Of a DNA stretch of 64,000 nucleotides, positions 1 to 64,000 are shown one piece after another. The position numbers were made by a program, and so were the translations under genes. The notes under the pieces were generated by a model. It was not told the DNA's origin, searched no databases, and worked only from the letters and a program-made list of their open reading frames with translations. The stretch lies in assembly GCA_049518775.1 (NCBI GenBank), contig JBEKRL010000002.1, positions 19,689 through 83,688 on the forward strand, written 5' to 3'. This DNA is from Candidatus Dormibacteria bacterium. Its GTDB lineage: Bacteria > Chloroflexota > Dormibacteria > Aeolococcales > Bog-877. Every line of letters starts with the position of its first letter. Within the stretch, counting starts at the first letter, position 1.

Positions 1-1052
1 GCGAACTGGTCCAGCGCCACCCGCCGGGTCACGATCTGCTCCAGCACCCCGGGCCACTTTCTCTCCGCCGCTCCCAGCATCCGGGCCGCCGCCTCGAAGT
101 GGTGCCGGTTGGAGTTGACGGTCCCGAAGGTGAGCCTGTTGCCCAGCACCATGTCGAGGTTGAGAGAGTCGGCGTCGACAGTGACGGTGCGGCCCCCGGC
201 GGTGACCGAGCTGAGGCAGCAGATCCCGTTGGGGCCGGTCGCCGCCATCGCCTGCATCGCCACCGAAGAAGCTCCCGTGGCCTCGAAGACGAGGTCGAGC
301 TGGCCGAGGCGCCGGGGCAGGCTGGAGACCGGGTGCTGGTCGGCATCCAGAAGGTTCGCCCCCACCTCGGCGGCGATCCTGACCGCCGGCGAGGCGGGGA
401 CGAACTTGGCGACCACGCTGACCTCGAGGTCGCGCAAGCGCAGGAAGATGGCCGCCATCAGCCCCACCGCCCCGGCCCCGCAGACCAGGGCCTGCTGGGG
501 CTCCCACGGCATTCGCGCCCGCTGGATCTTGAAGCACTGCATCAGGCCCTTCTCCGCGATGCTGCTGGGCTCCATCAGCACCCCCACCCGGCGCAGGGCA
601 AAGGGGAGCGGGACCAGGTAGTCGCTGGATTCCAGGAAGCGCTCGGCCATGAAGCCGTCGCGGCCCTTGATCCCGCGCTCGGTGTAGTGCCCGGTGAGGC
701 AGTCGTCGCTCTGGCCGGCCGCGCAGGGCGCGCAGCGCTCTGGGCAGGGTCTGCGGACGGTGGCCACCACCAGCTGACCCGGGGCGAGACCACTCTCCCG
801 GGGGGCCCTGGCGACCCTCCCCAGGTTCTCATGGCCCAGGACCAGGCTGTCCCTGCCCTTGGGGGCCGCCCCGTAGCCCTCGTTGGCGATCTCCAGGTCG
901 GTCCCGCAGACCCCGACCTCGATCACCTCGACCTCAACCGGGTCGGCGGACCTGCCGTCCGCGTCCTCCACCATCCCGGCTCCCGAGGGCTCGGAGAGCT
1001 CCGCCAACCGGACGCTGCCCCTCCTGCCTGGCGTGGTGATCACTGCCCTCAT
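1..1052 (-). CDS. Zn-dependent medium-chain dehydrogenase (glucose 1-dehydrogenase / threonine-dehydrogenase-like), 3' end truncated by window edge
   Basis: My own translation of the minus strand starts with ATG at ~1050-1052. It reads MRAVITTPG...VGVCGTDLEI...GHE... (zinc-ADH catalytic region) and ends ...GTVNSNRHHFE... as in glucose-DH-type MDRs. It is absent from the ORF track because no stop falls inside the window. Confidence 0.6.
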   Translation of the reverse strand, partial: MRAVITTPGRRGSVRLAELSEPSGAGMVEDADGRSADPVEVEVIEVGVCGTDLEIANEGYGAAPKGRDSLVLGHENLGRVARAPRESGLAPGQLVVATVRRPCPERCAPCAAGQSDDCLTGHYTERGIKGRDGFMAERFLESSDYLVPLPFALRRVGVLMEPSSIAEKGLMQCFKIQRARMPWEPQQALVCGAGAVGLMAAIFLRLRDLEVSVVAKFVPASPAVRIAAEVGANLLDADQHPVSSLPRRLGQLDLVFEATGASSVAMQAMAATGPNGICCLSSVTAGGRTVTVDADSLNLDMVLGNRLTFGTVNSNRHHFEAAARMLGAAERKWPGVLEQIVTRRVALDQF

Positions 1053-1091
1053 CCGCTCCCTCCGCCGCCGCGACCCAAGATCACGTCGAGC

Positions 1092-2072
1092 CTATTGCGG
1101 CTGGTCAGGCAAGAGCGACAGGCCTCGAAGGTTGAGGGGCCCGCGGATGGCGAAGAAGACTCCGGCGCCCACCACGGTCACCGCGACCCGGTCGAAGGCC
1201 CGGTTGAGGACGGTGACGGCGGCCGCCACCGGGCTGGCCACTCCGAAGGCCACCATCAGGAAGGTCATCGAGCCCTCGTAGGCGCCTATGCCCCCAGGCA
1301 GGAGGCTGACCCCGCCGGCCAGGTGGGCCACCGCGTAGACGAAGGCGGCCTGGTAGACGCCCAGATCCACCCCCACACTGCGGACCGTGAAGTAGAACAT
1401 CGCGATGGCGATCACCGCGGCCACCGGGCCCAGGAGCGCGGGCCAGAGGGTGGCCGGGCGTCGGGCGATGAAGATCACGTCCCGGTGCAGGGACATGAGG
1501 TCGGCGGAGTAGCGCCGGATCAGGGGGATCCGGACCGCGAACCGCATCACCAGGCGGAATGCCCGGGGCCAGAGCAGCACGGTGAAGATGGCGAGGATCC
1601 CCAGCAGGGCGGTGACCACGGCCGCCTGGGCACCGGGGAACCTGCCCGCCCCGGGTAGCGCCGCCGCGATCAGGCCGATCGGATAGAGCAGCTCCTGGAC
1701 CACGACGGTGGCCGAGACCGCGCCCAGGTTGACCTTGGCGTGCTGCCGCAGGATCACGGCCCGGCCGAGCTCGCCCAGGGGCAGGACGGCTGTGGGCTGC
1801 CCGGCGAAGTAGATGAGGATGGTCTCCATGGCCCCGTGGTCGAGCTGGTTGGGCTTGAGGAACAGGTGCCACTGGTAGCCCTTGAGCGTGTAGTAACCCA
1901 GCGAGAGCAGCAGCACCACCGGCAGGTAGGCAAGGTGGAACCGGGCCAGGGCGGATCCCAGCTGGCTGGGGTGGACGTACTCGACAATGAAGCCCAGGAT
2001 GGCCAGGCTGATCAGCGCCGCCAGCATCCGACGGAGGCTGAGGAGGTGGCGCAGGCCGACTCGGGGTTTCAT
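1092..2072 (-). CDS. flippase-like / lysylphosphatidylglycerol-synthase TM-region-like (UPF0104) polytopic membrane protein
   Basis: Track ORF 1092..2237. A start at internal MKPRVGLRHLL (2072) gives a ~326-aa protein with multiple TM helices typical of this family; the upstream 55 codons are Arg/Gly-rich. Confidence 0.55.
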   Translation of the reverse strand: MKPRVGLRHLLSLRRMLAALISLAILGFIVEYVHPSQLGSALARFHLAYLPVVLLLSLGYYTLKGYQWHLFLKPNQLDHGAMETILIYFAGQPTAVLPLGELGRAVILRQHAKVNLGAVSATVVVQELLYPIGLIAAALPGAGRFPGAQAAVVTALLGILAIFTVLLWPRAFRLVMRFAVRIPLIRRYSADLMSLHRDVIFIARRPATLWPALLGPVAAVIAIAMFYFTVRSVGVDLGVYQAAFVYAVAHLAGGVSLLPGGIGAYEGSMTFLMVAFGVASPVAAAVTVLNRAFDRVAVTVVGAGVFFAIRGPLNLRGLSLLPDQPQ

Positions 2073-2214
2073 CTTCTGCTGGTGACAATAGCGGCCCCGG
2101 CGAACTTGACGGCGGCCGCCGCGCCGCCCTCCCAGCCCAGATCGGAAGCAGGCCGCTATACTCCGGGCAAATTGGTACGATGGAGCCGCGTATGTCCGTG
2201 GATCACCTGAACAG

Positions 2215-3210
2215 ATGGCCCCTCTCATAGAGATCAACGACCTCAGGACCTACATCCGGCAGCGCCGGACCGAGGTCCGAGCGGTCGACGGGGTCTCGCT
2301 CAGCATCGAGCAGGGGGAGACCCTCGGGCTGGTTGGCGAGTCCGGCTGCGGCAAGACCATGACCGGGATGTCGATCATCCAGCTGCTCCCCTCGGGCGGC
2401 TACATCGCCAGCGGCAGCATCAAGCTGGCCGGCAAGGAACTGGTGGGTATGCCCGAGGACCAGATGCGCCACATCCGCGGCAACGACGTAGCGGTGATCT
2501 TCCAGGATCCCATGACCTCCCTGAACCCGACCATGCAGGTCGGGAGCCAGATCGCCGAGGCGGTGCGGATCCACCGCCACGCCTCCAAGACGGAGGCCCT
2601 GCAGCGGGCCGAGGAGGTGCTCGGCCTGGTCGGGATGCCCCGGCCCAAAGAGCGACTCAAGGACTACCCCCACCAGCTCTCGGGCGGCCTGCGGCAGCGG
2701 GTCATGATCGCCATGGCGCTCTCCTGCGAGCCCAAGTTGCTGATCGCCGACGAGCCCACCACCGCCCTCGACGTCACCATCCAACTGCAGATCCTGGAGC
2801 TCCTCTACGAGCTCAAGCAGAGACTGAAGATGGCGGTGCTGCTGATCACTCACGACATGGGAGTCATCGCCGGCCGCGCCGACCGCGTCATGGTGATGTA
2901 CGCCGGCAAGATCGTCGAGTCGGCCCAGACGGTCGAGCTCTTCGACCACACCCGCCATCCCTACACCGAGGCCCTGCTGGCCTCGATTCCCCGCATGGAC
3001 CAGCGCGAGGACACCGCTCTCTACACCATCCCCGGCCTGCCCCCCGACCTCGCCAACCCTCCCGCCTGGTGCCGCTTCCAGCCCCGCTGCCGGTACGCCA
3101 CGGCGGTATGCGGGGAGCAGGAGCCGGAGTTGAAGGGTGACAGCCCGGAGCACGAATTCGCATGCTTTAACCCGGTTTCCGCCACCGTCCGGCGCGAGGG
3201 CGCGGCCTGA
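2215..3210 (+). CDS. oppD: oligopeptide/dipeptide ABC transporter ATP-binding protein (OppD/DppD-type)
   Basis: Walker [12 protein letters not shown] signature LSGGLRQR, and a C-terminal Opp-type Cys cluster. Confidence 0.9.
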
Positions 3211-3274
3211 TGGTGGCCCCCCTGCACCGCGGCCGCGGGGCCACCCATGGGAGGGGTCGGTGACAGCAGCTCCA

Positions 3275-4297
3275 ATGATTGAAGCCAAGGTGGCTAGCGC
3301 CAGCGGAACCGAGCCGTTGGTGGAGCTGCGCCACCTGGTCAAGGAGTTCCCGGTCACAGCAGGGGCGGTGCTGCAGCGGAAGATCGGCAGCATCAAGGCC
3401 GTCTCCGACGTCTCGTTCAGCATCGGCAAGGGCGAAACCTTCGGCCTGGTGGGTGAGTCCGGCTGCGGCAAGACCACCATCGGCCGCCTGGTGGTGGGGC
3501 TGGAGGAGCCCACCTCGGGCGAGATCCTCTTCGAGGGCCGGGACATCGCCCGGATGAAGGGATCGGCCCGACGGCGTCAGCGCCGCGACCTCCAGCTGAT
3601 CTTCCAGGACCCCTACGCCTCCCTGGACCCCAGGATGCGGGTCGGCACCATCGTCAAAGAGCCCTTGGTGGTGCAGAAGATCGGCAGTGGCGACGACCGC
3701 AACGCTCGGGTGCGCCAGCTCCTCATGGAGGTGGGTCTCAGTCCCAACGCCATCAGCTTCTACCCTCACGAGTTCTCAGGCGGGCAGCGCCAGCGCATCG
3801 GACTGGCGAGAGCCCTCAGCCTCAACCCCAAGCTGATCGTGGCGGACGAACCCGTCTCAGCCCTCGACGTGTCGATCCGCTCGCAGATCCTCAACCTCAT
3901 GAACAGCCTCCAGGCGACCCACGGGCTCACCTACCTGGTGATCTCCCATGACCTCTCCGTGGTCAAGTACCTCTCCGACCGGATCGCGGTCATGTACCTG
4001 GGCAAGCTGGTCGAGGTCGGGCCCAGCCAGACGATCTACTCTCAGCCGGCCCACCCCTACACCCTGGGGCTGATCAACGCCATCCCCGAGCCGGACCCGA
4101 AGCGCGAGCGCGCCAAGCAGGTCAATCCGCTTCGGGGTGAGCTCCCCTCGGCCCTGCACCCACCCTCCGGCTGCCGCTTCCGGACCCGCTGCCCCAAGGT
4201 CCAGGCGATCTGCGCCGAGACCGAGCCGCCCCTCCAGCCCTTCGGGCCCCGGCACTTCGCGGCCTGCCACTTCCCGCTCCAGACGCCGAGCGCCTGA
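3275..4297 (+). CDS. oppF: oligopeptide/dipeptide ABC transporter ATP-binding protein (OppF/DppF-type)
   Basis: [17 protein letters not shown], and a C-terminal CRFRTRCP motif. I chose the ATG at 3275 (MIEAKV...); a GTG at ~3260 after GGGAGGGG is an alternative. The track ORF starts at 3137. Confidence 0.9.
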
Positions 4298-4581
4298 ACC
4301 CGCGGGCCGGCTCGGGCGCAGCCTGAGCCCCGCCGCTCCGGGGGCCGCCCAGCACGATTGCTGGTCGTTGACGCGTCAGCACCGGCTCCGCGCCCCGGGT
4401 GCCGAGCCCGCACCCATCCCCAGCTGACGATCCGGCTCCTGGGCCAGGGTCGGTCGCCGGCGAGCCTGCCAGCCCACGTGTCCAGCAGCGCGGAGGGAGG
4501 TTGGGACCCCCGGCTCCTCTCTCCGGACTGCAGGGGCAGGCCGTCCGACCTCGCTGGGCCGCCAGCTGGGCCGAGCACCAA

Positions 4582-4609
4582 GCGAGGCCCGGCTTTCGCC
4601 GGGCCTCGC
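4582..4609. terminator. bidirectional stem-loop between convergent oppF and the SBP gene (GCGAGGCCCGGC-tttc-GCCGGGCCTCGC)
   Basis: Perfect 12-bp inverted repeat with a 4-nt loop in the convergent intergenic region; the T-tract on the + side is short. Confidence 0.45.
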
Positions 4610-4632
4610 GTCGGTCGGATTTAGGTCCTTGG

Positions 4633-6531
4633 TTAGGAGACCCGGTAGTTCTCGGGATAGAGCTCGTCGAAGACTCCCTGCGGCGCCAGGCCACTCAGCT
4701 TGGTGCTGTAGATGGTCAGTGCCTGGGGAGCATTCGGCATCCAGACCACCGGGAGCTGCTCCGCGAGGTAGTTCTCGTACTTGTCGATCGCCGCGATCTC
4801 AGCCGCCGGCGTCGGAGCCTTGGTGGTGGCCGTGATCAGAGCGTTGGCTTCCGCGCTGTAGTAGTTGCCGGTGTTGGAGCTGGCTCCGGTCTCCCAGAGC
4901 TCCTCGCCGGTGGGCAGGTAGTCGGGCGAGTAGACCCAGCCGCCGCCCCAGAAGTCCAGGTCCCAGGCGTAGCCGGGAGTGTAGGCGTTGGTGATGACAT
5001 CGCCGAAAGTCTCGGGAGTCTTCACGACGGCATCGATGCCAGCCTCCTGCTTCCAGTCGGAAACCAAGGTGGTCATCTCGTCGGTGAACACGGGGCCGTT
5101 GACGATGTAGAGGAACTGGAACTGGAGCTTCTCGTTCTTGGTGATCCCAGCGCCGCACTCACCCGAGCCCGTGCCCGGGTTGGAGCAGTAGCTGGTGCCG
5201 CCCTTCACGACCGTCCACCCATTGTCCTTGAGCAGCGAGGCTGCCTTGGCCGGGTCGTAGGGGTAGACGCCGCTCTTGGAAGCCTCGAGCTTGCTGAGGA
5301 ACGGGTTCTCCTTGGTGCTGGACGGGTAGGTCGGCACCGGCCCGTTGTTGACCGAGCCAATCCCACCCGTGTAGTAGTCCTTGATGATCTGCTTCTGGTT
5401 GACCAAGGACTGCATCGCCTGGCGAATGTAGAGCTGCTTGAAGAGCGGCCCAACCTGAGCGTTGCTGAAGTCGTAGGGCATGTAGTTGGTCGAGTAGATG
5501 TTCCAGGTGTTCTCCTGGAAGCCGTTGTGCTCCAGGGTCTTCAGCTGGGACCAGTCCTCCTGGGGGATGTAGCCGATCGTCAGGTCTCCGGCCTTGAGCT
5601 CGTTGAACTCAGACTCGGGGCTGGTGAAGGGCATCTCCTCGAAGGCCTTGATATCGGGCTTGACCGGACCTGAGTAGCGGGTGTTGGGCACCAGCTTGAG
5701 GTAACCGGAGATGTTGTACTGCGCGACCTTGAAGGGGCCGCTCACCACCTGCCACATCGGGTTGGTGGCGAAGGTGGTGCCGTCCTGGGACTCGGTGTTG
5801 ATGTACTGGGCCACTGCCAGGGCGCCGGTGGTGGCCGTCCCGGGCACGGTCTCGTCGTAGTTGCCGACCGGGGTGCTGGCCGAAGTCCGGTCCCAAGAGT
5901 GCTGCGGCATGGGGGTGATCTGGCTCAGCTCGTTGTAGGTGAACCAGGTCGGGTTGTAGGACGCGTTGAGCTGGATCACCACGCTGTAGGTGCCGGTCGC
6001 GGTGTAGCTAACGACGTTGTCCGGGAACAGCCCGGCCACGTAGGCGCCCCACCCGGGGCCAGGTGCACTGGAGTTGCCGATGCTGGCGGCCGCGGGACTG
6101 ACCACAGCCTTGAGGAGGTTGAGCCAGAAGATCACGTCCCGGGAGGTGATCGGCTGACCGTCAGACCAGATCCAGTGCTTCATGTTGATGGTGACGGTCT
6201 TGTTGTCGTTGCTGTACACCGGAGCCTCGGCCAGGCTCAGGCTGGGGTTCAGGACCGGCTTGCCGTTATTCCCGAACCAGTAGAGCGGCCGGTAGATCAT
6301 CATCGAGAAGTAGTCGAGGTTGGTGGTGCTGAAGTAGCTGGCAGACACCAACGGGGAGATGTAACTGGGAGTGGCGGCGGGTGCCTCGGCCCAGGTCACG
6401 ATCTTGCTCGAGGAGCCGGAGGAGGAGGAGGCGCTGGCGGTCAGGGCCCCCGAGCTCAGACCCACGACTGAGAGCGTGACCAGGGCGGCCAGCCCCGCCG
6501 TTCGCCAGAGCGGGAATGCGGAAATCTTTCT
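4633..6531 (-). CDS. ABC transporter substrate-binding protein, family 5 (peptide/nickel) - paralog 1
   Basis: 632-647 aa with a signal peptide without Cys (LSSGALTASA). About 70% aa identity to 8851..10737. The GTG start at 6531 is inferred by homology with paralog 2; the track ORF extends to an ATG at 6576. Confidence 0.85.
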   Translation of the reverse strand, partial: RKISAFPLWRTAGLAALVTLSVVGLSSGALTASASSSSGSSSKIVTWAEAPAATPSYISPLVSASYFSTTNLDYFSMMIYRPLYWFGNNGKPVLNPSLSLAEAPVYSNDNKTVTINMKHWIWSDGQPITSRDVIFWLNLLKAVVSPAAASIGNSSAPGPGWGAYVAGLFPDNVVSYTATGTYSVVIQLNASYNPTWFTYNELSQITPMPQHSWDRTSASTPVGNYDETVPGTATTGALAVAQYINTESQDGTTFATNPMWQVVSGPFKVAQYNISGYLKLVPNTRYSGPVKPDIKAFEEMPFTSPESEFNELKAGDLTIGYIPQEDWSQLKTLEHNGFQENTWNIYSTNYMPYDFSNAQVGPLFKQLYIRQAMQSLVNQKQIIKDYYTGGIGSVNNGPVPTYPSSTKENPFLSKLEASKSGVYPYDPAKAASLLKDNGWTVVKGGTSYCSNPGTGSGECGAGITKNEKLQFQFLYIVNGPVFTDEMTTLVSDWKQEAGIDAVVKTPETFGDVITNAYTPGYAWDLDFWGGGWVYSPDYLPTGEELWETGASSNTGNYYSAEANALITATTKAPTPAAEIAAIDKYENYLAEQLPVVWMPNAPQALTIYSTKLSGLAPQGVFDELYPENYRVS

Positions 6532-6600
6532 CACTATTGTCTTGAACCTCCATTGCCGCGGTCCAAACTCGGACATGTTGGGCGGCTAGCCACCGCTCCA
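6532..6600 (-). promoter_or_regulatory. conserved leader shared by both SBP paralogs (..GTCCGAGTT..GGxAATGGAGGTTCAAGACAAyAGTGAGAArGATTTC)
   Basis: About 60 nt immediately upstream of, and overlapping, the start are nearly identical at 6532-6600 and 10738-10805. It includes GGAGG 12 nt before the GTG start. Confidence 0.5.
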
Positions 6601-6826
6601 CCTGTGCCCGCACGGTTGCTGTCATCTTAGGGCCGGTGGCGATCTCCCACCATCCCCCGCTGGGGTGATTCTTGGCTGTCCCAGCCACCCGGACCCAGAT
6701 CCGGACCCCTTGCCCCTGGGGCAACGGCATCCCCGGTCCCGCTGAACCCCCGCTCAGTGAGCTGGGGGTCCGTCGCCGAAGGCCTCGGCGGGCCGCTTCC
6801 CTCCGGGGGCCAAGCGCCGCTCGGTC

Positions 6827-7759
6827 CTAGCGCCGCTGGAGCCGGACCTCGAGGGCGTCCCGGAGGGCGTCCCCGACGAAGTTGAAGGCCATGACGATGA
6901 GCACGATGCATATCCCGGCCGGGTAGATCAGCCACCAGTAACCCGCGTAGACATAGGCGATCCCGTTGGAGAGCTGAAGGCCCCAGTTGGTGGCCGGCGG
7001 CGCAATCCCGAACCCGAGGAAGCTGAGGGTGGCCACCGCGACGATGGCGTCCGCCACCTGGAAGGTCACGTTCACCACGATCACTCCGATGGAGTTGGGG
7101 ATGATGTGACGGAGGAGCACCCGTCGCTGGCTGCCCCCCATGACCCGCACGGCCTGCACAAACTCCCGGGTCCGGAGGGTCAGCGTCTCTCCGCGTACCA
7201 GACGGGCCGGGCCCAGCCAGGACACGAAGGCGATGGCGATGATTATCTCGGGGACGGAGACCGAGAAAATCGTCCCCAGGAGGATCAGCAGCAGCAGGAA
7301 GGGGATCGCCAGCAGGGAGTCGACGATTCTCATCATCACCGCATCGATGAGGCCACCGGCGAGTCCTGCAGCGGCCCCCCAGATGACACCGATACACACC
7401 CCCAGGATTGCGGCCGCCAGCCCCACCTCCAGCGAGGTCTGACCACCTAGCATCAGTCGGCCGAGATTGTCGAACCCGGTGTCATCGGTGCCCAGAAGGT
7501 GGGCCAGACTGGGTCCCTGATCCTTGATGTTGGGGTTGGTAAACGCCTGCTGGGTGTGGTAGAGCAGAGGCCCCACAAACGAGAAGAGAACGAAGAAGAC
7601 GATCAGCCCCAGCCCGATGATGGCCAGCTTGTTCTCCATGAAGACCGCCAGGGTCATCCGCCAGATGCTGGCGCCCTGGTAGGCCTCGCCCCCCTCGGGA
7701 GTGGTGACCGGGAGGTCGTCTGGCGTGGCGTCGAGCCCCGCGCCGAATCCCACGCTCAT
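6827..7759 (-). CDS. oppC: oligopeptide ABC transporter permease (OppC/DppC-type)
   Basis: 6-TM BPD_transp_1 permease with an N-terminal OppC_N-like region. Confidence 0.9.
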   Translation of the reverse strand: MSVGFGAGLDATPDDLPVTTPEGGEAYQGASIWRMTLAVFMENKLAIIGLGLIVFFVLFSFVGPLLYHTQQAFTNPNIKDQGPSLAHLLGTDDTGFDNLGRLMLGGQTSLEVGLAAAILGVCIGVIWGAAAGLAGGLIDAVMMRIVDSLLAIPFLLLLILLGTIFSVSVPEIIIAIAFVSWLGPARLVRGETLTLRTREFVQAVRVMGGSQRRVLLRHIIPNSIGVIVVNVTFQVADAIVAVATLSFLGFGIAPPATNWGLQLSNGIAYVYAGYWWLIYPAGICIVLIVMAFNFVGDALRDALEVRLQRR

Positions 7760-7806
7760 CTCAGATGAAGCTCCGGGGATGTGCCGGGCCCGTTGCCCAG
7801 GCCAGC

Positions 7807-8748
7807 TCAGACATAGCGAATCCTCGGGTCAGCGACCGCGTAGAGGATGTCGGCCACCAGCGATCCCAGGACGGTGGCAATCGCAATCACCAGGGTCACG
7901 CCGAGGAGAACCGGGAAGTCGTCATTCTGGGCGGAGAGGAAGAAGAGGTACCCCATGCCCGGGTAGTTGAAGACGGTCTCGGTCACCACCGCCCCGGCGA
8001 CGACCCCCGGGATGCTCAGGCCGACCAGGGTCAACACCGGGATCAGGGCGTTGCGCAAGACGTGCCTGAAGAGGACCCGTCGATTGGAGACACCCTTGGA
8101 CTTGGCGGTCCGCACATAGTCCTGAACCAGGTTGTCCAGCATCGAGCTCCGCATGTACCTGCTGAACAGGGCCAAGGTCACCAGGGTCAGGGTCGCCACC
8201 GGCAGAATCAGCGCGTTGAGCTGTGAGAACAGGCTCGCCGAGGCCTGGGGGGCCTCCGGAGGAAGCCAGCCCAGGGTGGCGCTGAAGATGATGATCAGGA
8301 TGATGCCGAGCCAGAAGGTGGGCATGGAGTAGAAGATGAAGGCCAGCCCGGTCAGGGTGTAGTCGTCCGGCCTGTTGCGCCGGACCGCCTGGAACATCCC
8401 CAAGGGGATGGCCAGCACCAGCGCCAGCACCAGCGAGCTGCCGACCAGCAGCAGCGAGTTCGGGATCCGCGCCGCCAGCAGCGAGGAGACCGTCGCCGTC
8501 TGCCGGTAGGAGAACCCCAGGTTGAAGTGGGCGAGGTTCCAGAGCCAGAGCAGGTACTGCACCGGCAGTGGCTTGTTGAGGCCCAACTGCCGGGTCAGCG
8601 AGGCGACATCGGCCTTGCTGGCCCTCGGGCCCAGAATGGCCCGGACCGGGTTGCCGGGCAGCATGTGGAGAAGGATGAAGGTGATGATCGTCACGCCGAT
8701 GATCACCACCAGCGCCTGAAGGACCCGCCGGATGAGGTAGCCGATCAT
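7807..8748 (-). CDS. oppB: oligopeptide ABC transporter permease (OppB/DppB-type)
   Basis: MIGYLIRRVLQALVVIIGVTIITF... is a canonical OppB/DppB N-terminus. Confidence 0.9.
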   Translation of the reverse strand: MIGYLIRRVLQALVVIIGVTIITFILLHMLPGNPVRAILGPRASKADVASLTRQLGLNKPLPVQYLLWLWNLAHFNLGFSYRQTATVSSLLAARIPNSLLLVGSSLVLALVLAIPLGMFQAVRRNRPDDYTLTGLAFIFYSMPTFWLGIILIIIFSATLGWLPPEAPQASASLFSQLNALILPVATLTLVTLALFSRYMRSSMLDNLVQDYVRTAKSKGVSNRRVLFRHVLRNALIPVLTLVGLSIPGVVAGAVVTETVFNYPGMGYLFFLSAQNDDFPVLLGVTLVIAIATVLGSLVADILYAVADPRIRYV

Positions 8749-8850
8749 CTCAGTTCACCCTAACGTCATCGATCCTACCGCCGGCCGATTCAGTTGGCAA
8801 GCGGGGCCCAGCTGACGCCGGGCCCCGCGTCGTTCCCGTCGAGCTGCCGC

Positions 8851-10737
8851 TTAGGAGATTCGGTATACCTCGGGATAGAGCTCATCGAAGATTCCCTGGG
8901 GCACGAGACCGGCCAGCTTGCGGCTGTAGAGGGTCAGGGCCTGGGGCGCGTTCGGCATCCAGAGCACCGGAAGCTGCTCCGCCAGGTAGTTCTCATACTT
9001 GTCGATCGCCTTGATCTCCGCCACCGGGTTCGGTGCCGTGGTGGTGGCCTTGATCAGAGCGTTGGCCTCCGCGCTGTCGTAGTTGCCACTGTTGGAGCTG
9101 GCCCCGTACTCCCAGAGCTCTTCGCCGGTGGGCAGGTAGTCCGGAGCATAGATCCAGCCAGCCCCCCAGTTGTCCAGCTCCCAAGCGTTGCCGGGAGTGT
9201 AGGCGTTGGTGACCACGTCGGCGAAGGTCTCCGGGGTCCTCACGGTGGCCTCGATGCCAGCCTGCTGCTTCCAACCGGAAACCAGGGTGGTCATCTCATC
9301 GGTGAAGACGGGACCGAGGGAGGCGTAGAGGAAGGTGAACTGGAGCTTCTCTCCCTGGGTGATCCCTGCGCCGCACTCACCCGAGCCGGTGCCGGGCTTG
9401 GAGCAGTAGCTGGCGCCGCCCTTGACGACCGTCCACCCGTTGTCCTTGAGCAGCGAGGCTGCCTTGGCCGGGTCGTAGGGGTAGACGCCGTTCTGGTTGG
9501 CCTCGAACTTGGTGAGGAAGGGGTTGTCCGAGGTGTTCGGTACCGGCCCGTTGTTGACCTTGCCAGTCCCGCCCGCGTAGTAGTCCTTGATGATCTGCTT
9601 CTGGTCCACCAAGGACTGGATCGCCTGGCGGATGTAGAGCTGCTTGAACAGCGGACCCGCCTGAGCGTTGCTGAAGTCGTAGGGCATGTAGTTGGTCGAG
9701 TAGATGTCCCAGTAGTTGGCCTTGTAGCCGCTGCGCTCCAGGGTCTTCAGCTGCGCGTAGTCCTCCTGGGGCAGGTAGCCGATCGTCAGGTCTCCCGCCT
9801 TGAGCTCGTTGAACTCAGACTCGGGGCTGGTGAAGGGCATCTCCTCGAAGGCCTTGATGTCGGGCTTGACCGGACCCGAGTAGCGGGTGTTGGGGACCAA
9901 CTTGACATAGCCGGAGATGTTGTACTGGGAGATCTTGAAGGGACCGCTCACCACCTGCCACATCGGGTTGGTGGCGTAGGTGGTGGTGTTCTGGGACTCG
10001 GAGTTGATGTACTGGGCCACCGCCAGCGCGCCAGTGGTGGCCGTCCCGGGCACGGTCTCGTCGTAGTTGCCAATCGGGCTGCTGGCCGAGGTCCGGTCCC
10101 AAGAGTGCTGCGGGATGGGGGTGATCTGGCTGAGCTCGTTGTAGGTGAACCAGGTCGGGTTGTAGGACGCGTTGAGCTGCATCACCACGGTGTAGGTACC
10201 GGTGACGCTGTAGCTCACGACGTTGTCCGGGAACAGGCCCGGCACGTAGGCCCCCCAGCTGGGCCCAGGTGCATTGGAGTTGCCGATGTTGCTGGCCGCG
10301 GGACTGACCGACGCCTTGAGGACGTTCATCCAGAAGACGACATCCCGGGCCGTGATCGGCTGGCCGTCGGACCAGACCCAGTGCTTCATGTTGATGGTGA
10401 CGGTCTTGTTGTCGTTGCTGTACACCGGAGCTGCGGCCAGGCTCAGGCTCGCATTCAGGACCGGCTTGCCGTTATCCCCGAACCAGTAGAGAGGCCTGTA
10501 GATGATCTCCGAGAACTGGGAGAGGTTGCTGGTGGTGAAGTAGGTGGCTCCCGTGACCGGCGAGATGTAGTTGGGGCCGGAGTTAGGGGCCTCGGCCCAG
10601 GTCACGATCTTGCTCGAAGAGGTGGACGTGGCGGCATTGGCGGTCAGAGCCCCGGAGCCCAGACCCACCACGGAGAGGACGACCAAGCTGGCCAGCCCCG
10701 CCGTTCGCCAGAGCGGGAGAGTCGAAATCCTTCTCAC
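8851..10737 (-). CDS. ABC transporter substrate-binding protein, family 5 (peptide/nickel) - paralog 2
   Basis: GTG start 10737 per track (MRRISTLPLWRTAG...); a TAA lies 21 nt upstream in frame. Paralog of 4633..6531. Confidence 0.85.
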   Translation of the reverse strand: MRRISTLPLWRTAGLASLVVLSVVGLGSGALTANAATSTSSSKIVTWAEAPNSGPNYISPVTGATYFTTSNLSQFSEIIYRPLYWFGDNGKPVLNASLSLAAAPVYSNDNKTVTINMKHWVWSDGQPITARDVVFWMNVLKASVSPAASNIGNSNAPGPSWGAYVPGLFPDNVVSYSVTGTYTVVMQLNASYNPTWFTYNELSQITPIPQHSWDRTSASSPIGNYDETVPGTATTGALAVAQYINSESQNTTTYATNPMWQVVSGPFKISQYNISGYVKLVPNTRYSGPVKPDIKAFEEMPFTSPESEFNELKAGDLTIGYLPQEDYAQLKTLERSGYKANYWDIYSTNYMPYDFSNAQAGPLFKQLYIRQAIQSLVDQKQIIKDYYAGGTGKVNNGPVPNTSDNPFLTKFEANQNGVYPYDPAKAASLLKDNGWTVVKGGASYCSKPGTGSGECGAGITQGEKLQFTFLYASLGPVFTDEMTTLVSGWKQQAGIEATVRTPETFADVVTNAYTPGNAWELDNWGAGWIYAPDYLPTGEELWEYGASSNSGNYDSAEANALIKATTTAPNPVAEIKAIDKYENYLAEQLPVLWMPNAPQALTLYSRKLAGLVPQGIFDELYPEVYRIS

Positions 10738-10853
10738 TGTTGTCTTGAACCTCCATTACCACGTTCCGGAACTCGGACGTGCTGTCGGGCTGTCCGCCAC
10801 ACCACGTCTGCCCCAAGGGTTCCGGGCATGTTAGGCGCTAGTCTAAGCGCGTG

Positions 10854-11483
10854 TCATCCCTCATGGGGGTGATTTGCGGTCTTGCCTGCCTCTGAGCTGG
10901 AGATCAGGCCCTGTCGCCAGCCCCTCAGGACCGCTCCCGCACGATCGCTGGCTCCGAGCTTGCCGAAGAGGTGGCTGACGTGGGTCTTGACAGTGTTCTC
11001 GCTGATGCAGAGGGCCACGGCGATCTCCTGATTGGACATCTCCCGGGCCATGCACTCCAGGACCTCGAGCTCTCGGGGACTGATCGGGTCAGACTCCGAG
11101 CCGGACTCCATCATCGACTCACCGGCCGCCACCCGGCGGATGGTGTCGGTGAGCTGGTCCCGGCTGACGTCCTTGAGCAGGTAGCCGCTGGCTCCCGCTC
11201 GAGAACTGAGGTTCAGGTAGTTCTCGTGGCCAAAGGTGGTCAGGATCACCACCTTGGCGGAGGGCAGCCGGTCACGGAGCAGCCTGAGCGCCGCGATGCC
11301 GTCCATGCCGCGCATCTGCACGTCCATGAGGACCACGTCGGGCCTAGTGGCCATCGCCAGCTCGACTGCAGCCTCCCCGTCGGCGACGTCACCCACCACC
11401 TCCAGGTCGACTTCCGCCTCCAGCATGGCGCAGATGCCCTCCCGGACCACCGGGTGGTCGTCGGCCACCAGGACCCGGATCAT
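10854..11483 (-). CDS. NarL/FixJ-family response regulator (REC + LuxR-type HTH)
   Basis: VLVADDHP...D...LMD receiver domain, C-terminal LuxR HTH; 4-nt overlap with the upstream kinase. Confidence 0.9.
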   Translation of the reverse strand: MIRVLVADDHPVVREGICAMLEAEVDLEVVGDVADGEAAVELAMATRPDVVLMDVQMRGMDGIAALRLLRDRLPSAKVVILTTFGHENYLNLSSRAGASGYLLKDVSRDQLTDTIRRVAAGESMMESGSESDPISPRELEVLECMAREMSNQEIAVALCISENTVKTHVSHLFGKLGASDRAGAVLRGWRQGLISSSEAGKTANHPHEG

Positions 11484-14047
11484 CCCAGTGCCCCGGTCGG
11501 AGCCGGTGCCTCAGCAGGGAGCGTGAGGATTACTCGGGTGCCCTCTCCGGGTCGGCTCACGACCTCCAGGCTCCCCCCGCAGGCGGCGGCCCGTTCCCCC
11601 ATCGAAGTGATGCCGAAGGCACCCGGGCGAGATGGGGCCGACTGATCGAATCCGGTCCCGTCGTCCCGTACCTCCAGGCACAGGTCGGAGCCGTCGCTGC
11701 TGGCGGTCACCCTTATGTTGCTCGGCCGACCGTGTTGGAGGGCGTTGGCGACCGCTTCCTGCACCACCCTGAAGGCCGCCACCTCGGCCGGCGACGAGAT
11801 GGTCGGGAGCCGGCCCCGCACCTCCAGGGTGCCGGTGACCGAGGACCGCCTTTGGACCCGGTCCAGCTCCTCCCGGATGGCGGCCAGCAGATCGGTTCTC
11901 TGAAGGGCCTGGGGCCGGAGATCCCAGACCGAGCGGCGGGCCTCCTGCAGGCTGGAGCGGGCGAGGTCGGTGGCCTGGGTCACGGCTTGCCGGGCTCGCT
12001 CCGGCTCCCGGAGGAGCCAGGCCTCAGCGGCCTGGAGCTGGACCACGATCCCCGTCAGTCCCTGGGCCAGAGTGTCATGGATCTCTCGGGCGATCCGGTT
12101 GCGCTCGTTCAGGGTGGCCATCTCCTGGGTGTCGGCGAAGAGCTGGGCGTTGCGCAGGGCCAGCGCCAGCTGGCCTCCGACGACCTCCAGCATCTCGACC
12201 TGGCGCTCCCCGGGGACCCCGCCCTGACGCAGGACCAGGTAGCCCACACTGGTGCCGGTGACCAGCAGCGGGACCACCACCAGATCGCCGAGCTGAACCG
12301 CCGTGGCCGGGGTCTGGCCGAGATCCTGCAGCGCCAGCGCCAGTTCTGCACTCCCATGCAGGGAGTCGTCGCCATCCGCGGCTCGGCCCACCAGGCGGAT
12401 GCCGTTCGGAGCGGTGCCATCCAGGAGATAGACCGAGACCTCCTGCACGTCCCAGAGCTGGCGAAGCCGGTCGGCCGCCGCAGTCGCGACGTCAGAGAGC
12501 ACCAGCGACCGGCTCAGGTCGGCGCTGACCGAGTTGAGTGTCGCCAGCTCTTCGTTGCGCTGCCGGAGCTCGGAGGTCCGCTCCTCGACCCGCTGCTCCA
12601 GGTGGTGGTGGGCGGCATCGATCAGCTCACGCTGCCGGGAGAGCCGCGTCCGCATTCTCTCGAGGGCCATCTGCAGGGCTCCGATCTCGTCGCCGGGCCC
12701 CGGGGTCACCGACACCGGGGTCTCCAGGTCGCCGGCGGCGATCCGGCGCGAGGCCCCGGTGAGGTCGGAAAGTGGATTGATGAGCCGGCGGCTGAGGATA
12801 TTGGTGATGACTACCGCCAGGAAGGCCAGTGCTACCAGGACCGGGAGCAGCAGGGCGGTCACCCCGACCAGGCCGCGGGTGATGGTCTGCGAGAAGCCGA
12901 CCACGCTGCCGTCGATTCCGGAGACCGGGACTCCGACACCCAGGCTCCACTGGCTGGCCGGCAGGGGGCTGTAGAAGACCGCGACCGGCTCCCCGGCGAG
13001 GTTGATGGTCTGCTCTCCCGCCAGCCCCAGCCGCATCTCGTTCCCCACCGACAGCCAGGGGCTGTTCTGCGACACCAGGTTCACCGCGGCGGCCTGTTTC
13101 TGCTTGGGGCCCAGGCCGAGGTCCGCAGCGGCGCCTGGCGAGTGACTGAGGACCACCCCGTCACTGCTGAGCAGGAAGCTGTAGCCTCCCTCAGAGTGGC
13201 CGGGAGCTCCGGCCAAGAAGGTGGCGACCAGGTTCTTGACCGTGATGTTGGCGCCCACCCAGAACGGGGTCCCGTTGCTGGAGACGGTCTCGGTGGCCAC
13301 CGTCACCGTCGGCCCGCCGGAGGCCTCGTTCTCATAGACCGGCGTCCACACGACCGCCTGGGCCGACTGGGGGAGCAGGTGGCGCCAGCGGGGGCTGTCG
13401 AGGGCCGATGTCTGCCGCTTCACGGCAGCCTGGTAGGCACTGGCCGGGGGCGAGAGCTGGCTGACGGTGGCCTCCTGGGCGCTGGCGATGGCCGAGGAGG
13501 GAGCCACCGCTATCAGGCCGCTGTCGGGCAGCTGGACCCAGACGTCAGCCACCTCGGGGTGGAGGTCGAAGACCAGCGCCAACTGGCTCCCCAGCGACCT
13601 CAGGGCGAGGACCTGGGAGCCCGGCTGGCTGGCTTCGGCGCCAGGACCGTAGATCGAGATCCCAGCCGACTCACTGGCTGCCGGGCTCCGGGCTGGGGGC
13701 TGGGCCAGCACCGCGCCGGTGGCCTGGCTGAGCAGCGCGACCTCGTCCTGGACCGATTCCAGTTCGTCGTTGATCACCAGGGCCTTGCTGTGGACCAGAT
13801 CCTGCAGGTGGGCGTCCTGACTGGCCTCCAGCTTGGAGTTGGCGGTCTTCAGAGCGCCGCTGTTGAGACCGGAGAGGGCCGCCAGACCGGCCAGGCTGAA
13901 GATGGCCAGCGGGATGACCGAGACGGCGAGCATGGCCACCAGGATCCGACGCCGCACACTGAGGAGCTGCCAGCGACCGATCCGACCGATCAGACGCCGG
14001 ATCCGGCCCGTCGAGGGCCAGCCGGAGTGGGCTCGTTGTCGTGGCAT
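11480..14047 (-). CDS. sensor histidine kinase: 2 TM + ~370-aa periplasmic domain, HAMP, GAF, HisKA_3, HATPase_c
   Basis: Two TM helices flank a periplasmic domain, followed by HAMP, a GAF-like block (…VSVYLLDG…), the HisKA_3 box ERNRIAREIHDTLAQ, and G1/G2 ATPase boxes. Confidence 0.85.
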   Translation of the reverse strand: MPRQRAHSGWPSTGRIRRLIGRIGRWQLLSVRRRILVAMLAVSVIPLAIFSLAGLAALSGLNSGALKTANSKLEASQDAHLQDLVHSKALVINDELESVQDEVALLSQATGAVLAQPPARSPAASESAGISIYGPGAEASQPGSQVLALRSLGSQLALVFDLHPEVADVWVQLPDSGLIAVAPSSAIASAQEATVSQLSPPASAYQAAVKRQTSALDSPRWRHLLPQSAQAVVWTPVYENEASGGPTVTVATETVSSNGTPFWVGANITVKNLVATFLAGAPGHSEGGYSFLLSSDGVVLSHSPGAAADLGLGPKQKQAAAVNLVSQNSPWLSVGNEMRLGLAGEQTINLAGEPVAVFYSPLPASQWSLGVGVPVSGIDGSVVGFSQTITRGLVGVTALLLPVLVALAFLAVVITNILSRRLINPLSDLTGASRRIAAGDLETPVSVTPGPGDEIGALQMALERMRTRLSRQRELIDAAHHHLEQRVEERTSELRQRNEELATLNSVSADLSRSLVLSDVATAAADRLRQLWDVQEVSVYLLDGTAPNGIRLVGRAADGDDSLHGSAELALALQDLGQTPATAVQLGDLVVVPLLVTGTSVGYLVLRQGGVPGERQVEMLEVVGGQLALALRNAQLFADTQEMATLNERNRIAREIHDTLAQGLTGIVVQLQAAEAWLLREPERARQAVTQATDLARSSLQEARRSVWDLRPQALQRTDLLAAIREELDRVQRRSSVTGTLEVRGRLPTISSPAEVAAFRVVQEAVANALQHGRPSNIRVTASSDGSDLCLEVRDDGTGFDQSAPSRPGAFGITSMGERAAACGGSLEVVSRPGEGTRVILTLPAEAPAPTGALG

Positions 14048-14163
14048 GGCTTACCCGGGACGTCGAGGAAGGTTCGGGCCGCCCATGGTACACGCTCCTG
14101 AATTGCCCCGGGCGGGGCGCTCGCCCCGACCCAGTCCGGTCGGGATCAGCTAAACAGTAGATT

Positions 14164-15354
14164 GTGGTGGAGATCAGCGACCGCCCCAGGTACGCCCACG
14201 TCACAATCGCGTCCAACGCCTTCAAGGGCACTCTGGCCGCGGTGGACGCCTGCCGGGCCATCTCGAAGGGCGTGGCCGATGTGTGGCCGGCGGCGGGTCG
14301 CGAGGAGGTCCCGCTCTCCGATGGTGGCGACGGCTTCCTGGAGACCCTGGTGGCCGCTCGAGGCGGCACAACGGTCGAGTGCCGCGTCAGCGGGCCGCTC
14401 CTAGAGCCAGTCTTAGCGCGTCTGGGCTGGTTGGACCGCGGCGAGCGAGGGGTCGCGGTGGCGGAACTGGCCCGAGTCTGCGGCCTGGTCCTGATTCCAT
14501 ATCCCAGCCCGGCCAGCGCCGGCCGAGCCAGCACCAGAGGGCTGGGCGAGCTGCTCCAGGTCGCCCTCAGCCAGCATCCCCGGCAGCTGCTGGTCGGGAT
14601 CGGAGGCAGCTCCTCGACCGACGGCGGCGCCGGGCTGGCCCAGGCCCTCGGATTCCGGCTCCTCGACCGCGGCGGCCGGCCGGTCCCACCGGGGGGGCTG
14701 GGGCTGCTGGAGCTGGACCGGATCGAGCCTCCCCCGTTCGATCCCGGCTGGGAGGGGGTGGAGGTGGTGGCGGCCTGCGACGTCGACAACCCGCTGCTGG
14801 GGAAGCTCGGAGCCGCGGCCGTGTTCGGCCCTCAGAAGGGTGCCGACCCCGCCATGGTGGGCCGGCTCGACCAGGGGCTGGCCCGGCTGGCCGAGATTGT
14901 CTCCCGGGACCTGGGGCGCCATGGCCTCGGGGACCGGCCGGGGATGGGTGCGGCGGGGGGCACCGGCTTCGGGCTGGCAGCCTTCATGGGCGCCCGACTC
15001 GAGAGCGGGGTGGACCTGGTCGCCGCCGTGGCCGGGCTCGACCGGGCGCTCGGGCGGGCCGACGCGGCCTTCACCGGCGAGGGCCGGTTCGACGAGGCCA
15101 GCCTGCACGGCAAGGTCACCGGCGAGGTCCTCCGCCGGGCCTCCGCCCGCGGGCTCCCCTGCGTGGTGCTGACCGGGCGCGCCGAACCCGGGCCGGAGCT
15201 GCTGGTCCAGAAGATGGGTGGGCGGGTGGTCCGGACCGCGCTCGCCACGGGGCCCTGGTCCGTCCCCGGCCACGCGCAGGCCGCCGCCGAGCTGCGCGCA
15301 GCCAGCGCCAGGGCCTGCCAGGAGCTTGAGGGAATCGCCCCCCGGGTGCGGTAG
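14164..15354 (+). CDS. glycerate kinase (GlxK/GarK family)
   Basis: N-terminal IASNAFKGTL… corresponds to the family IAPDSFKGS motif; typical size. Confidence 0.8.
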   Translation: MVEISDRPRYAHVTIASNAFKGTLAAVDACRAISKGVADVWPAAGREEVPLSDGGDGFLETLVAARGGTTVECRVSGPLLEPVLARLGWLDRGERGVAVAELARVCGLVLIPYPSPASAGRASTRGLGELLQVALSQHPRQLLVGIGGSSSTDGGAGLAQALGFRLLDRGGRPVPPGGLGLLELDRIEPPPFDPGWEGVEVVAACDVDNPLLGKLGAAAVFGPQKGADPAMVGRLDQGLARLAEIVSRDLGRHGLGDRPGMGAAGGTGFGLAAFMGARLESGVDLVAAVAGLDRALGRADAAFTGEGRFDEASLHGKVTGEVLRRASARGLPCVVLTGRAEPGPELLVQKMGGRVVRTALATGPWSVPGHAQAAAELRAASARACQELEGIAPRVR

Positions 15355-15379
15355 GCGGTGGTCCGGGTGGGGACGCCGA

Positions 15380-16390
15380 TCAGTAGACCGGGTGACACCA
15401 CTCCCGGTACTTCTCGATCTCCCCGCGGACCAGGCTGGAGTAGATCTCGTCGAGCCGGCGTGCGAACGGACCGACCGTCCCGTCGCCCACCGGCCGATGG
15501 TCGATCTCCACAACCGGGCAGACCTGGGCTGCGGTCGCGCAGAGGATCACCTCGTCGGCGATATAGAGCTCGGTGCGGTCGATCGAGCGCTCGACCAGCG
15601 GCAGCCCCAGCTCCTCGGTCCAGATCTGGATCAGGGTCGCCCTGGTGATCCCCTCGAGGATGTTGTCGGAGACCGGAGGGGTGATCAGGGCCCCCTTGCG
15701 GATGATGAAGAGGTTATCCGCCGAGCCCTCGCAGACATGGCCGTCCTGGCCCAGCAGGATGGCCTCGTCCACGCCGTTGTCGAAGGCCTCCGTCTTGGCC
15801 AGGGCGGAGTTGATGTAGACCCCGGTTACCTTGGCCCGGGCCGGCGCAGCGTTATCGTCGACCCGCCGCCAGCTGGACACCATGCAGCGCAGCCCCCGAG
15901 AGCGGTCGTGGTACTCCCCGAAAGGCTGGGCATAGATGAGGAATCCGTCCTCGAGGTCGTGGAGCCTGACCCCGATCTCCTCGGAGGCCTTGTACACCAA
16001 GGGCCGGATGTAGGTGTCGGTCCGGAAGCGATTGCGCCGGAGCAGGTCCACCGTGATCTCGGTCAGCTCATCGGCTGAGTGGGGCAGGGCCATCCGCAGG
16101 ATGGACGCGGACTGGCGCAGGCGCTGAAAGTGGTCTCGGGCCCGGAAGACGTAGAGCTGCTCTCGCGGGGCGCTCCAGAAGGCACGGATCCCCTCAAAAC
16201 AGCCGGTACCGTAGTGGAGGGCATGGGTCATCACCCCGATGTGGGCGTCGCGGTAGCGGCGCGGCTCGCCCTCGAAGAAGACCCAGGCCTCCTGCTGGTC
16301 GAAGGCTGGTCCCTGGCCAGCGGCGGAGGCCTCAGCCTTTGCAGCAGGCGGGGCCGGGGCTGATCCAACGGTCCGTTCGTGGGCAGCCAA
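15380..16390 (-). CDS. ilvE: branched-chain amino acid aminotransferase
   Basis: EAWVFFEGE…HALHYGTGCFEGIRAF…; the PLP-fold class IV motif (E193 etc.) is conserved. I chose the TTG start at 16390, 6 nt after AGGAGG; the track ORF extends to 16519 with a low-complexity N-terminus. Confidence 0.85.
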   Translation of the reverse strand: MAAHERTVGSAPAPPAAKAEASAAGQGPAFDQQEAWVFFEGEPRRYRDAHIGVMTHALHYGTGCFEGIRAFWSAPREQLYVFRARDHFQRLRQSASILRMALPHSADELTEITVDLLRRNRFRTDTYIRPLVYKASEEIGVRLHDLEDGFLIYAQPFGEYHDRSRGLRCMVSSWRRVDDNAAPARAKVTGVYINSALAKTEAFDNGVDEAILLGQDGHVCEGSADNLFIIRKGALITPPVSDNILEGITRATLIQIWTEELGLPLVERSIDRTELYIADEVILCATAAQVCPVVEIDHRPVGDGTVGPFARRLDEIYSSLVRGEIEKYREWCHPVY

Positions 16391-16509
16391 TGCAACCCTC
16401 CTGGAACTCTGGCGGACCACCTCCCAACGCAACCGGCGGCCAGTATACGCGCGCCCTTCGGGGCCGGCCCCTAGGGCCCGGATTCCCCGCCGGGCGCTGA
16501 CCGGGGCCG

Positions 16510-17820
16510 GTGATACCATCCGGCCAAGTCATGCGAACGCCACGGCTAGGTTCGGGCGTCACGCGCTGGTTGACTCCCGGTCTCCACGTCAAGCGCTGGC
16601 TCGGCGTGACCATCGTCGCGATCGTGGGGATCAGCCTGGGGATCAGCTACGCCCTGCGTGCCTTCTACCAGACCGCCTCCCTGCCCGCGTTCACCTACAA
16701 CCTCACCCTGCAGTTCTGGCCCCGCTGGGTCAGGGCCACGATCTTCGTGCTGCTCGGGCTAGCGCTCCTCGGCCTGGGCATGTACAAGCTCACCCGCTCC
16801 TTGCTCAGCCCGTTCGTCCCCGGCGGCGACAAGGCGCTGGTGGAGCGGCTCTACGACTTCCGCCGCCTCCAGAAGGGTCCGCGGATCGTGGCCGTGGGTG
16901 GGGGCACCGGGCTCTCCACCCTGCTGCGCGGGATCAAGCGTCACAGCGGCAACGTCACGGCCCTGGTCACGGTCGCCGACGACGGGGGCAGCTCGGGAAG
17001 GCTGAGATCCGAGTACCAGATCCCGCCCCCGGGTGACTTCCGTCAGTGCCTCACCGCCCTGGCCGACGTGGAGCCGCTCATGGCCGAACTCTTCCAGTAC
17101 CGCTTCCAGGAGGGGTCACTCAGCGGCCACTCCTTCGGGAACCTGTTCATCATGGCCATGACCAACATCACCGGCGACTTCGAGCACGCGCTGAGGGAGT
17201 CGGGTCGGGTGCTGGCGGTGCGGGGGCAGATCGTTCCCACCACCCTGGAGTCCGTCACCCTCTGCGCCATCGCCGGAAGTGAGGTGCTGGTGGGCGAGTC
17301 CAAGGTTCCCACCGGCAAGGCACCGATCCAGCGGGTCTTTCTGGTCCCCGAGCATCCCCGTCTCAACCCCGAAGCCCAGCTCGCGATCATGAACGCGGAG
17401 CTGGTCGTGATCGGCCCCGGCAGCCTCTACACCAGCCTGCTTCCCAACCTCCTTGTCGATGGGATGATCGAGGCCCTGCGCTCCACGCCCGCGATCAAGG
17501 TCTACGTCTGCAACGTGGCCACCCAGGCCGGCGAGACCAGCGGCTACTCGGTCTACGACCACGTCGAGGCGCTGGAGCGCTACGTGGGAAACGGCCTCTT
17601 CGACTACGTGGTCGCCAACAGCAACCTCAGCCTCCCACTCTCGCCCACCGCCCGGGAGGCCGGCGTGCACCGGGTCGCCTTCGACCGCCGCCAGGTGACC
17701 AGCAACGGCTCCCGGACCAAGTACGTCCTAGGCGACCTGGCCTCCCCCACGTTCACCACCCATCACGATCCGGACAAGCTGGCCCGCCTGCTCATGAAGC
17801 GGGTCTGGTCCAAGAGCTAG
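16510..17820 (+). CDS. YvcK/CofD-family gluconeogenesis-factor-like protein with an N-terminal ~100-aa 2-TM extension
   Basis: UPF0052 core (…IVAVGGGTGLSTLLRG…VTVADDGGSSG…); the N-terminus has two hydrophobic helices. Confidence 0.8.
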   Translation: MIPSGQVMRTPRLGSGVTRWLTPGLHVKRWLGVTIVAIVGISLGISYALRAFYQTASLPAFTYNLTLQFWPRWVRATIFVLLGLALLGLGMYKLTRSLLSPFVPGGDKALVERLYDFRRLQKGPRIVAVGGGTGLSTLLRGIKRHSGNVTALVTVADDGGSSGRLRSEYQIPPPGDFRQCLTALADVEPLMAELFQYRFQEGSLSGHSFGNLFIMAMTNITGDFEHALRESGRVLAVRGQIVPTTLESVTLCAIAGSEVLVGESKVPTGKAPIQRVFLVPEHPRLNPEAQLAIMNAELVVIGPGSLYTSLLPNLLVDGMIEALRSTPAIKVYVCNVATQAGETSGYSVYDHVEALERYVGNGLFDYVVANSNLSLPLSPTAREAGVHRVAFDRRQVTSNGSRTKYVLGDLASPTFTTHHDPDKLARLLMKRVWSKS

Positions 17821-17826
17821 TCGGCG

Positions 17827-18990
17827 CTAGCCCTTTCCCAGCACCTGGTCCGGGGCGAGAAGGTTCTGGGGCAGGGTGAGGGTACGGTGCTCAACCGCCT
17901 CCAGCGCCTCTTGGACCAGCTCCTCGAGCAAAGCTGGGAAGGGCACCCCGCTGGCCTCCCAGAGGTAGAAGGCCAGAGAGCCGGGGAGGGTGTTGACCTC
18001 GTTGACGTAGAGCTCGCCCGTCTCCGAGAGGAGGAAGTCGACCCGGGCCGACCCCGCACATCCGAGCGCGTCGAACGCCCGGACCGCCAGCCGCTGGACC
18101 TCCGCCCGGGTGGCCTCAGGGATCGCGGCCGGGAGCTCGCGCCGGGGGTCGCCGGAGCTGGCCTTGGCGCCGGCCCGCTTGCCTCCCGCTGACAGCGGCC
18201 CGGCCCGCTTGCCCTGGCCGGCGTACTTGTCCGCGTAGCTGAGAGGGCCGGTGCCCTTGACGGGCCGCTCCACCTCCGAGAAGCGGGGCTCGCGCAGCTT
18301 CACCGCGCAGTTCAGGTCCATCGCGCCCGGCACGGCCGGCTCCAGTACCAGTCCGGTGTCGTACTCCAGGGCCAGTTCCGCCGCCCGCGCCAGCTCGAGC
18401 TCGTCGCCAGCCAGTCCCACCCCCACGCTGGAACCGCCCCGGTTGGGCTTGACCACAACCGGGAAGCCGAGCTGCGCGGCCACCCGCCGCGCCTGCTCAG
18501 CATCACCCGCCGCCAGGGAGGGTACCGCGGGCAGTCCCGCCGCCCGCAGCACCTGCTTGGAGCGGAGCTTGTCCATGGCCAGCGCGGCCGCCAGGGTGCC
18601 GCTCCCCACCTGGGGCAACCGGGCCATGGCCGCCAGGCCGGCCAGGTTGCCGTCCTCGCCGAAGGTCCCGTGCAGGAGGGGGAAGAGCACCAGGTCGCCC
18701 AGCTCCCGGGGCCGGCCCAGGAGGGAGCCGCCTCCGACCAGGAGCTGGCCCTTGGCGAGGTCGAGGAGCACCGTCCCTCCCTCCTCCGGGAGCCGCTTTC
18801 GGAAGGTGGCCAGATCAGTGAAGCTGGGGTGGGTGAGCCAGCGTCCCTGCTTGGTGATGTAGATGGGGATGAGCCGGGCCCCCAGCTCGGCCAGCACCGG
18901 CATCGCCTGGCAGGCGGTGATGATGCTGATCTCGTGCTCCACCGAGCGGGAGCCGAAGACCGGAGCCACGGTCACCCCGGAGAGGCTCAT
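17827..18990 (-). CDS. ddl: D-alanine--D-alanine ligase
   Basis: Start at MSLSGVTVAPVFGSRSVEHEISI…; ATP-grasp motifs; ATGA overlap with the murF-like stop. Confidence 0.9.
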   Translation of the reverse strand: MSLSGVTVAPVFGSRSVEHEISIITACQAMPVLAELGARLIPIYITKQGRWLTHPSFTDLATFRKRLPEEGGTVLLDLAKGQLLVGGGSLLGRPRELGDLVLFPLLHGTFGEDGNLAGLAAMARLPQVGSGTLAAALAMDKLRSKQVLRAAGLPAVPSLAAGDAEQARRVAAQLGFPVVVKPNRGGSSVGVGLAGDELELARAAELALEYDTGLVLEPAVPGAMDLNCAVKLREPRFSEVERPVKGTGPLSYADKYAGQGKRAGPLSAGGKRAGAKASSGDPRRELPAAIPEATRAEVQRLAVRAFDALGCAGSARVDFLLSETGELYVNEVNTLPGSLAFYLWEASGVPFPALLEELVQEALEAVEHRTLTLPQNLLAPDQVLGKG

Positions 18991-20567
18991 CCCAGCTCCA
19001 GGAAGGAGTCGGGGAGGTCGTTCTCGAAGAGGACCACGCTGCCGGCCCCGGCCACCTCGGGAAGCCGCCTCTGGGCCTCGTCCAGGTCGGTCACGACGGT
19101 GAGCTGCTGGGCTGGGTAGCCCGCCTCGCGGAGCCCAGCCGCCACCGCCGCCGACTGCCTGGGGCCGACCAGGATCACGTGCGAGCACACCTCGGCGGCC
19201 CGCCTTCCCAGCTCGCGCATGCTCTGCTCCTGCAGTGGGCCCAGCTCCACGAACCCCGGGGTCACCAGCACCCGACGCTGGCCGGGCAGGACCGCCAGCA
19301 GCCGGAGCGCCTCGGCGGCCCCGTCGGGGTTCGAATTGTAGGCGTCGTCGATGATAGTGATGCCCCCGACCTGGCTCACCTCGAGCCGGTGCGGGGCCCC
19401 GGTCAGGCCGGCGGTCCGCTCCTGCAGCCGGGCAGCGGGTATCCCCAGCTCGGCCGCCACCGCCCAGGCGCAGAGCAGGTCACCCACGATCGGCTCGCCG
19501 TGGACCGGCACCACCAGACGCAGGTCCTCCCCCTCCGAGCCCCGGAGCCGGAAGCTGGAGCCCTCGGGGGCGACGCTCATCTCCTCGGCCCACCAGCGAT
19601 CTCCCGCCCTCCCCACCCAGACCGGCCTGGCCAGGAGCCCAGCGGTCAGGGCGGCGCGCTCTTCCACAGTGCTGGGAGCCACCGCGACCCCGTCCGGCGG
19701 AAGCGCCGAAAACAGCTCGGACTTGGCCTGGGCGATCCGCTGCCTGGTGCCGAAGCGCTCCAGGTGCATCACCCCCACCGCGGTGACGATGCCCATCTGG
19801 GGGTGGGTGAAGGAGCAGATCTCGGCGATCTCGCCGGGACGGTAGGCGCCCATCTCGACCACCGCGTAGCGATGCTCGGGGCGGAGCCCCTCGTTGATGG
19901 CCCGGCAGACCCCCAAGGTGGTGTTGAAGCTCTGAGGGGTGGCGAAGCAGGGATTCTCAGGGGAGTCCAGCAGCTGCTGGAGGAAGAGCTTGGCGGTGGT
20001 CTTCCCGTAGCTCCCGGTGATCCCGATCACCAGAGGTCCGAGATCCCGGATCCGGGACGCCGCCTCGGCCATGTAGCGGCGCCGCCGGCGGCGCAGTGAG
20101 GGCGTCATCAAGCCCTCGGCGAGGGTCAGTGCGGCCACCAGCACCAGGTCGATGAGCCCAATGGCGAGCGCGCCCGGCCAGCCGCTCCAGAGGGAGACGA
20201 AGAGCGCGGCCAGGGTGAGGAGGCCAGCCAGCACCGCGAGCCGCCGAGCCCTGCCGGTCCAGCGCAGCTCCCCCCGCTTGCCGAAGGGACGGTTGGTGAA
20301 GAACGGCAGCAGCGCCGCCAGCAGCAACGGCACCGCGGCCCCCTGCCGGCTCGGACCGAAGGCCGCCGCGGCCAGGGCGGCCCCCCCCAGGAGTAGGGCC
20401 AGCTGCCAGCGCCAGTTGGCCGAGACCCGGCGCCGGAAGGTCCGCAGCAGCCGGCTGGGCTGGTACTCGTCCAACTGGTACAGGTACAGCCAGCCTTCGA
20501 AGCGGGCCCGGCCGGAGGCGGCGGCGAGGATGGTCAGCGCCAGGGCCTGCCAGAGCGGGAGTGTCAC
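18987..20567 (-). CDS. murF: Mur ligase, MurF-like (UDP-MurNAc-tripeptide--D-Ala-D-Ala ligase) with an atypical N-terminal polytopic membrane segment
   Basis: P-loop GITGSYGKTT, C-domain DDAYNSNP, immediately upstream of ddl. The ~170 aa before the P-loop are 4-5 hydrophobic helices rather than the canonical MurF N-domain. A GTG start at ~20567 avoids overlap with the hydrolase; the track ORF runs to 20648. Confidence 0.75.
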   Translation of the reverse strand: MTLPLWQALALTILAAASGRARFEGWLYLYQLDEYQPSRLLRTFRRRVSANWRWQLALLLGGAALAAAAFGPSRQGAAVPLLLAALLPFFTNRPFGKRGELRWTGRARRLAVLAGLLTLAALFVSLWSGWPGALAIGLIDLVLVAALTLAEGLMTPSLRRRRRRYMAEAASRIRDLGPLVIGITGSYGKTTAKLFLQQLLDSPENPCFATPQSFNTTLGVCRAINEGLRPEHRYAVVEMGAYRPGEIAEICSFTHPQMGIVTAVGVMHLERFGTRQRIAQAKSELFSALPPDGVAVAPSTVEERAALTAGLLARPVWVGRAGDRWWAEEMSVAPEGSSFRLRGSEGEDLRLVVPVHGEPIVGDLLCAWAVAAELGIPAARLQERTAGLTGAPHRLEVSQVGGITIIDDAYNSNPDGAAEALRLLAVLPGQRRVLVTPGFVELGPLQEQSMRELGRRAAEVCSHVILVGPRQSAAVAAGLREAGYPAQQLTVVTDLDEAQRRLPEVAGAGSVVLFENDLPDSFLELG

Positions 20568-20571
20568 GGGA

Positions 20572-21381
20572 TCAGAGTGTGGCGTCGACGAAGGAGTCGA
20601 GCACTGCCGCGAACCGCCCCGGCTCGTCGACGAAGGGGAAATGTCCACTGGACTCGAACTCCACCAGCTCGGAGCTGGTGATCAGCTGGCGGAGCCTGAG
20701 CCCGTAGGGATCGAGGGGCAGCTCCTGGTCTCTGGCCCCCCAGACGATGAGAGTCGGTACCGAGATCCGGGCCGCCGTCCCGCTCAGGTCCTCCTGGACG
20801 GCGTGCACCAGGGTCGGTCGCAGGGCGCCGGCCGCCCGGTAGTCGGCCGAGCCCATTCGCTGGCGCAACCACTCGACAGCGGACTCAGCGGCCCGCCCGG
20901 GCAGCACCGCCTCGGCGCTGGCCCGGAGCGCCCGGAAGACCCGAACCCGCGCCCCCACGACACCCCGGTTGGGGAAGCGCACGCCCGAGGCGTCGCACAG
21001 GACCAGCCGGTCCACGGTGACCCCGGGCTCGCCGGCCAGCCGAATGGAGACGCTGCCACCGTAGGAGTGGCCGACAAGGCTGATCTGGCTCCAGCCCCGG
21101 AGGCGGACCATCTCCCGCACCAGGTCGGCATACCCGGAGGTGGTCCAGAGGGTCTCGCCCTGGGGGGACTGGCCGAACCCCGGGAGGTCGGGCGCGAGGA
21201 TCCGCCTGCGGGTGCGGCAGAGCCGCATCAGCCCGGTGAAGGTGGAGGCGCTGGCGCCCCAACCGTGGAGCAGCAGCACCGGAGGGTCCGCCCCCTCCCG
21301 TTCCAGCCAGGAGACAGGCTGCTCCCCGACCGCGGCACTGTGCCGGGTGGGCGCCACCGAGCCGGGCCACGCATTCGGCAT
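20572..21381 (-). CDS. alpha/beta-fold hydrolase
   Basis: HGWG…GHSYGG nucleophile elbow, C-terminal His; 269 aa. Confidence 0.8.
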   Translation of the reverse strand: MPNAWPGSVAPTRHSAAVGEQPVSWLEREGADPPVLLLHGWGASASTFTGLMRLCRTRRRILAPDLPGFGQSPQGETLWTTSGYADLVREMVRLRGWSQISLVGHSYGGSVSIRLAGEPGVTVDRLVLCDASGVRFPNRGVVGARVRVFRALRASAEAVLPGRAAESAVEWLRQRMGSADYRAAGALRPTLVHAVQEDLSGTAARISVPTLIVWGARDQELPLDPYGLRLRQLITSSELVEFESSGHFPFVDEPGRFAAVLDSFVDATL

Positions 21382-21443
21382 CGGCGCCCGAGTCTAAGCC
21401 ATGTCTAAGCAAGCCCCCGCGCCGGGGGTGGTCTGATCTGGCA

Positions 21444-22172
21444 ATGCCCCGACCTATAATCCCGCCAGCCATGCCCGAAGAGGTGACTGGCCGGCGCCCG
21501 GGCCTACCCCGGGTGCTGGTGGTCGACGACGAGCCGGCGATCACCGATTTCATCAGGCTCGGGCTGAGCCGTGAAGGCTTCGAGGTGGAGACCGCCGGCG
21601 ACGGCCGGGCCGCCCTGACCGTGGTCGACCGCTTCGCCCCCGACGTCGTCGTGCTGGACGTGATGATGCCCCGAATGGACGGCATCTCCCTCACCAAGGA
21701 GCTGGCCGGCGACCCTCGGCGAGGGCTGGTGATCCTCAGCGCCCGGGACGAGACCCGGGATCGCATCCGCGGCCTCGAGGTCGGCGCCGACGATTACCTC
21801 GGCAAGCCGTTCGAGTTCGAGGAGCTGCTGGCCCGGGTCCGGGCGGTCCTCCGCCGCCGCCAGCCTGAGCAGGCGGCGGTGCTTCGGGTGGGCACCCTGG
21901 AGCTGGACCGCAGCACCCGCCGGGTCCTCAGCGAGGGGTCTGAGATCGACCTCTCCACCCGCGAGTTCGACCTGCTTGCCTACTTCATGGAGCACCGTGG
22001 CGAGGTGCTGGCCCGCGACCGGATCCTCAACGCGGTCTGGGGAGTCTCCTTCTACGGGGATGAGAACAACCTCGAGGTCTACGTCCGCTACCTGCGTGTC
22101 AAGCTGGGCGATCCCGAGCGTCGCCTGATCCAGACCGTCCGCGGGGTGGGCTATCGCCTTGCCGACGACTGA
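21444..22172 (+). CDS. OmpR/PhoB-family response regulator
   Basis: Receiver domain plus winged-helix domain (…VRGVGYRL). Confidence 0.9.
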   Translation: MPRPIIPPAMPEEVTGRRPGLPRVLVVDDEPAITDFIRLGLSREGFEVETAGDGRAALTVVDRFAPDVVVLDVMMPRMDGISLTKELAGDPRRGLVILSARDETRDRIRGLEVGADDYLGKPFEFEELLARVRAVLRRRQPEQAAVLRVGTLELDRSTRRVLSEGSEIDLSTREFDLLAYFMEHRGEVLARDRILNAVWGVSFYGDENNLEVYVRYLRVKLGDPERRLIQTVRGVGYRLADD

Positions 22173-23718
22173 CGCGGCCGTTCCCTGGTACCGCAGCCTC
22201 AGGTGGCGGCTCACGCTCTCCTTCGTCGGGCTGCTCGCGGTCCTGCTGGCCGTGGCCGGCGCGGTGGAGGTCGGCCTGCTCAGCCAGGCGGTCCTCAACA
22301 GCCGGGCCCAGACCCTCCGGGCCACCTTCTCCGAGGGGCGGGCGGTGGTTCTCGCCGAGGAGCGGGCCCGGGTGCGTCGGGGCCTTCCGGCCCTTCCTCG
22401 AGCGACCGTCGGAGGCGATCTGGCCAGGCTGCTGGCCGAGGCCGGGGTCAAGGCAGCGGTGTACTCCACGGAGCTCGAGCTGGTGGCCTCGGCCGGCCCC
22501 GGAGCCGGCTCCAACTCCCCGGTGCAGGCCGGGGTGACCGTGCCCGCCCCCGCACAGGGCCAGCTTCTGGCCGCAGCCCAGGGCGGCACCGGCTCCGGGC
22601 CGACCCTGGTGGGAAGCGGCGCCGGCAGCCAGCTGGTGATGCTCTTCCCGCTCACCGGCGCTCTGGGGCGTCACCTGGGGGTGGTGGAGTTGGCCGAGTC
22701 CGCCGGGCCGGTGCGGACCGAGCTCGGCACGGCCACCGCCGTGGTTGCCGCCGGGAGCGCCGCGGTGCTGGTGGTGGCGCTGCTGATCGGGCTCTGGATC
22801 ACCTCCAGGGGATTGGGGCCGCTGCGCAGGCTGACCCAGGCCGCTGCGGGGCTGGGCCGGGGTGACCTCTCCCAGCGCAGTGGGCTCAGCCCCCGGGGGG
22901 ACGAGGTCGGAATGCTGGCCGCCGTCTTCGACGAGATGGCCGACAGCGTCGAGCGGACGGTGCGGGTCCGCCAGGAGGCGGAGCGCCACATGCGCCAGTT
23001 CATCGCCGACGCGTCCCATGAGCTGCGCACCCCGCTCACGGCCATCAAGGGGTACCTGGAGGTGCTCCAGCGAGGAGGCGGGGCCAGTTTGGAGGAGGTG
23101 CGAGGTGCCCTGCCGGTGATGTCCCAGGAGGCGGACCGGATGCACCGCCTGGTGCTGGACCTCCTGACCCTGGCCCGTGCCGACGACCGGCGCTCCCTGC
23201 AGCCCCGGCCGGTCGAGCTGGGGGCCTTCCTCGGCCAGTTCTTGGAGGGTCGGCAGGGGAGCTCCGAGATCTCCTCGGCCTCGCAGGGCCAGCTCTCCGC
23301 GATGGTCGACCCGGACGCCCTGTCCACCATCGTCAGCAACCTCCACCGCAACGCCGAGCGCCACGGCCAGGGCTCGGCTATCTCCTGGGGCACGGTGGAC
23401 GAGGGCGCGATGGTGGGCCTGCGCTGCACCGACCAGGGGCCGGGGATCCCTGCCCAAGACCTCCCCCACGTCTTCGAGCGCTTCTACCGCGCCAGCGGCT
23501 CCCGCTCCCGCCAGGATGGCGGCAGCGGGCTGGGTCTGGCCATCGTTCAGGCCCTGGCCGAGGCCCAAGGGGGGCGCGTCTACGTCGACTCCAAGGTGGG
23601 CCACGGCGCCAGCTTCACCGTCCTCCTCCCGGCCGTGCGAGCCTCGGGCTGGACCCCGCCCCGGACGTCAGGCGGCGGCCCGGCCGGCTACGAGGGGTCT
23701 GGCCGGGCCGGCCCTTGA
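22159..23718 (+). CDS. sensor histidine kinase (2 TM, HAMP, HisKA, HATPase_c)
   Basis: H-box HELRTPLTAIKGY; N, G1, G2 boxes; overlaps the RR gene by 14 nt. Confidence 0.9.
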   Translation: MPTTDAAVPWYRSLRWRLTLSFVGLLAVLLAVAGAVEVGLLSQAVLNSRAQTLRATFSEGRAVVLAEERARVRRGLPALPRATVGGDLARLLAEAGVKAAVYSTELELVASAGPGAGSNSPVQAGVTVPAPAQGQLLAAAQGGTGSGPTLVGSGAGSQLVMLFPLTGALGRHLGVVELAESAGPVRTELGTATAVVAAGSAAVLVVALLIGLWITSRGLGPLRRLTQAAAGLGRGDLSQRSGLSPRGDEVGMLAAVFDEMADSVERTVRVRQEAERHMRQFIADASHELRTPLTAIKGYLEVLQRGGGASLEEVRGALPVMSQEADRMHRLVLDLLTLARADDRRSLQPRPVELGAFLGQFLEGRQGSSEISSASQGQLSAMVDPDALSTIVSNLHRNAERHGQGSAISWGTVDEGAMVGLRCTDQGPGIPAQDLPHVFERFYRASGSRSRQDGGSGLGLAIVQALAEAQGGRVYVDSKVGHGASFTVLLPAVRASGWTPPRTSGGGPAGYEGSGRAGP

Positions 23719-23765
23719 CGCGACCCACCGTTGTCGCTGCCTGGGGCGCCCGGGCCGACCGCCCC

Positions 23766-24235
23766 TCAGCGCCTGGCGATCAGCTGGAGCTCGAGGCAGG
23801 CCTCTCGGGGTAGCTCGGCCACCCCGACCGCCACCCTGGCGTGGTGGCCCCGGTCCTCCAGAACCTGGAGCAGCAGCTCGGAGGCGCCGTCCACGACCTC
23901 GGAGTGGCGCGAGAAGTCGGGGGCAGAGCGAACGTACCCGGTGAGCATGACCAGCCCCTCGATCCGGTCCAGCCGCCCGGCCGCCGCCGCCAGCAGCGAG
24001 AGCAAGGAGAGCGCCGCCAGACGGGCCGCGGCGACGCCCTGCTCCACCACCAGGTCAGAGCCCAGCCGGCCGATCACCACCCGCCCGCCTCGGACCGGCA
24101 GCACCCCCGAGGTCACCACCAGGTCGCCCGCGAAGGTGAAGGGCACGTAGCTGGCGAGCGGCACCGGCAGAACTGGGAGTTCGAGGCCCAGCTCCGCCAG
24201 CCGGGCTTCGGGGGTCCCGCCTCGCAGACGGTCGG

Positions 24236-24239
<4 letters not shown>
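23766..24239 (-). CDS. RidA/YjgF (Rid) family protein
   Basis: ~157 aa with a YjgF-like C-terminal region (…ACLELQLIA). Confidence 0.7.
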
Positions 24240-28186
<3,947 letters not shown>

Positions 28187-28190
<4 letters not shown>

Positions 28191-28630
28191 GCGGCGACGA
28201 CCCGGACGTTGATCCGGGCCTCAACCTCAGAGTGGAGCTTGGCCACGGCCTGGTGCTCGCCGACCTCATGGGCAGGCTCGAACTCGATCTTGCGCCGGTC
28301 GATGATGATCCCCAGCTGGGCCTCGATGGCCTCGGCCACGTCGATGTTGACCACGGCTCCGTATAGCTTGCCGGTGTCGCCGGCCCGCGCTGAGATCTCC
28401 ACCTCGGTCGCCTCCAGCCGGCGGGCGAGCTCCTGCGCCTCGTGCAGCTCCGCTTCCACCTTGTGGCGCTGACGCTCGCGCTGGGCCCGGATCTGGGCCT
28501 CCGCCTCCGGCTTGGCGGGCTGGGCCAGCCGCTGAGGCAGGAGGTAGTTGCGGGCGTATCCGTCGGCTACCTCACGAACGTCTCCGGCCCGCCCGGTGCC
28601 GGCCACGTCCTTGGTCAGGATCACCTTCAA
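28187..28630 (-). CDS. rplI: 50S ribosomal protein L9
   Basis: MKVILTKDV…GDV…V…GYARNYLLP; 4-nt overlap with dnaB. Confidence 0.95.
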
Positions 28631-29160
28631 ATCGAATGCTCCTCACTTACTTGAGGCGGGGCTCCCGTGGACCCGGGCTCGCCAGCTGGCTGGCTGGCCT
28701 GCCCCCCGGCCGGCGCAGGAGAACGGTACCAGGGAGGCGGGGCGCTGGGGGGCTCTGGACCTGGCTTGGCCCGGCGCTGGGCTGTGAGCGAGCGGATCCG
28801 GGCCGTCAGCCCCACCGCGGCCTGGGTCCCAAGCCTCAGGTCGAGGTCCAGCCTGCTCTCCCCCGCCTTGATCTGAGCCTCGATCTCCTTGCGCAGCTCC
28901 CGAGGAGCCTGGGCGTTGAAGGTCCTGATGACGGTCAGGGTCAGGGCGATGGTGTCCATCTGACCCACCACCGGGACCCACGCGGGCAGGTCGATGGCGG
29001 GGTTGAGGATTAGCGCCAGCGACGCCCCCAGGGCCGCCTTCAGCGGGGCTGGGGTGCGCGGGTCCCGGGCCAGACAGTAGGCCAATCGGAGCTGCTGTGG
29101 CAGTTCCAGGACCAGCGTTCGTAGCCGCTTCAGGAGGTCGATCGCAGGCACCCCAGACAA
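28627..29160 (-). CDS. DUF1232 (YkvA-like) membrane-associated protein with a Pro-rich tail
   Basis: The …NPAIDLPAWVPVVGQMD… block matches the DUF1232 core. Confidence 0.55.
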   Translation of the reverse strand: MSGVPAIDLLKRLRTLVLELPQQLRLAYCLARDPRTPAPLKAALGASLALILNPAIDLPAWVPVVGQMDTIALTLTVIRTFNAQAPRELRKEIEAQIKAGESRLDLDLRLGTQAAVGLTARIRSLTAQRRAKPGPEPPSAPPPWYRSPAPAGGQASQPAGEPGSTGAPPQVSEEHSI

Positions 29161-29187
29161 GTCGTAGCAGTCCCGTTCGGCCCCAGT

Positions 29188-30624
29188 CTACCCCGGGGGC
29201 GCGCCCGCTTCCCCAGGACGCGGCTCCCACTCGGGGCGATGCCGCTCCAGGTGGTCCAGCGCCGCCTGCTCCAGGTCGGGGCCCTCGGTCCTCTCGAGCT
29301 CGCCCTCCATCACCGCCTCCAGCAGCGACCGCTGGGCCCGCCCCACCCAGGGCCCGGCGGCAAGGCCGAAGGCGCGCTTCAGCTGGTCACCCCCCAGCGG
29401 CGCCCGGAGCCCCTCCGGGTGGGCGGCGGCCACCTCGGCGAGCCGCCGCTCCAGCTCGGTCAGCTGGTCGAGCCCGGGGAACGACGACCCCTCGGTGTCG
29501 GCACGGGCCAGGGCCAGCAGCTGGGGCAGGCTGTCACCGGCGGCGTGCCAGAGCCGCCGGACGGCGCTGTCGGCCCACTCCGGCCGGTACTGGATGGGGC
29601 GCATGTGGAGCAGCACCAGCTTCCGGACCGCCTCGATCTCGACACCGCTGAAGCGCAGCCGCTGCATCACCGCCGCGGCCAGCTCGGCACCCTCCTGGGG
29701 GTGCCCGTGGAAGGTGGGGCCCCCCGGCCCCAGGGCCGCGGTTGGCGGCTTGCCGATATCGTGAAAGAGGACCGCCAATCGCACCACCTTCCGGGCCGGG
29801 GAGGCGTCGAGGGCAAGGCAGGTGTGCTCGAAGACATCGCCGAGGTGGTAGCCACCCTGCTCCACCCCGGCCATCGCCGCCAGCTCGGGAGCGAACTGGT
29901 GCAGCAGCCCGGTGCGCTGCAGCAGCCGGAGCCCGGTCGAGGGCTTGGGTGCCATGAGGAGCTTGACCAACTCGTCCCTGATCCGTTCCCTGGAGACGAT
30001 CCCCAGCCGGGGGGCCATCGCGGTCATCGCCTCCTCCACCTCCGGGCCCAGGCGGAACTGGAGCTGGGCCACGAACCGGGCCGCCCGCAGCATCCGCAGG
30101 GGGTCCTCGGAGAAGGTCTCCCCGGGCTCGAGCGGGGTCCGCAACACCCCCTCGGTCAGGTCCGCCAACCCCCGCCCGGTGGGGTCGAGCAATGTCCCCC
30201 GGCTGTCCAGCATCAGGGTGTTCACGGTGAAGTCGCGGCGCTGAGCGTCCTCCTCGAGGGTTCCGGCCCGCACCGTCGGCTTGCGGGTCTCCGGAGAGTA
30301 GGCCTCCGCCCGGGCCCGGACGAACTCGACCGTGAACCGGCCGGAACCCGCGAGCGGGAACGCGATCTGAGCGGTCCCGAAACGCTCGAAGGGGACCACC
30401 TTGGCGCGAAGGTCCCAACGCTGCCGCAGCCACTCCCCGGCGGCCTCGGCGGAGCAGCCCTCCAAGACCACGTCGACGTCGGTGCCGGCCTCGCGGCCCA
30501 AGAGCAGGTCGCGGACGTACCCACCCACGATGCAGGTCCTGGCCCCAAGCCCGGCCTCCATCTCCGGCAGCAGCCGGCGCAGGGCCGCCGCCGAGGGCGA
30601 ACCCGGATCAGGCGAAGACGACAT
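29188..30624 (-). CDS. cca: CCA tRNA nucleotidyltransferase (poly(A) polymerase head + HD domain)
   Basis: GGYVRDLLLG…DVD…, RxxRF, HD motif LFHDIGK. Start at MSSSPDPG… (30624); the track ORF runs to 30735. Confidence 0.85.
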   Translation of the reverse strand: MSSSPDPGSPSAAALRRLLPEMEAGLGARTCIVGGYVRDLLLGREAGTDVDVVLEGCSAEAAGEWLRQRWDLRAKVVPFERFGTAQIAFPLAGSGRFTVEFVRARAEAYSPETRKPTVRAGTLEEDAQRRDFTVNTLMLDSRGTLLDPTGRGLADLTEGVLRTPLEPGETFSEDPLRMLRAARFVAQLQFRLGPEVEEAMTAMAPRLGIVSRERIRDELVKLLMAPKPSTGLRLLQRTGLLHQFAPELAAMAGVEQGGYHLGDVFEHTCLALDASPARKVVRLAVLFHDIGKPPTAALGPGGPTFHGHPQEGAELAAAVMQRLRFSGVEIEAVRKLVLLHMRPIQYRPEWADSAVRRLWHAAGDSLPQLLALARADTEGSSFPGLDQLTELERRLAEVAAAHPEGLRAPLGGDQLKRAFGLAAGPWVGRAQRSLLEAVMEGELERTEGPDLEQAALDHLERHRPEWEPRPGEAGAPPG

Positions 30625-31114
30625 CGTCGTCCTGGGCGACCTCACCGGGGATGACCAGCTCGGCGCAGGTCGGGCAGTACCAGCGGACCTCCATCGGGGT
30701 CCCGCAGCGGCGGTGGGCCGGCCCCTCATCCCCATCGGCGCGCCCCCAGCGGTCGAGCTCGTCGATCACCCTGGCCAGGGCGCGCCCCGACGGGGTCAGC
30801 CGGTACTCCAGCCGGGGCGGTCGGTCCGAGTAGCGCTGGCTCTGCACCACCCCGGCGGCCTCGAGCCGGCGGAGCCGCCCGCTGAGCACGTTGGAGGCGA
30901 TCGTGGGCAGCTGGCGCTTCAGCTCGCTGTACCGGTTGGGGCCCTGCAGCAACGCCCCCACCACCAGCAGCGCCCAGCGGTCGCCCACCCGCTCCAGCCC
31001 CAGCTGGAGCCCTGGCCGCTCAACGCCCGGGGTCTCGCCCACCTCCCGATTCTCGCGGTCCAGCAGCTCCAGTACACGCCCATCGAGCTTGTCGGGTAAA
31101 GTTGCTGCTTGCAA
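30608..31114 (-). CDS. HxlR-type winged-helix transcriptional regulator with a C-terminal CxxxxxxxxxCPTC zinc-ribbon-like tail
   Basis: The core …RVGDRWALLVVGALLQGPNRYSELKRQLP…LSGRLRRLEAAGVV… is HxlR-like. A TTG start ~31114 is inferred; the longer track ORF (to 31321) is His/Pro/Asp low-complexity. Confidence 0.6.
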   Translation of the reverse strand: MQAATLPDKLDGRVLELLDRENREVGETPGVERPGLQLGLERVGDRWALLVVGALLQGPNRYSELKRQLPTIASNVLSGRLRRLEAAGVVQSQRYSDRPPRLEYRLTPSGRALARVIDELDRWGRADGDEGPAHRRCGTPMEVRWYCPTCAELVIPGEVAQDDDVVFA

Positions 31115-31150
31115 GGGACAACTACTGACAATCACCAGGGAGGATCGGCC

Positions 31151-32092
31151 GTGGGCTTTCAAGTGGAGTTGGAGGAGGCTGCCGCACGGGTGCGAGAGGG
31201 GGCGCTGGCGGCGGTGGTCGGGGTCGGGTCGGTCGGCCCGGCCGGGAGCGGGATCGTGTTCGCCGAGGGGGTGGTGGTCACCAGCGCCCACAACGTCCAC
31301 TCGGAGCGCCCCGTGGTCCATTTCGCCGAGGGCTCCATGCGGGGGGCCGAGCGGGTCGCCATCGACCTGGCTGGCGATCTCGCGGTACTGACGGTCGCCA
31401 CCGAGGCGACGGCCGCGGTCAAGTGGTCAGACCGGGAGCCCCAATTGGGGACCCCGATCTTCGCGGCGGCGAATCCCGGCGGACGCGGTCCCCGGCTGAG
31501 CTTCGGAGTGGTCTCCGCCAAGAACCGCGAGTTCCGCGGCCCGGGCGGACGCCTGATCACCGGTGGCTTCGAGCACACGGCGCCGCTCGCCCACGGCTCC
31601 TCGGGAGGTCCTGCGCTGGACCTCGCCGGCGGGCTGCTCGGGATCAACACCAAGCGGCTGGGTGAGGGGCTCTACGCCGCCATCTCCGCGGATGCCGGGC
31701 TGAGAGCCCGGATCGAGGCGCTCGCCCGCGGCGAGACGGTGGCCCGAGCCTACCTCGGGGTGGGACTGCTGCCCTCGGAGGTGGCGCGCCGGCTCCGGGC
31801 CGCGGTCGGCCTGCCGGAGCGGAACGGCGTCCTGGTCCAACACCTCGACGAGGAGGGGCCGGCGGCGGCCTCAGGGATTCTCAAGGGCGACCTCCTGACC
31901 TCCGCCGGGGGTAATGCCCTCACCGATGCGGGCGACCTCCACCGAGTCCTGGCCGGGGCTCGGCCGGGCGACCCTCTGCGCCTGGAGCTGGTCCGCGGCA
32001 TCGAGGAGCTCCAACTTTCGGTCACCCTCGGAGCCGAGCCCGATGCATCCGAGCGGTCCACCCGTCGGCACCAGTTCGGCGGGCACCGCTGA
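31151..32092 (+). CDS. HtrA/DegP-like trypsin-fold serine protease with PDZ domain (no signal peptide)
   Basis: Triad H (TSAHNV), D (DLAVL), S (GSSGGP) plus a C-terminal PDZ. GTG start ~31151 after GGGAGGA; the track ORF starts at 31109. Confidence 0.8.
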   Translation: MGFQVELEEAAARVREGALAAVVGVGSVGPAGSGIVFAEGVVVTSAHNVHSERPVVHFAEGSMRGAERVAIDLAGDLAVLTVATEATAAVKWSDREPQLGTPIFAAANPGGRGPRLSFGVVSAKNREFRGPGGRLITGGFEHTAPLAHGSSGGPALDLAGGLLGINTKRLGEGLYAAISADAGLRARIEALARGETVARAYLGVGLLPSEVARRLRAAVGLPERNGVLVQHLDEEGPAAASGILKGDLLTSAGGNALTDAGDLHRVLAGARPGDPLRLELVRGIEELQLSVTLGAEPDASERSTRRHQFGGHR

Positions 32093-32118
32093 GCGACCCA
32101 GATCCGGAGGGCCCGCCG

Positions 32119-32991
32119 ATGGGCGGAACCCTCCGGATCTGTTCGGCCCGCCGGAACGCACCCTATAATGTTCGCGGGAGGGCCGTCTTTCTTGTCAGGC
32201 AGCTTCGCCGGCCGGAAGTTGTGCCGCAGCTTCTGAGCCACCAGCGCAACCCCCTGGGTCGGACGGTCCGGCTCTTGGGCTGGATGGCGTACCACGACGC
32301 CCAGGACTTCGGGGTGAGGGAGCTGGCGGCCGCCGTAGGGATGGCGCCCAGCACCGTCCACCGCTCCCTGGGCGCCCTCGAGGAGGAGGGGCTGATCGAG
32401 CCCTCCACAGTGATTGGCCGGTACCGGCTCAGTCTGGGCTTCTACCGCCTGGCGATGCGGGGAGCCCAACGGACACCGCTGGTGGAGTTGGCGCTGCCTC
32501 AGCTCCGTGAGGCAGCGCGGACCGGCGGCGAGACCACCCTCCTGGCACTGTACTCGACGACCGAGCTGGCCGCCCTCTACGTGGCCGAGATCCCCTCGCG
32601 GCACCCGATACAGGTCCGGCTGCCACTGCACGAGTGGCTGCCGCTCACCTCCTGCGCCGCAGGGCTGGCGATCCTCTCCGGGCTGAGCGCCGAGACCGTG
32701 GTGACGGTGTTCAGCCGGGGGCCCAGCCCGGTTGGGGCCTCCGAGCTCGTCGACCGTCTGGCCGAGGTCCGCACTCGGGGCTTCGCCTCACTGACCAACC
32801 GGTCCGGCAGCGGCGTGACCGAGCTGGCCGCAGCCTTCTGGGGTCCCGGCAAACAGGTGGTTGGGGCCCTGGCGTTCGTGGTGCCCCAGCCCCGCGCCAA
32901 CCCTGTGCTGGAGGCCTCCCTGGGCCAGCTGCTGGTCGACCAGGCCGCCCTCGTCTCCAAGTCGCTGGCCGGCCCCGCCCCCGCCGCCTAG
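32119..32991 (+). CDS. IclR-family transcriptional regulator
   Basis: HTH (…GVRELAAAVGMAPSTVHRSLGAL…) plus an IclR effector domain. The true start is probably downstream of 32119. Confidence 0.8.
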   Translation: MGGTLRICSARRNAPYNVRGRAVFLVRQLRRPEVVPQLLSHQRNPLGRTVRLLGWMAYHDAQDFGVRELAAAVGMAPSTVHRSLGALEEEGLIEPSTVIGRYRLSLGFYRLAMRGAQRTPLVELALPQLREAARTGGETTLLALYSTTELAALYVAEIPSRHPIQVRLPLHEWLPLTSCAAGLAILSGLSAETVVTVFSRGPSPVGASELVDRLAEVRTRGFASLTNRSGSGVTELAAAFWGPGKQVVGALAFVVPQPRANPVLEASLGQLLVDQAALVSKSLAGPAPAA

Positions 32992-33947
32992 GAAGGGGTC
33001 AGCTCGGCGGGCAGGCCCGACCGGTGCCTAGCAAAGTCCAGCGCCATCCCCACCGCCCCCAGCAGCCCTTGGTCTTCGCCCAGCTCGGCCCGCTGCACCA
33101 GGCAGCTGCCCCGCAGTGAGGGGAAGGTCGCGTCCTGGATGCCGGCAAGGACGTCCGCAAACAGGTGCGGCGAGGAGGCGATCACCCCGCCGCCCAGGGC
33201 CAGGACCTCGGGGTTGAGCAGGTTGATCAGCCCGCCTAGGGCCAGCGCCAGGTGGCGGGCGGCCCTGGCCAGGACCGCCTGAGCCTTCCGGTCGCCCGCC
33301 TCGGCGAGGCGGGTGACCTCCGAGGCACTGGTCATGCCCGCGTCCCGGGCAATGGCGACCCCGGAGGCCAACGCCTCCAGGCAGCCCCGGTTGCCGCAGT
33401 TGCAGAGGGGCCCATCGGGGGCCATCACCGTGTGGCCGAACTCGCCGGCGCTGCCCCGGTGGCCCCGGTAGAGCCGGCCGCCCAAGATCATCCCCGCCGA
33501 GATCCCGGTGCTCACGGTGACATAGACGAAATCATCGGTGCCGCGCCCAGCCCCCAGCCGGTGCTCGGCCAGAGCGGCCAGGCTGACGTCGTGCTCGACC
33601 AGGCAGGTGCAGCCCAGGGCCTCCTCGAGGCGGGCCCGGACGGCCACCTGGCGCCAGCCCGGAAGGTTGGGGGCCCCATCCACGACCCCGGCCTCGCAGT
33701 TCACCGGGCCCGGCACGCCGACTGCCAGGACCAGCCGGTCCAGCCTCACCTGCGGCTCCAGGGTCACCAGCTGGCGCACCAACTCACCGATCTGGGCCAG
33801 CACCCGGTCGGGCCCCTCCAGGGCCATGGTCCGGGCCCGGCTCCGGCGGCGGACCTCGCCGCTGGAGTCAGCCAGACCGGCCCTGACCCAGGTGCCCCCG
33901 AGGTCAACCCCGACCACGAAGGTGCGGCCCCCCGGCGGCGATGGCAC
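32988..33947 (-). CDS. ROK-family sugar kinase (glucokinase/N-acetylglucosamine-kinase-like)
   Basis: VGVDLGGT…; ROK zinc motif …CNCGNRGC…. Confidence 0.85.
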   Translation of the reverse strand: MPSPPGGRTFVVGVDLGGTWVRAGLADSSGEVRRRSRARTMALEGPDRVLAQIGELVRQLVTLEPQVRLDRLVLAVGVPGPVNCEAGVVDGAPNLPGWRQVAVRARLEEALGCTCLVEHDVSLAALAEHRLGAGRGTDDFVYVTVSTGISAGMILGGRLYRGHRGSAGEFGHTVMAPDGPLCNCGNRGCLEALASGVAIARDAGMTSASEVTRLAEAGDRKAQAVLARAARHLALALGGLINLLNPEVLALGGGVIASSPHLFADVLAGIQDATFPSLRGSCLVQRAELGEDQGLLGAVGMALDFARHRSGLPAELTPS

Positions 33948-33952
33948 TGGGG

Positions 33953-34825
33953 TCAGTCCCCTGGGACCGAGGCCAGAGGCGGGAGCCCCGCCAGGTCCCG
34001 CAGCCGCTCGATGTTGGCCCGGTCGGGTCCCTTGCGGTCCAGCCCGGGCACCTCCAGGATCAGCGGCACCCTGGACAGCTGAGGATCGGCCAGGATCCTG
34101 CGGAAGGCCTCGGACCCGATCTCCCCGTCCCCAATGTTCTGGTGACGATCCACGTTGGACCCGAAGGCCGCCTTGGAGTCGTTGGCGTGGATGGCGGCGA
34201 GCCGGTCGAAGCCGACCTCCCGCCCCAGCTCCTCGACCAGCCGGGAGAGTCCCTCGACGGTGCGCAGGTCGTGGCCTGCGGTGAAGGCGTGGGCGGTGTC
34301 GAGGCAGACCCTGAGCCGAGGATCGTCGACCGCCTCCAGCATCTGCCTGATCTGGGCGAAGGAGCTGCCGATGTTGTCACCGGAGCCGGCGCTGTTCTCG
34401 ATGATCAGCTGGCTCTCCCCCCCGGAGTCGTCGAGTGCCTGGCGCATCGCGGCGGCCATCTGGGGCAGCACCACCTCGAAGCCCTGGCCCTTGTGGGAAC
34501 CCGGGTGGAAGATCACTCCCCGCACCCCCAGCAGGTTGGCCAGCTCCAGGTGGCTGCGCAGAGATCCCTTCGACTGGGCCAGGAGGTCCTCCTTGGCGGT
34601 GGCAAGGTTGATGAGGTAGACGGCGTGGAAGAAGAAGGCGTCGAGGCCGGTCTCGGCCATCCGTCGGCGAAACTCCGCCACCGTCCCCAGGTCGGGATGC
34701 AACCGGCGCCAGGTCTGGGGCGGCGTGGGGTGGACCTGGACCGCCTCGGCACCGATCTCAAGCGCGCGCCCGAAGGCGGTGTTGATGCCACCCTCGGTGG
34801 AGACATGGGCGCCGATCAGGACCAC
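33953..34825 (-). CDS. nfo: endonuclease IV (AP endonuclease family 2)
   Basis: …IGAHVSTEGG…HPGSH… metal-binding motifs. GTG start 34825, 2 nt after the TAG of the upstream lipoprotein gene; the track ORF (528 aa) has a spurious extension. Confidence 0.85.
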   Translation of the reverse strand: MVLIGAHVSTEGGINTAFGRALEIGAEAVQVHPTPPQTWRRLHPDLGTVAEFRRRMAETGLDAFFFHAVYLINLATAKEDLLAQSKGSLRSHLELANLLGVRGVIFHPGSHKGQGFEVVLPQMAAAMRQALDDSGGESQLIIENSAGSGDNIGSSFAQIRQMLEAVDDPRLRVCLDTAHAFTAGHDLRTVEGLSRLVEELGREVGFDRLAAIHANDSKAAFGSNVDRHQNIGDGEIGSEAFRRILADPQLSRVPLILEVPGLDRKGPDRANIERLRDLAGLPPLASVPGD

Positions 34826-34827
34826 GG

Positions 34828-35532
34828 CTAGCCGGCTCCCGCCCCGGCGGGGGGCACATAGACCAGGGCGCTGGGCGGGGGCTCGACCTTCTGGGCAATT
34901 CCGAAGGCGGCGTACTTGAGGACGACCGGCTGGCGCCCGGTGATGGCCAACTCCAACAGGTGATCGCTGGTGGGCTCCACGAACAGCCTTAATGATGAAC
35001 CCCCGCCGTTCTCCTGGATCAGGAGCACCCTCCTCCCGCCGAGCTGGGAGCGCCGCACCGTGGCCGGGCCCTTGAGGGCTCGCCGGAGCGTGGCAGCCAG
35101 GCCCACCCCCGCGAACGGGTGCAGGCTCTTCCGATAGCTGGTGGCGACCGAGGCGGGCTGGAGCACCCAGGTGGTCTCCGGGTTGAGGTTGCCGGGCAGC
35201 GATGTGATCCCCAGCTCCTGGAGCTCGGTCGGGGAGCGGACGTAGACCTTCTCCCCGAGGGAGACGATGTCGCTTCGGAAGGTCGGGGAGTGGGGGACCG
35301 CGATGTTGAGGGTGCCGGAGAAGTCGCCGTCGCGACGCACCACCACCCGGAAGCTGGTGGTGGTCGGTCCGGCCCGGTCGGAGCCGGTGATCCGGTAGGA
35401 GCCGGCCCGGACCATGGCGGCGGCCACCTGGCGCACCAGGCTGGGACCGCTGGGGAGGCCCTGGCCACAGCCCACCAGAACGGCGGCCAGCGTCAGGGCG
35501 CCCACCCAGGTGGGCAGCAAACGAGTTGACAT
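34828..35532 (-). CDS. putative lipoprotein (signal peptide + LVGC lipobox), function unknown
   Basis: MSTRLLPTWVGALTLAAVLVGCGQG…; 234 aa. Confidence 0.55.
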   Translation of the reverse strand: MSTRLLPTWVGALTLAAVLVGCGQGLPSGPSLVRQVAAAMVRAGSYRITGSDRAGPTTTSFRVVVRRDGDFSGTLNIAVPHSPTFRSDIVSLGEKVYVRSPTELQELGITSLPGNLNPETTWVLQPASVATSYRKSLHPFAGVGLAATLRRALKGPATVRRSQLGGRRVLLIQENGGGSSLRLFVEPTSDHLLELAITGRQPVVLKYAAFGIAQKVEPPPSALVYVPPAGAGAG

Positions 35533-35614
35533 CGGCCACTCCTCGAGATCGTGGCGGCGCCCCCCAGGTTCGGGGCCAGTGTAAGCGGGCGCAGCGGAGC
35601 CGGCCGGGCCATGC

Positions 35615-36607
35615 TCAGACTCGGACCACCACCACCGCCAGTGCGTAGACGACGTAGAGCCCCAGCCCGACCGGCAGCAGCAGCCTGGCGTTCACGCCCC
35701 GGGCACCGGCCGCCGCCATCCCCACCAGGACTGCCAGGACGGTGACTCCGGCGGCCAGGAAGCCGGCCTCGGATAGCCTCCACGGGGTGAAGCACAGCCC
35801 CACGATGGCCGGGACGGTGGCCTGGAAGGCCATGGCGCCGGTGACGTTGCCGAGCGCCAGGCTGTCGCGGTCGCGGCGGATCCACAGGCTGCCGGCAGTG
35901 AGCTCGGGAAGCTCGGTCGCGATCGGTACCAGCAGCAGCGCCAGGACCAGGGGCGAGAGGTGGGCCAGGCTGGCGACCCGGTGGAGCCCGACCAGGAAGA
36001 CCTCGCTGGCGAGGGCCAGACCGGCCAGACCCACCAGCGCCTGGACCGCGGGCAGCGCCAGGCGGGAGGAGCCATCGGGGCTCCAGCCTCCGGTGAGCCG
36101 GGAGAAGAGCAGCGGCTCGTAGTCGCCCTCGGGAACGGTGTCGGACCTCAGGGTCCGGCGGACGAAGTCGATGTAGAGGAAAGCCAGGATGGCGGCGTCG
36201 ACCCAGCGCAGCGGCCGGGGGAGGAACGCCCCGGCGATCAGCAGGACGAAGCTGACGGTGAACGCCATCATCGCCCGCCGGGCCGCGGTCGGCTCCACGC
36301 GGAGCCAGGGGCGGCCGCAGAGCAGGCTGACCGCGCCCACCACCCCCAGCCCGATCGTCGCCAGCATCAAGGGGGCACCCAGGATCGCCCCGGTGGCGGT
36401 CTGGGCGGCCTGGGGACCGCCCGCGATCAGGGCCACCACCGGGACGATGCTCTCGGGCATGGCGGTGCCCACTGCCGCCATCACGCTCCCGGTCATCCCG
36501 TGCCCCAGCCCCAGGCTGCGGGCCCCCCACTCCACCGCGTTGGTGAAGAGGGTGGCGGCCAGCACCATCAGCACCAGGCCGCCGCCGAAGTCGAGGGCTA
36601 TCTGCAC
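35615..36607 (-). CDS. Ca2+/cation antiporter (CaCA family, YrbG-like) membrane protein
   Basis: ~10 TM helices with two alpha-repeat-like blocks (…GNVTGAMAFQATV…). Confidence 0.7.
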   Translation of the reverse strand: MQIALDFGGGLVLMVLAATLFTNAVEWGARSLGLGHGMTGSVMAAVGTAMPESIVPVVALIAGGPQAAQTATGAILGAPLMLATIGLGVVGAVSLLCGRPWLRVEPTAARRAMMAFTVSFVLLIAGAFLPRPLRWVDAAILAFLYIDFVRRTLRSDTVPEGDYEPLLFSRLTGGWSPDGSSRLALPAVQALVGLAGLALASEVFLVGLHRVASLAHLSPLVLALLLVPIATELPELTAGSLWIRRDRDSLALGNVTGAMAFQATVPAIVGLCFTPWRLSEAGFLAAGVTVLAVLVGMAAAGARGVNARLLLPVGLGLYVVYALAVVVVRV

Positions 36608-36611
36608 TGGG

Positions 36612-37127
36612 TCAGCTGGCGCGGGTCCCAGTCCGTCGCGAGATCACCGAGCCGCCCAGGTCGAAGACCAGCCTGAGGCCGTGAAGCCAGACATCGGCCA
36701 GCCCGACATGCTGGGCCCGCTTCACCGGCAGCACGGACTCGGGGAGCAGAGCGTCGGCGATCCGCTGACGGTACCAGGGGAAGAGCGAGCGGGGGAGCCG
36801 GGCCGGCGCCACCCAGGCCAGGTGCCAGGCCTCCCTGCCGGTCTTGGGCCGTCCTCCCACCGGGCGGCAGCGGAAGACCACATCCAGGTCCCGGCGGATC
36901 CCGGTGAACTGGTAATAGCCGATCAGCCTCTCGACCTCGATCTCCAGCCCCGTCTCCTCCCGGGTTTCCCGGACCACGGTTCGGGCGGGGTCCTCGCTCT
37001 GGTCGACGTGGCCCCCCGGGGGCTCCCAACCGGCCGGCCAGAGCCGGAGCTGGATCAGCACCCGACCCCGGTCATCGACCACGATCGCCTGGGCCCCGAC
37101 CGGCCGCGGGGTGGCTAAGGCAGGCAC
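36612..37127 (-). CDS. NUDIX hydrolase
   Basis: Nudix box GGHVDQSEDPARTVVRETREETGL. GTG start ~37127 overlaps the upstream gene's end by ~13 nt. Confidence 0.75.
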   Translation of the reverse strand: MPALATPRPVGAQAIVVDDRGRVLIQLRLWPAGWEPPGGHVDQSEDPARTVVRETREETGLEIEVERLIGYYQFTGIRRDLDVVFRCRPVGGRPKTGREAWHLAWVAPARLPRSLFPWYRQRIADALLPESVLPVKRAQHVGLADVWLHGLRLVFDLGGSVISRRTGTRAS

Positions 37128-37897
37128 GGGTTGGCCAGCGCCGTGGCCAGGCTGGCGCTGCTGGGGCTGATCAGGTAGCCGATGTTGGGGAACAGCGCCA
37201 ACGGCGGCGGCCCCACCACCAGCCGAGCCCAGAGCCAATCGGCCGCCCCCAGGATCGGGGCCGAGATGGAGAGGCCGGAGGAGCCGAGGTTGGGCAGGAC
37301 GAAGAAGAGCAGGAGGGCGACGACGTAGATCCAGGTGCGGTGCATGTCGATCCAGGAGAAGACCTCAGGGATCTGGCCCCGCAGCAGCCCCTCGGCGACC
37401 CCGTACCCGTCCAGAGGCGGGATCGGGATCAGATTGAAGACGCAGAGGATCACATTGACGAAGAAGCCCTCGGTGAGGATCCAGTAGAGGTAGCCGGCCG
37501 GGGGGAGAGCGAAGCTGGGCAGGTAGCAGTTCTGCACCGAGGGAACCAGGACGATCAGGAGCCGTATGACCACTCCCAGGGCGGCGGCGATCAGCAGGTT
37601 GCTGAAGGGGCCCGCGAAGGCCAGCCAGGCCCGCTGGCGGCCGCGGCGGACATAGGCGGGGTTGTACTGGACCGGGCGGGCGAAGCCGAAGCCGATCAGG
37701 ACCAGCATCGCCAGCCCCAGGGGGTCGATCTGGTTGGCGGGATTAAGCGACAGCCTTCCCTGGCGGCGGGGTGTGGGATCGCCGTAGGAGGTGGCCACCA
37801 GGGCGTGGCAGACCTCGTGGACGGTGAATCCGAGGGCGATCCCGGGGACAGCGAAAAGAAGGAGGATCAGGTAGAACTCAATCCCCGTCCCCAGCAC
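37115..37897 (-). CDS. site-2 protease family zinc metalloprotease (peptidase M50, SpoIVFB-like)
   Basis: HEVCHALVA (HExxH) within TM helices; a second metal ligand …LDG… downstream. Confidence 0.8.
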   Translation of the reverse strand: MLGTGIEFYLILLLFAVPGIALGFTVHEVCHALVATSYGDPTPRRQGRLSLNPANQIDPLGLAMLVLIGFGFARPVQYNPAYVRRGRQRAWLAFAGPFSNLLIAAALGVVIRLLIVLVPSVQNCYLPSFALPPAGYLYWILTEGFFVNVILCVFNLIPIPPLDGYGVAEGLLRGQIPEVFSWIDMHRTWIYVVALLLFFVLPNLGSSGLSISAPILGAADWLWARLVVGPPPLALFPNIGYLISPSSASLATALANPCLP

Positions 37898-37903
37898 CGG
37901 GGT

Positions 37904-38134
37904 TCAGTCCACGACGATCTTGTGGGGGCGGCGTCGGGCCTGGCCCCCCCGGCGGCGGTGCCGGTGCTCGACCGCCGCGGCTGCCGCCAGCACCAGCTCC
38001 CGCTCGGCCTTGAGCAGGTGGGCCCTCGACTCCTCGGGCACCAGCTCGCCGAGCTCGCTGGCCGCCCGGGCCACCGCCTCCTCGAGCACTCGGGCCGCCC
38101 ACCCCGCCAGCCGCTCCGCTTCTTCGCGCTCCAT
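37904..38134 (-). CDS. small alpha-helical hypothetical protein (76 aa) translationally coupled to the upstream ArsA-like gene
   Basis: TGATG stop/start overlap with 38134..39300; Ala/Glu/Arg-rich; no recognisable domain. Confidence 0.45.
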   Translation of the reverse strand: MEREEAERLAGWAARVLEEAVARAASELGELVPEESRAHLLKAERELVLAAAAAVEHRHRRRGGQARRRPHKIVVD

Positions 38135-39300
38135 CAGACTCTCCCAAAGTGAATCGCCAGCTGACCGTGCTCCAGCTGGGCCGAGGTGGTGACCTGGCCC
38201 TGCAGCACCCGGGGCAGGCTGATCTCACGCTTGTAGGGCCCGACGCTGACGTAGAGTTCGTCGTCGCGCTGGGTCAGCTCCACCTGGTCCTTGGTGGCGA
38301 AGGGCAGCTGCAGGGAGAGCACGTAGCCCTCGCCCTCCTTGCGCAGTGACTGCGGCTTGGTGTCGTAGAGGACGGCGCTGGGATCGCGGTCGCCGAAGAG
38401 AGAGTCGGCCAGTTCGCCGAGGTCGCTCAGTCCCAGCACCTCGTGGTCAAACAGCCGGGCGTCCAGAATCGGGACCGGAGAGAAGGCCACCTCGACCTGC
38501 TCTCGGTAGCGCTTCTGGGATTTGCGCCACTCGGCGAAGTAGCCCTCCCCAACCTCCTCGGGAAGCACTCGGTTGACCAGAATCGCATCCACCTGGTAGT
38601 CGTAGAGGTTGAGGTAGGTGAAGGCCCGCTGGGCCTCCTTGATCACCATCTTCTCCAGGTTCAGCACCAGCCGCACGGTGCAGTTCCGGGCGTCGCTGAG
38701 GACCTCCTTCATGGACTCCAGGTCCTCCAGGAGTTCCCGGACCAAGCGGTAGATATCGTCGGCCGGGAGCGGGATGCTGATGAACGGTTGCACCAGCGGA
38801 CGGGCCACCCGCATCACCTTGCGCTCCAGGGGGAAGATCCGGTCCAGGTACCAGCGAGCGACATCGGGGAAGGCCAGCAGTTGCAGGGTCTCGCCGGTGG
38901 GTGCGCAGTCGACGATCAGCACGTCGAATTCCTGCCCCTGGGCATGGCGGCGGATCCACATCAGGCTCGCCACCTCCTCCATCCCGGGCGGCGTGGCCAG
39001 CTCCTCGGCGATGATCTCGTCGACCCCCTGGCTGTTGAACAGCACCGCCAAATAGTCGTGAATGCGGTTCCAATGCCCCTCCATCTCGTGGAGGGCATTG
39101 ACCTCCTGGGCAAAGAGATTCTCGCTGACCTGGACCGGCTCGGGACCGAGCTCGAGGTCGAGGCTGTCCCCCAGGCTGTGCGCGGCGTCGGTGGAGACCA
39201 CCAGGGTCCGCAGCCCGAGCTGCGCACAGCGCACGGCGGTGGCGGCGGCGACGGTGGTTTTGCCCACACCACCTTTGCCCGTGTAGAGGATCACGCGCAT
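38134..39300 (-). CDS. ArsA/Get3-family P-loop ATPase fused to a C-terminal HSP20-like (ArsA_HSP20) domain
   Basis: GKGGVGKTT deviant Walker A, switch regions, and a C-terminal ~90-aa alpha-crystallin-like domain. Start at MRVILYTGKGG (39300); the track ORF runs to 39363. Confidence 0.85.
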   Translation of the reverse strand: MRVILYTGKGGVGKTTVAAATAVRCAQLGLRTLVVSTDAAHSLGDSLDLELGPEPVQVSENLFAQEVNALHEMEGHWNRIHDYLAVLFNSQGVDEIIAEELATPPGMEEVASLMWIRRHAQGQEFDVLIVDCAPTGETLQLLAFPDVARWYLDRIFPLERKVMRVARPLVQPFISIPLPADDIYRLVRELLEDLESMKEVLSDARNCTVRLVLNLEKMVIKEAQRAFTYLNLYDYQVDAILVNRVLPEEVGEGYFAEWRKSQKRYREQVEVAFSPVPILDARLFDHEVLGLSDLGELADSLFGDRDPSAVLYDTKPQSLRKEGEGYVLSLQLPFATKDQVELTQRDDELYVSVGPYKREISLPRVLQGQVTTSAQLEHGQLAIHFGRV

Positions 39301-39337
39301 CTTCGCGAGTATAGGGACGGCCCAAAATGGGCCTCCC

Positions 39338-39889
39338 TCAGCGAAGGATGAAGAACCCCACAACCACCAGCAGCACCATCACCACGCAAACCACGACCAC
39401 CCGGCGCAAGTCCAAGCTCAGATAGGGCGTGCGGTCGATCGGCACCCCCGGGCTCTCGTCCATCGGCTCCAGGTTGGCGACCTGCTGGCGCTGGCGCTCG
39501 GCCCGGCTGGCGACCCGGGTCCTCTTGGGGAGGAAGGACTCATTGGCGGCAGCCACCGGCCGGGGCAGCCCCGCACCCGGCGATGCCTGGACTGACCTGG
39601 TCCCAGTCCCGGGCGAGCCGTGCCGGGCCTGCCGCTGGGGCAGGAAGGAGCCGCTGGGACGGAGCTCCTCAGCGGCCGGGGCCGGTAGGGCGGCCTCAGT
39701 CGCCTCGGGCGCGGGGCCGGCTGGAGCCGGTTCCCGCGGCTGGACCGGCGCAGGCGCGGCTCGGGGGCGAGAACTCGGGGCTGCGCGACGCTTGGGACGT
39801 CTGGCCAAATGTTGGCTCCGCGAACTGGGGCGCCCTCCGGGGCGCGAGATTGGGCGGCGCAAGTGTACCCAAGCCGACGGCGGGCCCAC
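39338..39889 (-). CDS. Pro/Ala-rich ORF ending in a single C-terminal TM helix (tail-anchored topology); extent uncertain
   Basis: …LDLRRVVVVCVVMVLLVVVGFFILR* lies at the extreme C-terminus. The N-terminal part is low-complexity and may be over-extended. Confidence 0.3.
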   Translation of the reverse strand: MGPPSAWVHLRRPISRPGGRPSSRSQHLARRPKRRAAPSSRPRAAPAPVQPREPAPAGPAPEATEAALPAPAAEELRPSGSFLPQRQARHGSPGTGTRSVQASPGAGLPRPVAAANESFLPKRTRVASRAERQRQQVANLEPMDESPGVPIDRTPYLSLDLRRVVVVCVVMVLLVVVGFFILR

Positions 39890-40112
39890 CTCAGCTGGGG
39901 GGTGCAGGCAGCGAGCACCGGCGGGGTGGTGTCAGCTTGGCGAAGGAGGGGACGAGGAGATGCCAGCGCCCACTGCCTGCGTGGGCGATGTGTGTGGGGC
40001 CACATCTTGTGCCCAGAGGGCATTCAACCACAGAATATTGTGCTCCGCAAGGGGGTGCAACAACTCGTCTAACAGGAGATCGGTGCCGGCCCCGGTGGCC
40101 GCCCCCAGGCGT

Positions 40113-41210
40113 TCAGACGTTGAACAGGAAGTGCATCACATCGCCGTCCTGGACCAAGTAGTCGCGCCCCTCGAGCCGGAGTTGGCCGCGGCCCCGCACT
40201 GCCGCGTAGCCGCCCGCCTCGACCAGTTCCTGCCAGCCACAGACCTCGGCCCGGATGAACCCCTTGGCGAAGTCGGTGTGGATCACCCCCGCAGCGTCCC
40301 TGGCGTTGGCGCCCTCCGGCACGGTCCAGGCACGAACCTCTTTCTCGCCCGCGGTGAAGAAGGTCTGCAGGGAGAGGCAGCGGTATCCGGCCCGGCTGAG
40401 CCGCCCCAGGCCTGTCTCGTTCAGTCCCATCTGGGCCAGGAACTCCCTCGCCTCGTCCGGCTCCAGTTCGGCCAGCTCGGCCTCCAGCTTGGCCGAGACC
40501 TCCACGAAGTCCGCCCCCTCGGCGGCGGCCCGCTCGGCTATCTGGGCCGCCAGGGGGATGGCTCCCGCCTCACCCTCGTCGACGTTGGCAACGTAGATCA
40601 CCGGCTTGGCGGTGAGCAGTTGGGAGTCGCGAACCCCGGCCATCTCCTCCTCGCCTAGGGTGACCCGGCGCGCTGGCTCGCCCCGGTCGAGCGCCTCCCG
40701 GACCCGGCTCAGCCCCCGCACCTCGGCCTGGACCCCACGGGCTGCGCCCCCGGCCCGGGCGACCTTGCCGACCCGCTCCAGGCGGCGGTCGACGGTGGCG
40801 ATGTCGGCCAAGGTGAGCTCCAGCTCCAGGATCTCGAGATCGCGAACGGGGTCGACGGCCCCCTCGACGTGGCCGACCTCAGAGGCGGTGAAGGCACGCA
40901 GGACGAATGCGATGGCGTCGTGGCTGCGGATATGGCCCAGGAACTGGTTGCCCAGACCCTCCCCACTGTGGGCACCTCGGACCAGCCCGGCGATATCGGT
41001 GAAGGTCACGGTGGCGGGGATCACCCTGGGTGGGTGGAACAGGTCGGCCAGCTGGGGGATCCGGTCGTCGGGCACGGCCACCACCCCGGTGTTGGGCTCG
41101 ATGGTGGTGAAGGGGAACGCCGCCACCGCGGCGTGGGCCCTGGTGAGGGCGTTGAAGAGGGTGGACTTGCCCGCGTTGGGCAGTCCCACGATCCCCACCG
41201 AGAGGCTCAA
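40113..41210 (-). CDS. ychF: ribosome-binding ATPase YchF (Obg-family GTPase)
   Basis: TTG start gives MSLSVGIVGLPNAGKSTLFNALT…; TGS domain at the C-terminus. Confidence 0.9.
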   Translation of the reverse strand: MSLSVGIVGLPNAGKSTLFNALTRAHAAVAAFPFTTIEPNTGVVAVPDDRIPQLADLFHPPRVIPATVTFTDIAGLVRGAHSGEGLGNQFLGHIRSHDAIAFVLRAFTASEVGHVEGAVDPVRDLEILELELTLADIATVDRRLERVGKVARAGGAARGVQAEVRGLSRVREALDRGEPARRVTLGEEEMAGVRDSQLLTAKPVIYVANVDEGEAGAIPLAAQIAERAAAEGADFVEVSAKLEAELAELEPDEAREFLAQMGLNETGLGRLSRAGYRCLSLQTFFTAGEKEVRAWTVPEGANARDAAGVIHTDFAKGFIRAEVCGWQELVEAGGYAAVRGRGQLRLEGRDYLVQDGDVMHFLFNV

Positions 41211-41220
41211 GCCAGCTGGC

Positions 41221-42078
41221 TCACTGAGACGGCGCGGGTCCCGCCAGGACCCGGCGCACCAGCTCGGCAAGCCCACCACCACCCGGGCCCGGAACCACCC
41301 AGTCGGCCATCGCCAGGACCTCGGGCACGGCCGTCTCCACGGCCACCTTGGTACCCGCCGCCGCCAGGAGCGGCCCGTCGTTGGGGGCGTCGCCCAGCGC
41401 CACCACTTCGCTGGGGTGAAAGCCGAGGTGGCGGCAGAGCCAGCGCAGGGCGTGGCCCTTGTTCACGTCACGGGCAGTGATCTCGCAGAAGCCAACCAAG
41501 GAGCGGGTCACCTCGCAGCGGTCGCCGACTAGCTCCCGCAGCTCCCCCAGGGCGGCGGTGAACCGATCTGGGTCCGCCGCCACCACGGTGAGCTTGGTGC
41601 TCCCTTGGGACAGCCTGACCTCGAGCGGCGGGTCGGTGGCGACCTCAGCCTCGACCTGGGCGGTCCGGAGGTAGAAGAGAACGTCCTGGTTGATCTCGTC
41701 CACGTAGAGGTGGTCGTTCTGGAAGACGTTGACGGAGTAGCCTCGTCGGCGGCAGAGCTCGAGGATCTCCAGGGACAGCTCGCCGGGTACCGCTCGCTGG
41801 TAGAGCACGGCGGCCCGGTCGGGGTCGGCCCCGGGGTCGTCTTCGGGAGGGAGCTCTTTGATCAGGGCGCCCTGATAGCAGATCAAGGGGACGTTCGCCC
41901 CCAGGCCCAGGGCGTGGGGCAGGCCGGACCGGTACATCCTGCCGGTGGCCACCCCCACCCGGATCCCGGCCGCCCTGGCCGTCCCGGCAGCGGCCACGTC
42001 GCGGGGGTCCAGGACGAGGCGGTCGTCGAGAAGGGTGCCATCGAGGTCGCTGAGGATCAGCCTGGTGGTCAAGGTCAC
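41221..42078 (-). CDS. Cof-type HAD-IIB phosphatase
   Basis: LILSDLDGTLL motif I; GTG start ~42078; the track ORF has a long junk N-terminus. Confidence 0.8.
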   Translation of the reverse strand: MTLTTRLILSDLDGTLLDDRLVLDPRDVAAAGTARAAGIRVGVATGRMYRSGLPHALGLGANVPLICYQGALIKELPPEDDPGADPDRAAVLYQRAVPGELSLEILELCRRRGYSVNVFQNDHLYVDEINQDVLFYLRTAQVEAEVATDPPLEVRLSQGSTKLTVVAADPDRFTAALGELRELVGDRCEVTRSLVGFCEITARDVNKGHALRWLCRHLGFHPSEVVALGDAPNDGPLLAAAGTKVAVETAVPEVLAMADWVVPGPGGGGLAELVRRVLAGPAPSQ

Positions 42079-42280
42079 CCGGGCACCTCGGGATCGGCAG
42101 AGCTGATCAGAGCACAGCCGCCCAGCACCTCCCGCGCGAGGGCAGCCGGCGGCGCACCGACCGCTGCCCTCGCCCCCCAGTTCGAGCCGCAGAGATGGGC
42201 TGCCGGCACCGACGGAGTCACGACCATCTCGGCACCACGCAGGCATTGTCGCCGATGGCCGCCGCCGGCACCCGCCCGGG

Positions 42281-43555
42281 TTGGTTTCACCCCGATGGGG
42301 TATATTGAATTCGTTGCCAATTCGCTCTAGACGTCCCTTCCGGCCACCGCATCGCACCGCCTATTGGGGCCCCGATGAGGTCCCCCAGCCGGATCCCGCC
42401 CCCACTGTCAGCTTCTCCGGGCTTGGGCTCTCGGTTTCGATGCTGAGAACCCTGGATGAGGTTGGTTACAACGACCCCACCGCGATCCAGGAGCTGGTGC
42501 TGCCGGTCGCCATGGCGGGTCGCGATCTGATCGGTCAGGCCCGAACTGGCTCCGGCAAGACCGCTGCCTTCGCGGTGCCGATCCTGGAGCGGATAGACCC
42601 TGCCTCCCAGAGCGTTCAGGCGCTGGTGCTATGCCCCACCCGGGAGCTGGCGGCCCAGGTCACGCTGGAGTTCGAGAGGCTGGCCAGGGGCCGGTCGGTC
42701 GGCGTGCTCGCGGTGGTCGGAGGCGACCCCATCCGGAGGCAGCTGGACGGGCTCCGCGGCCATCCGGCGGTGGTGGTGGGGACGCCCGGGCGGGTGCTCG
42801 ACCACCTCCAGCGGAGGACCCTCTCCCTGATGGACGTCCGATTCGCGGTCCTCGACGAGGCCGACCGAATGCTGGACATGGGCTTCGCGCCAGACGTCGA
42901 GCGGATCCTGCTCCAGACCTCCAAGTCGCGTCAGACCATGCTCTTCTCGGCCACGGTGCCGGAGTGGGTCCACCGCCTCGCGGCCCGCCACATGCGGGAG
43001 CCCGAGACGGTCTCGGTGAGCGGGAGGACCGAGTTGGTGCCCACGGTCCGCCAGTGGTGCATCGAATGCTCCTGGTCCGAGAAGGAGGAGGCGCTGGGGA
43101 TGCTGCTGGACAGCCCCCTGGTGACCTTGGGGCTGATCTTCACCAACACCAAACGCAGCGCCGACCAGCTCCACACCTCGCTCTTGGCGCAGGGTTACGA
43201 CGTCACCGTCATCCATGGCGATCTCTCCCAGCACGACCGGGACGAGGCCATGGAGCGGTTCCGCCGTTCCCGCGTCCGCTTCCTGATCGCCACCGACGTG
43301 GCCGCCCGAGGGATCGACGTCGACGACATCAGCCACGTCATCAACTACGACATCCCCTCGACCCCCGAGGACTACGTGCACCGGGTGGGCCGAACCGCCC
43401 GGGCCGGCCGCGACGGGGTCGCCCTCACCCTGATCACCCCGATCGAGATCCTCAAGATCCGCGACATCGAGCGCCACACCAAGCGCCCCATCGAGCACCA
43501 CACGATCGCGGACCTCAAGCAGCTGGCGGGCACGGCCGGCGCCCTGGTCGGCTGA
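42281..43555 (+). CDS. DEAD-box ATP-dependent RNA helicase
   Basis: Q motif (F…PTAIQ), AQTGSGKT-like TGSGKT, DEAD, SAT, HRVGRTARAGR. Start codon uncertain (TTG 42281, or downstream TTGs). Confidence 0.85.
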   Translation: MVSPRWGILNSLPIRSRRPFRPPHRTAYWGPDEVPQPDPAPTVSFSGLGLSVSMLRTLDEVGYNDPTAIQELVLPVAMAGRDLIGQARTGSGKTAAFAVPILERIDPASQSVQALVLCPTRELAAQVTLEFERLARGRSVGVLAVVGGDPIRRQLDGLRGHPAVVVGTPGRVLDHLQRRTLSLMDVRFAVLDEADRMLDMGFAPDVERILLQTSKSRQTMLFSATVPEWVHRLAARHMREPETVSVSGRTELVPTVRQWCIECSWSEKEEALGMLLDSPLVTLGLIFTNTKRSADQLHTSLLAQGYDVTVIHGDLSQHDRDEAMERFRRSRVRFLIATDVAARGIDVDDISHVINYDIPSTPEDYVHRVGRTARAGRDGVALTLITPIEILKIRDIERHTKRPIEHHTIADLKQLAGTAGALVG

Positions 43556-43599
43556 GCCATCCCCCCGCGCACGCGGTTAGGTCGGTGCGGAGTTCGCCT

Positions 43600-43638
43600 A
43601 CAGAATCTAGTGCATAGCGCTATAATGCGTCGAGCAAT
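43600..43638 (+). promoter_or_regulatory. padR promoter: consensus TATAAT -10 overlapping the perfect 10-bp palindrome ATAGCGCTAT, ~19 nt upstream of the ATG
   Basis: An unusually AT-rich hexamer in a 70% GC background sits directly upstream of the PadR-ABC operon. The palindrome is a candidate autoregulatory operator. The displayed text is locally shifted here. Confidence 0.5.
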
Positions 43639-44364
43639 ATGGCGAGTCTCACCTGGAAGCGACCGACGCGGGACCTGGCGGCGCTGGCCGTGCTGGGCCT
43701 CTTGGCCGAGCAGCCCCGGCACCCTTACGAGATCCAGCGCGAGGTTCACCAGCGGCGCAAGGAGTTCGCGGCCGGTACCCCCCGCGCCGTCTACCACGCC
43801 GTTGACCGGCTGGCGGCGGCGGGGCTGATCGAGCCTGCGGAGACGGTCCGGGAGGGCCGGCGCCCGGAGCGGACCGTGTACCGGATCTCCGAAGCCGGCC
43901 GGGACGAGTTCTCGCACTGGCTGGTCGACCTCCTGGCCGTCCCTGAGCGCCAGGCGCCGCCCTTCAGCGCCGCCCTCAGCATGCTCGGTTACCTGCCCCA
44001 GCGGGAGGCGATCAGAGCTTTGGGACAGCGGCTGGCCCAGCTCCAGGGCATGATCGCCAGCCTGGACGCGGTGATCGCCACCCTGCGAGAGCGGCTTTCG
44101 CTGCCCCGGCTCTTCCTGATCGAGCGCGAGTACGAGCGCGCCGTCTGGCAGGTGGAATTGGACTGGGTTGGCTCGCTCATCAGCGATCTCGAGAGCGGGG
44201 CTCTGGCGGTGGACCAGGAGTGGCTCCAGTCCCACCTCGGCCAGCCCCGGCTGGATGTGGCGGATGGGCTGGCGACCAATCCCCCGGCATCGGCCAGCGC
44301 CGCCCCGGGAAGGCTGGAACCGGGCGGCCTCGACTCGACCGTTCAGGTGGGAGGCAGTAGATGA
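43639..44364 (+). CDS. PadR-family transcriptional regulator
   Basis: N-terminal PadR wHTH (…LAVLGLLAEQPRHPYEI…) with a C-terminal dimerisation extension; ATGA overlap with the next gene. Confidence 0.85.
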   Translation: MASLTWKRPTRDLAALAVLGLLAEQPRHPYEIQREVHQRRKEFAAGTPRAVYHAVDRLAAAGLIEPAETVREGRRPERTVYRISEAGRDEFSHWLVDLLAVPERQAPPFSAALSMLGYLPQREAIRALGQRLAQLQGMIASLDAVIATLRERLSLPRLFLIEREYERAVWQVELDWVGSLISDLESGALAVDQEWLQSHLGQPRLDVADGLATNPPASASAAPGRLEPGGLDSTVQVGGSR

Positions 44365-45341
44365 GCGAGCAGGCTCAGGGCCGGGAGACGGTGATCAGCG
44401 TTCACCAGCTCCGCAAGGTCTTCAAGTCCGGCAAGGGCACCGTCGAGGCGGTGGCGGGCATCGACCTGGAGGTCTTCGCCGGCGAGGTCTTCGGCTTCCT
44501 CGGCCCCAACGGGGCAGGCAAGACCACCACTCTCAGGATGCTGGCGACCCTGATGCCCCCCACCTCTGGGGTGGCCATCGTGGCGGGCCGGGACCTCCGG
44601 CGGGAGCCGGACCAGGTCCGCTTGCGGATCGGCTACGTCGGTCAGCTGGGCGGGGCCGACATCGAGATCACGGGACGCTCCGAGCTGGTCTTCGAGGGTC
44701 GCCTCTACGGGATGAGCACCTCGGAGGCGCGCCACCGGGCCGCCGATCTCCTGAGGACCCTGGAGCTGGAGGACTGCGCCGACCGCCGGATCACCACCTA
44801 CTCCGGTGGACAGCGGCGCCGGCTCGACATCGGGGTGGGGCTGGTGCACCGCCCCCAGCTGCTCTTCCTCGACGAGCCCACCGCCGGACTGGACCCGCAG
44901 GCGCGGGCCCACGTCTGGGCCGAGGTCCGCAACCTTCGAGATTCCGGCACCACCGTCTTCCTCACCACCCACTACCTCGAGGAGGCAGACGCCCTCTGTG
45001 ACCGGCTGGCCATCATCGACCACGGCAAGATCGTGGCTGAGGGCACCCCGGACTCACTCAAGCGGGAGGTCGCCGGCGACCTCGTCACCGTGGGCATGGA
45101 GGGCGACGCGGCCGCCGCCCTTGTCCTCCTCAAGTCGCAGTCCTTCGTGCGAGACGCCTCGGACGAGGGCCAGTTGCTGCGCCTCTACGTCGACCGGGGC
45201 GAGACCGCTGTCCCGGACATCCTGCGCCTTCTCGATGGAGCCGGTCTGGCGCTGACCACCATCTCGGTCAGCCGGCCCAGCCTGGACGACGTCTTCCTTC
45301 TCCAGACCGGACACTCCCTGCGCGAGTCGCAGCAGGCCTAG
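44361..45341 (+). CDS. ABC transporter ATP-binding protein (ABC-2 / DrrA-like)
   Basis: GPNGAGKTTT, LSGGQRRRL; C-terminal DrrA-like domain. Confidence 0.9.
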   Translation: MSEQAQGRETVISVHQLRKVFKSGKGTVEAVAGIDLEVFAGEVFGFLGPNGAGKTTTLRMLATLMPPTSGVAIVAGRDLRREPDQVRLRIGYVGQLGGADIEITGRSELVFEGRLYGMSTSEARHRAADLLRTLELEDCADRRITTYSGGQRRRLDIGVGLVHRPQLLFLDEPTAGLDPQARAHVWAEVRNLRDSGTTVFLTTHYLEEADALCDRLAIIDHGKIVAEGTPDSLKREVAGDLVTVGMEGDAAAALVLLKSQSFVRDASDEGQLLRLYVDRGETAVPDILRLLDGAGLALTTISVSRPSLDDVFLLQTGHSLRESQQA

Positions 45342-45362
45342 CCACCACCAGGAGACCGACAA

Positions 45363-46124
45363 ATGAAGCTGGCTCGCGACACCTGGCTGGTCTTCCAGCG
45401 CTACTTCGGCATCTTCATCCACGACCCCATCTGGGTCGGGGTTGGGGTGATCCAACCGGCGCTCTACCTGCTCCTCTTCGCCCCTCTGCTCAAGTCCATC
45501 GCCGCCGTCCCCGGCTTCCCTCGAGGGGGCGCCTACAACGTCTTCGTTCCCGGGCTGCTGATCCAGCTCGGGCTGTTCGGGGCGGCCGGGGTGGGCTTCA
45601 GCCTCATCTCCGAGCTCCGGCTGGGGGTGGTGGAACGGCTCCGGGTCACCCCGGTCAGCCGGCTGGCGATGCTCCTGGGAAGGGCCATGCGGGACATCCT
45701 GACCCTGCTGATCCAGTCCCTGATCCTGGTGGTGCTGGCCCTCCCCTTCGGGCTCAGCTTCCGACCCTGGGGGATCCTGATCGCGCTCGGACTGGTGGCT
45801 CTGATCGGTCTGACGGTGACATCGGTGTCCTACGCCCTGGCCCTGACGCTGCGGGACGAGAACTCCTTCGCTCCCATAATCTTCACCGCCAGCCTGCCCC
45901 TGCTGCTGCTCTCCGGGGTACTGCTGCCGATGAGCCTGGCGCCCAGCTGGCTCCGCACCATCTCCACCCTGAACCCACTCTCCCACGCCGTGGCGGCGAA
46001 CCGGGCGGTCTTCCTCGGCCACCTCGGCAACCCCAACGTGCTCCAGGGAGTGGCCATCATGGCGGTGCTGGCCGTGGTGGCGATCTGGATCGCGGCCCGC
46101 TCCTTCAGTCGCGCCATCGCCTGA
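45363..46124 (+). CDS. ABC-2 type transporter permease
   Basis: 6-TM ABC-2 permease immediately downstream of the ATPase. Confidence 0.85.
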   Translation: MKLARDTWLVFQRYFGIFIHDPIWVGVGVIQPALYLLLFAPLLKSIAAVPGFPRGGAYNVFVPGLLIQLGLFGAAGVGFSLISELRLGVVERLRVTPVSRLAMLLGRAMRDILTLLIQSLILVVLALPFGLSFRPWGILIALGLVALIGLTVTSVSYALALTLRDENSFAPIIFTASLPLLLLSGVLLPMSLAPSWLRTISTLNPLSHAVAANRAVFLGHLGNPNVLQGVAIMAVLAVVAIWIAARSFSRAIA

Positions 46125-46556
46125 GGCCGACTTCGATCCGCCGGTCCCTCCAGTGCTGCGGCCGGATGAAGGCCGGCGGCACCGATCGAGCGCTGGAGGG
46201 TCAGACCCAGGCGATGGCGCCCCAGACCGGCCGGCGGCGGACTCCCGCCGCGGGTGGCGCTCGACTTCAGGCGGCTCGCAGGCATCCGGCGGGCTGAGGG
46301 GGTCCGAGGGCCGGTGCCGAAGGCTCAGGATGTCATCTCGGCGTTGGGCGGCCGCCGCCGGACCCTGCCGAGCCCAGCCCTGGCCGGCGTCTGACCGGGC
46401 TCGGACGGGACCTCTGCAGGGCCGGGCCCGGGGTCCGCTGCCCCTCTCGGCAGCGGGCGCCCCCGGGATCACCGCCAGTCCCGCCGGTCGGCGATCAGAG
46501 GGCGGACCAGGCACCGGACGCCGCTGCCGGTCCCGCTCGGAAGCGCAGGCGTCGGG

Positions 46557-47486
46557 CTAGCTCGCGGCTGCCCCGCCTGTGGCCACCTGCTCGAACCCCT
46601 GCGGCACCGGCCCCTTCCAGGCTTCGGGGTGGAAGATGCGGGCCAGGATCTCGATCCCGTCCACGACCCGGGGGCCGGGCCGGTGGAAGTACCAGGCGCC
46701 GTCAACTGCGTACACCTGGCCGGCCCGCACCGCCGGGAGTTCGCTCCAGCGCTTCAGGGAGGGCAGCTCTGGGACCCTCTCCAGCGCCTGCTCCAGGCGG
46801 CAGCCGACAGGCAGGTAGATGATCACTTCCGGCTGGGCTGCGGCCAACTCGTCCGCCTCGATCGCCCTGGAGCGGGCCCCAGACTCGCCCAGGACGTCTA
46901 TCCCCCCGGCGGAATCCACCTGCTCTGGGACCCACAGACCAGCCACCATCAGTGGGTCCAGCCACTCCAGGCAGACCACCCGGGGCCGCGTCCGTCCGGC
47001 CACCGCTCCCCGAATTGCATCGAGGCGGGCCCAGAGACCGCGGACCAGCTCGGCGGCCCGCTCCCTGGTCCCGGTCAACTGGCCCAGTTCGCTGATCGAG
47101 CGCAGGACATCGGCGAGGGTGGCGGGCTCCAGGGAGACAACCGTGGGCCGCCCCGGCAGGATCCTCCCGGACTCCAGGACCTGCGGGTAGGCCCCGACGC
47201 AGTCCTCGCAGAGTTCCTGGGTGAGGATCAGATCGGGGCGGGCGCGCAGAAGCGCCTCGTGGTCCAGGGGGTACAGGCTGCTGCCCTGGTGCAGCGCCTC
47301 CCGCAGGTGCCGGTCAACCTGAGGAGGAGCGACATCCGTCAGGTCCGGTCGGCCGTGGGTGAGGATCGGCTTGTACACGGCCTGGGGCGGGAAGTCGCAC
47401 TCGCGGGTCACCCCGACCAGGCTCTGGCCCAGCCCCAGGGCGAAGCAGATCTCCGTGGAACTCGGCAGCAGCGAGGCGATCCGCAA
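46557..47486 (-). CDS. BtuF/TroA-like periplasmic-binding-protein-fold protein (cobalamin/siderophore-binding family) lacking a signal peptide
   Basis: Class III SBP architecture (…DLILT…); no N-terminal hydrophobic segment; 10 nt downstream of the sbcC-like gene. Confidence 0.65.
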   Translation of the reverse strand: MRIASLLPSSTEICFALGLGQSLVGVTRECDFPPQAVYKPILTHGRPDLTDVAPPQVDRHLREALHQGSSLYPLDHEALLRARPDLILTQELCEDCVGAYPQVLESGRILPGRPTVVSLEPATLADVLRSISELGQLTGTRERAAELVRGLWARLDAIRGAVAGRTRPRVVCLEWLDPLMVAGLWVPEQVDSAGGIDVLGESGARSRAIEADELAAAQPEVIIYLPVGCRLEQALERVPELPSLKRWSELPAVRAGQVYAVDGAWYFHRPGPRVVDGIEILARIFHPEAWKGPVPQGFEQVATGGAAAS

Positions 47487-47495
47487 GGCGGACGG

Positions 47496-49976
47496 CTAGG
47501 AGCCAGCCGCCGTGACCTCGGCCGGCGGGACCTCTTCGCCCGGGGCCGAAGCCGGCACCAGCTTCATGGAGAGGATGGGCACCCCGCTGCGCTTGGCCCA
47601 CCCCCCCACCCGGGTCTCGTGGGAGAAGATCACCACCTGGGCGGTAGCGGAGAGCTCCTTGAGGGTGTCCAGCAGAGCGGTGCAGCGAGCGTCGTCGGAG
47701 CTGACGGTCGGGTCGTCCAAGATGAGCGGGACCGATTCGCCGCTGGGCGAGAGAGCCTTGGCCAGCACCATCCGCAGGGCCACGTATATCTGCTCCCGGG
47801 TGCCCTGGGAGAGGTCCTGCACCGAGACCTGGGCCTCGCCCTCGCGAGCTGACACGTGCATCGAGAGGTCGGATGGGTCGACCCAGGCCTGCTGGTAGCG
47901 CTGGGCGGTGATCCCGGGCAGCCATCCCCGCAGCCCCTCGGCCAGCACCGGCGCCAGGTCGTTGTGGACAAGTCCCTGGGCCCGCTCCATCTCGGCGATG
48001 GCCAGCTTCACCGCCGCCTCCGCGGCGGTGAGTCGGGCAACCTCGCTGCGCAGCTCGGCCAGCTCCTCATCGAGTTTGGCCACGTCCCCAGCCTCCCGCA
48101 GCTGCTCCGCGAGCCGGCCCTGAAGCGGGAGCAGCTCCTGGCGGATCCGGTCGAGCTTGGCCCGAGCCTCGTCGTGCGCCAGCCGCAGCTGGGCAGACGA
48201 GAGGCCAGCGGCGAGCGGCTCGGCCGGGGTCGGTAGCGAGCCGAGCTCGGCCGAGAGCTCCTTGGCACGCTTGGCCAGGGCCTTGGGCTCCCGCCCCGCC
48301 AGCCGCTCTCCGCGGCGGGCCTCGAGCTCGTCACGGTGCTGCCTCGCGTCCTCCGCCGCGTCCAGCTGGTGGAGGCGAGCCGCGAGCTCGGCGGCGAGCT
48401 TGACCGGGTCGCTCCCGTTGACCCCGACCCGCTTGGCCCGCACCAGCAACTCCTCCCGGAACCGCTGAGCGGTGGCGGCCCACGAGGCGCGCTGCTGGGC
48501 GGCCTCCTGGGCCGCCGGGAGTTGCTCCGCCAACTGCCGAAGGTGCGACGGATCCGCCTTCCCGATCCCCAGCTCGGTGAGCCGCTTGGTCGCCTGGGAG
48601 CGCTCGGTCTCAACCTTGTTTCGGGCCGCCACCGCCTTGCTCATCTGCGGGTCCCCGGCCCGCCGGGCCCGCTCCATCTCGCTGACCGAGCTAAAGCCGC
48701 CCACAGCCAGCAGCAGACGGAGCCGCCGTTGCAGGGCCAGGAACCCGGTGGCGGTCAGAACCAAGAGAACCAGGCCGGCCACCACCAGCCCGATTCGCAA
48801 CCCCCCGGTTGACAAGACGATGCCGCCCGCCACCAGCAACACGCCGGCGATCCCCCCCACCAGGGCCAGGACGTCGGCGAACCAGCGGTGGGTGGCAACC
48901 CGGCGGCGGTCGAGCAGCTCGAGACGGCTGGGGAGCTCCGCGGGGCCGGGTAGCTCCGGCAGCGGCTGCTCCAGCGCCGCGATCAGGAAGGCCAGCTCAC
49001 TGGGGGCTGACTTCTGGGACAGCCGCTCCAGCTCCTCACCCGGCGGTCCCGGCTCCTTGGCCTTGGCATCGGCCTCCTGCCACTGCTGGGCCAGGCCGCG
49101 GGCACCGGTGGCGGCATCCCGGAGGACGGTCGGTTCCTTGGGAAGCTTCAGCTCGGGGGTGGCCTCCAGCTCCTTGGAGAGCTCGGCGACGGCGGCCAGA
49201 TCCTGGTTCAATTCGGCCAGCTCCGCCGTCTTCCAGGCCACCTCGGCGCTCTGGCTGGACTGCTCTGCCTCCGCCAGCTCCGAGCGTAGCCGGGCCTGGG
49301 TGGCCAGTTCATCAGACAGTTGTGAGTGAGCGGCCACCGCCGCCGACAGTCTGGCCGCGGTCTCGTCCAAGAGTTTGGACTGCTTGTCCAGCGGCTTGGT
49401 GGTCGTGCGGTCGCCTCGGATCTTGTCCTGGCGCCAGCGCTGGAGCAGCTCGATCGCCGACCTGGCCGTGCTGTCGCTGCCCGAGGTCGAGCTCGCCTTC
49501 TGGAGATCCTCCTGGAGAGAACTCCCAGTCAGGCTGAGGATCTGGTCCTGGCCCACCGTGGAGATGGCCAGGAAGGCCTCCCGGCTCATCCCCAGGGCCA
49601 CCGAGACGTCCACGGTGCGCCCCCGACGGAACCTGTCGGTGACCTCGCCGCCCTTGATCAGGTCAAAGACCTGGCAGTTGTCAGGTTGGTCGAGATCGCG
49701 AACGAAGCGGTACCGGCCGCCGTCCAGCTCGATCTCGGCCTCGACTGAAAACCGCTTGCCCTGCCAGGGACGGAAGTGACGCAGCACCTCCTCGGTCTCC
49801 TTGGGCATCCGCCCCCGGGCAGGCAGATCCACCCCGCAGAGGGCCACGCGGAGGGCGGTGTGAAGAGTGCTTTTGCCGGACTCGTTGGGACCACCCACCA
49901 CGGTGAGCTGGGGGTCCAGATTGAAGCGCCCGCTCAGGCCACCGAAGCTCTGAAGCTTGACCGACAGAACCCTCAT
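47496..49976 (-). CDS. SbcC/Rad50-like AAA ATPase with internal TM hairpin (B. subtilis YhaN/SbcE-like)
   Basis: N-terminal Walker A GGPNESGKST, long coiled coil, central hydrophobic hairpin (…VLALVGGIAGVLLVAGGIVL…GLVVAGLVLLVLTATGFLAL…), C-terminal signature/D-loop (…VPLILDDPTV…). Confidence 0.8.
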   Translation of the reverse strand: MRVLSVKLQSFGGLSGRFNLDPQLTVVGGPNESGKSTLHTALRVALCGVDLPARGRMPKETEEVLRHFRPWQGKRFSVEAEIELDGGRYRFVRDLDQPDNCQVFDLIKGGEVTDRFRRGRTVDVSVALGMSREAFLAISTVGQDQILSLTGSSLQEDLQKASSTSGSDSTARSAIELLQRWRQDKIRGDRTTTKPLDKQSKLLDETAARLSAAVAAHSQLSDELATQARLRSELAEAEQSSQSAEVAWKTAELAELNQDLAAVAELSKELEATPELKLPKEPTVLRDAATGARGLAQQWQEADAKAKEPGPPGEELERLSQKSAPSELAFLIAALEQPLPELPGPAELPSRLELLDRRRVATHRWFADVLALVGGIAGVLLVAGGIVLSTGGLRIGLVVAGLVLLVLTATGFLALQRRLRLLLAVGGFSSVSEMERARRAGDPQMSKAVAARNKVETERSQATKRLTELGIGKADPSHLRQLAEQLPAAQEAAQQRASWAATAQRFREELLVRAKRVGVNGSDPVKLAAELAARLHQLDAAEDARQHRDELEARRGERLAGREPKALAKRAKELSAELGSLPTPAEPLAAGLSSAQLRLAHDEARAKLDRIRQELLPLQGRLAEQLREAGDVAKLDEELAELRSEVARLTAAEAAVKLAIAEMERAQGLVHNDLAPVLAEGLRGWLPGITAQRYQQAWVDPSDLSMHVSAREGEAQVSVQDLSQGTREQIYVALRMVLAKALSPSGESVPLILDDPTVSSDDARCTALLDTLKELSATAQVVIFSHETRVGGWAKRSGVPILSMKLVPASAPGEEVPPAEVTAAGS

Positions 49977-50007
49977 CCGGGCTCGACCTCCCCGATCCTG
50001 GCTCGGC

Positions 50008-51099
50008 TCACAGAATTGCCGGCTCCTCGCCGCGCAGCGCTTCGAGTCCGGCCCGGAGTGCTGACTGGACCAACTCGGTGTCGAGGTCGCTCCGGGCCAT
50101 CAGGCCACGAACGAACTCCCCGCGAATGTCTGGCGAATGGCTGAGCTCCTCCAGGTCGACCTCGGGGCGGGTAGCGAAGACCACCTCGACGCAGCGCCCG
50201 CCCTCGCGGAGGCGTTCGACCAGCTGGCTGGGGCCGATCCGGACCCCCAAGGCGAGCTCGCCAACCACCCGAACCCTGGCGCCGGTGTTGGGCCCGACCG
50301 GAAGCGCTTCTTTGGCACGTTCGACCACGGCTTCGGAGTGCTGGCAGCCGGTGACGTCGACCTCGACCTCACTGAGGGTGAAGGTACCGACCGGGTGGAT
50401 CTTCACGACCGGGGGCTCGGAGGAGAAATCGACCTCAGCGGCGCCCCGCTCCCCCAGCTCGCCGAAGGTGAGCGGTTCCGGATTGCCCGGATAGACCATC
50501 CTGGCGGTCACCCGCGGAGTGTGGAAGTGGCCGACCAGGCCGAAGCGGAAGCCGGCCTGCGCAATCTCGGGCTCGCCGAAGGGAGCGTGGTCCTCCTTGC
50601 CCTCTCCCTGGACCGGGAGCTGGCCGCGCTCCGAACCGTGGAAGAGGGCGACCGCCGGCTGACCTTCGGGGACCGTGAAGCCCTCCAGAAGGTCGGAGGT
50701 GCCCTTGGGCTTGGTGTGGGCGATGCCGAAGATGCGGAAGCCATCCAGCTCAAAGGGCGCAAACTCGCCGGTGGAGAAGACGTGGACGTTGGCGGGCCAC
50801 TCCTGGACGGCGTAGAGCGACCCCGGGTGCCAGTAGTCGTGGTTACCGGGGGAGATCAGCACCGGGAAGGGGAGCCGCCCCAGCTGCTCCGCCAGGAAGC
50901 GGGCGGTGTCCTGGCCGGCGTAGCGGTCCTCGTAGAGATCGCCAGCGATGGTCAGGGCATCAACCTTGAGCTCGACCGCCAGCCCCACCAGCTTCTGGAA
51001 GGTCTGCCGCAAGGCCACCCGCCGCTGGACGGATGCCTCCGGCCCCAGACCCCGAAACGCGGTGTCCAGGTGCACATCGGCGCAATGCAGCAGACGCAT
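50008..51099 (-). CDS. SbcD/Mre11-family metallophosphoesterase nuclease (YhaO-like)
   Basis: MRLLHCADVHLD…GDLYE…GNHD… calcineurin-like motifs. Confidence 0.85.
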   Translation of the reverse strand: MRLLHCADVHLDTAFRGLGPEASVQRRVALRQTFQKLVGLAVELKVDALTIAGDLYEDRYAGQDTARFLAEQLGRLPFPVLISPGNHDYWHPGSLYAVQEWPANVHVFSTGEFAPFELDGFRIFGIAHTKPKGTSDLLEGFTVPEGQPAVALFHGSERGQLPVQGEGKEDHAPFGEPEIAQAGFRFGLVGHFHTPRVTARMVYPGNPEPLTFGELGERGAAEVDFSSEPPVVKIHPVGTFTLSEVEVDVTGCQHSEAVVERAKEALPVGPNTGARVRVVGELALGVRIGPSQLVERLREGGRCVEVVFATRPEVDLEELSHSPDIRGEFVRGLMARSDLDTELVQSALRAGLEALRGEEPAIL

Positions 51100-51173
51100 C
51101 AGGTGAAATATGCACTACTGGGGCACCCCAGGGGAATGCCAGTCGAGCCTCCGAGGCCCGTACACTCCCGCTT

Positions 51174-51398
51174 GTGCCTCCGATTCTTCCTCCCGGACCG
51201 GTTGGCCAGGCCCAGCGGGTGGTCCTGCGCAAGGTCAACCACCATGCCCCCAAGTTCCTCAACCACCTGGTGCGCTCCCGTCTGATCGGCCACCAGGTGG
51301 AGACGGGACAGCAGATCCTGGTCTTCCAGGTCGCCTTCACCGTCCCCGCTGGACTGGTCGAGGTGACCGACAGCACCACCATCGAGTTCATCGACTGA
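51174..51398 (+). CDS. small hypothetical protein (60-75 aa) divergent from the sbcD-like gene
   Basis: Strong GC3 bias in this frame (…VVLRKVNHHAPKFLNHLVRSRLIGHQVETGQQILVFQVAF…). Start codon uncertain (GTG 51174 or 51219). The antisense track ORF 51099..51455 lacks this bias. Confidence 0.35.
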   Translation: MPPILPPGPVGQAQRVVLRKVNHHAPKFLNHLVRSRLIGHQVETGQQILVFQVAFTVPAGLVEVTDSTTIEFID

Positions 51399-51833
51399 GG
51401 CTCTGACCGGAGCAGCCCGGCCGGAGACGGGGTGGAGAGGCCGCTCCGCCGCCACGGCCGCAGAGCCGGGCCGGCTCTAGCGCTTCGGTGGGGTGGCGCG
51501 GGTCCAGGTCGTGGTCAGCTCCGACAGCGGCGGCTGGCGGCCAGCCGGCTGCAGCGCTCGACGCGGCCAGGGAGGCTCAGGACCCGGTCTTGTAGCTCGC
51601 CCGGAGCCTGCTCCGTCGGGAGTCCCTCGCCGGCGGGGGCTCCTCTCCTGTTCTTGGAGGGGCCAGCGCAGCCGGACGCAGGCGGCGGTCAGCGGCAACG
51701 CGACGGCGGGGCAGCCCAGCCGCGTCTCCACGATGACATCGACCTCCGTGAGCAGCTCATGAGCCGAGACCGCTTCCTGTCGAAGGCGGTCGGGACCGCG
51801 GCTCCCCCTTGGCAAGCTGCCGGACGGGTTGGG

Positions 51834-52616
51834 TCAGTGGCCCGGGGCGGAGTTCCGGTCGATTCGGTAGACGATCACCCCGGCCAGGACCATCGCGATG
51901 CCCATCACCAGCAGCAGGCTGCTGAGTGTCCCGGGAAGGCCGGCACCGGTCGTCGGGGTGCTGGCGCCCAAGACACCACCAGCGGGGCCGGTGCTCGCTC
52001 CGAGCACGCCTCCGGCGGTGGCGCCCGTGAAAGTGGCGACTAGGGTGATGGTGGCTCCGGATCCCTCATAGGGGTTGGTGGCCGCCAGGGGAAACGACCA
52101 GTCGATCACGAAGTTGTCGGAGAAGGTCGTGTTCTGGACCGAGGTGGCCACGATCTGGGAGCTGGAGGAGCTCACACAGTAGGCGGCGTTGGGGTAGGAG
52201 GCCAGCACAGTCTTGGTCGAGTCGGTGTAGCAGGAGATCGGACCGAGGGCAAACGTCTGCCCCGTGGTCGTGTCGGTCACGGTCACCTGGAGTCCATCGG
52301 CCTGACCGTCCAGAAGTGCCTCCGTCCCAGTCCCGCTGCCGCTCGCACGACCAGCGGAACTGGAGGTCGTCCCAATGACTAGGGTCACGTCCACCGGGCC
52401 GCTGTAGCTTGGGGAAGTGGTGTCGCTGATGATCCCGGAGCAGCTCCCCGAGTCACCCGGCACCAGCGTCGTCGAGATTCCGCAGGCCCCCAGCACCGCC
52501 GCCGAAGCTGGGACCAACCCTGCAACACCGACCACGATCCCGGCAGCCCCAGTGAGGAGACCGGCCACGACCAGGCGTGACCACAACCGCCGGGGTCGCA
52601 GGCGCAGGAATCTCAC
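51834..52616 (-). CDS. secreted Ser/Thr-rich protein with N-terminal signal peptide and C-terminal sorting-like signal (LPGTL + TM + basic tail)
   Basis: GTG start 52616, 7 nt after GGAGG: MRFLRLRPRRLWSRLVVAGLLTGAAGIVVGVAG…; C-terminus …GAGLPGTLSSLLLVMGIAMVLAGVIVYRIDRNSAPGH. Confidence 0.6.
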   Translation of the reverse strand: MRFLRLRPRRLWSRLVVAGLLTGAAGIVVGVAGLVPASAAVLGACGISTTLVPGDSGSCSGIISDTTSPSYSGPVDVTLVIGTTSSSAGRASGSGTGTEALLDGQADGLQVTVTDTTTGQTFALGPISCYTDSTKTVLASYPNAAYCVSSSSSQIVATSVQNTTFSDNFVIDWSFPLAATNPYEGSGATITLVATFTGATAGGVLGASTGPAGGVLGASTPTTGAGLPGTLSSLLLVMGIAMVLAGVIVYRIDRNSAPGH

Positions 52617-52893
52617 CACCCCGCCTCCGGGCCGGAAGTCAGCGCGAGCGGCCGGTACTGGACCTGCGTCTCGCTTCGGTATTTCTTCTCCCACTGGACT
52701 GCCTCCCCAGTGACTGTCACCGACCCTCCTGAACAGGAGAGGTCTCGCGTGATTTCAAATGAGTGGGTCGCTGCTGGAGACCCTGGCTCGGCTTCGGCGA
52801 TGAGATCGGCCATCTCAGCAGCAGACCTTGACCATCGGTGCGCCCTGATGGTCGTGAGCACCAGGTTGGATTCGGCACATTTTGGTATAGACC

Positions 52894-53121
52894 TCAGGAG
52901 CTCGGAGTCGCGGTGGGGCTCGGGGTCACAGTGGGACTCGGGGTCACAGTCGGACTCGGGGTCGCAGTCGGACTCGGGGTCGCCGTGGGACTCGGGGAAT
53001 CAGCCGTGATCGTCTGGCCGCTAGTAGTCGTGGTGGTGAAGGTGCCCGCTGCGCCAGTCCCGATCAGGGCGATGCTCGCAACGGCGACTGCAACCAGGAC
53101 CGCAAAGGTCCGAAGTTTCAT
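52894..53121 (-). CDS. mini TasA-like secreted protein: SipW-cognate-type signal peptide + (TPSPTA/V)n tail
   Basis: MKLRTFAVLVAVAVASIALIGTGAAGTFTTTTTSGQTITAD… shares the N-terminal module of the two TasA-like paralogs, then five PT hexapeptide repeats. Confidence 0.55.
   Translation of the reverse strand: MKLRTFAVLVAVAVASIALIGTGAAGTFTTTTTSGQTITADSPSPTATPSPTATPSPTVTPSPTVTPSPTATPSS
52900..52998 (-). repeat. tandem 18-nt repeat (~5 units) encoding TPSPT(A/V)
   Basis: gactcggggtcacagtggg / actcggggtcacagtcgg / actcggggtcgcagtcgg / … visible directly in the sequence. Confidence 0.8.
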
Positions 53122-53341
53122 CTTGCTCCCCCTCCTACGACGCCCCTGATTTGCGGAAGTTGCAGGCCATGGGCGCGGTCAGGAACTGGAGCGGGAGCAG
53201 CATCGTGAGGGGATGGATGCCTAGCCCAATATCGGCGGCCGGCCGGCAAGAGTCCCCGCCCGGCCGTCGAGACGGCACTGGTAGGAGAGCCCCAACTGAG
53301 TCGAGCCTTGGCAGCCGTCGGCAGATCGGGCAGGATCAAGG

Positions 53342-53956
53342 TCATGGCTCCGGGGTACGCCACGGAGGGGCCTGCGCTTGGGGTGCTGGCTCGCGACGGT
53401 CCCAACTCAGCACCGTGCCCCCCACGACCAGCAGCAAGATGACGCCAGCCACGATCAAGTCCAGCCCATGATTGGTGTCTTGCCCTGGGTAGCCCAGGAG
53501 AGGAAGGGTGTACTGCACCACGTAAACGTCCCTGCCACTCACCTTCAACGTCCAAGGGTCAGCGACCGTGTTCGCATCACCCTGGGTCTTGATGATCGTC
53601 TGCCCCGACTTGTCCACCTTGAGGTAGATGACGCGGTGCACCATCTCCACGTCACGCTGGTACGGATTTGTAAAGATGATCACGTCACGGACGGCGAGCT
53701 GACTCACGGGAACCCGCTCAGAGACGGCCACCCCGCCAACCGGGAGTCCGGGTCGCATGCTGCCCGACAGGATCGGCGTCACCATCCAGTTCCCACTGTG
53801 CACCGAAAACACCGCGAACCCCAGTGCACCAAGGACCACCACGACGAGCACTGACCAGATTCCGGTCCGGACACGCCGTGCGACCGTGGCCCTCCGCGGG
53901 CGTCCACGACTCCCGCGCTTTGGGGCGGGGTTCTCACCCTCGGGGATCGTCGCCAT
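53342..53956 (-). CDS. sipW: signal peptidase I, ER/archaeal type (SipW-like, S26B)
   Basis: Boxes SGSMRP (Ser), RDVIIF, MVHRVI (His), GDANTVAD (GDNN-like); N- and C-terminal TM helices; 204 aa. Confidence 0.8.
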   Translation of the reverse strand: MATIPEGENPAPKRGSRGRPRRATVARRVRTGIWSVLVVVVLGALGFAVFSVHSGNWMVTPILSGSMRPGLPVGGVAVSERVPVSQLAVRDVIIFTNPYQRDVEMVHRVIYLKVDKSGQTIIKTQGDANTVADPWTLKVSGRDVYVVQYTLPLLGYPGQDTNHGLDLIVAGVILLLVVGGTVLSWDRREPAPQAQAPPWRTPEP

Positions 53957-54217
53957 GGTCCTATTGTCTGCCTCTCCGTAACGCGGCTGATCGGAGACCA
54001 GGAAGAGCCAATCCGGTCGCCTTCAAAAAGACTCGGTCAAGTCGCAGGCCCACGCCCATCCTGAGTGTAGAACCCATTGAGACGTTCCCCCCCGGGACAG
54101 AATGTTGCCAAGCTCCACTTCCTACCGCGGTCAGATGAATGGGATTCAGGTCAGCCCCCCGCCCCAATGGAGAAGCGGCGGCGGGCGACCACGAGGGCCG
54201 CGCCGCCGCCGAGGCGC

Positions 54218-54865
54218 TTAGCTTGAGTAGGTCAGCGTCACGTTCACCGTGTCAACGCCGTTCTCAGCGTCAGTGCCGAGTTCAGGGGCGTTGCTAATGA
54301 CGTCTGTTGGAGGTGAGCCTGCCTGCACGGGGAAGTGCACAGCGGGATAGATGTAGCCCGACAGGTTGCCGCACCCAGTGTCCTCGTTCCCCGCGTAGAA
54401 CACAACAGTGTAGGTGTCAGTCGCGGTCGGTGCGATCGAACCACCGACGGGCATGTTGCCTAGCCCCTCGTCCGCTGACATGAGGCCATTGAATACAACG
54501 GTGCCGTCGCTGTAGAAGCACATTGACATTTCGCTGGCCAACGCGCTGCCCGGCGTGTTGCCGGAGATGTCCTTCACCTGGAGGTTAATCTCGTTCGCTG
54601 TGACCGTACCGTTGTTGGTGATGGTGATGAGTTGGGGCGTACTGATGAACGACGATCCGACCGGTCCGATGTTCGGGAGGGTCAGGTCGGTCGTGTTTTG
54701 GCCACCGCTTGCGTTCGGTGAAGAGAGGACCACGCTGAGATTCCCAGCCGTGATCGTTTGGCTGCTTGTGGTTTGGGTGGTCCATTGCGCCGCTGCGCCA
54801 GCCCCGATCAGGGCGAGAGCCGCAACGCAGAGCCCCCCAAGTATCGCCATTGTCCGTAGTTTCAT
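54218..54865 (-). CDS. TasA/camelysin (peptidase M73) family secreted protein with SipW-cognate-type signal peptide - paralog B
   Basis: …LIGAGAAAQWTTQTTSSQTITAGNLSVVLS… aligns with the Bacillus TasA/CalY N-terminus (…LIGGGTFAFFSD…NTFAAGTLDLTL…); 215 aa. Confidence 0.75.
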   Translation of the reverse strand: MKLRTMAILGGLCVAALALIGAGAAAQWTTQTTSSQTITAGNLSVVLSSPNASGGQNTTDLTLPNIGPVGSSFISTPQLITITNNGTVTANEINLQVKDISGNTPGSALASEMSMCFYSDGTVVFNGLMSADEGLGNMPVGGSIAPTATDTYTVVFYAGNEDTGCGNLSGYIYPAVHFPVQAGSPPTDVISNAPELGTDAENGVDTVNVTLTYSS

Positions 54866-54965
54866 CTAGTCCCTTCCTTCTTTGATGCCTCTGGTTCGAG
54901 GCTGCTAGAGATAGAGACGGTGCGCGGCCACGAGGGCCGGACCGCTACATAGGCGTGTTCCATGG

Positions 54966-55610
54966 CTAGCCTGAGTACTCCACGGTGATGAACGGAGTGT
55001 CACTGCCGTTCTCAGCCGCGGTGAGCAGTTCTGGCGCAGTGCTAGTGCTGCCTGCCACCAATGGCGTACCGGTACCATACTGCCAGCCCGAATAGCTGCC
55101 GCAGCCTGTGACCTGGTCCGCCCCGGCGTAGAACACAGCCGTGTAGTTGTCGGTACCCAGCGGCGCGAGCGTGGTGGGGTAGAGCCCGATGCTGCCCTCG
55201 GCTCCTGACAAGGGACCGTTGTACACAACCCAGCTCTGGCTGTACAGGCACATGTACACTTCGCTGGCCAACGCGGGTCCAGCAGGAGCTGTGCCAGGGG
55301 TATCACCCACCGTGAGCGTGATCTCGGTCGCTGTGACCGTGCCGTTGTTGGTGATGGCGATGAGTTGGGGCGTGCTGGCGAACGAAGATCCGACCAGTCC
55401 GACCGCCGGCAATGCAAGGCTGGTGCAGCTACCGTAGGCATCGGTTGCCGTGCAGCTGCCGGGGCCTGACAACCCCACGCTGAGATAGCCAGATGCTATC
55501 TGCTGACTGCTGGTAGTTGTGGTGGTCCATTGCGCCGCTGCGCCAGCCCCGATCAAGGCTAGGGCGGCAACGCAGAGCCCACCAAGGATCGCCATTGTCC
55601 GTAGTTTCAT
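54966..55610 (-). CDS. TasA/camelysin (peptidase M73) family secreted protein with SipW-cognate-type signal peptide - paralog A
   Basis: The N-terminal 45 aa are nearly identical to paralog B; overall ~50% identity; 214 aa. Confidence 0.75.
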   Translation of the reverse strand: MKLRTMAILGGLCVAALALIGAGAAAQWTTTTTSSQQIASGYLSVGLSGPGSCTATDAYGSCTSLALPAVGLVGSSFASTPQLIAITNNGTVTATEITLTVGDTPGTAPAGPALASEVYMCLYSQSWVVYNGPLSGAEGSIGLYPTTLAPLGTDNYTAVFYAGADQVTGCGSYSGWQYGTGTPLVAGSTSTAPELLTAAENGSDTPFITVEYSG

Positions 55611-56072
55611 CTAGTCCTCAATCTATGAGGCCCCTGGTTCGGGGCCGCTGCAGATAACGAACCCAGTCGCTGCTCATGCTGCGGGGTTCCGCTGTGATCG
55701 AGGACTCAGCCCGATTGGGCCTCAGTCACGGTTTTCGCCTCACGGGTGGGTACGACTGCGGGCTCGTTGTCGTTGAGCACCGCCGGTCGCTCCGCTACAA
55801 ATCCAGACGCACCCTCCTCCCAACAAACGCTGGCTCACAGGGTTGGGTGGACCACTCCCCAGATCTTTGCTCTCTCTGGCCTACCCAGCCCTACGCCGAC
55901 TGTGTTCCACTCAAGAAACACGTACTCCGAGTGGCAATCGGTTGCCAGCCCCTCCTTTCCAGATTGACGAGACTGTAGCACGTTTGACGGGCTGGTAACG
56001 CTGTTATGTTCAAAAGAACAGGAGCGTTACACCGTCTTCAGATCAGCACTGGCGGGGTTCGAGGGGTCCAGA

Positions 56073-56115
56073 GGCATTGGCTGAGATCAGTGGTAGGCGG
56101 CGTAGGTGCCGATCA
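56073..56115 (-). repeat. ~40-nt copy of the CPBP gene 3' end (second copy at 57155-57197)
   Basis: ggcTgagatcagtggTaggcggcgtAggtgccGatcaGgGag vs ggcCgagatcagtggCaggcggcgtGggtgccCatcaCgAag (capitals mark differing positions). Confidence 0.7.
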
Positions 56116-57168
56116 GGGAGACCGTCTCACCCTCGATAGGAGAAGGGCTGAACTCGAGGTGCATGAGGCTACCCCAGAAGGGTTCCGTTCCTGGCGGCCA
56201 GTCGCCGCTGACCTAGACGTCACGGCCGGGGGCAACCTTGGAAAGGAGTTTCGAGCGTGTCAGCAGCACTGACTCACTCATGCCCCCAGCCGCTTATGGT
56301 AAGGATAACATCGATCGTCACCAGTTAACACCGGCGACGGACTTCAGTTCAACAGAGTGACCGGCTGGCACGGCTCGGGGCGCCTATCCGTGGTCCCCCG
56401 TAGTCGGCACAGGACCCACCTGGGCGGCACCCCCTTCAGGACCGTCCGGAGCGGCGCGTCCGCGGCGGCACATCGCCCGCCATCGTGCAGGGAGGTTAGC
56501 GTCGCGCGTTCGTGCCCGCGTGGGCGCGCCGGAGGGCAACCGGCCAGTGGCGCACGCGACCCGTGACGGTGATCTCCGGCCGATCCCCAGCGCCCGGCTC
56601 TGCGCCGTGGCCGGCGCCGTTACTACACCACCTCTGGCCTTCCTTTCCTCAGCGATGGCCTCACCACGCATGCGCCGCCACCCGGCCCTGGCCCGGTAGG
56701 GAAGCAAACGGCTGTCAGCCGGCCCTCCCACGCCAAAGCCCACGCACCCCAGCGCATCTGGACTCGTTGGCAGCGCCGCCAGGAGGACCGCCGCGCCTCC
56801 GAGCCAGGTAGGTAGCTCGACCAGCGGAGCGCCGAGATACAAGGGGACCCGGGCCTCCCGGCTCACGAGGCGAGGGTCACAGCTCCAGCCAAGTTCCAGC
56901 GACAGCAGCACCATTGACTTCGGGGTGAGGACTGCCTGGCGGATGGGTGCACCGCTCGTTGGCACGATCAACCAGTGGGTGGTCTCATCGGCCCGTAACG
57001 CCAGCACCAGGACACCCAGCAGCGTCCCTACCCTCCGCTGAGCGCATCCTTGGTGGTCGGTCGTGGCGGGCGACTGACGGGTCCGTGCCACCAAACTGAC
57101 GGACTTGTTACGCCGCCATCAGAGGAGCCACGGCTGGGTCCGATCGGCGCCGAGGAGGGGGGCCGAGA

Positions 57169-57942
57169 TCAGTGGCAGGCGGCGTGGGTGCCCATCACGA
57201 AGATCGCCACCACCGCGATCAGGTTGAAGCATGCGTGCAGCACCATTCCCGGCACCAGCGATCGGGATCGCTCGTAGACGAGGGCCAGGGCCAATCCAGC
57301 GATGAACAGTGACGGGCCCAGGAGCAGGATCGAGCCGCCCACGGACAGGGTGTGAGCCAGGGCGAAGACGGCGGCGCTGATGAGCACCGACAGGGTCACC
57401 CCCAGGCGGGGCCGCAGGCCCCCGTATATGAATCCCCGGAAGACGATCTCCTCCACGATGGGGGCGATGATGGCGATGGAGATCACCGCCAGGTAGGGAT
57501 CGCCCCCGAAGGCCTGGGAAATGGTGCAGTCCTGCGGGTTCTTTATCCCTCCCAGGAGGGGGGAGAGGAACTCCGAGATGAGCCCGGTGAGGATCTGGAG
57601 CCCCAGCGCCGCGGGCGGCATCAGGATCACCAGCCAGAGCGGAGCCCGGTGAATGCCCAGCCGGGCCCAGGCGCGCCCGGACCGGCGGCTGGCGAAGAAG
57701 ACCACGATCGCCAGCAGCGCTCCGTAGAAGGCGAGGGTGGTCGCGAAGTTGTAGTAAGGCAGGATCACCTTGAAGGGGTGCCCGGTCAGCGACCGGATCA
57801 CCCCCACCTGGTGTAGCCCGAGCACCACGATCGCGGGCACGACGAGTGCCACCACCAGGGCCGGGACCGCCACCACCGTGGCCAGGAGGATCTGACGCAG
57901 GCCCCAGGTGACCTCGGCGCTCGCTGGGTCCGTCGGCTCCAC
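57169..57942 (-). CDS. CPBP-family intramembrane glutamic endopeptidase (CAAX protease / Abi)
   Basis: EExxxR motif (IVEEIVFRG), FxxxH (FALAH), C-terminal His (VLHACFN); 6-7 TM helices. Confidence 0.8.
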   Translation of the reverse strand: MEPTDPASAEVTWGLRQILLATVVAVPALVVALVVPAIVVLGLHQVGVIRSLTGHPFKVILPYYNFATTLAFYGALLAIVVFFASRRSGRAWARLGIHRAPLWLVILMPPAALGLQILTGLISEFLSPLLGGIKNPQDCTISQAFGGDPYLAVISIAIIAPIVEEIVFRGFIYGGLRPRLGVTLSVLISAAVFALAHTLSVGGSILLLGPSLFIAGLALALVYERSRSLVPGMVLHACFNLIAVVAIFVMGTHAACH

Positions 57943-57956
57943 GCCTGGCGCCTCGA

Positions 57957-58625
57957 TCAGAGGTCGGGTCCCCGCCCTGAGCGGGGACGAGCCGGTCCCC
58001 CGGCGTCGGGTCCGGCCGGCTCAACCCAGCCCGGCGAGGACGCCGAGGGCGGCGGCGGCGCGGAACCGATCCAGGGGATCGGCTGCCGGTCCAGCGGCAG
58101 AGCCTCCCCCGCGGCCCCCTCCACCTGTTCCGGCACCGCGTGCCTGGCCACGGGCCGGGGCTGGGTTGGCGGGCCGGTGCGCACCCAGAGGAACGCCAGC
58201 CCGGCGGTGATGAGGAGGTAGATGACGGCGAAGAGCCAGGAGCTCTGGAGCACCCCGACCGCCACGGCCGCGGGCAGCTGCAGGACCAGCCCGACGGTCA
58301 CCGCGGCCGGCCTTCGCGCCAGGCGGGACCAGGGCCGCAGCACCGCCAGCGAACCGCTCAGGATGAGGGCGTCCCCGACCAGGCCCAGGAGAGCCCCCGC
58401 GAACACCAGGGCGAACTCCGGCGGTCCCTGCGGGGCCCCCAGGTGGGCTATCGCGCCGCCGAGCGCCAGCAGCGCCAGCAGATTGGCGACCACCGAGACC
58501 GCCGAGACCGCCAGCAGCGCCAGGGCCAGCCGAACCTGCCACTCGCCGGCCGGCCCCAGGGACGTCTCCGCTGGCGGGGGAATCGACGCCGGCCGGCTGC
58601 GGCGCTGACGGCGCGGCTGGTTCAC
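57957..58625 (-). CDS. hypothetical polytopic membrane protein upstream of the CPBP protease
   Basis: 4-5 hydrophobic helices in the C-terminal 200 aa. The start is uncertain; the N-terminus of the track ORF overlaps dxs on the other strand and is Arg-rich. Confidence 0.4.
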   Translation of the reverse strand: MNQPRRQRRSRPASIPPPAETSLGPAGEWQVRLALALLAVSAVSVVANLLALLALGGAIAHLGAPQGPPEFALVFAGALLGLVGDALILSGSLAVLRPWSRLARRPAAVTVGLVLQLPAAVAVGVLQSSWLFAVIYLLITAGLAFLWVRTGPPTQPRPVARHAVPEQVEGAAGEALPLDRQPIPWIGSAPPPPSASSPGWVEPAGPDAGGPARPRSGRGPDL

Positions 58626-58920
58626 GATCGGGCGCCGGCGCCGCCCGTCGATTTCCTTGCGGCTCCTGGTGGCGGTGCGGGCACGGGCACATGATGCACG
58701 ATGCTCCACGCCAGGCCAGCGCACGTCGGCCCCCGAGGCGCCGACTCGCCATCTGCGTCGATCTCGATCCCGACGATGCGGCCGCCGGCTGGCCGTCGTG
58801 TCCGAGGAGCGTCGGGCCTCGACCGCGACGCCGGGGAGCTCTGAAAAAGTCGTACGCGAGGCCCGCAGACCCACGTTCCAGCACCCGGTCCGAATTCGAG
58901 CCCAGCCTATAATCGCCGTC

Positions 58921-60858
58921 ATGCCAGCCCCAAGTGGGGATTCCGGGCAGGTGCCACGGCCGGTGCTCCCGCGAATCCGGTGCCCTGCGGACTGCCGGGA
59001 GCTCTCCTTGGAGGAGTGCCGTCAGCTGGCGTCGGAGATCAGGGAATTCCTGGTCCAGAACGTCTCCCGCACCGGGGGCCACCTCGGCCCCAACCTGGGG
59101 GTGGTCGAGCTGACCCTGGCGCTCCACCGGGTCTACGACAGCCCCACCGACCAGATCGTCTTCGACACTGGCCACCAGGCGTACGTCCACAAGATCCTGA
59201 CCGGCCGCGGCGACCAGTTCGCAACCCTGCGCCAGGCCGGCGGCCTCTCCGGCTACCCCAGCCGGGCGGAGTCTGTTCACGACCTGATCGAGAACAGCCA
59301 CGCCTCCACCGGGCTGAGCTACGCGCTGGGGTTGGCCCAGGCCCGGCGGCGCCGGGCCGAGCCCGGAAGGGTGGTGGTGGTCGTGGGGGATGGCTCGCTC
59401 ACCGGCGGCATGGCCTACGAGGCGCTGAACAACATCGGGGCCCTGCGGCCCGACCTCACCATCGTGCTCAATGACAACGGCCGTTCCTACGCACCCACGG
59501 TGGGTGGCCTCGCGGACCACTTCGCCCGGCTCCGGCTTGACCCTCGCTACGAGGCGGCCAAGAGCGGGATCGGCGGCTTCCTCAGTGCGCTCCCGGCGGT
59601 GGGGGAGCCCGCCCACGAGATGGCCCGCCGGCTCAAGACCGGGGTGAAGCAGCTGGTCGCGCCCCACATTCCCTTCGAGGACCTGGGGATCAAGTACTCC
59701 GGCCCCATCGACGGCCACGACGTGCACTCGATCGAGAGTGCCCTGGCGCTGGCCAACCGGCTCCGCGGCCCGGTGCTGGTCCACCTGATCACCGAGAAGG
59801 GACGTGGCTTCCACCTGGCCGAGGCTGATGAGGTGGACAAGTTCCATGGGGTGTCCGCCTTCGACATCAGCACCGGCAAGCCCAGCGCCGGCAGCAGCAT
59901 CAGCTACACCGACGTCTTCGAGGACGTTCTGGTGGAGCTGGCCGAGGCCGACCCCAAGGTGGTGGCGATCACCGCCGCCATGGCCTCCTCCACCGGTCTG
60001 CTCAAGTTCGCCGCCCGCTTCCCCGACCGCTTCTACGACGTCGGCATAGCTGAGCAGCACGCGGTCACCTTCGCGGCCGGGTTGGCCCTGGGCGGGCTCC
60101 ACCCGGTGGTCTGCATCTACTCGACCTTCCTGCAGCGGGCCTTCGACCAGCTGATCTGTGACGTCGGGCTGCACAACCTCCCGGTCACCCTGATCCTCGA
60201 CCGGGCCGGGGTGACCGGTCCCGATGGCAGCACCCACCACGGCATGTTCGACCTCAGCTACCTGCGGATGATCCCCAACATGGTGGTGGCCACCCCCAGG
60301 GATGCCGCCGAGCTGGGCCGGCTGGTGGCCACCGGACTGGCCCATCAGGGCCCCTTCGCCATCCGCTATCCCCGGGGAGCGGTCGCCGAGCGGGTGATCG
60401 ACCTCCGGCCCCTGCCCAACTTCGGTTGGGAGATGGTGCGGGAAGGAGGGACGGACGTCCTGATCTGCGCCGCCGGGAAGATGGTGGCGGTGGCCGAGAA
60501 CGCGGCCGAGTTGCTGTCCGCCGACGGGATCTCCGCCTCGGTGGTCAACGCCCGCTTCGTCAAGCCCACCGATCCCCGGCTGGCCGGCTGGGCCCAAGAG
60601 CACCGGGCGGTGGTCACGGTGGAGGACAACACCGTCCGCGGCGGACTGGGCGCCTCGGTCCTGGAGTTCCTCGCCGGCCAGGGCGTGCTCCGGTCCGTAC
60701 GCCAGGTGGGACTCCCGGACCAATTCCTGCCCCACGGGGCCCAAGGCGAGCTGCTGGCCGAGTACGGCCTCACCGCCCAGGGGGTGGCCGAGGCCGCCAT
60801 CTCGGCGCTGGAGGCGCCCCGTGAAGCGACCCAGCACCAGGCTCAGGCGGTTGGCTGA
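58921..60858 (+). CDS. dxs: 1-deoxy-D-xylulose-5-phosphate synthase
   Basis: Start at MPAPSGDSGQVP… (index 88 of the track ORF); TPP motif GDG(S/A)…N; transketolase-like domains. Confidence 0.9.
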   Translation: MPAPSGDSGQVPRPVLPRIRCPADCRELSLEECRQLASEIREFLVQNVSRTGGHLGPNLGVVELTLALHRVYDSPTDQIVFDTGHQAYVHKILTGRGDQFATLRQAGGLSGYPSRAESVHDLIENSHASTGLSYALGLAQARRRRAEPGRVVVVVGDGSLTGGMAYEALNNIGALRPDLTIVLNDNGRSYAPTVGGLADHFARLRLDPRYEAAKSGIGGFLSALPAVGEPAHEMARRLKTGVKQLVAPHIPFEDLGIKYSGPIDGHDVHSIESALALANRLRGPVLVHLITEKGRGFHLAEADEVDKFHGVSAFDISTGKPSAGSSISYTDVFEDVLVELAEADPKVVAITAAMASSTGLLKFAARFPDRFYDVGIAEQHAVTFAAGLALGGLHPVVCIYSTFLQRAFDQLICDVGLHNLPVTLILDRAGVTGPDGSTHHGMFDLSYLRMIPNMVVATPRDAAELGRLVATGLAHQGPFAIRYPRGAVAERVIDLRPLPNFGWEMVREGGTDVLICAAGKMVAVAENAAELLSADGISASVVNARFVKPTDPRLAGWAQEHRAVVTVEDNTVRGGLGASVLEFLAGQGVLRSVRQVGLPDQFLPHGAQGELLAEYGLTAQGVAEAAISALEAPREATQHQAQAVG

Positions 60859-62503
60859 GGCTCCGGCCGGGGAGGGCGGTCGAGAAGCGGCAGTCGGACT
60901 GCTAGCCGAAGTGGTCCGGGACCAGTTCCGAGCCCACCCCGCCCTGGCCCGCGCCAATGGCGACCACGAGAAGGATGGCCTGGTGGCGGAGACCGGCGGA
61001 GCCGCAGAGGCCCGCCGCTGCCAGGAGTTGGCCAAGCTCAGGGAAGAGCTTCACCAGGCGGACCCCGGCGGTGACCCCGACCTTCGCCTCGACCTGGAGA
61101 TAGCCCGCAGCACCGTGGAGCGCGAGCTCTTCGACCTCGAGGTGCGGCGACGGCCCTTCACCGACCCCACCTCCGTCTTGGACGGCGATTCGCCGCTGGA
61201 CGTGGGCGGATACCTGCTCCGGGACTACGCCCCGCTGGCGGAGCGGATGTCCGGCCTCTGCCAGCAGCTGGAGCAGGCGCCCGAGTGGGCGGAGACGGCG
61301 CTCTCAATGCTGGAGCCGAACCTCGCCGGACCGCTCATCGAGCTGGCCCTGGAGGGTGTGGAGGGCCAGCGCAACTTCTTCAGGGACGACATCGCCAGGG
61401 CGGCGGGCGACCTGGGGGAGCCCCAGCTGAGGGAGCGGGTGGGACGGGCGGCGCAGCTGGGCGAGGAGGTCCTGGACCGGATCGTGGCCGAGCTCGAGCG
61501 GCGGCGTCCCGACGCCCATCAGCAGGCCTCCCTCGGACCCGAGCGGCTGGTGCAGATGCTGCTGCTTCAGGAGGGCGTCGAGCGGTCCGTCGCCGAGCTT
61601 CGCCAGGAGGCGGACTCGGAGCTGGAGTCGCTGCTGGAGCAGCGGAACCGTCTGCTCACCGACCAGTTCGGCGGCCGAGATCTGGCGGACGTTCGCGGGG
61701 ACGAGGAACGCAACCATTTCGCCGCGGCGGATCTGATTCCGGGCACAGCCAGCCTGCTGGAGGAGCTCCGGGGGTTCGTCGAGCGGCACGGTGAGGTCCC
61801 GATCCCCGAGGGTCCCCACTGCGAGGTTCGACCGAGCCCCGGGTTCATGACCGCCTGGGTCAGCGCCGCCTACGAGGGGGTCGGCCTGCTCGAGACCAGG
61901 GAGCTGCCCTGCATCTACTACGTCACCGTCCCCCAACCGAGCTGGAAAGGGCAGGAGACCGAGGAGTGGCTCCGCTACATGAATCGGGCGACCCTCAAGA
62001 ACATCAGCGTCCACGAGGTCTACCCTGGGCACCACGTCCAGTACCTCTACTCCCGCCACCTCGTCTCGGACCTGCGCCGCTTCTTCTGGACGCCAGGATT
62101 CGGGGAGGGGTGGGCCCACTACGCCGAGCTGATGATGATCGAGGCGGGGCTGGCGGAGGCCGATCCCATCCTCCGGCTCTCCCAGATCGAGGAGGCGCTG
62201 CTGCGAGCCTGCCGCTACCGAACCGCGGTGGGACTGCATGCGGATGGCTGGCAGGTGGAGGACGGTACCCGGCTGTTCATGGACCGGGTCGGGATGGAGG
62301 AGCTACCCGCCCGCCGCGAGGCGGCCCGGGGCACCTACGATCCGCTCTACCTGGTCTACACCCTGGGCAAGCTGCAGATTCTGCGCTGGCGGGAGGAGTG
62401 GCTCAGCCGCCAGCGGGGCGACCTCCGGGCGTTCCACCGCCGGGTCCTGGCCGCCGGCAGCCCCCCGCTGGCGGCTCTCGAGCGCTGGCTGCAAGCAAAC
62501 TGA
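60821..62503 (+). CDS. DUF885-family protein (putative HExxH-like metallopeptidase fold)
   Basis: HEVYPGHHVQY motif characteristic of DUF885. The start may lie downstream of 60821; the current call overlaps the dxs 3' end by 38 nt. Confidence 0.7.
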   Translation: MKRPSTRLRRLAEAPAGEGGREAAVGLLAEVVRDQFRAHPALARANGDHEKDGLVAETGGAAEARRCQELAKLREELHQADPGGDPDLRLDLEIARSTVERELFDLEVRRRPFTDPTSVLDGDSPLDVGGYLLRDYAPLAERMSGLCQQLEQAPEWAETALSMLEPNLAGPLIELALEGVEGQRNFFRDDIARAAGDLGEPQLRERVGRAAQLGEEVLDRIVAELERRRPDAHQQASLGPERLVQMLLLQEGVERSVAELRQEADSELESLLEQRNRLLTDQFGGRDLADVRGDEERNHFAAADLIPGTASLLEELRGFVERHGEVPIPEGPHCEVRPSPGFMTAWVSAAYEGVGLLETRELPCIYYVTVPQPSWKGQETEEWLRYMNRATLKNISVHEVYPGHHVQYLYSRHLVSDLRRFFWTPGFGEGWAHYAELMMIEAGLAEADPILRLSQIEEALLRACRYRTAVGLHADGWQVEDGTRLFMDRVGMEELPARREAARGTYDPLYLVYTLGKLQILRWREEWLSRQRGDLRAFHRRVLAAGSPPLAALERWLQAN

Positions 62504-62507
62504 GCTG

Positions 62508-63434
62508 ATGTCCGGGCGGCAGCGCGCGCTGCTGGTCCTGGCCGGAGCCAACTGCCTCTGGGCAGGCTCCTACGTGGCGGGCAAGGCGGCCCTGGCGACC
62601 TGGCCCTTCGCCAGCATCAACATGCTCCGCTTCACCATCGCCGCACTGGTGATGCTGCCGGTCCTCTGGCGCCAGCGCCATCTGCTGCCCCGGAACCGGG
62701 GGGACCGCTGGCGGCTGGTCGCCATGTGCGCTCTGGGATTCGTCGGCAACAAGGCCCTCGAGTACCTGGGGCTCAGCCTGACCACCGCCACCGACACCGC
62801 GCTGCTGATCGCCGCCGAGGCGCTGGCCACCGTCCTGCTCAGCATCGCGGTGCTGAACGAGCGGATCCGGCGCCCGGAGACGGCCGGCCTGCTCCTGGGC
62901 GGATTCGGTGTCTACCTGGTGGTCGAGGGTGGGCTCCGAGCGCCCAGCCTGCTGTCCGGATCCCAGAGCGTGGGCAACCTGCTGGTGGTGGCGTCGCTTC
63001 TCCTCGAGTCCGGGTTCACGGTGATCGGGAAGACCGTGGTCGACCGCTACCCGCCCTTCCTGATCACGGCGGCGGTCGTCACCGGCAGCCTGGTCGCCTG
63101 GTGGCCGGCCGGCCTGGCCGCGCTGGCAGTCAGGGACTGGCCCGGCCTCACCCCCTGGGGATGGGTGGGGATCTGCTATCTGGGATTGGTCAGCACCGCC
63201 CTCTGCTACTGGGCCTGGCTCTGGGGCCTCAAGCGGGTGATGCCGGGGGCGATCGCCCCCCTGCTCTTCATCCAGCCCCTGGTCGGGACCGGCCTGGCCG
63301 TGCTCATCAGGGGCGAGAGGCCCTCCATTGCCACCCTCTTCGGCGGGGCGCTCATCCTGCTCGGGGTGACCGCGGTCGTGACCCATCGCCCAACCGCCCC
63401 CAACGCACCGGCGGCGACCCCGGGAACCGCCTGA
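62508..63434 (+). CDS. EamA/DMT-superfamily transporter
   Basis: Start at MSGRQRALLVLAGANCLWAGSY…; 10 TM helices; two EamA repeats. Confidence 0.8.
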   Translation: MSGRQRALLVLAGANCLWAGSYVAGKAALATWPFASINMLRFTIAALVMLPVLWRQRHLLPRNRGDRWRLVAMCALGFVGNKALEYLGLSLTTATDTALLIAAEALATVLLSIAVLNERIRRPETAGLLLGGFGVYLVVEGGLRAPSLLSGSQSVGNLLVVASLLLESGFTVIGKTVVDRYPPFLITAAVVTGSLVAWWPAGLAALAVRDWPGLTPWGWVGICYLGLVSTALCYWAWLWGLKRVMPGAIAPLLFIQPLVGTGLAVLIRGERPSIATLFGGALILLGVTAVVTHRPTAPNAPAATPGTA

Positions 63435-63659
63435 CCGGGCTGGCGGCCCTGGCACGGGTCACGATCCGATCACAGTCGTAGCGAGCCGATGACCAAACGC
63501 CCCAAGGGCGGCCGGGCCGGATAGTCTCAGCCTGCGGCTATGGGCGGAGCGATCCCGTCTCCAGCCCTGCCGATGTGACGCCTCCCCCCCGCCCCGCTGG
63601 AACCTCTCCGGCGGGGCCCCGCCGCCCCGGGCCCTCCCGGGACGGCGGTCCCTGAAATC

Positions 63660-64000
63660 TCAGTAGTCGGCGTAGAGCATGAACTCGTAGGGGTGAGGAC
63701 GGATCCGGACCGGGTCCACATCGTGCTCCCGCTTGATGGCGATCCAGGTCTCCACCACGTCCTCTGTGAACACCCCTCCCTCGTAGAGGAAGTCGTGGTC
63801 CTTCTCCAGGGCGTCGAGCACCTCCTCGAGGCTCCCGGGCAGATCCTTGATCGCCTTGGCCTTGTCCCCCTCCAGCTCGTAGAGATCGGCCTCGATCGGA
63901 GAGGGCGGCTCGATCTGGTTGCGGACCCCATCCAACCCCGCCATGAGCATGGCGGCGAAGGCCAGGTAGGGGTTGCAGGTCGGGTCGGGGGAGCGGAACT
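63660..64000 (-). CDS. glnA: glutamine synthetase, C-terminal end (gene continues past the window edge)
   Basis: The C-terminus …[11 protein letters not shown] is the canonical GS tail. Confidence 0.8.

Follow-up and report, generated by a model that had tools for sequence, protein, structure and literature searches.

The window, that is, the whole 64-kb stretch of Dormibacteria DNA analysed, carries a cassette of three genes on the minus strand: an alpha/beta-hydrolase, a MurF-type ligase in the middle, and a D-Ala-D-Ala ligase (Ddl) of a divergent subfamily. The MurF-type ligase begins with a membrane domain and is referred to here as TM-MurF. The cassette, its domains and motifs, and the flanking genes are located as follows.

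16510 to 17820, plus strand: YvcK/CofD-related UDP-GlcNAc-binding protein, convergent with ddl (PF01933 at aa 126-402)
17827 to 18990, minus strand: cassette Ddl, 387 aa, DdlA-like D-Ala-D-Ala ligase of a divergent subfamily (Pfam Dala_Dala_lig_N/C)
18987 to 20567, minus strand: TM-MurF, MurF-type ligase of 526 aa with N-terminal membrane domain, GTG start (ORF, profiles, and orthologs)
19008 to 19028, minus strand: FENDLPD (aa 514-520) of the family-specific motif LFENDLPD, after the C-terminal domain
19026 to 19391, minus strand: Mur ligase C-terminal domain, aa 393-514 (PF02875, E 6e-16)
19326 to 19349, minus strand: MurF-type motif DDAYNSNP, aa 407-414, inside the C-terminal domain
19455 to 20036, minus strand: Mur ligase central (ATP-binding) domain, aa 178-371 (PF08245, E 4e-26)
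19998 to 20024, minus strand: P-loop GITGSYGKT, aa 182-190, inside the central domain
20052 to 20567, minus strand: N-terminal membrane domain, aa 1-172 (hydropathy, AlphaFold2, and profile search)
20241 to 20258, minus strand: invariant motif TGRARR, aa 104-109, immediately ahead of TM4 in cytoplasmic loop 3 (consensus KxLVxTxRAxRL)
20463 to 20477, minus strand: invariant motif QLDEY, aa 31-35, in cytoplasmic loop 1 (consensus LH[LM]LQL[DE]xYxxxR)
20572 to 21381, minus strand: alpha/beta-hydrolase, 269 aa, first cassette gene (Pfam Abhydrolase_6/Abhydrolase_1)
21444 to 23718, plus strand: OmpR-type response regulator (21444-22172) and histidine kinase (22159-23718), divergent from the cassette (ORFs)

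A gap of 4 nt separates the hydrolase stop from the TM-MurF start, and TM-MurF and ddl share an ATGA overlap (TM-MurF stop at 18989-18987, ddl ATG at 18990-18988), in line with the overlapping downstream ddl described in the initial annotation. The listed ddl ORF start at 19188 was rejected as an over-extension. The TM-MurF start at 20567 is supported by ~40 Dormibacteria orthologs with an identical length of 526 aa, and the same codon position is occupied by ATG in two orthologs (L001 and L008). An alternative upstream GTG at 20648 would run into the hydrolase gene.

MurF attaches D-Ala-D-Ala to the MurNAc-tripeptide precursor of peptidoglycan. The initial annotation had described a MurF-like ligase with a membrane segment of ~170 aa in place of the N-domain, and Pfam, the NCBIfam murF model TIGR01143, hydropathy, AlphaFold2, and fold matches all agreed with this description. 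Pfam matches were confined to Mur_ligase_M (183-371) and Mur_ligase_C (393-514), with no match to PF01225 in the Pfam scan, and TIGR01143 was aligned over profile positions 65-403 of 418. Since only the Mur_ligase_M and Mur_ligase_C domains were matched and the TIGR01143 alignment begins at position 65, the canonical N-domain is absent from TM-MurF, as had been proposed. Canonical MurFs aligned to TM-MurF from aa ~163-180 onward only. The string quoted in the initial annotation, RRRRRRYMAEAASRIRDLGPLVIGITGSYGKTT, was present in the TM-MurF sequence, and DDAYNSNP, correctly placed there in the C-terminal part, aligned with DDtYNaNP in A. baumannii MurF. The last hydrophobic helix is near the P-loop as claimed, but the two are separated by ~27 residues, not ~20.

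The profile comparison proposed in the initial annotation placed murF first among the NCBIfam models (209.9 bits, compared with 75 for murD and at most ~46 for murC, murE, and mpl), and MurT and CapB gave no match. The score was below the curated TIGR01143 cut-off of 288.6 bits, a shortfall consistent with the missing N-domain. The solved sequences nearest to TM-MurF and its nearest folds were all MurF; the top PDB fold match was the MurF 4qf5 (Foldseek, E 2e-27, 364 aligned columns), and the MurE-MurF fusion 8f5d was among both the sequence and the fold matches. The catalytic part was closer to MurF than to MurC, MurD, MurE, Mpl, MurT, CapB, FPGS, or CphA, with identities of 28-37% to canonical MurFs and of 33-43% among TM-MurFs of different phyla. 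In 65 sequences of the family, TGSxGKT, EMG, HLE, and K282/E284 were invariant, and the C-terminal domain had invariant columns as well. TM-MurF has in common with canonical MurF (TIGR01143, COG0770; PDB 1gg4, 4qf5, 4cvm, and 3zl8) the P-loop, HLExFG, and DDxYNxNP motifs, the fold, and the pairing with a Ddl. By contrast, where canonical MurF has a UDP-binding N-domain of ~80 aa, TM-MurF has a 172-aa membrane domain without known relative, and the co-encoded alpha/beta-hydrolase and the C-terminal LFENDLPD are also peculiar to TM-MurF.

Transmembrane prediction, also suggested at the outset, gave five strongly hydrophobic segments in the N-domain (~aa 5-19, 52-69, 75-90, 107-127, and 133-154 by hydropathy), which are helices in the AlphaFold2 model; one relative has three. 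A basic linker helix follows the fifth TM helix. The predicted topology places the N-terminus outside and the ligase domains in the cytoplasm, and positive-inside charge was observed in loops 1 and 3 and the linker (net +3.3 to +3.8), with the other loops at ~0. Across 65 sequences from many phyla, Q31 and Y35 of the loop 1 motif were invariant and R39 nearly so; T104, R106, and A107 of the loop 3 motif were likewise invariant, and R109 was conserved at ≥90%. The N-domain is under purifying selection (dN/dS 0.32-0.63, GC3 0.94). In members from genomes of 32-38% GC, the architecture was the same over the full length and the N-domain segments were equally hydrophobic, indicating that high GC does not account for the hydrophobicity. 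A profile search with the N-domain yielded 1,783 clusters (50% identity), always with the domain at the N-terminus of proteins of ~520-580 aa. With its motifs invariant across phyla, the extension is conserved in orthologs, the point on which the initial annotation had asked for a check. In P0132, the N-domain seemed to lie at aa 130-278, but the sequence was a frameshifted fragment. Neither a Pfam family nor a solved fold corresponds to the membrane domain: Pfam searches with 22 members (E up to 10) gave no consistent match, and Foldseek found no PDB fold below E=2. Matches to UbiA (3 of the 22) and YwiC (2 of the 22) were scattered and weak and were judged to be TM-composition noise.

The surroundings of the ligase were surveyed in 82 loci from more than 10 phyla, with ±8-10 kb read around each ligase. 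A hydrolase homolog was directly upstream in 75 loci and a Ddl downstream in 72. All-against-all ORF clustering of the 82 loci returned no further conserved neighbours, only cassette genes, shadow ORFs, and lineage-specific synteny. The hydrolase has neither a signal peptide nor a TM segment. Its catalytic set (HGWG, GHS106xG, D218, and H247) was conserved at 97-100% in 72 sequences, and the cap motif S178-x-D180-Y181...R188 was also conserved. Judged from its sequence, the hydrolase is catalytically intact and cytoplasmic. No specific subfamily model scored above its cut-off; among the nearest solved relatives are enzymes of the lipase/esterase type and the unnamed alpha/beta-fold hydrolase 6i8w, presumably the membrane phospholipase PlaF.

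The cassette Ddl scored 219 bits with TIGR01205, below the cut-off of 245.65, and its top PDB match was DdlA (3r5f, E 3e-49). The catalytic set of E. coli DdlB consists of E15, K215-Y216, R255, D257, E270, and N272. In the cassette Ddl, the catalytic residues E17, K140, K180, K254-Y255, R315, D317, E330, and N332 are conserved; for E17, K254-Y255, R315, D317, E330, and N332, conservation is ≥97% in 70 cassette Ddls. A G/K-rich insertion follows the KY, at the omega-loop. Ddl models gave better scores than Van-type models. In Solirubrobacterales, a canonical ddl lies in tandem behind the cassette ddl, so the cassette Ddl is not simply the sole Ddl in every carrier.

The TM-MurF family was found at no fewer than 571 GTDB species loci. 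In Dormibacteria, it forms ~60 clusters at 90% identity, nearly all of 526 aa, and appears to be near-universal and uniform in length. In 22 of the 82 surveyed loci, the cassette lies inside the dcw cluster between murE and mraY, the slot normally occupied by murF, in the order rsmH-pbp-murE-[abh-TMmurF-ddl]-mraY-murD-ftsW-murG. These loci belong to Poribacteria, NC10, Nitrospirota, and two low-GC genomes (L062 and L064), one of which is labelled Gammaproteobacteria. In the other 60, as in the Dormibacteria window, the cassette is outside the dcw cluster. No canonical murF was found within ±8 kb of the cassette in any of the 82 loci. Extra Mur ligases near the cassette were rejected as canonical MurF, the one in L003 being MurC/Mpl-like and the one in L061 MurD. 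The 64-kb window contained no dcw genes and no second Mur ligase, and full-length TM-MurF was detected in 0 of 72,556 plasmid records. The arrangement of regulator and kinase beside the cassette was also observed in L001, and 13 loci, which come from Dormibacteria, other Chloroflexota, and Acidobacteria, have a response-regulator cluster next to the cassette. Such an adjacent two-component system would also suit an inducible accessory module.

With this domain architecture, a conserved membrane domain, a three-gene cassette, and a position in the murF slot in several phyla, TM-MurF is probably an integral-membrane variant of MurF, with its catalytic domains in the cytoplasm and the membrane domain in the place of the N-domain. 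In 22 loci the cassette occupies the murF slot and no canonical murF lies close by, so the MurF step is most likely catalysed by this family, and we infer that TM-MurF would perform the essential MurF reaction in the Dormibacteria genome. The membrane domain may take over binding of the substrate head group and/or set the enzyme beside MraY; the QLDxY..R and TxRAxR motifs are predicted to be on the cytoplasmic face, adjoining the ligase domains. The acceptor would be UDP-MurNAc-tripeptide or a lipid-linked tripeptide, and the dedicated DdlA-like ligase would supply the dipeptide. Translational coupling of TM-MurF to Ddl and the hydrolase would make the cassette a self-contained three-gene module. 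Counted against a housekeeping MurF were the non-dcw location (60 of 82 loci), the murF and Ddl scores below cut-off, the tandem ddl, and the unexplained hydrolase.

Several known systems resemble parts of this arrangement. MurT of MurT-GatD is a Mur-ligase homolog without the UDP-binding N-domain that acts with an obligate partner and amidates membrane-bound lipid II. Having lost the N-domain and acting on lipid II, MurT provides a precedent for a lipid-linked reading of TM-MurF. However, the MurT-specific domain and model were absent from the Pfam and NCBIfam matches of TM-MurF. In addition, MurT is soluble and partnered by the glutaminase GatD, whereas TM-MurF is polytopic, has clearly MurF-type catalytic domains, and neighbours an alpha/beta-hydrolase and a Ddl. 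PgsB/CapB of PgsBCA is a membrane-associated amide ligase of the Mur-ligase superfamily with small polytopic membrane partners. Models of this kind were also absent from the Pfam and NCBIfam matches of TM-MurF, none of the 82 loci had pgsC or pgsA as neighbours of the cassette (Ddl and the hydrolase being there instead), and the N-domain matched no CapC-type family (Pfam, 22 members). The fusions MurE-MurF (8f5d) and MurC-Ddl (NF011171) indicate that the MurF and Ddl steps tolerate re-packaging of consecutive enzymes. These are fusions of soluble canonical enzymes with N-domains, whereas in TM-MurF the N-domain is replaced and the partners are separate genes.

A stronger version of the membrane MurF is conceivable but doubtful: the last "cytoplasmic" Mur step may take place on the membrane, by lipid-linked addition after MraY or by handover to MraY, with the hydrolase step being obligatory. 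The 5-TM domain would then bind the undecaprenyl-pyrophosphate head group, and D-Ala-D-Ala would be added to lipid-linked MurNAc-tripeptide after MraY, or the product would be passed directly to MraY in a complex. The serine hydrolase would represent an obligatory step not known before, for instance editing, trimming, or release, in the making of the pentapeptide precursor; to our knowledge, no known MurF pathway needs such an enzyme.

That the cassette lies away from the dcw cluster, in this window as in most loci, could also be explained if it were an accessory paralog working beside canonical murF and ddl in the Dormibacteria genome, as an alternative or regulated precursor route for envelope stress, antibiotic exposure, or a different dipeptide. 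VanRS controls vanHAX, and similar control could be exerted by the regulator and kinase that adjoin the cassette in Dormibacteria, regulator homologs being present in other Chloroflexota and Acidobacteria. The canonical ddl kept beside the cassette ddl in Solirubrobacterales and the separate Ddl subfamily with its omega-loop insertion point in the same direction. We nevertheless regard this explanation as unlikely, as in the 22 loci, representing at least four lineages, the cassette has taken the place of murF in situ, between murE and mraY. Moreover, the Ddl retains K-Y and all other catalytic residues of D-Ala-D-Ala ligases and favours Ddl over Van-type models, and the absence from plasmids and the apparent near-universality and uniform length in Dormibacteria also argue against it.

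A role outside peptidoglycan is less probable again. Here, a MurF-derived ligase would couple the Ddl dipeptide to a membrane-embedded carboxylate of a lipid or polymer, and the hydrolase would prepare or release the substrate. Loss of the UDP-binding domain with gain of a membrane domain would fit such a role, as would the lipase/esterase-type enzymes and 6i8w among the nearest solved relatives of the hydrolase; MurT, PgsB, FPGS, and the CphA M-domain are Mur-ligase relatives without the N-domain that use non-UDP substrates. However, the murE-mraY placement without another murF in those clusters, the strong retention of MurF-specific motifs, and a hydrolase cap that has conserved polar and charged residues (S-x-D-Y...R) and is not a purely hydrophobic lid are all contrary to it.

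Although high-GC DNA gives long spurious ORFs (ddl to 19188; an 818-aa pseudo-fusion in L061), the suggestion of the initial annotation that the ORF is over-extended or an in-frame fusion, with the hydrophobic part untranslated or a separate small protein and the ligase starting at an internal Met, is effectively refuted and has a negligible probability, given the invariant and selected N-domain residues, the GC3, the recurrence of the architecture in the 1,783 clusters and in 32-38% GC genomes, the start codon 4 nt after the upstream stop, and a confident single-chain AlphaFold2 fold (full length, pLDDT 93 and pTM 0.87; N-domain, pLDDT 95). The "Met-186" of the initial annotation does not exist; the internal methionines are residues 154 and 166. 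An apparent hydrolase-ligase fusion in NC10 (ORF of 818-819 aa in L061 and L039) was rejected because the hydrolase is encoded separately, in a different frame; the first 260 codons of the ORF are Arg/Gly/Pro junk in the wrong frame.

In the textbook pathway, MurA to MurF are soluble cytoplasmic enzymes, and MraY is the starting point of the membrane steps. The literature searched yielded no account of a membrane MurF or of the hydrolase/TM-MurF/Ddl cassette. TM-MurF would represent a type of MurF that is an integral membrane protein, and the conservation of the five-helix membrane domain together with the hydrolase and Ddl in hundreds of species suggests that one "cytoplasmic" step of cell-wall synthesis may occur at the membrane. 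If TM-MurF is the housekeeping enzyme, precursor synthesis would be membrane-organised in many little-studied lineages, among them Dormibacteria, other Chloroflexota, Poribacteria, NC10, and some Clostridia, and the hydrolase may provide a new enzymatic step. MurF- and Ddl-directed inhibitors would then need revisiting, as would the annotation models whose cut-offs TM-MurF and its Ddl fail. The family is, in addition, a natural test case for the purpose of the MurF N-domain. Beyond the initial annotation, TM-MurF proved to be not a single oddity but a member of a large, widespread family with an obligate alpha/beta-hydrolase partner and a distinct Ddl subfamily.

The YvcK/CofD-related gene convergent with ddl keeps its synteny with the cassette in Dormibacteria loci, and its product scored 329.7 bits with TIGR01826 (cut-off 196). 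This protein has an N-terminal hydrophobic extension of ~125 aa.

The MurF-type ligase of the window (TM-MurF) was compared with profile models and solved structures of Mur ligases. Its gene lies in a three-gene cassette.

20572-21381, minus strand: alpha/beta-hydrolase
18987-20567, minus strand: TM-MurF ORF, GTG start, 526 aa
17827-18990, minus strand: DdlA-like Ddl

Between the stop of the hydrolase gene and the GTG start at 20567 there are 4 nt, and the stop codon of TM-MurF and the start codon of ddl share an ATGA. Pfam recognized two domains in TM-MurF, the central (aa 183-371) and C-terminal (aa 393-514) domains of Mur ligases, and no others; the P-loop GITGSYGKT (aa 182-190) is preceded by a run of six Arg that follows the hydrophobic part. 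The top NCBIfam model was murF TIGR01143, whose score of 209.9 bits remained below the curated cut-off of 288.6 bits because the alignment spans only profile positions 65-403 of 418. Scores with the murD, murC, murE, and mpl models were far lower, and neither MurT nor CapB models were among the NCBIfam matches. The nearest solved sequences were all MurF (4ziy, 1gg4, 4cvk, and 3zl8) and aligned from query residue ~163-180 onward only; canonical murF genes on plasmids (72,556 records) likewise aligned without the N-terminal part. TM-MurF therefore lacks the canonical UDP-binding N-domain. These results, together with the hydropathy profile, bear out the proposal of the initial annotation that a MurF-like ligase carries a ~170-aa membrane segment in place of this domain. 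TM-MurF resembles MurF most closely in both sequence and fold, but by two criteria of MurF membership, the N-domain and the curated cut-off, it falls outside the canonical enzymes; from its Pfam and NCBIfam matches, it belongs to neither MurT nor PgsB. Database labels for these proteins are "MurF" or "Mur ligase family protein".

We next surveyed one genome per GTDB species for relatives, and at least 571 loci encoding them were found. The 80 loci kept came from Dormibacteria, other Chloroflexota (Anaerolineae, Chloroflexia, Thermoflexus, and Limnocylindrales), Poribacteria, Acidobacteria, Actinomycetota (Solirubrobacterales), Nitrospirota, NC10, Bdellovibrionota, Binatia, Bacillota (Clostridia and Tissierellia, including the isolate Sporosalibacterium faouarense), and genomes labelled Gammaproteobacteria. 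Neighbor conservation was evaluated over 82 loci by tblastn with the window neighbors and by all-against-all clustering of every ORF. Both analyses agreed that conservation is limited to three families: the ligase (82/82), the hydrolase directly upstream (75/82), and Ddl (72/82), directly downstream of the ligase or, in some Acidobacteria, upstream. The remaining neighbors were variable or lineage-specific. An 818-aa ORF in the NC10 locus L061 (7119-9575) was a pseudo-fusion artefact. In a Bdellovibrionota MAG (L003, 365-10004), the cassette lies among glycosyltransferase genes, beside genes for glutamate racemase and for a MurC/Mpl-like ligase whose score falls short of the cut-offs of both models.

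The usual position of murF in the cell-wall/division (dcw) cluster is between murE and mraY. The NC10 chromosome OY970067.1 (L061) carries, in this order, rsmH, PBP/FtsI, murE, hydrolase, TM-MurF, ddl, mraY, murD, (ftsW), and murG, and gene-by-gene annotation gave the identical order in the Poribacteria locus L009. When the L009 dcw proteins were searched against the 82 loci by tblastn, the cassette was found between murE and mraY in 22: 17 Poribacteria or Poribacteria-like MAGs, two NC10, one Nitrospirota, and two genomes of low GC content, of which one is labelled Gammaproteobacteria GD-1. No canonical murF was present within ±8 kb at any locus, at a search threshold sufficient to detect one. 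The cassette thus fills the murF slot in several phyla, which argues that the TM-MurF family performs the MurF step. In the other 60 loci the cassette lies outside a dcw cluster, and the 64-kb window contains no second Mur ligase and no dcw gene. In Dormibacteria, TM-MurF forms ~60 clusters at 90% identity with almost constant length, no full-length TM-MurF was found in the 72,556 plasmid records, and the window cassette adjoins a YvcK-type UDP-GlcNAc-binding morphogenetic protein, all consistent with a housekeeping role. TM-MurF is probably the D-Ala-D-Ala-adding enzyme of this Dormibacteria organism.

The cassette could also be an accessory, regulated paralog. This appears unlikely, and what room it has comes from a tandem ddl in one order and from a flanking two-component system. 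In Solirubrobacterales (L029, 9230-11591; also L047, L050, L052, and L070), a second, canonical ddl directly follows that of the cassette in tandem and passes the NF002378 cut-off (298 bits vs 243), indicating that two Ddl types coexist there. In Dormibacteria, a two-component system flanks the cassette; in the window it is the following pair.

21444-23718, plus strand: OmpR-type response regulator and histidine kinase, divergent from the cassette

Homologous response regulators adjoin the cassette in 13 loci of Dormibacteria, other Chloroflexota, and Acidobacteria (including L027, L035, L041, L045, L059, L082, and L083), which suggests possible two-component control. The occupied murF slot in several phyla bears on the other side, and assignment of TM-MurF to the MurF step is the reading we prefer.

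The N-terminal membrane part (aa 1-172) was then analyzed. Kyte-Doolittle hydropathy revealed five strongly hydrophobic segments within the first ~155 residues, as expected from the membrane character first proposed, and these were modelled as helices. Helices in the AlphaFold2 model span aa 5-18, 20-32, 37-50, 52-69, 75-90, 105-127, 130-137, and 139-176. The predicted domain would consist of TM1 (~5-19), a TM2-TM3 hairpin (52-69 and 75-90), and a TM4-TM5 hairpin (107-127 and 133-154), with a basic linker helix after TM5 that in the model continues to the first ligase strand. Three motifs were recognized.

After TM1: motif 1, LH[LM]LQL[DE]xYxxxR
Before TM4: motif 2, KxLVxTxRAxRL
After TM5, in most members: motif 3, LLxPVQxxxNxx[FY]

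Across the family, loops 1 and 3 and the linker carry a net charge of +3.3 to +3.8, and the N-terminus and loops 2 and 4 are neutral. The positive-inside rule would then place the N-terminus outside and both invariant motifs (motifs 1 and 2) and the ligase on the cytoplasmic side, where the ligase has to be to use ATP. The Nitrospirota protein (L043, 7794-12748) has only three TM helices; the TM2-TM3 hairpin is missing, but TM1, TM4, TM5, and both motifs are retained, so that the topology is preserved and the core is defined. The dcw cluster of this locus also carries a DD-carboxypeptidase-like gene between mraY and murD. No Pfam family consistently matched the domain, and Foldseek against the PDB gave no relative (top match, E=2.3; TM-score, ~0.25). 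A domain profile searched against 1.84 billion representative proteins matched 1,783 clusters at E<=1e-3, of which 798 reached E<=1e-10. In the top 150 of the 1,783, the domain was invariably N-terminal in proteins of ~520-580 aa or shorter metagenome-contig fragments; one apparent exception was a frameshifted fragment.

The domain is under selection as protein. About 40 Candidatus Dormibacteria orthologs share the exact length of 526 aa and can be aligned over their full extent (55-99% identity), two with ATG at the start codon position, and homologs from other phyla (38-47% identity, 490-580 aa) also align across the N-terminal region, so that the extension is conserved beyond this lineage. 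Five residues, Q31, Y35, T104, R106, and A107, do not vary in 65 sequences, and conservation of R39, L101, R109, and P156 reaches at least 90%; together these residues make up motifs 1 to 3. Against three Dormibacteria orthologs, dN/dS was 0.32-0.63 for the N-domain codons and 0.21-0.40 for the ligase part; GC3 of the N-domain codons was 0.94. The segments are just as hydrophobic in genomes of 32-38% GC (Sporosalibacterium, Clostridiaceae, and Bdellovibrionales), and the pattern is therefore not the Ala/Leu bias of high-GC DNA. With a 65-sequence alignment, AlphaFold2 gave a pLDDT of 93 and a pTM of 0.87 for the whole protein and a pLDDT of 95.3 for the domain alone. Conservation, dN/dS, GC3, the low-GC members, and the confident fold refute the fall-back readings in which the ORF is over-extended, two genes are fused, or translation begins internally; the Met-186 named as internal start does not exist, internal Met being at aa 154 and 166.

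The hydrolase is conserved to the same degree as the ligase. Conservation is 97-100% for its oxyanion motif HGWG and for GHS106xG, D218, and H247, and a polar cap motif, S178-x-D180-Y181...R188, is also conserved. It has no signal peptide and is accounted for neither by any specific subfamily model nor by any solved relative. To our knowledge, no known step between MurE and MraY requires a serine hydrolase. The cassette Ddl scores under curated Ddl cut-offs and is DdlA-like, with a full catalytic residue set including the omega-loop K-Y, which is typical of D-Ala-D-Ala ligases, not of Van-type ligases.

18145-18225, minus strand: Gly/Lys-rich Ddl insertion AGQGKRAGPLSAGGKRAGAKASSGDPR, 27 residues, directly after the omega-loop K-Y

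The insertion varies in length between 11 and 47 residues among family members; most of those outside Dormibacteria have a conserved GMxGxxR-IPA motif after it.

MurT, PgsB, FPGS, and the CphA M-domain lack a UDP-binding domain and act on non-UDP substrates, lipid II in the case of MurT. The Arg-rich invariant motifs, predicted to lie at the cytoplasmic face of the membrane, are possible binding sites for a pyrophosphate head group. By analogy with these relatives and given these motifs, it is a serious possibility that TM-MurF uses a lipid-linked acceptor or passes its product directly to MraY. Our literature search, incomplete in coverage, returned no account of a membrane-integral MurF, its N-domain, or a hydrolase-MurF-Ddl cassette. 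What appears to be new is a membrane-integral MurF module that is widespread and combines an undescribed domain with an obligatory but unexplained hydrolase partner.

DNA of ~70% GC typically contains long ORFs that are in a wrong frame or extended too far. Two antisense ORFs across the cassette, 19179-20099 (plus strand, 306 aa) and 20152-21408 (plus strand, 418 aa), and a 67-codon over-extension of ddl (17827-19188, minus strand) were rejected as artefacts. Two further genes were annotated.

15380-16519, minus strand: class-IV aminotransferase, branched-chain amino-acid transaminase (NF005146, 364 bits vs cut-off 279)
16510-17820, plus strand: YvcK/CofD-related UDP-GlcNAc-binding protein with an N-terminal extension of ~125 aa containing two hydrophobic helices

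The NF005146 match ruled out a D-amino-acid transaminase, and the aminotransferase is therefore probably unrelated to D-Ala supply; its N-terminus is apparently over-extended by ~70 aa. In the YvcK/CofD-related protein, the TIGR01826 match begins at aa 126. From its sequence, a second usually soluble cell-envelope protein thus appears to be membrane-anchored in the Dormibacteria lineage, and the yvcK-type gene stays beside the cassette in five Dormibacteria loci (L001, L004, L005, L006, and L008).

What the first reader, a model, noticed from the sequence alone, without database searches (positions are those of the whole stretch)
37904..39889. Get3/ArsA-HSP20 fusion ATPase flanked by a tail-anchored ORF and a translationally coupled small protein, followed by a site-2 protease
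The 38134-39300 protein is a full ArsA/Get3-type ATPase with a C-terminal alpha-crystallin-like domain. There is no arsB/arsD partner, so it is not an arsenite pump. Immediately upstream is an ORF whose only clear feature is a C-terminal TM helix at the extreme end, the topology of Get3 clients in eukaryotes and archaea. Immediately downstream is a 76-aa helical protein coupled by TGATG, then an M50 intramembrane protease, Nudix and CaCA genes in one co-directional array. The function of bacterial ArsA-HSP20 proteins is unknown; this neighbourhood suggests a membrane-protein targeting or quality-control role.
Basis: partly seen in the sequence, partly recalled or inferred. Interest (0 to 1): 0.55.

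Follow-up and report, generated by a model that had tools for sequence, protein, structure and literature searches.

The report
Get3-like ATPase with docking-tail partner
A bacterial relative of the Get3 membrane-protein chaperone, fused to a small-heat-shock-type domain, is encoded next to a real tail-anchored membrane protein and a tiny helical protein whose conserved tail resembles the peptide that such domains bind, which points to candidates for this ATPase family's unknown partners.

Summary
On the minus strand lie a tail-anchored (TA) protein gene, a single-domain Get3/ArsA ATPase with a C-terminal ArsA_HSP20 alpha-crystallin domain (aCD), a 76-aa ORF overlapping its stop (TGATG), then M50 protease, Nudix and CaCA genes. 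The TA start is revised to TTG 39808. The organism is a Candidatus Dormibacterota.

- **ATPase:** it belongs to the known but functionally open Get3d / "group 6" class. It is not an arsenite pump.
- **Small gene:** it follows the ATPase gene in about 74 of 80 related loci from four or more phyla, with start/stop overlap in 54 of 66 clean pairs. It is a helical hairpin with a flexible tail ending in [IV]-x-[IVL]-[DE]-COOH. This has the form of the small-heat-shock IxI motif, which docks in the aCD beta4/beta8 groove.
- **Other tails:** in Bacillota and Chitinispirillaceae a MarR regulator upstream carries the same tail. In an actinomycete the downstream gene is a DUF5304 protein ending in IDLN.
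- **TA gene:** it is present in 61 of 64 Dormibacterota loci but not in other phyla.
- **M50, Nudix, CaCA:** these are lineage synteny, not core.

Best reading: a Get3d-type hydrophobic-helix chaperone whose aCD recruits IxI-tailed partners in trans, with the TA protein as a probable client. The docking and the client role are inferred, not shown.

The parts
39338..39808 (-). Tail-anchored membrane protein gene (156 aa). The start is revised to TTG 39808. It has a basic N-terminus MARRPKRR, a Pro/Ala-rich disordered region with two SFLP[RK][RK] repeats, and a conserved C-terminal module.
   Evidence: GC3 frame plot. Orthologue alignment shows the conserved N-terminus and C-terminal 50 aa. A family HMM finds it upstream on the same strand in 61 of 64 Dormibacterota loci. 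No Pfam or NCBIfam hit.
39422..39445 (-). Conserved juxtamembrane motif VPIDRTPY. The family consensus is [IV]P[FL]DR[VT]PY, always 35-42 residues from the C-terminus.
   Evidence: The motif was found in 57 of 62 family members, with IPLD and IPFD dominant.
39344..39400 (-). Single C-terminal transmembrane helix VVVVCVVMVLLVVVGFFIL. It is preceded by DLRR and followed by one residue (R) and the stop codon.
   Evidence: Hydropathy maximum of about 3.1 at the extreme C-terminus in the window protein and its orthologues.
38134..39300 (-). Get3d-class ATPase (388 aa): a single Get3/ArsA domain plus a C-terminal alpha-crystallin domain.
   Evidence: Pfam and NCBIfam. By PDB sequence search the ATPase domain is closest to archaeal Get3 3ZQ6 (2.9e-50) and 3UG6. 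Foldseek top hits are 3ZQ6 and NosGet3d 8EGK (from a low-confidence model).
38398..39300 (-). Get3/ArsA ATPase domain (residues 1-301). It has the deviant Walker A GKGGVGKT, switch I STDAAHSL, switch II DCAPTGET and the TRC40-insert region. It has no CxxC motif.
   Evidence: Gap-poor alignment to Methanothermobacter Get3 through the insert region. The archaeal CEFC aligns to GYFA in this protein.
38146..38331 (-). ArsA_HSP20 alpha-crystallin domain (residues 324-385). The protein ends 3 residues later and has no IxI tail of its own.
   Evidence: PF17886 E=2.6e-20. The only PDB sequence hit for this domain is the Nostoc Get3d aCD, 3IGF/8EGK, E=3e-4.
37904..38134 (-). Small partner protein (76 aa): helix 2-29, a turn at the near-invariant Pro33, helix 34-64, and a basic flexible tail.
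   Evidence: AlphaFold mean pLDDT 81.6. An HMM finds it directly after the ATPase gene in every Dormibacterota locus with enough sequence, and also in L054, L069, L078 and L080. Alignment A2.
37907..37918 (-). C-terminal IVVD-COOH, an instance of the family motif [IV]-x-[IVL]-[DE]-COOH (IxI-type tail).
   Evidence: Motif statistics: position -4 is I/V in 142 of 144, position -2 is I/V/L in 142 of 144, position -3 is variable, and position -1 is E/D in 134 of 144.
37115..37897 (-). M50 site-2-type intramembrane metalloprotease (260 aa; HEVCH and LDG motifs). It starts 6 nt after the small gene.
   Evidence: PF02163. It follows the small gene in 46 of 64 Dormibacterota loci and in none outside the phylum.
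36612..37238 (-). Nudix hydrolase gene. The start is uncertain; the ORF as listed overlaps the M50 end. This is lineage synteny, not part of the core.
   Evidence: PF00293 E=4.7e-17; synteny.
35615..36607 (-). CaCA-family cation/Ca2+ exchanger gene. This is lineage synteny, not part of the core.
   Evidence: PF01699 E=5.3e-24; synteny.

Best explanation
This is a Dormibacterota operon built around a Get3d-class ATPase, meaning a Get3 fold fused to an alpha-crystallin domain (aCD).

Shown here:
- The ATPase has an intact deviant Walker A, switch I, switch II and the TRC40-insert region. It lacks the CxxC zinc motif and every ArsA-pump hallmark.
- The gene after it encodes a helical hairpin with a flexible tail ending in [IV]-x-[IVL]-[DE]-COOH. 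This gene pair is conserved across Dormibacterota, Bacillota, Chitinispirillaceae and some Chloroflexota, usually with overlapping stop and start codons.
- The gene before it in Dormibacterota encodes a bona fide tail-anchored protein.

Inferred mechanism:
- The ATPase works as a homodimer. It shields a very hydrophobic C-terminal helix in its composite hydrophobic chamber, as shown in vitro for Arabidopsis and Nostoc Get3d.
- Its aCD has no C-terminal extension of its own. It uses the beta4/beta8 groove to bind the IxI-type tails of partner proteins in trans.
- The tethered hairpin then acts on the ATPase cycle or on client release.
- The adjacent TA protein is the most likely dedicated client, or else a membrane partner.
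- In Bacillota, a MarR regulator with the same tail would couple the chaperone's state to transcription of the operon.
For: - Family assignment.
- Known biochemistry of the class: Get3d proteins hydrolyse ATP, capture a TA helix and have a closed hydrophobic chamber. The role of the aCD and the partners are stated to be unknown (PMC10248533). Bacterial group 6 is described with function unknown (PMC6593721).
- Pair conservation: 66 clean ATPase + small-gene pairs in 80 loci, with stop/start overlap in 54. Near-variant tails bring the total to about 74.
- Reverse test: three small-protein hits, found without reference to the ATPase, all sit in MarR-ArsA_HSP20-small triads with otherwise unrelated flanks.
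- Cultured example: Bacillus thuringiensis has MarR(...NIPIE) - ArsA family ATPase - DUF3926(...NIIIE).
- Actinomycete example: Nonomuraea has an ArsA_HSP20 ATPase followed by a DUF5304 protein ending in HIDLN.
- Motif: 133 of 144 independent family representatives end in the motif. Alternate positions are conserved and the middle position is free, as expected for a strand inserting into a groove. Background frequency is 1.1% of ORFs, nearly all of which are these partners.
- Literature on IxI: it is the conserved small-heat-shock C-terminal motif that binds the beta4/beta8 groove. In MjHSP16.5 the IXI-deletion construct stops at G143 (PMC3638399); that the protein is 147 aa, so the motif lies at its extreme end, is my recollection. 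In IbpA the motif is IEI (bioRxiv 10.1101/2020.04.20.050740).
- TA protein: 61 of 64 Dormibacterota loci, on the same strand and usually within 160 nt. It has a single, highly hydrophobic transmembrane helix followed by 0-7 residues.
Against: - No structure or complex prediction of the tail with the aCD could be run, so docking is inferred from motif form and gene linkage only.
- The aCD sequence does not visibly differ between loci with and without the small gene.
- Four Anaerolineae-type loci, Fusobacterium (two tandem paralogues) and the cyanobacterial NosGet3d type have the aCD but no small partner nearby.
- The TA gene is restricted to one phylum, in which YchF and other neighbours are also syntenic. 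Its adjacency could therefore be inherited gene order. A DUF1003 gene is inserted between the TA gene and the ATPase gene in about 20 loci.
- Farkas et al. found no correlation between TA-protein load and possession of these ATPases. E. coli inserts TA proteins by other routes.
- The AlphaFold model of the ATPase was poor, with mean pLDDT 57.
Confidence: 0.5

Rival explanations
1. The ATPase is a general ATP-regulated holdase, not a targeting factor. The Get3-aCD protein protects aggregation-prone or hydrophobic proteins under stress. The small IxI-tailed protein is a co-chaperone or regulator. The TA gene, M50, Nudix and CaCA are neighbours by descent only.
For: - Farkas et al. argue for a general chaperone role for the aCD-bearing bacterial homologues and found no link to TA-protein numbers.
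- The cross-phylum core contains no membrane protein. In Bacillota it is a MarR regulator + ATPase + small protein, which is a typical stress-regulon layout.
- The TA gene is phylum-restricted.
Against: - The TRC40 insert and groove region are retained at archaeal-Get3 length.
- Two Get3d proteins bind a TA helix in vitro.
- The TA gene stays next to the ATPase across the phylum, while the distance to YchF varies widely.
Confidence: 0.3
2. The operon is a regulated intramembrane proteolysis module. The TA protein is N-in with almost no external tail, which makes it a ready-made site-2 protease substrate. The M50 protease would cleave it, and the ATPase and small protein would handle or extract the released or uncleaved helix. 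This would be a signalling or quality-control circuit.
For: - The TA protein has positively charged DLRR before the helix and only 0-7 residues after it.
- The M50 has intact HExxH and LDG motifs and starts 6 nt after the small gene.
- M50 follows the small gene in 46 of 64 Dormibacterota loci.
Against: - M50 is missing from this position in a whole Dormibacterota clade that keeps the TA, ATPase and small genes (L009, L010, L013, L015, L020-L029).
- M50 is absent from all non-Dormibacterota loci.
- No sigma or anti-sigma domain, nor any other recognised regulatory domain, is detectable in the TA protein.
Confidence: 0.12
3. It is an arsenite or antimonite resistance ATPase (ArsA), as many database annotations say.
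For: - Source names such as 'arsenite-transporting ATPase'.
- A Pfam ArsA_ATPase hit.
Against: - It has a single domain, not the tandem ArsA architecture.
- TIGR04291 ArsA scores 88.7 bits against a cut-off of 650.
- No arsB, ACR3, arsD, arsR or arsC next to it in the window or in any related locus examined.
- It carries a TRC40 insert and an aCD, which ArsA lacks.
Confidence: 0.02

Closest known systems
Get3d (Arabidopsis At1g26090; Nostoc All4481, also called NosAFP), Barlow et al. 2023, PMC10248533
   Same: - A Get3 fold followed by a C-terminal alpha-crystallin domain, and no CxxC zinc motif.
- The aCD of the window protein hits only NosGet3d in the PDB.
- Full-length structural matches include 8EGK and 8ELF.
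- Get3d has in vitro ATPase activity and binds a TA helix.
   Different: - The window protein has canonical catalytic motifs and is much closer to archaeal Get3 (2.9e-50) than to NosGet3d (4e-23) or AtGet3d (1e-12).
- It scores 149 bits against a cut-off of 325 for the NosAFP equivalog.
- It comes from Dormibacterota, a phylum not known to be phototrophic (my knowledge), whereas Get3d was tied to photosynthesis.
- NosGet3d-type loci have petP and chlG as neighbours and no small IxI partner.
Bacterial 'group 6' Get3 homologues with an alpha-crystallin domain (Farkas et al. 2019, PMC6593721)
   Same: This is the group the window protein belongs to: cytoplasmic, single domain, TRC40 insert, nucleotide site present, aCD present, no CxxC. 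It is found in non-photosynthetic phyla including Firmicutes, Actinobacteria and Chloroflexi.
   Different: - That survey was at the protein level only. No gene neighbourhood, partner protein or IxI tail was reported in the sections read.
- Dormibacterota is not listed there.
Archaeal Get3 / TRC40 (Methanothermobacter 3ZQ6, Methanocaldococcus 3UG6)
   Same: - Best sequence and structural match for the ATPase domain, including the insert region and the C-terminal nucleotide-contacting segment.
- Archaeal Get3 binds TA proteins (PMC6593721).
   Different: Archaeal Get3 has no alpha-crystallin domain, and 3ZQ6 has a CxxC motif (CEFC) where the window protein has GYFA.
Small heat-shock proteins and their C-terminal IxI/V motif (MjHSP16.5, IbpA, alphaB-crystallin)
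   Same: - An alpha-crystallin fold, and a short [IV]-x-[IV] strand motif preceded by basic residues at or near the C-terminus.
- In small heat-shock proteins this motif docks in the beta4/beta8 groove of a neighbouring aCD (PMC3638399; IbpA IEI).
   Different: - Here the aCD and the motif are on different polypeptides encoded by adjacent genes.
- The Get3d aCD lacks the small-heat-shock oligomerisation features.
- Binding has not been shown.
DUF3926 (PF13080, Bacillota) and DUF5304 (PF17230, Actinomycetota)
   Same: - Both are uncharacterised small proteins encoded directly after an ArsA_HSP20 ATPase gene.
- Both end in I-x-[IL]-[EN]-COOH.
- DUF3926 members align with the window protein as helix-Pro-helix-tail.
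   Different: - The window protein does not score against either Pfam model.
- DUF5304 is about twice as long, has a CPVC motif, and its homology to the window protein is not established.
Eukaryotic GET pathway regulators (Get4 at the site where the Get3d aCD sits; the Get1/WRB cytosolic coiled-coil hairpin)
   Same: This is a functional analogy only. A roughly 70-80 aa antiparallel helical hairpin acting on a Get3 dimer would resemble the Get1 cytosolic domain. The aCD occupies the Get4 site in Get3d structures.
   Different: - No sequence or significant structural similarity: Foldseek of the hairpin model gave nothing below E=1.
- The small protein is soluble, not part of an insertase.

Membership tests
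Get3/TRC40/ArsA ATPase superfamily (TIGR00345, PF02374) | Family HMM score above the curated cut-off | tested here: met
   TIGR00345 267 bits against a cut-off of 135; PF02374 303.7 bits against 24.3.
Get3/TRC40/ArsA ATPase superfamily (TIGR00345, PF02374) | Deviant (intradimeric) Walker A GKGGhGK[ST], switch I Asp, and switch II DxAPTG | tested here: met
   YTGKGGVGKTT, STDAAHSL and DCAPTGET are read from the translation and aligned to 3ZQ6. They are invariant in alignment A1.
ArsA arsenite-pump ATPase (TIGR04291) | Two tandem homologous ATPase domains in one chain of about 580 aa | tested here: not met
   388 aa with a single ATPase domain. TIGR04291 scores 88.7 bits against a cut-off of 650 and matches residues 4-153 only.
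ArsA arsenite-pump ATPase (TIGR04291) | Genetic linkage to arsB/ACR3, arsD and arsR | tested here: not met
   The neighbours are YchF, the TA protein, the small protein, M50, Nudix and CaCA. No ars genes appear in the related loci examined.
Get3d / bacterial group 6 (Get3 + alpha-crystallin domain) | C-terminal alpha-crystallin (ArsA_HSP20) domain fused to a single Get3 domain | tested here: met
   PF17886 E=2.6e-20 over residues 324-385. The only PDB hit for the domain is the NosGet3d aCD.
Get3d / bacterial group 6 (Get3 + alpha-crystallin domain) | Absence of the Zn-binding CxxC motif | tested here: met
   In the alignment to 3ZQ6, the archaeal ...SDCEFCNARR... aligns to ...GEGYFAEWRK....
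Get3d / bacterial group 6 (Get3 + alpha-crystallin domain) | TRC40 insert / hydrophobic groove region present | tested here: inconclusive
   The region between switch II and the following helices aligns to archaeal Get3 at the same length. The 3D groove could not be assessed because the AlphaFold model had pLDDT 28-50 there.
Get3d / bacterial group 6 (Get3 + alpha-crystallin domain) | Binds a TA transmembrane helix and hydrolyses ATP | not testable with these tools
   Shown only for AtGet3d and NosGet3d (PMC10248533).
NosAFP equivalog (NF050088, Nostoc-type Get3d) | Score above the equivalog cut-off | tested here: not met
   149.1 bits against a cut-off of 325. A true cyanobacterial member scores 425.7 bits.
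Tail-anchored membrane protein (operational definition) | A single transmembrane helix within about 30 residues of the C-terminus, no N-terminal signal sequence, and the N-terminus cytosolic | tested here: met
   The only hydrophobic segment is residues 137-155 of 156. DLRR precedes it. The N-terminus is basic and disordered. The architecture is the same in 61 orthologues. Topology is predicted, not measured.
Small heat-shock IxI/V tail - alpha-crystallin groove interaction | A conserved [IV]-x-[IV] motif in a flexible C-terminal extension | tested here: met
   The window protein ends in IVVD after a low-confidence, non-helical tail. 133 of 144 family representatives end in [IV]x[IVL][DE].
Small heat-shock IxI/V tail - alpha-crystallin groove interaction | Physical docking of the motif in the beta4/beta8 groove of the aCD | not testable with these tools
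No complex model was made.
Site-2 protease, peptidase family M50 | HExxH and the downstream LDG motif in membrane helices; Pfam score above the cut-off | tested here: met
   PF02163 35.2 bits against 27.2. HEVCH and NLIPIPPLDG are in the translation.
DUF3926 (PF13080) | Pfam model score above the gathering threshold | tested here: not met
   The window 76-aa protein has no hit even at E=10. Bacillota counterparts do hit: 1e-33 for the B. thuringiensis protein.

The most novel reading that the evidence does not exclude
The alpha-crystallin domain of Get3d-class ATPases is a receptor for C-terminal IxI tails supplied in trans, and the operon is a minimal bacterial GET-like system.

- It would consist of a dedicated tail-anchored client, a Get3-type carrier, and a tethered helical-hairpin factor. 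The hairpin would control ATP hydrolysis or client release, analogous to Get4 or the Get1 coiled coil.
- In other phyla the same tail on a MarR repressor would let chaperone occupancy set transcription of the operon.
- DUF3926, DUF5304 and the unnamed Dormibacterota family would then be the long-sought Get3d partners.
Probability: 0.3. Interest if true: 0.8.

Novelty: new variant of a known kind. Interest (0 to 1): 0.62.

Why it matters
[quoted passage not shown] However, the two papers that define the class state that its function, the role of the alpha-crystallin domain, and its partners are unknown.

This work yields a concrete and cheap hypothesis. The domain binds IxI-type tails of the protein encoded next door. 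Named candidates exist in culturable organisms:
- DUF3926 plus a MarR regulator in the Bacillus cereus group.
- DUF5304 in actinomycetes.

In Dormibacterota there is also a specific candidate client, the adjacent tail-anchored protein.

If confirmed, it would give the first partner set for a bacterial Get3 system. It would also show a small-heat-shock docking mechanism reused for partner recruitment. Finally, it shows that the class is not tied to photosynthesis.

Tried and rejected
- **Arsenite pump reading:** rejected on domain architecture, HMM cut-offs and neighbours.
- **AlphaFold of the ATPase:** run with a 20-sequence alignment, it gave a poor model with mean pLDDT 57. It was usable only for a coarse Foldseek match, not for inspecting the groove or the aCD surface.
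- **Foldseek of the small-protein hairpin:** nothing below E=1, only generic helical hairpins.
- **Complex prediction:** I built paired, linker-joined ATPase + small-protein sequences, but I did not submit them.
- **aCD sequence comparison:** comparing loci with and without the small partner showed no discriminating columns.
- **Promoter and terminator scan:** uninformative, with 0 promoters and 2 terminator-like sites against 1.8 expected.
- **Partner in cyanobacterial NosGet3d-type loci:** none found. The database search with the Nostoc aCD fragment returned only short gene fragments.
- **DUF5304 in the plasmid collection:** only a self hit, so the suspected link to Streptomyces SCO2127 could not be verified.
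- **Literature searches:** DUF3926, DUF5304 and PF17886 returned nothing beyond the Get3d paper.
- **Alternative frame ORF 39418-40023:** it has high GC3 at 39730-39790. I rejected it as the gene because orthologues conserve the MARRPKRR frame, and Pro/Ala/Arg-rich sequence inflates GC at all codon positions.
Full report
**1. What is in the window**

The window is about 70% G+C. A tight co-directional gene array lies on the minus strand between 41282 and 35615.

| Gene | Coordinates |
|---|---|
| YchF GTPase | 40113-41282 |
| Non-coding gap | about 300 nt |
| Tail-anchored (TA) protein | 39338-39808 |
| ATPase | 38134-39300 |
| 76-aa ORF | 37904-38134 |
| M50 protease | 37115-37897 |
| Nudix hydrolase | 36612-37238 |
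| CaCA exchanger | 35615-36607 |

- Spacing is 37 nt between the TA gene and the ATPase gene.
- The ATPase and the 76-aa ORF share one base (TGATG).
- The gap is 6 nt to M50 and 4 nt between Nudix and CaCA.
- Close relatives of the ATPase (80-95% identity) come from Candidatus Dormibacterota metagenome-assembled genomes.

**2. The ATPase**

- It matches ArsA_ATPase (E=1.8e-90) and ArsA_HSP20 (E=2.6e-20).
- It passes the GET3/ArsA/TRC40 subfamily cut-off, at 267 bits against 135.
- It fails the ArsA pump equivalog (88.7 against 650) and the Nostoc-type Get3d equivalog (149 against 325).
- By sequence, the ATPase domain is closest to archaeal Get3 structures (3ZQ6, 2.9e-50; 3UG6). These rank ahead of Nostoc Get3d (4e-23) and Arabidopsis Get3d (1e-12).
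- That alignment shows the deviant Walker A, switch I and switch II. The insert region has archaeal length. The archaeal CxxC motif is replaced (CEFC aligns to GYFA).
- The alpha-crystallin domain (aCD) alone hits only Nostoc Get3d in the PDB.
- My AlphaFold model was poor, with mean pLDDT 57. Its Foldseek hits are nonetheless led by 3ZQ6 and 8EGK.
- The protein is therefore a member of the class described as bacterial 'group 6' (PMC6593721) and as Get3d (PMC10248533).
- Within that class it belongs to the catalytically intact subgroup. It comes from a phylum not known to be phototrophic (my knowledge).
- Both papers state that the function, the role of the aCD and the partners are unknown. 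Barlow et al. showed ATPase activity and TA-helix capture in vitro for two members.

**3. The small downstream gene is the strongest signal**

I fetched 80 loci encoding relatives at 47-85% identity. They come from Dormibacterota, Chloroflexota, Bacillota, Chitinispirillaceae and Rokubacteria.

- *Presence.* An HMM of the small protein finds it directly after the ATPase gene in every Dormibacterota locus with enough sequence. It also finds it in L054, L069, L078 and L080.
- *Other phyla.* Bacillota and Chitinispirillaceae loci carry a 68-77 aa ORF in the same place, with the same helix-Pro-helix-tail layout.
- *Coupling.* Sixty-six loci give clean pairs, and in 54 of them the start codon overlaps or abuts the ATPase stop.
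- *Structure.* AlphaFold predicts helices 2-29 and 34-64 and an unstructured tail, with mean pLDDT 81.6.
- *Tail motif.* The tail ends in [IV]-x-[IVL]-[DE]-COOH. Examples are KIVVD in the window and RVELE, KIPIE, RIDIE and KKIELE elsewhere.
- *Background.* The pattern occurs in 1.1% of all ORFs of 30 aa or more in these sequences. Almost all of those occurrences are this gene.
- *Wider sample.* An exhaustive profile search of 1.84 billion representative proteins found 185 clusters. Of the best 144 small proteins, 133 end in the motif. Positions -4 and -2 are nearly invariant, and position -3 is free. The profile included the tail, so this sample is not fully independent.
- *Reverse test.* Starting from three small-protein hits and looking at their contigs, each sits in a MarR-ArsA_HSP20-small triad whose outer flanks differ.

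**4. The same tail on other neighbours**

- In Bacillota and Chitinispirillaceae, the gene directly upstream of the ATPase is a MarR-family regulator. Its C-terminus is ...KKIEIE...RVEIE...RITIE or ...NIPIE.
- A cultured example is Bacillus thuringiensis YB6 (NZ_CP151870). It has MarR, then an ArsA family ATPase, then a DUF3926 protein (PF13080, 1e-33) ending in NIIIE.
- In Nonomuraea gerenzanensis, an ArsA_HSP20 ATPase is preceded by an SRPBCC protein. It is followed by a DUF5304 protein (PF17230, 32.4 bits against 26.8) ending in HIDLN, and then by a ROK glucokinase.
- From memory, this resembles the SCO2127-glkA arrangement of Streptomyces coelicolor. I could not verify that link.

**5. Interpretation of the tail**

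- The IxI/V motif is the conserved C-terminal element of small heat-shock proteins. It binds the beta4/beta8 groove of a neighbouring aCD.
- In MjHSP16.5, the IXI-deletion construct truncates at G143 (PMC3638399). That the protein is 147 aa, which would put the motif in the last five residues, is my recollection rather than something the passages I read state.
- In IbpA the motif is IEI.
- The ATPase ends three residues after its aCD and has no such tail of its own. Barlow et al. note that the Get3d aCD lacks oligomerisation features and sits where Get4 binds yeast Get3.
- The simplest reading is that the aCD recruits IxI-tailed partners in trans. This rests on motif form and gene linkage; I could not model a complex.

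**6. The tail-anchored gene**

- The ORF is real. A family HMM finds it upstream on the same strand in 61 of 64 Dormibacterota loci, and two of the three exceptions lack upstream sequence.
- The C-terminal 50 residues are conserved: ...LEPLDExPAIP[FL]DR[VT]PYxxxDLRRV, then about 20 hydrophobic residues, then 0-7 residues.
- The N-terminal region is variable and Pro/Ala/Arg-rich. It has a conserved basic start and SFLP[RK][RK] repeats.
- The alignment and an upstream GGAG move the start to TTG 39808.
- The motif [IV]-P-[FLIVM]-D in this protein also has IxI form. This is speculative.
- The TA family was not seen next to the ATPase in other phyla.
- In about 20 Dormibacterota loci, a DUF1003 membrane-protein gene lies between the TA gene and the ATPase gene.
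- Because much of the local gene order is conserved within the phylum, adjacency alone is only moderate evidence for a client relationship.

**7. M50, Nudix and CaCA**

- The protease has intact catalytic motifs and follows the small gene in 46 of 64 Dormibacterota loci.
- One clade has lost it from this position, and it is never present outside the phylum.
- I treat these three genes as lineage synteny. The intramembrane-proteolysis idea is kept as a minor rival.

**8. Limits and exceptions**

- Four Anaerolineae-type loci, Fusobacterium (two tandem paralogues) and cyanobacterial Nostoc-type Get3d have the aCD but no small partner nearby.
- In the cyanobacterial locus the neighbours are petP and chlG.
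- The aCD sequences with and without a partner show no obvious difference.
- No experiment or complex model supports docking.

**9. Verdict**

- The ATPase is a new member of a known but functionally open class.
- The conserved IxI-tailed partner, the same tail on MarR regulators, and the phylum-wide TA neighbour appear to be undescribed in the literature I could search.
- I rate this as a new variant of a known kind, with interest 0.62.

Noticed in passing
L081:2915-5468 (JGI metagenome 3300041964, contig Ga0456421_00974); also L082: In a cyanobacterial contig, the Nostoc-type Get3d gene (NosAFP equivalog, 425.7 bits; split by an assembly frameshift) lies between petP (cytochrome b6f subunit PetP, 1.5e-32) and chlG (chlorophyll synthase, 593 bits). 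All three are on one strand. There is no small IxI-tailed ORF. This neighbourhood fits the proposed link of that subgroup to the photosynthetic machinery.
   Followed up: partly
L065, L066, L070, L072, L074, L076, L077, L083-L089 (about 80 nt upstream of the ATPase gene): A MarR-family regulator of 160-186 aa directly upstream of the ArsA_HSP20 ATPase gene ends in the same tail as the small downstream protein (...KKIEIE, ...RVEIE, ...NIPIE). This implies a transcription factor tethered to, or sensed by, the ATPase.
   Followed up: partly
L090:2457-5548 (Nonomuraea gerenzanensis NZ_LT559118, labelled a plasmid but 11.85 Mb): The gene order is SRPBCC protein - ArsA_HSP20 ATPase - DUF5304 protein (CPVC motif, acidic/Arg repeats, ends HIDLN) - ROK glucokinase. 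From memory, the gene upstream of glkA in Streptomyces coelicolor is SCO2127, a protein with carbon-catabolite and development phenotypes. The equivalence was not verified.
   Followed up: partly
L091:1814-4167 (Fusobacterium vincentii NZ_CP084075): Two tandem ArsA_HSP20 ATPase paralogues of 396 and 388 aa have overlapping stop and start codons and no small partner gene. This suggests a heterodimeric variant of the system.
   Followed up: no
about 20 Dormibacterota loci, e.g. L044:5470-5991, L050:5469-5990, L061:5422-5991: A DUF1003 membrane-protein gene (PF06210, 9.9e-26) is inserted between the tail-anchored protein gene and the ATPase gene in one Dormibacterota clade.
   Followed up: partly
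window 39418-40023 (-), against 39338-39889 (-): An alternative-frame ORF of 201 aa overlaps the TA gene and shows higher GC3 (0.93-0.97) around 39730-39790 than the real frame. This is an example of Pro/Ala/Arg-rich, high-GC sequence misleading frame plots.
   Followed up: yes
window 39500-39660 (-), and orthologues in L001-L006: The disordered region of the TA protein carries two (three in L006) conserved SFLP[RK][RK] repeats of unknown meaning.
   Followed up: no
one search hit table; locus titles: Several near-identical ATPases (about 55-83% identity to the window protein), and loci with the same Dormibacterota-type gene order, are deposited under unrelated names: Micrarchaeaceae archaeon, Verrucomicrobiae, Angelobacter, Eisenbacteria, Acidoferrum. 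This probably reflects mis-binned or mislabelled metagenome-assembled genomes.
   Followed up: no

Follow-up and report, generated by a model that had tools for sequence, protein, structure and literature searches.

Among the protein scaffolds of Gram-positive biofilms, fibres of the TasA type are the best understood; experiments have so far centred on a small number of Firmicutes and certain archaea. TapA starts TasA filaments by donating its N-terminal strand, and F29 of TasA is a key conserved donor-strand contact (PMC10151520); only the first 57 residues of TapA are needed (10.1101/794164). The aromatic P2' residue makes TasA a poor substrate for P-type peptidases (PMC10269814). For the BsaA/TasA family it has been proposed that subunits exchange donor strands at the membrane and are then cleaved by SipW; BsaA subunits are locked by an Asn-Glu-Lys intermolecular isopeptide bond, and the operons often contain anchored (LPxTG) proteins and several paralogs (PMC11580942, PMC7395162). 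General descriptions exist of operons in which several paralogs of TasA are combined with anchored proteins and a signal peptidase (PMC11580942), and Actinobacteriota and Chloroflexota are among the groups with known TasA homologues (PMC9245690).

The cluster presented here, from an uncultured soil bacterium (Candidatus Dormibacteria), is probably a diverged form of the TasA/SipW biofilm-fibre system of Bacillus. In the 64-kb window (the whole stretch of DNA that was analysed) the first-pass annotation had described five co-directional minus-strand genes, and the ORF listing places all five exactly there; the list below also includes an RNA stem-loop:

54966..55610, minus strand: TasA-like putative fibre subunit, paralog 1, 214 aa (ORF)
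54218..54865, minus strand: TasA-like putative fibre subunit, paralog 2, 215 aa (ORF)
54153..54218, minus strand: GC-rich stem-loop (RNA fold)
53342..53956, minus strand: ER/archaeal-type signal peptidase I, SipW-like, 204 aa (TIGR02228, SEC11A/C alignment)
52894..53121, minus strand: strand-only putative mini-subunit, 75 aa (alignment with the paralogs)
51834..52616, minus strand: beta-sandwich protein with putative anchor, 260 aa (ORF and NCBI gene call)

Gene cluster and signal peptidase

The gene order is subunits-sipW-mini-anchor. Intergenic gaps range from 100 to 277 nt, so that a single operon is not established. Purine-rich Shine-Dalgarno-like sequences precede the ATG starts of both paralogs and of the mini gene, the latter having a strong GGAGGGGGAG sequence upstream. 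For the 260-aa gene the mechanical ORF reaches a GTG at 52694; the GTG at 52616, proposed as the start, has GGAGG eight bases upstream, and the product read from it is 100% identical to the NCBI gene call (P0069). The GC content of about 70% given for the organism holds for the flanks (68-75%) but not for the cluster itself, which has only 60-66%.

No promoter was found by a sigma-70 promoter scan and no canonical terminator by a terminator scan, and Rfam and tRNA scans of the 64 kb gave no matches. Directly 3' of the stop codon of paralog 2 lies the stem-loop, with a folding energy of −46.5 kcal/mol (z −2.56 versus shuffles); it has no U-tract, and the terminator scan did not report it. Its role may be that of an attenuator or partial terminator, keeping subunit expression high relative to that of the accessory genes.

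The peptidase scores 62 bits against TIGR02228 (ER/archaeal-type, MEROPS S26B; cut-off 51.85) versus 24.1 bits against TIGR02227 (bacterial P-type; cut-off 47), so the P-type model is the poorer fit. Position by position, its boxes SGSMRP, VHRV and GDANTVAD match up with SGSMEP, VHRV and GDNNAVDD in human SEC11A/C. These are also its only sequence relatives in the PDB, with Ser, His and Asp aligned, and no P-type peptidase was matched in that search at E <= 1. Hydrophobic segments, presumably membrane-spanning, are present at the N- and C-terminal ends. The model score and the catalytic alignment uphold the ER-type class read earlier from the SGSMRP/HRV/GDAN boxes. The central proposal of that reading, namely a SipW-like peptidase of this class encoded with TasA-type secreted subunits, is supported. 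With 45.9 bits, the protein does not reach the cut-off of 190 of the Bacillus SipW equivalog model (NF046067); it probably works like SipW but is not its orthologue by the NCBI criterion.

The sipW-like gene adjoins the TasA-like genes on their downstream side in 16 of 19 genome loci from three phyla (the scan of the genome collection used 12 closer family sequences; the loci outside the 16 are incomplete). It also lies downstream of them in six of seven distinct metagenome loci (L003-L005, L008, L009, L011), the seventh ending within the second TasA-like gene. Judged by this linkage across lineages, the peptidase is most probably a SipW in the functional sense, dedicated to the neighbouring substrates. 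The Dormibacterota considered here come from MAGs only, the names of which point to peat and permafrost soils.

TasA-like subunits and the 75-aa protein

The paralogs are 59-63% identical to each other. Over their first 30 codons they differ by six synonymous and no non-synonymous substitutions, which indicates purifying selection and not chance or recent copying. The N-terminus that both had been said to share with the mini protein was recovered as an alignment over MKLRT..A.L....A..A.IG.GAA...T..TTS.Q.I. In paralog 1, a SipW-type signal peptide with predicted cleavage between AAA and QW is followed by the N-terminal donor-strand segment and, as the body, by a beta-sandwich with four Cys; paralog 2 has a like architecture with a conserved Cys116-Cys165 pair.

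The models of the TasA/M73 families and of the SipW-cognate signal class gave matches in many of the homologues; on their own, the two paralogs of the window remained under the cut-offs. Among 45 homologues, 33 match TIGR04088 (SipW-cognate signal; best E 3.5e-5), 29 match PF12389 weakly (best E 2e-4) and 16 match NF046066 (NCBIfam TasA; best E 5.6e-5). Paralog 2 stays below the curated cut-offs, with 14.1 bits against both PF12389 (cut-off 22.5) and TIGR04088 (cut-off 19). Paralog 1 alone matches none of the three models, and neither it nor the mini protein was reported in the TIGR04088 search. This TasA-like subfamily is not currently detected by Pfam. As the family profile also returned nothing from all PDB sequences at E <= 10, the link to TasA required fold comparison and hhalign. 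The latter aligned the family to TasA at E 9.7e-5, with the cleavage site and the NNG motif in register.

The structure model from the alignment that includes paralog 1 (A1) matches the TasA fibre. The fold is a jelly-roll/Ig-like beta-sandwich, closest to TasA and related donor-strand filament subunits; the best structural match is TasA (PDB 8AUR system), at a modest TM-score of 0.44 and a sequence identity of 9-11%. The predictions are of monomers, and in the monomer model residues 27-44, the N-terminal segment, are not packed as a strand. The A-x-A cleavage site expected earlier is conserved, with Ala at −3 and −1 in 44 of the 45 homologues, and so is the strand motif that follows it: the P2' residue is aromatic in all 45, Q36 and I38 are present in 43 and G41 in all 45. 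Mature subunits contain one Lys or none, which makes an isopeptide lock of the BsaA type unlikely; for paralog 1, without any Lys, it is very unlikely.

The 75-aa protein comprises a SipW-type signal peptide, a donor-strand segment (TFTTTTTSGQTITA) and a Pro/Thr repeat tail, as had been noted, without globular body or anchor. Aligned with the paralogs, it keeps the strand residues 27-40 and diverges exactly where the invariant Gly41 starts the body. Two other Dormibacterota MAG lineages have orthologues (118 and 120 aa) encoded between sipW and the anchored gene. Across the three lineages identity is 51-62%; the PT tail varies in length, giving whole proteins of 75-120 aa, and is never disrupted. 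The signal-strand module with its PT linker also heads Ig-repeat proteins of 877 and 989 aa (L013 and L008), suggesting a general way to mount cargo on such fibres.

Neither the mini protein nor the 260-aa protein matches TIGR04087 (TapA). The likeness of the mini protein to TapA is functional only and lies in an N-terminal strand homologous to that of the major subunit. In the first-pass annotation the TapA position had been given to a protein with a sorting signal; its gene is present, but the role of TapA more likely falls to the 75-aa protein. The latter would be a natural counterpart of the laboratory result that the N-terminal ~57 residues of TapA are sufficient, and a simple system for probing nucleation or capping of donor-strand fibres.

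The 260-aa protein and its C-terminal signal

The 260-aa protein begins with a signal or membrane helix and a Cys-containing beta-sandwich (residues ~40-200), followed by a GVLGAST repeat linker, a TPxTG motif, a membrane helix and a basic tail. The sorting-like anchor ascribed to its C-terminus is hence there as far as hydrophobic helix and basic tail are concerned, with TPxTG and not LPXTG as the motif. Motif, helix and tail are invariant in 22 of 22 homologues. The LPXTG anchor models (TIGR01167, PF00746) do not match the window protein; in its 22 homologues PF00746 was found in four (best E 0.043), NPXTG in two and TIGR01167 in one (E 0.35).

The same signal recurs on unrelated proteins of the lineage. 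Searching the database with a C-terminal anchor profile returned at least eight short proteins, two of which, P0252 and P0254, carry the signal on different domains. TPxTG may be a lineage-specific sorting signal. No ORF with the sortase motif TLxTC is present in the 64-kb window or any compared locus, and a literature search on sortases and the cell envelope of Dormibacterota found nothing relevant. A CPBP/Rce1-like protease (57169-57942) was considered as the sorting enzyme and rejected: its gene lies near the cluster only in the close relatives L004 and L010 and is absent from loci L003, L005 and L011.

Two further ideas on this protein were dropped. Profile-profile comparison with the TasA-like family gave a probability of 1.3%, so that it is not regarded as a third, anchored TasA paralog. 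A twin-arginine signal was rejected, the RR pair not being conserved among homologues. As the protein shows no detectable relation to the subunits or to TapA and its fold match is non-specific, synteny is what connects it with the fibre.

Proposed fibre and comparison with known systems

We consider it rather probable that the cluster encodes a chaperone-free extracellular fibre system of the TasA type. In such a system, Sec would export the 214/215-aa paralogs, and the dedicated SipW-like peptidase would cut after A-x-A, exposing an N-terminal strand with an aromatic residue at position 2. By donor-strand complementation this strand would enter the open beta-sandwich of the neighbouring subunit, so that the beta-sandwiches line up as beads in a fibre. 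Lacking a body, the mini protein, processed likewise, could use its donor strand only to fill the groove of a subunit at one fibre end; it would be an initiator or cap, comparable to the N-terminal segment that is essential in TapA, leaving its Pro/Thr-rich tail at that end. The 260-aa protein, membrane-attached or transferred to the wall via its C-terminal signal, would hold the fibre on the cell. What the sequences and models show is the class of the peptidase, a TasA-like fold, the conservation of cleavage site and strand motif, and the linkage of the genes; polymerisation, the roles given to the mini and 260-aa proteins and a physical link of the latter to the fibre are inferences.

A smaller functional system, made up of the peptidase and the two TasA-like genes alone, is unlikely in our judgement; the 75-aa ORF would then be a decaying 5' duplicate of a subunit gene and the 260-aa protein an unrelated neighbouring membrane protein. 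Many loci with tasA-like, sipW and anchored genes have no mini gene (L003, L005, L011, L017, L019, L020), and the mini gene is hence not essential to the system in general; in the window, it is flanked by gaps of 220-277 nt. Yet its ORF is intact, with a strong ribosome-binding site, and the design of signal, strand and PT tail is kept in three Dormibacterota lineages, in two of which its end meets or overlaps the anchored gene's start. The anchored gene, for its part, is absent from all Actinomycetota loci compared, and its product lacks homology to subunits or TapA; however, its position directly after sipW, sometimes with an overlap, recurs in about ten loci whose flanks otherwise differ.

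Other readings concern the paralogs themselves. That they are processed by SipW and are secreted or surface-exposed, yet act as monomeric beta-sandwich proteins (adhesins, matrix proteins or proteins associated with the wall) and do not polymerise, seems to us quite improbable. An exceedingly small probability is assigned to precursors of ribosomally synthesised peptides or bacteriocins, or to a camelysin-type metalloprotease (Peptidase_M73). The former is prompted by IMG, where many homologues are named 'predicted ribosomally synthesized peptide with SipW-like signal peptide', but the mature products are predicted to be folded beta-sandwiches of about 190 aa, and the cluster contains neither a modification enzyme nor an export ABC transporter. 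The latter takes its name from the nearest Pfam family; with no His in paralog 1 and one in paralog 2 there is no HExxH site, and the M73 'peptidase' label is probably a misidentification (PMC11580942).

Returning to the TasA-type fibre, a bolder version, which we regard as doubtful though conceivable, is a self-contained donor-strand machine with three roles: a strand-only initiator or cap ('minimal TapA'), two shaft subunits and a TPxTG-fixed basal subunit taking the last donor strand, its signal previously undescribed and lineage-wide in Dormibacterota, which would imply a sorting enzyme of new specificity. The present loci extend the TasA system with its dedicated peptidase to a candidate phylum, Dormibacterota, and to uncultured Acidimicrobiia.

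Like tapA-sipW-tasA of B. subtilis (PDB 8AUR), the cluster encodes a dedicated ER-type signal peptidase beside its substrates. It shares with TasA a signal peptide ending in LAL(I/V)G.G...A, the aromatic P2' residue, and the N-terminal donor strand followed by a beta-sandwich with NNG motif; an accessory protein with a TasA-like N-terminal strand is found in both, TapA in the case of B. subtilis (PMC10151520). It differs in its sequences (~10% identity, below the Pfam/NCBIfam TasA cut-offs), in the duplicated major subunit, in the additional TPxTG-bearing beta-sandwich protein, in a strand accessory that has a PT tail instead of the TapA Ig domain and no TIGR04087 match, in gene order, and in its host, an uncultured lineage.

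The sipW-bsaA-bsaB-bsaC operon of Clostridium perfringens (PMC11580942, PMC7395162) likewise joins a SipW gene to two TasA-like paralogs, whereas the Dormibacteria cluster has no vWA protein and no adjacent sortase, and TPxTG in place of LPxTG. Filaments of the archaeal TasA superfamily (Pyrobaculum AbpA bundling pili, 7UEG; Sulfolobus threads, 7PNB; Pyrodictium cannulae, 9H8B) differ in using a general signal peptidase without a dedicated gene (PMC9245690); some have isopeptide bonds, calcium or glycosylation, and accessory proteins such as AbpB are large. With sortase-anchored surface proteins and basal pilins of Gram-positive bacteria the 260-aa protein shares an xPxTG motif, hydrophobic helix and basic tail, while its motif is TPxTG and LPXTG models reach only E 0.04-0.35 in a few homologues. 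In membership the cluster is thus unlike tapA-sipW-tasA, as had been claimed, but with similar operons and TasA homologues already reported, its architecture is less unusual than it was first taken to be.

Layout of the gene cluster

All five minus-strand open reading frames (ORFs) on which the first-pass annotation had based a TasA/SipW-type fibre cluster were found again:

54966-55610, minus strand: paralog 1, TasA-like subunit, 214-aa ORF
54218-54865, minus strand: paralog 2, TasA-like subunit, 215-aa ORF
53342-53956, minus strand: predicted ER-type signal peptidase, 204-aa ORF
52894-53121, minus strand: mini protein, 75-aa ORF
51834-52616, minus strand: anchored protein, 260-aa ORF

Both paralogs and the mini gene have ATG starts with purine-rich ribosome-binding sequences upstream. 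The mechanical ORF of the anchored gene reaches back to a GTG at 52694. The GTG at 52616 is preceded by GGAGG eight bases upstream, and a start there yields the same 260-aa product as the NCBI call P0069 from a Candidatus Dormibacteria MAG (100% identity). Gene calls in the JGI metagenome copy of the contig are identical, and the source organism is a member of the class Candidatus Dormibacteria (phylum Dormiibacterota). An 82-aa ORF (52613-52861, minus strand; 66 aa as called by JGI) fills the space between the mini and anchored genes. Its stop codon shares bases with the GTG at which the anchored gene starts (GTGA), and no homologue of it was present in any other compared locus.

The intergenic gaps measure 100, 261, 220 and 277 nt, and neither a sigma-70-like promoter nor a canonical terminator was found within the cluster. 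A strong GC-rich stem-loop lies immediately 3' of paralog 2 (−46.5 kcal/mol, z −2.56) and a weaker, related one 3' of paralog 1. These putative attenuators could reduce read-through and so provide subunits in excess of the accessory proteins.

The GC content of the cluster is 60–66% versus 68–75% in the flanks, the drop extending over 52000-56500 and so taking in the upstream spacer as well. Coding rich in Ser, Thr and Asn may explain this, or the cluster may have been acquired horizontally. The upstream flank carries CPBP/Rce1-like protease, DXP synthase, DUF885 and EamA genes. Directly downstream (47496-51099, minus strand) lies an SbcCD-like pair, an SbcC-like AAA ATPase of 826 aa and an SbcD-like metallophosphoesterase of 363 aa, which are housekeeping or repair genes unrelated to the cluster. 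A periplasmic binding protein gene comes next. Scans of the whole window for Rfam families and tRNAs gave no matches.

The TasA-like subunits and the signal peptidase

Taken singly, the paralogs did not reach the cut-offs of the family models named in the first-pass annotation. Paralog 2 scored 14.1 bits with both PF12389 (E 0.042; cut-off 22.5) and TIGR04088 (E 0.041; cut-off 19), and paralog 1 matched neither model. A word-indexed search of 5.8 billion sequences returned 68 homologues. Every one came from a metagenome or MAG, none had a Pfam domain precomputed, and many carry IMG names referring to a SipW-like signal. Since a profile search of 1.84 billion cluster representatives found 405, the TasA-like family is modest in size. 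The weak family signals become consistent across an alignment of 45 sequences: TIGR04088 is matched by 33 of the 45 (best E 3.5e-5), PF12389 by 29 (best E 2e-4) and the NCBIfam TasA model by 16 (best E 5.6e-5).

The AlphaFold2 model built on this alignment was good (pLDDT 78.9, pTM 0.70) and shows a beta-sandwich from residue 45 on, the N-terminal segment not being packed as a strand. Its fold matches, TasA and related filament subunits, form polymers via donor-strand complementation. Comparison of the alignment with B. subtilis TasA by hhalign (E 9.7e-5, probability 58%), taken here as a lead only, placed LALIGAGAAA/QW on LALVGGGTWA/AF, ITAGNLSV on FASGTLDL and ITNNG on FENNG. We place the paralogs in the TasA structural superfamily as divergent members that current Pfam and NCBIfam thresholds do not capture.

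In the window's proteins, cleavage is predicted after A26 in the subunits, which would give QW.. N-termini, and after G26 in the mini protein, which would give TF... Motif counts for the cleavage site and the strand that follows it are listed below for the 45 homologues.

Table. Conserved positions around the cleavage site and strand (45 homologues)
Positions −3 and −1: Ala, 44/45 each
Position P2': aromatic (F 40, W 4, Y 1), 45/45
Position 36: Gln, 43/45
Position 38: Ile, 43/45
Position 41: Gly, 45/45

E. coli LepB processes the TasA signal poorly on account of its aromatic P2' residue, and this has been put forward to explain why a dedicated SipW exists (PMC10269814). The equivalent residue of TasA, F29, provides a key and conserved contact for the strand once inserted (PMC10151520). 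Over their first 30 codons the two paralogs differ by six synonymous and no non-synonymous changes, versus six and five in the following 15 codons; the signal-plus-strand segment is therefore constrained.

Cys116 and Cys165 are both present in 36 of the 45 homologues and both missing in nine, a co-occurrence as expected for a disulfide. A Lys isopeptide lock as in BsaA (PMC11580942) is disfavoured because the mature subunits contain no or one Lys; they have no Arg, and with so few basic residues would be resistant to trypsin-like proteases and strongly acidic. Ser, Thr, Asn and Gly make up 43–44% of the mature subunits (54218-55610). Paralog 1 has no His and paralog 2 one, so neither carries a metalloprotease motif.

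The 204-aa peptidase reaches 62 bits with the archaeal/ER-type signal peptidase I model TIGR02228 (NCBIfam; cut-off 51.85), only 24 bits with the bacterial P-type model and 45.9 bits with the Bacillus SipW equivalog (cut-off 190). Its only sequence relatives among solved structures are human SEC11A and SEC11C, catalytic subunits of the signal peptidase complex, whose SGSMEP, VHRV and GDNNAVDD boxes align with SGSMRP, VHRV and GDANTVAD. Because the VHRV box is shared, the general base is His and not Lys. The earlier ER-type assignment thus holds against the P-type alternative; the enzyme is predicted from its sequence to work like SipW, and by the NCBI criterion is not a SipW orthologue.

Linkage of the two functions was followed in homologous loci (L numbers): eleven from metagenomes, of which seven are distinct and four are duplicates or copies of the window's contig, and nineteen from genomes, all MAGs (Acidimicrobiales; the further Actinomycetota Dermatophilaceae, Nocardioides and Propionibacteriales; Dormibacterota; and Chloroflexia). 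The SipW-like gene lies directly downstream of one to four subunit gene copies in 16 of the 19 genome loci, the remaining three ending at the contig end, and downstream of TasA-like genes in the metagenome loci L003, L004, L005-7, L008, L009 and L011. A histidine kinase and a GerE/LuxR-type response regulator adjoin the cluster in three unrelated loci (L004, L009, L011), which suggests dedicated regulation in some lineages; the window has no such pair beside its cluster. Within the genome collection, paralog 2 finds its closest homologues in Acidimicrobiales/Actinomycetota MAGs (53–56% identity), with 41–54% in Dormibacterota MAGs, a pattern that hints at transfer between phyla or binning errors.

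A second, different SipW-associated cluster is found in a Dormibacteraeota MAG (L004 4195-7256, equal to about 2200-5271 in L018). It encodes a secreted protein of 165 aa, an ER-type peptidase of 180 aa (MHRIV, GDNNDFTD) and proteins of 403 and 225 aa; genes for a GerE-type response regulator and a histidine kinase lie ahead of it. In L004/L018 this two-component system and second cluster lie within a segment of about 5.8 kb between CPBP ends. In the window, the 3' end of the CPBP/Rce1-like gene with about 60 nt downstream (57107-57219) recurs at 56026-56137, some 1.1 kb away and shortly before the fibre cluster begins, the two copies being 72% identical over 113 nt; the repeats flank an unannotatable 236-aa ORF (56384-57094) with no Pfam match. 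In L004/L016/L018 and L010, too, C-terminal CPBP fragments immediately precede the TasA-like gene, and the arrangement looks like a recurrent insertion site.

The mini protein and the anchored protein

The mini protein matches the paralogs through signal peptide and strand (GAAG/TFTTTTTSGQTITA); the match stops exactly at the invariant Gly41, where SPSPTATPSPTATPSPTVTPSPTVTPSPTATPSS takes over. In two further Dormibacterota lineages (L004/L018 and L024), orthologues with the same design and longer PT tails (118 and 120 aa, 51–62% identity) are located between sipW and the anchored gene, with a partial copy in L016; in these relatives the mini gene abuts or overlaps the anchored gene. The signal, strand and PT-linker module also heads proteins of 877 aa (L013 1319-3952) and 989 aa (L008 4807-7776) in Acidimicrobiales-type loci, and the strand module is therefore portable. 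Both continue as a series of domain repeats that faintly match bacterial Ig-like (Big) families. Through strand donation they might be held on the fibre as tip adhesins; they sit in clusters with two to four TasA-like paralogs and sipW.

A protein that has a donor strand and lacks an acceptor fold could be placed in such a polymer at one site alone, the groove left open at one of its ends. TapA, located at the filament end, starts TasA filaments via N-terminal strand donation (PMC10151520), and in vivo its first 57 residues suffice (10.1101/794164). Given this resemblance, a TapA-like role would by analogy belong to the mini protein rather than the 260-aa protein, which the first-pass annotation had put in the TapA position. 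As the mini gene is absent from many related loci, it is an optional component.

The anchored protein has 33 homologues, and its gene directly follows sipW in L003, L004/L018, L005-7, L011, L017, L019, L020 and L024, all of them from Dormibacterota or Chloroflexia MAGs; the Actinomycetota loci compared lack this arrangement. Conserved in the family are an N-terminal helix that ends with an ASA-type site, three invariant Cys, TEA.LDG and W.FP..NPYQG. In the C-terminal part the GVLGAST repeat, present once or twice, is followed by an invariant TPxTG(A), in most cases LPET(L/V)G, and a hydrophobic helix with an Arg-rich tail behind it. LPXTG-type anchor models gave faint matches in few homologues (PF00746 4/22, best E 0.043; TIGR01167 1/22, E 0.35). 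The signal (G)VLGAST...TPxTG[AS] with helix and basic tail behaves as a sorting or anchoring signal specific to the lineage would, since it also ends unrelated proteins:

225-aa protein of the second SipW cluster, L004/L018: GVLGAST...TPVTGS, helix, basic tail
ORFs in L020 and L021
database protein fragments P0252 and P0254

The sortase motif TLxTC, a weak test, was found in no ORF of the window or the compared loci. Judged by its synteny, the 260-aa protein may tether the fibre.

Comparison with known fibre systems

Overall, the analysis supports a putative fibre cluster in which an ER-type peptidase accompanies TasA-type subunits and the TapA-like role would fall to the mini protein; the main uncertainty lies in polymerisation and in the roles of both accessory proteins. 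TasA homologues detected by PF12389 are reported from Firmicutes, Actinobacteriota, Chloroflexota, Fusobacteriota, Patescibacteria and many archaea (PMC9245690), and genes of the BsaA/TasA family are reported to share putative operons, in many cases, with several paralogs, LPxTG proteins and genes for a sortase and a signal peptidase (PMC11580942). In general architecture the cluster is thus not new; no literature on such systems in Dormibacterota was found. The present cluster differs from the reported TasA/BsaA systems in its subunits, whose subfamily, found in Dormibacterota and uncultured Acidimicrobiia, scores below the thresholds of current models, in its strand-only mini-subunit with a PT tail, and in its partner protein, a new family with a TPxTG-type anchor.
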